From Paramicrosporidium saccamoebae KSL3 (lineage: Eukaryota; Fungi; Cryptomycota): 14,856 nt of DNA. The stretch lies in NCBI GenBank assembly GCA_002794465.1, contig MTSL01000195.1, positions 1,678 to 16,533 of the forward strand. The letters run 5' to 3'. The notes beneath the pieces are model-generated. The model saw only the letters and a program-made list of their open reading frames with translations. It was not told where the DNA came from and ran no database searches. Positions 1 to 14,856 of the stretch are shown one piece after another. Position 1 is the stretch's first letter. Each line of letters starts with the position of its first letter. Position numbers and translations under genes: made by a program.

Positions 1-170
1 CGCCATGCCTCCATTGTGGGGACATTGAACTTTTTCGCAATCACTGCTTCTATTCCTGAAAGGGTCAGTCTCTGAAGTCTTCTTGTTGATGGAATTTTTC
101 CATTCTTAAACAATACGGCGGATGCAACACTACTGAACACGATTAATAGGAGCCATAAGAAAGACTCCAT
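1..170 (-). CDS. N-terminal part of a predicted secreted or membrane hypothetical protein; runs off the left edge
   Basis: ATG at 170 (minus) opens 56 stop-free codons to the edge: MESFLWLLLIVFSSVASA-VLFKNGKIPSTRRLQRLTLSGIEAVIAKKFNVPTMEAW. The hydrophobic core ending ASA looks like a signal peptide. Absent from the ORF track because there is no stop in the window. Confidence 0.55.
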   Translation of the reverse strand, partial: MESFLWLLLIVFSSVASAVLFKNGKIPSTRRLQRLTLSGIEAVIAKKFNVPTMEAW

Positions 171-429
171 TGACTCTGACACTTGCGGCGATAATTGACG
201 TTAGCTGCGTGAGGGCTAAGAAAAGAGCCAAGGGAGTCTATTGTCCTGCGGCGTCACAATAACCTACGTACGGACTAACCGGGAGCTGATTTTATTAAAT
301 ATCACCCGTAATCTATGGGATTGGCTCTCCCGCCTGATTGTGGTGATCAATGGAGGACTATTTTTCCTCAAACATGGCGAGTTGATCCGCCGTGTAGCAG
401 TTATTAAGGGAACGCGGCGAATATATTCA

Positions 430-2736
430 TTAATTGATGGTAAGAGTTAAGCAATATGCAAGATGAAGCCACGGCAGATGATACGTCTGGTTTAGCTTAA
501 TCGATAAGACATACATTACAATGAGGGCATTGTAATGCTTCTTGGTGCGGAACCTTTTAAAACGTGACATGAAGATTGTGACCAGCAGAATAATACTTTC
601 TATAGACCAACCCGGTCTCAACTCATTTTTGACGACTTGAGAAACGCCAATTTCTTGACTTAGGACCAGTATATTCCTTACTTGTGCAGACACGACAAGT
701 ATCGATCCAATGTTGGCAAGTACTGCCGTCAAGGGCATTTCACAGAGTGAAATGTAAAAGACGGCCAGTAGCCCGTTTCGTAATGAATCAGTGATTGGCA
801 AAAGTAGCATTATGAACATTGCAATCGAGGCCTGTCTCAACGACGGCCTTAAAGTCCACCACTCAGACGTACGATTCGCTGCTGCTATGAAGGCGGTGAT
901 ACTGAAGAGGAGTACGGCGTAAAGTGCAAGTTCCATCAGACTAGATTGGTGAATGATCCAAAATCTGCAAATCATCATTAGGGCGGTCCCCCAGGCCGAG
1001 AGGGAGCGCAGTGATGTAGATATCAAAAAAAGGCTGAGTAAGAGCTCCTGAGGATGGGAAATTACAATGGAGGTGAGAGTTTCAAGGAGATTAATCCGCA
1101 ATCGGGCATCTCTTACTTCTCCATTCGATGACACAAGCTCGACTATCATAGTATCTGGATAGATCGTGATAGATTTGTCCTCACCAGATGACAGGGTCGG
1201 AAAGTGCGCCCTACCTTTTTTATCAACGGCTCTAACCAAGACGGACTCATCGGCATGGATATTTAACACTACGGGCAGTGTCCAGTGCCCTCGTAAACTG
1301 ATGGCAGTTTGACCATTGGTCTGAAAAGACTGTGGCCATAATAAAGTGTCTAAACGTAAAGTCTCGTGATATGTGTCCTTTGATAAGGATAGGATCGTTG
1401 TTGACCTGGATGACTGTAAATCTTCAAAAGATTCATCTTGTATCTGAATATCCCAAACTTCAGGAGACATCCCAAACCGATTGTCCGAATCACACTTTAA
1501 TACCACCAGTAAGTCTCCAGCATGATTGCCGGATATCCTTGTAATGGTCTCGGTTAATTGTGTCCTGGCATTGGTGGTAGTGTCAAGACTATAGGTCCTC
1601 CCTGGATACTTTTGAATTACTAGTGCCGTGCTTCTGGGATCCTTAATCTGAATCTTGCCGCTTTGTTCTGAAATGTGGGATCCTATATGTATGCTGAATT
1701 GCTCGGGAAACTGTTCATTTGTGATGATTGAAAACGCTCCCTGGGCTTTTGTAATTATACACGCCGTTTTCTTTTCTAGGCCACAAACGTCACCATGAGT
1801 GAAATTGTCCTTGTAAAGAATGGTTTCACACTGGACCGCATTCGATAAGGTACTATCCACTTGAACTGAATCTTCGTCTAGCATTCTCCCGTAGCTGGAA
1901 TCATCGCTACCCAGGGCCAGTCGGAAAAGTTTGGCTAGCCTCTTTAAAAGTCCTCGCTCCCACACCATTGCTTGGTGGTTCGGATCTGACCAATTTGGGG
2001 ACAGCTGATCTACCCGGACCTCTTTAAAAACCTCTGGCAAAGGTGATATTTCTACTGGAACTAGGATGTCTGACGAACTAGGAAGCACAGAGATTGACCT
2101 ATCGAATCGGTGGTTTGAAATTTCCGTGTATAGAGTGTCCATTCTCCTGGTCGTGACTAGTGGCGCGCGCTTGTGCGGTGATGCAATAGTAACCAAGAAC
2201 GCCTGATGTTGCTGGAGTGCGTAATTTTTCAAATTCGGAAGCAGTCGAGCAATTATGCCTCCGAAGCTGTGTCCCACTAGACCAATGCTCTTTTTTGAAG
2301 GATACTCTGCCAGCAAAAATTGAAGGGCGTCATTGACATAGACAGACTGTTGCTCCAACAACCCAGGTAGAAATGCAACAAATTCTTGCCGAAAGTCTAC
2401 CGCAAAAAAATCATAGCAATCAACACCCGGTGAGGCGATGGTTGCCGAGGCAAAGCTGCGTACCTGCCGATAACTGCCAGAACACCCAGGGATAAATAGC
2501 ACAGGGAAGCATCCCGGCTGCTCGTTTCTTCCAAATTCATTATACTTGAATAGTCGGTATTTGTAAGAATACTCCGATACAACCTGACTAGAATAGTCCG
2601 TGTAGCCTGGCGCCATAATACTCATCTCGCATCGAATGCAACGTTTGCCTCGTCGGAGTACATTCAGCACTAACAATATGAGAAGGACTGAGCAGAGAGT
2701 AGAAAGTATAGAGCTTGCACGAACGATCCTGTTCAT
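430..2736 (-). CDS. BST1: GPI inositol-deacylase (PGAP1/Bst1 family), 768 aa, no intron needed
   Basis: N-terminal signal-anchor, then CEMSIMAPGY, PVLFIPGCSGSYRQVRS, DFFAVDF, lipase-type nucleophile motif LVGHSFGGIIAR and VTIASPH. Several C-terminal hydrophobic helices. This matches the PGAP1/Bst1 layout. Confidence 0.9.
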   Translation of the reverse strand: MNRIVRASSILSTLCSVLLILLVLNVLRRGKRCIRCEMSIMAPGYTDYSSQVVSEYSYKYRLFKYNEFGRNEQPGCFPVLFIPGCSGSYRQVRSFASATIASPGVDCYDFFAVDFRQEFVAFLPGLLEQQSVYVNDALQFLLAEYPSKKSIGLVGHSFGGIIARLLPNLKNYALQQHQAFLVTIASPHKRAPLVTTRRMDTLYTEISNHRFDRSISVLPSSSDILVPVEISPLPEVFKEVRVDQLSPNWSDPNHQAMVWERGLLKRLAKLFRLALGSDDSSYGRMLDEDSVQVDSTLSNAVQCETILYKDNFTHGDVCGLEKKTACIITKAQGAFSIITNEQFPEQFSIHIGSHISEQSGKIQIKDPRSTALVIQKYPGRTYSLDTTTNARTQLTETITRISGNHAGDLLVVLKCDSDNRFGMSPEVWDIQIQDESFEDLQSSRSTTILSLSKDTYHETLRLDTLLWPQSFQTNGQTAISLRGHWTLPVVLNIHADESVLVRAVDKKGRAHFPTLSSGEDKSITIYPDTMIVELVSSNGEVRDARLRINLLETLTSIVISHPQELLLSLFLISTSLRSLSAWGTALMMICRFWIIHQSSLMELALYAVLLFSITAFIAAANRTSEWWTLRPSLRQASIAMFIMLLLPITDSLRNGLLAVFYISLCEMPLTAVLANIGSILVVSAQVRNILVLSQEIGVSQVVKNELRPGWSIESIILLVTIFMSRFKRFRTKKHYNALIVMYVLSIKLNQTYHLPWLHLAYCLTLTIN

Positions 2737-3115
2737 AATTTACTGCATTGAGAATTGTGAGAGTGTATCTACAGGCCAGGGATTTGCTGGTGGACAGAGA
2801 TGCCCCTTTCAAATAAGTGATGTGAGCTTACAAGTAACGGCCCACGATTGAATCTCCAGTCCATAAATATACTACCTCAGCCGTGACACCTCGCCGCAAT
2901 CGATTAATCATCAACAAGCTGCCTAACGATGATTCCACCACACAGCAACTATCGCGATTGAGACTAGCAACCATAGGCGAATACTGCTCAACCGACTGTG
3001 CTAAACAGCATCCACTTGTCGCATAGTGGGGATAAATAGTATGGACTGTCAAGCGGGGAAGAGGGGTTTGTTCACTGCTAATCCTAGAATAGTATGGATG
3101 CACATCTCACTGTCC

Positions 3116-3217
3116 TCAAATACCCAGCAACTAATCAACCCTCTGCCTCTACGTCAAATACCCGACTAATCAATCCTCTGCCTCTACGTCAAATACCCAA
3201 CTAATCAGCCTTCTACG
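3116..3217. repeat. Degenerate tandem repeat, 3 units of 38/35/29 bp, intergenic
   Basis: 3116-3153 tcaaatacccagcaactaatcaaccctctgcctctacg; 3154-3188 tcaaatacccgactaatcaatcctctgcctctacg; 3189-3217 tcaaatacccaactaatcagccttctacg. Confidence 0.9.
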
Positions 3218-3346
3218 CCACACACTTATTATTGGTGAGTCCGACCCAGATAGCGGTCCCACAGTCCAGTCTGGTTATACTAAGAGTGGTTACCTATAAA
3301 GAAGCCATATGCTTTACTAAAAGTAAGCTCGCCCATCCACAGTCTC

Positions 3347-3352
3347 TTTATT
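3347..3352 (-). promoter_or_regulatory. Putative polyadenylation signal AATAAA of the 749-aa orphan gene
   Basis: tttatt on the plus strand, 27 nt downstream of the stop at 3380. Confidence 0.45.
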
Positions 3353-3379
3353 GGAATCCTTGATTCGTGATATACCATC

Positions 3380-5629
3380 TCACAGCTGGTCTAATGTTTG
3401 GGAACGGCATCTTATAAAGGTGTAAACGCCCAACCCGAAGAGGGCGAGGCACGACAGTCCAGCTGCCGCAAAAAGGAGCAAAGTCTTCCAACCGAATGGA
3501 CTGGTGCTAATTCGAAGAGACACCAGATCACGCTGACTCGGCTTCATTTCAGCAAGGTAAGGTTTGAGTGCCTGGGCTGCAGTGCGATCCACTACAGCGC
3601 CCAGTGCTTCGATTTGTAGAGGCGAGAGAGATAGGGCAGCTTCCCTAGTTAGACAGGCAACTTGTTCATAGTCCCAATACTTTAAAGAATTATTGGGAAT
3701 GGCCTCGATCTGCAGGGCTCTCAAGCCACGAAATGCGTCAGATGGGATTTGTGGCCATTGCTTGATAGTTATGAGGGCTACCCTTTTGGGATCCCAGGTG
3801 GAAATGATTGACTTTTTCAGCAAGCTGAATGCATGCCTCTTCCCGGAACTAGTCTCTTTGGATACCGATTCCAAGTGGCTGTCGGGTATCGACTCCCATT
3901 TGAGCTCTCCAAAGGTGCTAGCACATAGTTTTGTCAATACGTCTGCAGGCATGGCCGAGATATCTGTACTCGTTATGACCTTTTTGACCTTTAGCTCTAG
4001 GAAGCAGTCTCTTGAAATTGACCCCTTCGCTCCCAGGGAAAGGAGCTTGAAGAATGTTGGACTCATATTTTTGCAAAACGACTCTTTGCTAACAAGGAGT
4101 TTCAAAATGTCAAACGTTATTAGAGGAACAATGTCACTCTGATGCTCGACTGTACCGCGAACAATATTGTCCATATTCTGGAGAACCCAGACACGAATAT
4201 TCTTTTTTCCCTCAGCATATCGGATTGTAAATTGGAGTGATTTAACACACTCCTCTGTCATATGATCTACAAACCATCTTTCCAGGAGCAGAGTAGCCGC
4301 ATTGGGTATCGAAGAACAGGCGTGATCGCTGCTTTCAGTGCTCAGATTCTTGATCAGAACAACAGAGTCCTTGCCAAGTACAGAGAGGACCTGGAATCCG
4401 CGCAAAACCTTTCCTTTCGTCTCCAATCTCCAATTTGACATCATCTGGTCATTCACCATTGCTAAAATGTCCGCTGGAGGAGACTTTATGCCCGCTATTA
4501 CCATGGGCTGCAGTGTGGTAGAGAGTTTGGAAAAGCAGCTTTTGTTAATCTTGACTGTAGATGATAGTTGCAGTTTCGCTCCGCGACTGATGTAGGAGCA
4601 CGCTTCCGACACCTGGAAGATATTGCCTAATAGTGTACCTCCGATATGCTTATAGTCATTAGAATGGATGCCTCTGATCAGTTTCGGATCAGATTTCAAT
4701 GTCATTCCGAGGATTGTACTACTGAAATGGCGCCACAGATCATTTAGGCTTGTAGGTCGCCCTTCATCGCTGGACTTTAAGTAGTTATGCAGGCACTTTT
4801 CGCCCAAGCCGGAAGCTGCAGTGGAAGACAGGTGCTCAATTTTCAATTTTAAGCAGACATTTGGCGAAGCTTCAAGCCTGCGGATCTGCTCTCGGGTAAT
4901 GTTAGAGACTGTGGGAGCAGTAAGAGGGCTGGATAGTTTTGTAAGGATGTCGTCACGAAAGCTTGACAAGTTTTCCATGTCAGTCCTTTGGATGTTCTTT
5001 AGCTTTGTGAAACATCTGGCAGTCACTAGTCTTCGGGTGGGTCCGTCAGCAATCTCATTAATTAGGGACGCATCGATATATTTGCAAATATTGGGATCGT
5101 CCAAGGCCGCTCTGGTCGCTTTGGCGCTCATTCCGAATAGCTCTTCCCCCATTTCCATTGCCAGTTGCGGATGGGTCTTGAAGATTTCCACAGGAAGCGC
5201 CTCTAACACGTGTTTTCGCTCCTTGGCCAGTCCTACCAGTTCTTGAGAGCAGCGATGGCGAGCATGAGAAAAACTAACAGGGTTAAGATTAATCCCAAGA
5301 CCAAGAAATAGACAAACGCCCTTCTTCCTGATGAGTTCCACATCTTCACGTCTGATATTGGAAAAAAATGTCTTGGCCACGCTAGCGTCTTTCCAGTTTG
5401 GAGAATGATCAGAATCTGCAGCAGATTCAATAAAATGTTCCATGAATTTTCTGGCATGGCGTGACTTCATTTTCCGAAAGAAATCGGCCGTATGCAAGTA
5501 CCAATTTTTGGGAGAAAACAGCTTTCCAGACAGGTCAAAGTTTTCCAGAAAAGCATTCTGATCTTTTTCAACATCAGCATACTCTCCATGCACAACACTC
5601 AAAAATGTGAGAAGAGGGAAGAGATTCAT
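3380..5629 (-). CDS. Orphan type I membrane (surface) protein with Cys-paired and 16-aa helical repeats, 749 aa
   Basis: Long open frame. The first ATG (5629; the track's GTG start at 5677 is a prokaryotic-style call) gives the signal peptide MNLFPLLTFLSVVHG-E. C-terminal TM segment WKTLLLFAAAGLSCLALFGLGVYTFI, then a short tail RCRSQTLDQL. I recognise no family. Confidence 0.8.
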   Translation of the reverse strand: MNLFPLLTFLSVVHGEYADVEKDQNAFLENFDLSGKLFSPKNWYLHTADFFRKMKSRHARKFMEHFIESAADSDHSPNWKDASVAKTFFSNIRREDVELIRKKGVCLFLGLGINLNPVSFSHARHRCSQELVGLAKERKHVLEALPVEIFKTHPQLAMEMGEELFGMSAKATRAALDDPNICKYIDASLINEIADGPTRRLVTARCFTKLKNIQRTDMENLSSFRDDILTKLSSPLTAPTVSNITREQIRRLEASPNVCLKLKIEHLSSTAASGLGEKCLHNYLKSSDEGRPTSLNDLWRHFSSTILGMTLKSDPKLIRGIHSNDYKHIGGTLLGNIFQVSEACSYISRGAKLQLSSTVKINKSCFSKLSTTLQPMVIAGIKSPPADILAMVNDQMMSNWRLETKGKVLRGFQVLSVLGKDSVVLIKNLSTESSDHACSSIPNAATLLLERWFVDHMTEECVKSLQFTIRYAEGKKNIRVWVLQNMDNIVRGTVEHQSDIVPLITFDILKLLVSKESFCKNMSPTFFKLLSLGAKGSISRDCFLELKVKKVITSTDISAMPADVLTKLCASTFGELKWESIPDSHLESVSKETSSGKRHAFSLLKKSIISTWDPKRVALITIKQWPQIPSDAFRGLRALQIEAIPNNSLKYWDYEQVACLTREAALSLSPLQIEALGAVVDRTAAQALKPYLAEMKPSQRDLVSLRISTSPFGWKTLLLFAAAGLSCLALFGLGVYTFIRCRSQTLDQL

Positions 5630-5761
5630 GCTGAAAAGTCGAGAGACCAATTGTTGAGAAACTGGTCCTACTACCACACCAGATCCGGGGGCTGATTTGG
5701 TGGCGATGAATGGCTGCCGGCGGATTAAGTTTATTTAATTTTTTTCATTTTCCGATACTAC

Positions 5762-6645
5762 ATGGTCCTTGCTCGATATTTTTCCAAGTCCGTTCTTCGA
5801 GGACGCCCTGTATCCGGTACAAACATTAGAGCGTTGTTCTCTACGCAGCCTAATGAAATCCCACAAGAAACTGGGAATAAGGCACTGCCTTATCAAGCGA
5901 TATAACCTTAGATTCCCGCATGGAAGGCCCTCGGCTTTACTGCCCTTTGTGGTGCTGGCCTTTTATTCTACTTTAATAGTGAGAAGAAGCGTATTGAAAG
6001 AAATCGTACAGCAATGTTTTTGGCTGACCCGTTAGAAAAATTAGAGGCTGCAGGTTCGGTGGGAACTCCGAAGCTCGGCGGTCCGCTGCAGTTAATTGAC
6101 CAGAATGGGAACCCGTTTAATAGCAATGACATCAAAGACAAGTTCATGTTGGTATATTTTGGATTTACCCATTGTCCTGATATCTGTCCTGAAGAGTTGG
6201 ACCGAATGGGAAAAATTATCGATATTATTGGTATGTGCCCCTGGAAGGTTTAACTTGAAGATAAGGGAGACACAACGACAAAGGTCCTCCCTGTATTTGT
6301 TACTGTCGATCCTGATCGTGACGGACCCAAAGAAATACGCGATTATCTAAAAGGTCGGTTCGCTAGGCCGTGTCTGATTGTATAGACTTTCATCCCTCTT
6401 TCGTGGGCCTGACGGGCCCCAAGGAAGACATTAAAGCTGCCGCCAGAAATTATAGAGTATACTTTCGACCTGCTAGGACCGGAGGCACCGCGGCGGCTAA
6501 AGATTATTTAGTGGATCATTCAATATTCTTTTTCCTTATCGATCCAAAAGGAAAATACGTGACACACTTTGGACGCGAATCATCGCCGGAGAGAAGTGCC
6601 AAAATGATTTTAGACGCTCTAGATTCTTGGGACATTTTGCAATAA
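5762..6645 (+). CDS. SCO1: Cytochrome c oxidase copper chaperone Sco1, 5 exons (5762-5881, 5912-6005, 6036-6230, 6261-6353, 6386-6645), 253 aa
   Basis: Spliced 762-nt frame gives presequence MVLARYFSKSVLRGRPVSG, TM WKALGFTALCGAGLLFYF, LGGPLQLIDQNG, the CxxxC motif YFGFTHCPDICPEEL, VFVTVDPDRD, DFHPSFVGLTG and the conserved His in DYLVDHS. All splice phases are consistent. Confidence 0.92.
5882..5911 (+). other. SCO1 intron 1, 30 nt, non-canonical GC-AG
   Basis: AAG|gcactgccttatcaagcgatataaccttag|ATT. It contains in-frame TAA and TAG, so it must be removed. No nearby GT donor gives the right phase. Confidence 0.7.
6006..6035 (+). other. SCO1 intron 2, 30 nt, GT-AG, in frame and stop-free
   Basis: gtacagcaatgtttttggctgacccgttag, with CTGAC branch motif at -12..-8. 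Removal restores the usual EK-to-GGP spacing of Sco1. Confidence 0.7.
6231..6260 (+). other. SCO1 intron 3, 30 nt, GT-AG
   Basis: gtatgtgcccctggaaggtttaacttgaag; contains an in-frame TAA. Joins DII-G|AT-KGD. Confidence 0.85.
6354..6385 (+). other. SCO1 intron 4, 32 nt, GT-AG
   Basis: gtcggttcgctaggccgtgtctgattgtatag. Restores the conserved YLK-D-FHP. Confidence 0.88.
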
Positions 6646-6768
6646 CAAATTTGGATAGTGTGAGATTGGTAATAATGTTGCATGGTGGAATCTTTATCTT
6701 TAGCTTGTTAGTTGCACTATCTCACAGGTAGAGATGGCTTGCCACAGACCCCCCTACTCTACGAGGGC

Positions 6769-6773
6769 AAAAA
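6769..6773 (-). terminator. RNA polymerase III terminator (T5) of the tRNA-Pro gene
   Basis: aaaaa on the plus strand reads TTTTT on the minus strand, 2 nt after the discriminator base. Confidence 0.75.
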
Positions 6774-6775
6774 GA

Positions 6776-6847
6776 GGGCCACTCCGAGAATCGAACTCGG
6801 GACCTCTCGCACCCTAAGCGAGAATTATACCACTAAACCAAGTGGCC
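6776..6847 (-). tRNA. tRNA-Pro, anticodon AGG, 72 nt, no intron
   Basis: GGCCACTTGGTTTAGTGGTATAATTCTCGCTTAGGGTGCGAGAGGTCCCGAGTTCGATTCTCGGAGTGGCCC. Perfect 7-bp acceptor stem, anticodon arm CTCGC-TTAGGGT-GCGAG, T-loop TTCGATT, C73 discriminator, no encoded CCA. Confidence 0.97.
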
Positions 6848-7040
6848 TTGCATGTGGGCCGTCTTGTAATACTTTGGAACTGAAGAACTAAACCTTCTAT
6901 CACTTTATGGCGTCTTTTACGTCGCCACCCTTAACATGGCGGGCATCTATATCTTATGGGATAGCTTTCTGGCTCGAGTCCACCGGTCATTAGCAGATAC
7001 TGTCTAACATTCTGGGCGTTTCACACTGCCATAGCATGGT

Positions 7041-8583
7041 ATGCTTGTCCCAATTGTCAGGTTACTGTCAAGAAAACATCTCTTGGCAACTGCTCGGCCC
7101 AATCCCTATTGGGGATCTTACTCGGGTGTTGTCTTACCTAAAAGGGAAATGCCCAATGATTGTTGTAAAGGCATGAGAGGCCCCAACTCTTCTTGGGTAG
7201 ACCTCGCTGACATGCCTTCCTCTGTCAATAATAGCATTCCTGTGGACCTTTTGAAAACCTTTAGGCAAAGCTTCAGGGCCAATCCTCAGAACCTTCTTGC
7301 AATGAACGCAATTAGCAACAACGACATGGCGTCAGTGATCCTCAACCGAGACCTCCCCATGGACACCTATCACGTGTACTCTGAGAAATTGGACACTGAG
7401 ACCAAGGTGACTAACCAGAAAGCCTCGGGCCGCTGTTGGCTTTTCGCGGCTATGAACGTCTTGCGTCTTGGGTTAATGAAACGTTACAATCTCGAAGAGT
7501 TTGAGTTTTCGCAGGCCTATCTCTTCTGGTTCGACAAATTAGAAAAGAGCAATTGGTTTCTTGAGAAAATCCTCAGCACTTTGGGAGAAGATCTTGATGG
7601 CCGCCTTATACAGTTTCTACTAAAGGACCCAGTGCAAGATGGCGGACAATGGGACATGGCCGTTAACCTTATCAACAAATACGGCCTCGTTCCGAAGAGT
7701 GTCTTTCCTGAGAGTGCTCACAGTGGAAATTCGCGTCAAATGAACTGGCTTATCACTGTCAAGCTCCGAGAATTTGCGCGTGAGCTGCGTCTGATGAACT
7801 CGAATGGCGTGCCCATGGAAGAAATACGCACCGCCAAAAACAAAATGTTAGGAGATATTTACACCATCTTGGCCGTCACAATGGGGGAACCACCAGTAAA
7901 ATTTGACTGGAATTTCCGTAACAAAGATAAGAAATTCCAGTCTTTCAAAGAACTAACTCCGCTTGTCTTTCTGAAAGAGCATGTTTCCAACGTCGTTTCC
8001 AATTCAGTCTCTCTCATCCATGATCCGCGACATGAGTATGGACAGTTATATACCGTCGAACACCTTGGAAATGTTGTTGGTGGCCAGCCCGTCCTCTATA
8101 TAAACCTGCCAATAGAAGAGCTGAAGAGAGTTGCCCTTGAAGCTCTCAAAGATAACAATTCAGTCTGGTTTGGATGTGATGTTGGAAAGTTCTGCAATCG
8201 CAAGGGCGGCGTTATGGATATTCAAATGTTTGATTACAAAAGTGCATTCGGAGTCGAATTGGGCTTGACCAAGGCTGACCGGCTTTATTACGGAGAAAGT
8301 ATGATGACGCATGCCATGGCTATTAACGGAGTTCATTTGGAAGAGAATGTACCCCTCAGATGGCGCATCGAGAATTCGTGGGGAGAGGACAATGGAGAAA
8401 AGGGATTTTATTGCATGACTGATGAATGGTTCACCGAGTATGTCTATCAGGTTGTGGTGGATGAAAAGTATCTGACAGATGAACAAGAAAAAATTCTGGA
8501 ACAAGAGCCTATTGCTCTTCCCCCTTGGGTACTGGATGTTATCACTACTAAATCTGTAGGATCCTCTTGGAGCGCTCGCTTGA
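7041..8583 (+). CDS. LAP3: Bleomycin hydrolase / cysteine aminopeptidase (peptidase C1B), 2 exons (7041 or 7212..8528; 8560..8583), 503 or 446 aa
   Basis: Catalytic motifs NQKASGRCWLFA (Cys), MTHAM (His) and IENSWG (Asn). Splicing gives the family C-terminus PIALPPW-DPLGALA*. The 568-aa track ORF is the unspliced read-through. Confidence 0.92.
8529..8559 (+). other. LAP3 intron, 31 nt, GT-AG, phase 0
   Basis: gtactggatgttatcactactaaatctgtag, with CTAA at -12..-9. The exon after it encodes DPLGALA*. Confidence 0.9.
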
Positions 8584-8591
8584 ATGGAACT

Positions 8592-8597
8592 AATAAA
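8592..8597 (+). promoter_or_regulatory. Putative polyadenylation signal AATAAA of LAP3
   Basis: 8 nt after the spliced stop TGA (8581-8583); independently supports the spliced model. Confidence 0.55.
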
Positions 8598-8746
8598 AAC
8601 TGCTATTGCGCGGCTGATAGGATGCGATTAATGAACACGCTTATGAACTACTATGCGGATATGGAACATGATGTAACGAGTAAGACATGGCCACAAGACA
8701 ATATGACGAACCAATACTCCGATGAAAAGAATAAAGGCTATTTTTG

Positions 8747-9349
8747 ATGAAAGAGGAGAGTTTTGCCAAGCTTTTTCGGGTGTCGAAATTTGTGCAATTT
8801 GACCCAAAGATTCAACGTATCTACAAAGCATCTGCCCTACCACCCACCGCTTCTACTAAAAAGATAACACCTACAGACCAGCGACCTTCCTTTTACGGCT
8901 TCAAAAGTGACCTTCATCCCACATACTATGGTCGTAAATTGGGGCATGTGCAAATGACGAAACTGGATGGACACTATGGTTTGTGCACTATGCGCAATGG
9001 CGCCGACAAGCTTTTAATGTTTACTGTTTTGAATGAATTACAGCGGCTATTGGGAACTGGCCCTTCTGATGGAATCCAGCAGTCGACCTGGAGCGACTTT
9101 AGCCATCGTCCGACAATGTGCAAGCAGGGCGTGCGTGTTCCCGGGCGGGTCTTGAACCGTTTAGATACCGGATATGCGATCGGCATCGGCGGCATTGTGG
9201 CTGAGCTACCCAGCTCCGAGATTCCACCAATGCAACATTTTTCGAGGAGTGATATAGCGGGACGGAAAGCCTTTTACTTTTATGTGAAGCAGGCCGAGTT
9301 TGGCAAGGATGGACGTCCAAAAGTAGTTGTATCACTAAAGGCACAATAA
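8747..9349 (+). CDS. MRP51: Probable mitochondrial small-subunit ribosomal protein bS1m (Mrp51-like), 200 aa
   Basis: N-terminal SFAKLFRVSKFVQFDPKIQRIY...YGFKSDL resembles my recollection of the fungal Mrp51 N-terminal motif (F..LLR.S.F..FDP.I.Q.Y...GLKR.LP). C-terminal S1-like segment VPGRVLN...GYAIGIGGIVAELP. ATG at 8747. Recognised by eye only. Confidence 0.62.
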   Translation: MKEESFAKLFRVSKFVQFDPKIQRIYKASALPPTASTKKITPTDQRPSFYGFKSDLHPTYYGRKLGHVQMTKLDGHYGLCTMRNGADKLLMFTVLNELQRLLGTGPSDGIQQSTWSDFSHRPTMCKQGVRVPGRVLNRLDTGYAIGIGGIVAELPSSEIPPMQHFSRSDIAGRKAFYFYVKQAEFGKDGRPKVVVSLKAQ

Positions 9350-9350
9350 A
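9345..9350 (+). promoter_or_regulatory. Putative polyadenylation signal AATAAA overlapping the MRP51 stop codon
   Basis: caAATAAAc contains the TAA stop at 9347-9349. Confidence 0.45.
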
Positions 9351-9435
9351 CTGCTTCTTGCAGAACGGCGGAAACAGGGATAGAAACCTTTACGGCAACG
9401 GACAATGTTCAGGCCCTCTATGGATAACAAACGGA

Positions 9436-9441
9436 TTTATT
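9436..9441 (-). promoter_or_regulatory. Putative polyadenylation signal AATAAA of ARP2
   Basis: tttatt on the plus strand, 7 nt downstream of the TAG stop at 9449-9451. Confidence 0.5.
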
Positions 9442-9448
9442 GACACGA

Positions 9449-10714
9449 CTATTTAGGACCAAATTTTGTCTCCAGGACTCTTGGGCCTTGTTCTTCCCAT
9501 TCACGTTTGGTGATCCAAAATGCTTCATTATCTTTCATCAAGTCAGCCAAGACTGATCCTCCCATAAAGACCATGTGTTTGCGCTTTGGCGGATCTTCAA
9601 TTCTCATTTTGAACTTTGACTGGCGTGTCGTGTCACCTTGCAATACACGATCAAGGTATAGCTTTTTCATGTCGTTCTCAAGACGAGTAGGCAGTCCTGG
9701 ATACATGGTTGTGCCTCCGGAGAGAACAATGTGTTTGTACAAATCTGCCCGTAAATCTACATCGGCTCCATTGATGGCCAAAAAGAGCTGCTCGGATAAT
9801 CCCGGACACTCCTTGTCAATCAGATGGGGCTGAAATAGAATTTCGGGGGCTTCGAATCGCTCCGACCCTACTTTGATGGTACGACCATCCGGTAGCGTAT
9901 AATCTTTCATCAGAACAGTAGTCTCGACTGCAAGCTTTCGCTCCAACTCGAGATCAGCACTCACATAGCAAAGCTTTTCCTTAATTTCACGCACCGTTTC
10001 AAAGTCGGCGGTGCTATTGAAAGAATATCCGCGATGAAAGAGAAGTTTGATCATTTGCCGTGTGATATCGCGTCCAGCTATATCAAGTCTCTTGATTAAA
10101 TGCGGCATGGAGTAGCCATCAAACACTGGAACAATGTGCGTCACTCCGTCACCAGAGTCAACTACGACTCCACTCTGAAGGCCTACAAATTCAAATATCA
10201 TTGGCCCTTTTACCTTGAGCGTACAATGTCAGTACAGCCTGCACTCCGACGTACACCCCTTCAAATCCAAAATGTTCAAACATTGTGGCAACCATTTTCT
10301 CGCGATTCTTCTTTGGGTTCAGCGGCGGCTCCGTAAGCAGAATTTTGTGCTCTTGCGGATTGACGCCCAGACACTCCTTAAACGTGTGTTCCCATAACAG
10401 CTCCATGTCGTCCCAATTTTGGATGATCCCATTTTCCATCGGATGGGACACGTCCAAGTAAGAGCGGTACTTTAGTACATCGTCGCCGTACATGACATCT
10501 TTTAGAGCAGACAGGACGCTATCGGAGCCCAAAGTCGTGCCACGCCTATTGTTTGCGCGGATGACTGGTCGTCCGAGAACGCTGGGAAAGACGGCCGCAG
10601 GAAAGTTGGACTTGCTAAAGCCACATTTTACAAACTAAATATTCAGACGGGAAGAGAGACGGGTACTCCGGTGCCATTGTCACATATAATAACCGGTTTG
10701 CTATCTGGAATCAT
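9449..10714 (-). CDS. ARP2: Actin-related protein 2 (Arp2/3 complex), 3 exons (10714-10667, 10634-10214, 10182-9449), 400 aa
   Basis: Spliced frame: [16 protein letters not shown]|[12 protein letters not shown]...[14 protein letters not shown]...LLTEPPLNP...VLTLYAQ|[16 protein letters not shown]...[24 protein letters not shown]. These are Arp2-type rather than actin-type motifs. Confidence 0.95.
10183..10213 (-). other. ARP2 intron 2, 31 nt, GT-AG, phase 1
   Basis: gtaaaagggccaatgatatttgaatttgtag joins the two track ORFs at YAQ-G|GC-L. Confidence 0.92.
10635..10666 (-). other. ARP2 intron 1, 32 nt, GT-AG, phase 0
   Basis: gtacccgtctctcttcccgtctgaatatttag joins DNGTG to FVKCG. Confidence 0.92.
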
Positions 10715-10865
10715 CCGTCCCTAAACGATTTTTGCTTTTCGCATAAACAGCTGTGGCTGTTCATCAAAACTGCCAAATCAATTGCGTATAGTGTGATCAT
10801 CTATGAGTGTTCCATAAGTAATGTATTGCGAAGCTATTAATACGTGCTAATTTACAGCCCAGTTC

Positions 10866-11725
10866 ATGAAACTCGACCTTGTTTGGGCAGTTATCCTCGG
10901 GACTGTGCATTCAGAGGCTTGCAACGGGTATCCAGCCGCAAATTGCAATGGTAATCATATAATCTATGGGCAAATCAACTGTTAGATTTGGTGGAGTTTG
11001 ATACTAGAATTCAGACTGTCATTCCCCGCATAATTAACGAGGGAGATTACGTCATTCGTGAATTTGACGGGATTTTGGATAAGGACCCACAAGAATTCTA
11101 CTTTGATGGAGTCGGCGTCGAGGCCGATCGTCGGTTCAAACTATCTGGCCATCCGGTGATCAAAGTCGACATTACTGATGGCTTCAACTTGGGCGATTCC
11201 TTTATTGTTTATGCCAACAATGAGCTCGCGGCAGTGAGTCCCATCCCAGAGACGCGGAAAGATTTGTTCGTCCCAAACTACGAATCTGCCAGATCGGATC
11301 TCCGTTTCAGCAGCGCTCAAATTGTACTCACTAAGCCCTGCACCCTCCGCATATTCACACGTGCTGCTCCTTATGGCATGGGTGCAGGCTACATTAAAGC
11401 CAGATCAGTCCGCACGTGTGATTTTGCAAAATTTGGTTTTTTTCTGATTTCGACCACACTGGAACGCCACAATGCAGACCTTGCATGTGCAGCTCATGGC
11501 GGAGCACTGGCGCTCATAAAGGATGCGCTGGACGCAAAAAAAGCACGCTACGTGCTTGATCGGTGTCTCGGTGGAGAGGTGCAGAGTGCTTGGATTGGAT
11601 CCTATAAAAATCACAAAGAAGGACCACTAAGCATTTCCAGCTTCCCTGAATACTCAGGACTTAGGCAGGGAGTAGTACTTGCCGACTACAGCAGCCGATC
11701 ACTACCCGTCTTGTGCTCAATATAG
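10866..11725 (+). CDS. Secreted orphan protein: beta-rich N-terminal domain plus C-type-lectin-like domain, 2 exons (10866-10950, 10986-11725), 274 aa
   Basis: A missed first exon gives the signal peptide MKLDLVWAVILGTVHS-EACNG, spliced in phase to the 245-aa track ORF. The C-terminal part shows CTLD hallmarks: A..AC..HGGALALI, AWIGSY and terminal LPVLC. Confidence 0.75.
10951..10985 (+). other. Intron, 35 nt, GT-AG, phase 1, in the secreted orphan gene
   Basis: gtaatcatataatctatgggcaaatcaactgttag. Unspliced reading stops at the acceptor TAG; splicing joins CN-G|AT-LVEF. Confidence 0.8.
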
Positions 11726-11928
11726 ATATAAAGCCCTTTGCCAAGCAATTTATTATTATGTAAAGTAGTGGAATGTTTAGCTGGGCCCTGGGTGCTGGGT
11801 GTTTGTGCAGATATATAGAAAGGAGAATCGGAGGCAAGGGACGAAACAATCAACTCTAACGTTTGAACACTATGCTGGCGAGTCCATACCAACTGGCGAT
11901 AAACATTTCCCTGCCGTCCATTTAAACA

Positions 11929-11934
11929 TTTATT
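11929..11934 (-). promoter_or_regulatory. Putative polyadenylation signal AATAAA of APT1
   Basis: tttatt on the plus strand, immediately after the tandem hairpin repeat. Confidence 0.5.
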
Positions 11935-11936
11935 GC

Positions 11937-12006
11937 CACCGTGGTGGTGCTCCCACCACGCAACAGTTATGACACCGTGGTAATACGCCCACCACGCGAC
12001 AATTAT
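11937..12006 (-). repeat. Two 34-bp direct repeats (36-bp period), each an 8-bp hairpin, in the APT1 3' UTR
   Basis: Plus strand caccgtggtggtgctcccaccacgcaacagttat (11937-11970) and caccgtggtaatacgcccaccacgcgacaattat (11973-12006), 28/34 identical. Confidence 0.88.
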
Positions 12007-12792
12007 AATTCAGTCTTTTCTGGAATCGCCAGACAACCATTGATAAATTCGACAACGTCTGCAATTTCCTCCTCACACGAACTGTGCTGCATTCCTTCGT
12101 AGCTCTTGGCAGTGATACGAGCCCCACCAAGCTGTCGGAGGAATTCTACGCTCTTTCTATGCCAGCTGTATTGGACTACAAAGTCTGCAGTCCCGTGGCC
12201 AGCAAACACAGGCGTAGTTAGCGGATGAGGAGGGAGGGACTTTATCAGTTTTCGACACGGAATGTAACCAGAAAGGGCGATTATGCCACCAAGCTTGATA
12301 TCCGGATGTACTAATGCGGTGAATAACGAAGTTGCAGCGCCCTGAGAGAAGCCGCCGATGAAGATGCGTTCATTTGGGATGCCTGCTGCCTGCTCCACCT
12401 TTACGTAATCGAGCAGGGCATTTGCAGATTTCTGCAAGCCTGTTTCGTCTTCATTTTCATCAGTATCACTCAGTGTGTAGATATCATACCAAGCCGGCAT
12501 CTTCATTCCGCTATTCAGTGTCACCGGAATCTGTGGCGCGTGGGGACAAATAAATTTCATGAAACGGAATTTCTTGGATAGTTGGCGCATAACGGGTGCC
12601 CACCCATGGCCTGAATCTCCAAGACCATGAAGAAATATGAATGAGGCTGTGTGCTGGACAGCTGCTTCAATGATTATTGGAGTGGATGCAAGCATTCCAA
12701 TATGAGCCCCTGTCAGATCGTGGTGACTGATCAATTGTTATGTGGTGAGAGTATTGTCACGAGGTGGGAAATATGCCAAAGCACAGACACAT
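12003..12792 (-). CDS. APT1: Acyl-protein thioesterase 1 / lysophospholipase. Safe core from ATG 12695 (230 aa); tentative extra 5' exon 12792-12761 (251 aa)
   Basis: IFLHGLGDSGHGW, KFICPHAP..PVTLNSGMKMPAWYDI, nucleophile GGFSQGAA, GHGTADFVV (Asp) and YEGMQHSSC (His): the LYPLA/APT family. Confidence 0.92.
12727..12760 (-). other. Tentative APT1 intron, 34 nt, GT-AG, phase 2
   Basis: gtgacaatactctcaccacataacaattgatcag joins MCLCFGIFPT-TC|T-HHDLTG in the correct phase and removes in-frame stops. The donor is weaker and the branch motif is not at -9. Confidence 0.45.
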
Positions 12793-13060
12793 TGGATAGT
12801 CAACTTTTCTGTCCCTCGCCTCTGCCGTCTTTCACTTCCGACCCTTCGCTCCAAATTTGGGCATATGGCAACAAATACCCAGCTGGTCATCCCATTACTT
12901 TATAAATAATTAAACGGCGACCTATTTACAGTAGCTATGAAAGCACTTGTAATGGAGAGGGAGTGAAATTTCGCACATGCGCCTATATAGAACTGAATAT
13001 GATTGAAATAAATGTTTATGGTCGACTTCACCAGCCCCGGCAATCGTCCAATTCTCTATA

Positions 13061-14856
13061 ATGGACCAAGGCCAGACCATTGCGCCGAGCTCATCGCGTA
13101 TTCGGCGGTTAGAACGGATGACAGCCGACTATTGGCGACAAATGACTAGGACTGGTGGCGCCTATGTTCCGCCAAAGCGCATGTCGACAGAGACACAGCA
13201 GCTGCCAGACCGGGAGAGTGAAGCGTTTCAGAGGTTGAGCTGGGATGCGCTTCGTCGCTCACTTAACGGTCTCATCAACAAGGTCAATGGTTCAAACATC
13301 AAAAAAATTGTAGAAGAACTCATTGGAGAAAATTTGATCAGAGGACGGGGTCTCTTCTGTCGTTCCATCATGAAGGCACAAGCGGCCTCAATGATTTATA
13401 CACCAGTTTACGCAGCAGTTGTGGCCGTTCTGAACACCAAATTCCCACTTTTGGGCGAGCTGCTAGCGACACGGCTAGTTTCGCAATTTAGACGCTCTTA
13501 TAGAAGGAATGACAAGCTACAGTGCCTAGCCGCGACCACCTTTATTTCCCATCTTGTAAATCAGCATGTCCTGCATGACATTTGCGCCTTGCAAATGCTG
13601 ATGCTCCTTCTGGATCGTCCAACAGACGACAGTGTGGAGATTGCGGTGGGGTTGATGAAGGAGGTGGGTGCCGCCCTGAGTGAGCTATCGCCAAAGCCAA
13701 CAAACGCAGTTTTTGAACGCTTCCGTGCCGTCTTACATGAGGGCGTCATTGACAAAAGGGTTCAATATATGATTGAAGTGCTTTTCCAAACTCGCAAGGA
13801 CAAGTTTAAAGATAATGTTGCTATTCCTCCCGCACTAGATCTCGTTGAGGAAGAGGATCAAATCAGCCACTATATAATGCTGGACGATAAACTTGATACT
13901 CAAGATGGGACAAATATTTTTAAATTTGATGAAGAATTTACCCAACACGAGGACGAGTATGAAGCAATCAAGATGGAAATCCTCGGCAATGAAGAGGATG
14001 AAGAAGAGGAAGACGAGGTGGTCGAAGAGGAAGAAGAAAAAGGCGCTATCCACGACAAAACTGATACCAATCTGATCAATTTCAGAAAAACTGTCTACTT
14101 GACAATCATGTCGAGTTTGGACTTTGAAGAATGTGGACACAAGATTTTAAAGATGAACATGCCCCCCGATTTTGAAATTGAGCTGTGCCACATGATTGTG
14201 GAATGCTCCTCAAATGAGCGCAATTATCTAAAATTCTTTGGTCTGCTTGCAGAACGCTTTTGTAAAATTGATCCAATTTGGAGGGAAAATTTTGAGAGGT
14301 GCTTTGTAGAAGTTTATTCCACTGCGCATCGCCTGGAAACCAACAAGATTAGAAATGTTTCAAAGCTGTTTGGGCACTTGTTTGAATCTGACGCCATCAC
14401 CTGGGCTGTCCTTGAATGTGTTCGTCTGACAGAGGAGGATACCACAGCTGCGGGGCGTATCTTTATCAAATTCTTGTTCCAGGATCTTGCCGAATTTTAT
14501 GGGATACCCAAGCTTCACGAGCGTCTTTCCGATGCCGAATTCCAGCCGTACTTTGAAGGCATCTTCCCATCTGATGATGCTGCCCACTTGCGTTTCAGTG
14601 TCAACTATTTTACTGCGATTGGATTGGGTGGGCTAACTGAAGAAATGCGAGATCGACTCAAAATTATCCAATCATCCTTGATTGATACGTCCAAACCAAC
14701 CGTGCTTGCTCAATCAAGACGTGCAATTGAACCCCCGAGTCCACAGTCGCCAAGGCACCGTAGTCGCTCAAGGTCACCAAGACGTCAGAGGCATTCAAGG
14801 TCGCCAAGGCGCTGTAGTCGCTCAAGGTCACCAAGACGTCGTAGTCGCTCAAGATC
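13061..14856 (+). CDS. CWC22: Pre-mRNA-splicing factor Cwc22 (MIF4G + MA3 domains, RS-rich tail); runs off the right edge
   Basis: Stop-free frame from ATG 13061 (alternative ATGs at 13118 and 13142): RTGGAYVPP, FQRLSWDALRRSLNGLINKVN, ENLIRGRGLFCRSIMKAQ, acidic linker, KTVYLTIMSSLDFEECGHK, HRLETNKIRN, RFSVNYFTAIGLGGLTEEMR. Not in the ORF track because there is no stop in the window. Confidence 0.95.
   Translation, partial: MDQGQTIAPSSSRIRRLERMTADYWRQMTRTGGAYVPPKRMSTETQQLPDRESEAFQRLSWDALRRSLNGLINKVNGSNIKKIVEELIGENLIRGRGLFCRSIMKAQAASMIYTPVYAAVVAVLNTKFPLLGELLATRLVSQFRRSYRRNDKLQCLAATTFISHLVNQHVLHDICALQMLMLLLDRPTDDSVEIAVGLMKEVGAALSELSPKPTNAVFERFRAVLHEGVIDKRVQYMIEVLFQTRKDKFKDNVAIPPALDLVEEEDQISHYIMLDDKLDTQDGTNIFKFDEEFTQHEDEYEAIKMEILGNEEDEEEEDEVVEEEEEKGAIHDKTDTNLINFRKTVYLTIMSSLDFEECGHKILKMNMPPDFEIELCHMIVECSSNERNYLKFFGLLAERFCKIDPIWRENFERCFVEVYSTAHRLETNKIRNVSKLFGHLFESDAITWAVLECVRLTEEDTTAAGRIFIKFLFQDLAEFYGIPKLHERLSDAEFQPYFEGIFPSDDAAHLRFSVNYFTAIGLGGLTEEMRDRLKIIQSSLIDTSKPTVLAQSRRAIEPPSPQSPRHRSRSRSPRRQRHSRSPRRCSRSRSPRRRSRSR
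14747..14854 (+). repeat. Coding tandem repeat, at least 4 x 27 nt (A-B-A-B, 54-nt higher order), encoding an RS/SPRR domain of Cwc22
   Basis: tcgccaaggcaccgtagtcgctcaagg / tcaccaagacgtcagaggcattcaagg / tcgccaaggcgctgtagtcgctcaagg / tcaccaagacgtcgtagtcgctcaaga = SPRHRSRSR, SPRRQRHSR, SPRRCSRSR, SPRRRSRSR. Confidence 0.92.

What the first reader, a model, noticed from the sequence alone, without database searches (positions are those of the whole stretch)
11940..11996. Tandem stem-loops in the APT1 3' UTR conserved only on the mRNA strand, with GNRNA pentaloops
Seen: on the minus (APT1 mRNA) strand, starting 6 nt after the UAA stop, are CGUGGUGG-GCGUA-UUACCACG (11996-11976) and CGUGGUGG-GAGCA-CCACCACG (11960-11940), 36 nt apart and followed by AAUAAA (11934-11929). 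The only two stem differences are C/U changes opposite G. These keep an 8-bp stem through G-U pairs on the mRNA strand but give A-C mismatches on the other strand. Two further differences fall in the loop and keep G-N-R-N-A. Known: GNR(N)A pentaloops adopt a GNRA-like fold with one extruded base and bind proteins (e.g. lambda boxB). Inference: a duplicated cis-acting RNA element (stability, localisation, translation or 3'-end control) in a genome whose other 3' UTRs look minimal. Caveat: two transitions compatible with wobble pairing can arise by chance.
Basis: partly seen in the sequence, partly recalled or inferred. Interest (0 to 1): 0.7.

Follow-up and report, generated by a model that had tools for sequence, protein, structure and literature searches.

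The report
Locally duplicated hairpin unit flanking APT1
The two stem-loops after the APT1 gene of the amoeba parasite Paramicrosporidium saccamoebae are real, but they are tandem copies of a 36-base palindromic unit that also lies inverted just upstream of the gene and is absent from relatives, so they look like a young local duplication, not a proven regulatory RNA.

Summary
On the minus strand, UAA is followed after 6 nt by CGUGGUGG-GCGUA-UUACCACG, then by CGUGGUGG-GAGCA-CCACCACG, then by AAUAAA. The window is Paramicrosporidium saccamoebae scaffold MTSL01000195.1.

- **Origin.** The two hairpins are copies of a 36-nt tandem repeat (29/36 identical) whose first triplet is the stop codon.
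- **Third copy.** A diverged copy (26/36) lies on the opposite strand, 36 nt upstream of the APT1 ATG. A second collinear inverted block (29/37) lies 108-148 nt further out on each side.
- **Relatives.** Six syntenic relatives have neither the hairpins, nor a structured 3' flank, nor the inverted flanks.
- **Fold.** At equilibrium the predicted fold is one nested, cross-paired helix (P about 0.99), not two tandem hairpins, so the pentaloops would not be displayed.
- **Chance.** One perfect 8-bp hairpin is within chance for this window.
- **Pairing.** All 24 stem pairs in the three copies stay paired on the unit's own strand. One pair reads A-U, G-U and G-C. A neutral simulation reproduces this in 0.6-3% of runs.

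Verdict: a lineage-specific tandem-plus-inverted duplication, probably carried in the 3' UTR. Function is possible but unproven. Copies elsewhere in the genome could not be counted here.

The parts
11970..12005 (-). Unit copy 1 (gene-proximal). It starts with the APT1 stop codon TAA and contains hairpin 1 at 11976-11996 (CGUGGUGG-GCGUA-UUACCACG, with two G-U pairs).
11934..11969 (-). Unit copy 2. It starts with an in-frame TAA and contains hairpin 2 at 11940-11960 (CGUGGUGG-GAGCA-CCACCACG, all Watson-Crick pairs).
11925..11933 (-). Partial third tandem unit (TAAATGTTT, compare TAACTGTTG). It overlaps the first poly(A)-type hexamer AATAAA at 11929-11934.
12732..12769 (+). Unit copy 3, diverged and in the opposite orientation, 36 nt upstream of the APT1 ATG. 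Its hairpin is at 12741-12761 (UGUGGUGA-GAGUA-UUGUCACG). All 8 pairs form only on the + strand, 4 of them G-U.
11749..11785 (-). Distal block L (CCCAGCTAAACATTCCACTACTTTACATAATAATAAA). It contains the second AATAAA at 11754-11749.
12878..12914 (+). Distal block R (CCCAGCTGGTCATCCCATTACTTTATAAATAATTAAA). It is 29/37 identical to block L, inverted and collinear with unit copy 3, and contains TATAAA and ATTAAA.
12003..12695 (-). APT1 (acyl-protein thioesterase, Abhydrolase_2) coding sequence, 230 aa. It is bracketed by the outward-facing units.

Best explanation
The stem-loops are copies of a 36-bp unit built around a (GGT)n/(ACC)n-type palindrome. The unit was multiplied locally in the Paramicrosporidium saccamoebae lineage.

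- It is copied head-to-tail (2.2 copies) directly after the APT1 stop codon.
- It is copied once in inverted orientation 36 nt upstream of the APT1 start codon, together with a second ~37-nt A/T-rich block further out.
- The likeliest origin is replication slippage and fold-back or template switching at the palindrome (inferred).
- The two downstream copies are carried in the APT1 3' UTR, because the first AAUAAA follows them (inferred from sequence).
- There they should fold into one long irregular cross-paired helix of about -36 kcal/mol, ending at the poly(A) signal (predicted).

On this reading the structure is a passenger with at most a modest, unselected or weakly selected effect on the end of the message. 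It is not a conserved, 3' UTR-specific, protein-binding pentaloop element.
For: - The tandem repeat has period 36, 29/36 identity, and TAANTGTT at each unit start.
- The stem has 3-nt periodicity, so registers slid by 3 nt still pair at 75-88%.
- The third, inverted copy scores 18.7 bits with a model built from only the two 3' UTR copies. A sequence-only scan gives 26/36, against null maxima of 21.5 +/- 0.8 and a maximum of 25 in 300 dinucleotide shuffles.
- A collinear second inverted block matches 29/37. Its targeted score is 19.5 against a null of 11 +/- 1.4, maximum 16.5.
- Inverted flank homology has z = 5.7 in the window and z between -1.7 and +1.1 in six relatives.
- The orthologous 3' flanks are unstructured, z -1.4 to +0.6 against -4.55 here.
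- No further copy turns up in 75 kb of the window plus relatives.
- Another 35-nt minisatellite sits in a different spacer of the same window, so such duplications are ordinary here.
- A single 8-bp hairpin is within chance.
- c1 against c2 is compatible with neutrality, 6-14%.
- The genome paper reports only 0.53% repeats.
Against: - All 24 stem pairs in the three copies remain standard pairs on the unit's own strand, and the closing pair runs A-U, G-U, G-C.
- Random placement of the observed substitutions reproduces this in only 0.6-3% of simulations; for copy 3 alone the figure is 8-18%.
- The spacers between the unit and the distal block have almost lost similarity. Their local score is 14.5, p = 0.03, against about 52 expected if they had diverged like the blocks. 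This suggests the unit and the distal block are constrained.
- The genome is compact and other genes have AATAAA 8-28 nt after the stop, so about 70 nt of useless extra 3' UTR is somewhat unexpected.
Confidence: 0.45

Rival explanations
1. A functional, strand-specific RNA module. Each module is a hairpin followed 110-150 nt later by an A/T-rich block with a poly(A)-type hexamer. It works as a 3'-end, termination or stability cassette, and one module faces outward on each side of APT1. The downstream module ends the APT1 mRNA before it runs into the convergent gene PSACC_03166. The upstream module stops plus-strand transcripts that leave the APT1 body (read-through from PSACC_03166 or divergent promoter transcripts) before they reach the MIF4G/MA3 gene.
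For: - Pairing is preserved on the outward-reading strand in all three copies, including an AU/GU/GC series.
- The unit and the distal block are conserved while the spacer between them is not.
- AAUAAA lies 5 nt after hairpin 2 and again in distal block L. ATTAAA lies in distal block R.
- It is the strongest local structure of the window.
- Leaky AAUAAA recognition and transcriptional overrun are documented in the related microsporidian E. cuniculi (PMC2803860).
Against: - No transcript data were available, and plus-strand transcription across 12732-12769 is hypothetical.
- The other convergent pair in the window (MRP51-like and ARP, 99-nt spacer) has no such module.
- The module is absent in six relatives.
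- The statistics rest on three 36-nt copies and are post hoc.
- Copy 3 is a weak hairpin (-7.7 kcal/mol, and the minimum-energy fold does not form the full stem).
Confidence: 0.25
2. One reading: a 3' UTR-specific cis-acting element whose two GNRNA pentaloops are bound by a protein, as in lambda boxB, to control stability, localisation or translation of APT1 mRNA.
For: - All three loops fit G-N-R-N-A: GCGUA, GAGCA, GAGUA.
- GNRNA pentaloops are a recognised GNRA-like fold (PMC9830547).
- The hairpins lie between the stop codon and AAUAAA.
Against: - The tandem-hairpin conformation has a predicted probability of about 0.005, against about 0.99 for the nested fold, in which these pentamers are internal loops.
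- GNRNA has only about 5 bits of information, and the loops share G, R and A by descent.
- The third copy is not in a 3' UTR and is antisense to APT1.
- There is no conservation in orthologues.
- Hairpin 1 starts 6 nt after the stop codon. On textbook knowledge of the ribosome footprint, it lies inside the mRNA channel of a terminating ribosome and must be melted at each termination.
Confidence: 0.08
3. A short non-autonomous mobile element (MITE-like or foldback) that inserted on both sides of APT1 and is dispersed elsewhere in the genome.
For: - Copies occur in both orientations in gene-flanking DNA.
- The unit has a palindromic core.
- A 12-mer of the region next to distal block R (CAAATACCCAGC) recurs in the 35-nt minisatellite at 3116-3214.
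Against: - No terminal inverted repeats or target-site duplications were found at the arm borders.
- No other copy exists in the window's other spacers or in relatives.
- The published repeat content is 0.53%, mostly simple repeats.
- The similarity runs a few bases into the end of the APT1 coding sequence (GACTGA). That fits duplication of the gene's own 3' flank better than an insertion.
Confidence: 0.1
4. A double-stranded DNA palindrome bound by a dimeric protein that marks both borders of the APT1 gene, for example a boundary or fork-barrier site.
For: Sites lie at both ends of one gene, and copy 2 is a perfect palindrome.
Against: As DNA, the palindrome has decayed to 6/8 pairs in copy 1 and 4/8 in copy 3, while pairing with G-U is kept at 8/8 on one strand only. 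That pattern is the opposite of what a duplex binding site predicts.
Confidence: 0.04

Closest known systems
Minisatellite-type tandem duplication by replication slippage, and palindrome-driven inverted duplication by fold-back or template switching
   Same: - Head-to-tail copies of constant period (36 nt, 2.2 copies).
- Short homology (TAANTGTT) at the unit borders.
- A palindromic, trinucleotide-periodic core.
- A further inverted copy nearby.
- A second 35-nt minisatellite in the same window.
   Different: The inverted copy is about 730 nt away on the other side of a gene. Only two short blocks of the arms remain similar, which is not expected from simple neutral decay.
GNRNA pentaloop hairpins such as lambda boxB, bound by the N peptide
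   Same: A 5-nt loop fitting G-N-R-N-A on a G+C-rich stem, in all three copies.
   Different: - The stem is 8 bp here. boxB has 5 bp (from my own knowledge).
- No cognate protein is known.
- The loops are not predicted to be displayed, because the nested fold dominates.
- The host is a eukaryote.
- The loop consensus carries very little information.
Hairpin-dependent 3'-end formation: the Mimivirus 'hairpin rule', bacterial intrinsic terminators and the histone mRNA stem-loop (all from my own knowledge, not tested here)
   Same: A stable palindromic hairpin lies at the end of a transcription unit, in the spacer between convergent genes.
   Different: - A canonical AAUAAA follows the hairpins here.
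- Other genes of the window have AAUAAA without hairpins.
- There is no U-run after the stem.
- The loop and stem do not fit the histone stem-loop (6-bp stem, 4-nt loop).
- Rfam has no match.
MITEs and foldback elements
   Same: Short, palindrome-containing, gene-flanking, found in both orientations.
   Different: No terminal inverted repeats or target-site duplications were found. Only local copies were seen. The published repeat content of this genome is very low.
Stem-loops that stimulate stop-codon read-through, placed 5-9 nt after the stop (from my own knowledge)
   Same: The hairpin starts 6 nt after UAA, and the 36-nt period keeps the reading frame.
   Different: In-frame UAA codons follow after 11 and then 14 further codons. 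There is no conserved extension. The C-terminus (..EL, then stop) aligns with those of the orthologues.

Membership tests
GNRNA pentaloop protein-binding hairpin (boxB-like) | Five-nucleotide loop with the consensus G-N-R-N-A closing a helix | tested here: met
   GCGUA, GAGCA and GAGUA in the three copies. The consensus is low in information and partly shared by descent.
GNRNA pentaloop protein-binding hairpin (boxB-like) | The pentamer is actually displayed as a hairpin loop in the folded RNA | tested here: not met
   Local hairpin pairs have P about 0.005 and nested arm1-arm4 / arm2-arm3 pairs P about 0.99. The fold constrained to tandem hairpins is -33.4 kcal/mol, against -36.2 for the minimum-energy fold. 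This is an equilibrium prediction only; co-transcriptional folding was not modelled.
GNRNA pentaloop protein-binding hairpin (boxB-like) | GNRA-like fold with the fourth base extruded, and a cognate binding protein | not testable with these tools
   Needs NMR or SHAPE and a pull-down.
Conserved 3' UTR cis-regulatory RNA element | Lies inside the mature transcript, between the stop codon and the poly(A) site | tested here: inconclusive
   The first AATAAA is 69 nt after the stop and 5 nt after hairpin 2, with none upstream of it. No RNA data were available.
Conserved 3' UTR cis-regulatory RNA element | Structure conserved at the orthologous locus in relatives | tested here: not met
   Six syntenic loci (L002, L063-L067) have z between -1.4 and +0.6, against -4.55 in the window, and none has the motif. 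These relatives are distant (54-63% protein identity), so the test is weak.
Conserved 3' UTR cis-regulatory RNA element | Covariation supporting the helix | tested here: inconclusive
   Three paralogous copies give 24/24 cells paired, 4 pairs changed on one side and 1 pair changed on both sides. The shuffle control is uninformative with three sequences. The neutral simulation gives 0.6-3%.
Conserved 3' UTR cis-regulatory RNA element | Recurs in other 3' UTRs in sense orientation | tested here: not met
   In 14.9 kb, none of the other six ORF ends checked has it. The only other copy is antisense and upstream of the APT1 ATG. A genome-wide test was not possible.
Slippage-type tandem duplication (minisatellite) | Head-to-tail copies of constant period with short homology at the unit borders | tested here: met
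   Period 36, 2.2 copies, 80% matches. Successive units start TAATTGTCG, TAACTGTTG, TAAATGTTT.
MITE or dispersed mobile element | Terminal inverted repeats and target-site duplications at the element ends | tested here: not met
   None found at the borders of either arm.
MITE or dispersed mobile element | Many dispersed copies in the genome | not testable with these tools
   Only this 16.5-kb scaffold of the genome could be reached. There are no copies in the window's other spacers. The metagenome scan gave only unrelated bacterial coding matches.
Any described RNA family (Rfam 15) | Match at or near the family's gathering score | tested here: not met
   Only tRNA-Pro passes in the window. Nothing overlaps the hairpins even at E up to 10.
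Read-through-stimulating 3' structure | Open, conserved in-frame extension after a leaky stop codon | tested here: not met
   In-frame UAA codons at 11969-11967 and 11924-11922. The stop position is shared with the orthologues.

The most novel reading that the evidence does not exclude
The 36-nt hairpin plus the A/T-rich block 110-150 nt further out form a strand-specific 'transcript-end cassette'. One cassette faces outward on each side of APT1. The hairpin would be kept by selection at the RNA level, through A-U, G-U and G-C exchanges. The cassettes would insulate tightly packed neighbouring genes from sense and antisense read-through in a compact parasite genome with leaky polyadenylation.
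Probability: 0.12. Interest if true: 0.6.

Novelty: new member of a known kind. Interest (0 to 1): 0.27.

Why it matters
If the hairpin unit is only a slippage and inverted-duplication product, it is a small example of how palindromes create new spacer DNA even in a streamlined 7-Mb parasite genome, and it needs no further attention. If the pair-preserving changes and the block-wise conservation reflect selection, it would be the first hint of structured RNA signals at transcript ends in the Rozellomycota-Microsporidia lineage, where 3'-end formation is known to be sloppy and neighbouring genes collide. The public genome and RNA-seq data can separate the two readings in an afternoon.

Tried and rejected
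1. **More of the genome.** I tried to reach other P. saccamoebae scaffolds through paralogues of lineage-specific proteins. ORF 3380-5677 had no hit at all. ORF 10988-11725 hit only its own gene model, PSACC_03166. A genome-wide count of the motif was therefore impossible.
2. **Metagenome scan.** A scan with CGTGGTGGGNRNAYYACCACG gave 60 single matches. All have flanks unrelated to the window's; most lie in high-G+C contigs, and several groups share near-identical flanks and look like bacterial coding sequence. None is tandem.
3. **Rfam.** Nothing at gathering or relaxed thresholds.
4. **Similar sequence at 6668-6688.** A 19/21 match to the spacer plus 5' arm has no 3' arm and was rejected as chance.
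5. **Local alignment with +2/-3 scoring.** It did not separate copy 3 from noise. An identity scan and the covariance model did.
6. **Mobile-element ends.** No TIR or TSD around PSACC_03166 or the arms.
7. **Insertion of PSACC_03166.** I first thought this gene was a P. saccamoebae-specific insertion. That was rejected, because a homologue also lies convergent to APT1 in L067.
8. **5'-3' UTR panhandle.** A hypothetical 5' leader pairing with the 3' UTR gains little over the self-folds: cofold -54.4 against -46.4 kcal/mol.
9. **Read-through stimulator.** Rejected because of the in-frame stops.
10. **Small plus-strand ORF 12702-12905** covering copy 3. Treated as a chance ORF.
11. **Weak SNORD111 hit** (E 3.2). 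Treated as chance.

Full report
**Source and context.** The APT1 protein of the window is encoded on NCBI record MTSL01000195.1 of assembly GCA_002794465.1; the window is bases 1678-16533 of that record. The accession MTSL00000000 belongs to Paramicrosporidium saccamoebae, an intranuclear rozellid parasite of amoebae (PMC5701793). A neighbouring gene model is named PSACC_03166 [Paramicrosporidium saccamoebae]. The gene called APT1 is a 230-aa Abhydrolase_2 protein (E 1.5e-62) at 12695-12003 on the minus strand. Downstream, and convergent with it, is an ORF on the plus strand ending at 11725 (part of PSACC_03166). Upstream, and divergent from it, is a MIF4G/MA3 gene starting at 13061.

**Checking the observation.** On the minus strand the sequence reads TAA (12005-12003), ttgtcg, CGTGGTGG-GCGTA-TTACCACG (11996-11976), 15 nt, CGTGGTGG-GAGCA-CCACCACG (11960-11940), gtggc, AATAAA (11934-11929).
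- Hairpin 1 needs two G-U pairs. It folds at -9.0 kcal/mol on the mRNA strand, but only as a 6-bp stem (-6.1) on the other strand. Hairpin 2 is a perfect palindrome.
- The region is the most stable 70-nt stretch of the window on either strand, -34.6 kcal/mol against a mean of -12.8, sd 4.3.

**The two hairpins are not independent.** They are two copies of a 36-nt tandem repeat: 11970-12005 and 11934-11969, 29/36 identical, with a TRF array of 2.2 copies at 11925-12006.
- The first triplet of each unit is TAA, and in copy 1 that is the APT1 stop codon.
- The stem is trinucleotide-periodic (GTGGTGG / CCACCAC), so registers slid by 3 nt still pair at 75-88%.
- One perfect 8-bp hairpin is within chance here: 3 distinct ones in the window against 1.6 hits expected.
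- If 7 random substitutions are put into a duplicate, both stems stay intact on the mRNA strand in 6-14% of simulations, and in 3-8% if GNRNA is also required.
- There is no double (compensatory) change between the two copies.

The four arms are mutually complementary, and the minimum-energy structure is a nested helix: arm 1 pairs with arm 4 and arm 2 with arm 3. It is -36 to -37.5 kcal/mol, with pair probabilities of about 0.99. The local tandem hairpins have a probability of about 0.005. In the nested fold GCGUA and GAGCA are internal loops, so the pentaloop argument depends on an unproven kinetic fold. GNRNA pentaloops are a recognised GNRA-like motif (PMC9830547), but the consensus carries little information.

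**Is it in the mRNA?** Other ORF ends in the window have AATAAA 8 nt (ARP), 28 nt (ORF 3380-5677) and 134 nt (BST1) after the stop. APT1 has it at +69, right after hairpin 2, and again at +249. AAUAAA close to the stop codon is also the rule in the related microsporidian E. cuniculi (PMC2803860). Inclusion of the hairpins in the 3' UTR is therefore likely, but it is inferred.

**Relatives.** APT1 homologues at 54-63% identity lie on contigs with the same gene order (MIF4G/MA3, APT1, ARP, MRP51-like, bleomycin hydrolase, PGAP1), so these loci are true orthologues.
- In six such loci the 70 nt after the stop are unstructured, with z from -1.4 to +0.6 against -4.55 in the window.
- None contains the motif.
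- These relatives are distant, so this rules out deep conservation only.

**New finding 1: a third copy on the other strand.** A covariance model built from the two copies found 12732-12769 on the plus strand at 18.7 bits, E about 0.04 for 150 kb (rough).
- A sequence-only scan gives 26/36 identities. The next best place in the window has 21-22. The maxima of 300 dinucleotide shuffles are 21.5 +/- 0.8, never above 25.
- The copy lies 36 nt upstream of the APT1 ATG and points away from the gene.
- Its hairpin, UGUGGUGA-GAGUA-UUGUCACG, keeps 8/8 pairs only on its own (plus) strand, four of them G-U.

**New finding 2: a second inverted block.** 11785-11749 (minus) and 12878-12914 (plus) are 29/37 identical, collinear with the units and in the same inverted orientation. 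The targeted score is 19.5 against a null of 11 +/- 1.4, maximum 16.5. In an all-against-all BLAST of the window the E-value is 0.25 and the hit ties for second among non-self matches.
- APT1 is thus bracketed by outward-facing arms made of a hairpin unit, a spacer and an A/T-rich block.
- The spacers (148 and 108 nt) are barely similar: global z = 1.0, local p = 0.03, and a score of 14.5 where about 52 is expected if they had diverged like the blocks.
- Inverted flank similarity is specific to this species, with z = 5.7 against -1.7 to +1.1 in six relatives.
- Neither a profile HMM of the two aligned arms nor the three-copy covariance model finds anything else in 75 kb.

**What the three copies say about selection.** On the unit's own strand all 24 stem cells are standard pairs. 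Five of eight pairs vary, and the closing pair is A-U, G-U and G-C in the three copies.
- With copy 3 as outgroup, the G-U pairs of hairpin 1 are ancestral and the G-C pairs of hairpin 2 are derived.
- Substitutions are not rarer in stems (6 of 14), but all six preserve pairing.
- Random placement of the observed numbers of substitutions does this in 0.6-3% of simulations, and in 0.1-0.9% if GNRNA must also hold.
- This is suggestive, post hoc and based on three short sequences.
- As duplex DNA the palindrome has decayed to 6/8 and 4/8 pairs, which speaks against a double-stranded binding site.

**Interpretation.** Shown: a lineage-specific local multiplication, tandem and inverted, of a palindromic unit. 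Inferred: an origin by slippage and fold-back template switching, and presence of the downstream copies in the APT1 3' UTR. I commit to the passenger reading at 0.45.
- The main rival (0.25) is that the unit and the distal block are constrained and act as outward-facing transcript-end modules.
- A dispersed mobile element gets 0.10. It is untestable here, and the published repeat content is 0.53%.
- A duplex DNA site gets 0.04.

**What could not be done.** I also had no access to the RNA-seq reads.

Noticed in passing
window 6776-6847 (-): A tRNA-Pro(AGG) gene lies in the long spacer between ORF 3380-5677 and the bleomycin-hydrolase gene. It is the only Rfam hit of the window at gathering score (57.3 bits).
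   Followed up: partly
window 3116-3214 (+): A second minisatellite (35-nt unit, 2.7 copies, 87% matches) sits in the spacer between BST1/PGAP1 and ORF 3380-5677. Its unit shares the 12-mer CAAATACCCAGC with the region next to distal block R (12872-12883). A CCCTCTGCCTC-like stretch resembles 12811-12826 by eye; that similarity was not tested.
   Followed up: partly
window 14746-14853 (+): Four copies of a 27-nt (9-codon) repeat at the end of the window. Most of it lies inside the annotated MIF4G/MA3 gene (13061-14817), and it runs 36 nt past that gene's end.
   Followed up: no
window 9449-11725: The GenBank gene models look wrong here. The ARP (actin-related) gene starts at ATG 10713 ([16 protein letters not shown]) and has a short intron after the first exon (roughly 30 nt, read by eye). 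It probably has another near 10191-10201. It is annotated only as a 201-aa fragment. PSACC_03166 (405 aa, 10100-11725, + strand) runs over the ARP exons on the other strand. Its real start is probably the signal-peptide-like exon at ATG 10866.
   Followed up: partly
window 10988-11725 (+) and L067 10724-11482 (-): The ORF convergent with APT1 has no Pfam domain and no hit in 5.8 billion proteins except its own model. Yet it is 27% identical (E 2e-17, pairwise) to the gene that is also convergent with APT1 in L067 (GCA_020047435.1). This is a conserved gene pair. By eye its C-terminal half looks like a C-type lectin fold, which was not tested.
   Followed up: partly
C-termini of APT1 orthologues (window 12003-12017; L002, L064-L067): The APT1 proteins of this clade end in ER-retrieval-like tetrapeptides: KTEL, HDEL, LSEL, SSEL, KDDL, KDSL. 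No signal peptide was obvious by eye in the window's protein.
   Followed up: no
L063 985-1120, L064 7568-7710, L066 10730-10850: The short APT1-ARP spacer of three relatives holds a strongly conserved motif, TTAAACYGCCATYGGRCATT, which in L064 and L066 is followed by TTACTAAC (a branch-point-like sequence). No copy was seen by eye in the window's ARP upstream sequence.
   Followed up: no
window 13007-13018 (+): The 12-mer AATAAATGTTTA that follows hairpin 2 on the minus strand (11934-11923) recurs exactly on the plus strand, 43 nt upstream of the MIF4G/MA3 ATG and about 90 nt beyond distal block R.
   Followed up: no
window 3380-5677 (-): A 765-aa ORF appears by eye to have a signal-peptide-like start and a C-terminal hydrophobic stretch. 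It has no Pfam domain and no homologue at E <= 0.001 in the 5.8-billion-protein collection. The GenBank model seems to merge this region with the PGAP1 gene into one 1964-aa product.
   Followed up: partly
window 7041-9349 (+): The bleomycin-hydrolase ORF (Peptidase_C1_2, residues 67-496) runs on past its domain into an implausible tail and overlaps an MRP51-like ORF (8744-9349). GenBank merges the two into one 744-aa model. An unannotated intron after ...ALPPW seems likely.
   Followed up: no
window 514-537, 706-775 and 2961-3030: Other strong local structures. A perfect 10-bp palindrome (CATTACAATG-AGGG-CATTGTAATG) and a stretch with z about -4.7 both lie inside the 3' part of the BST1/PGAP1 coding sequence. 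A third stretch, with z about -4.6, lies in the spacer upstream of that gene.
   Followed up: no
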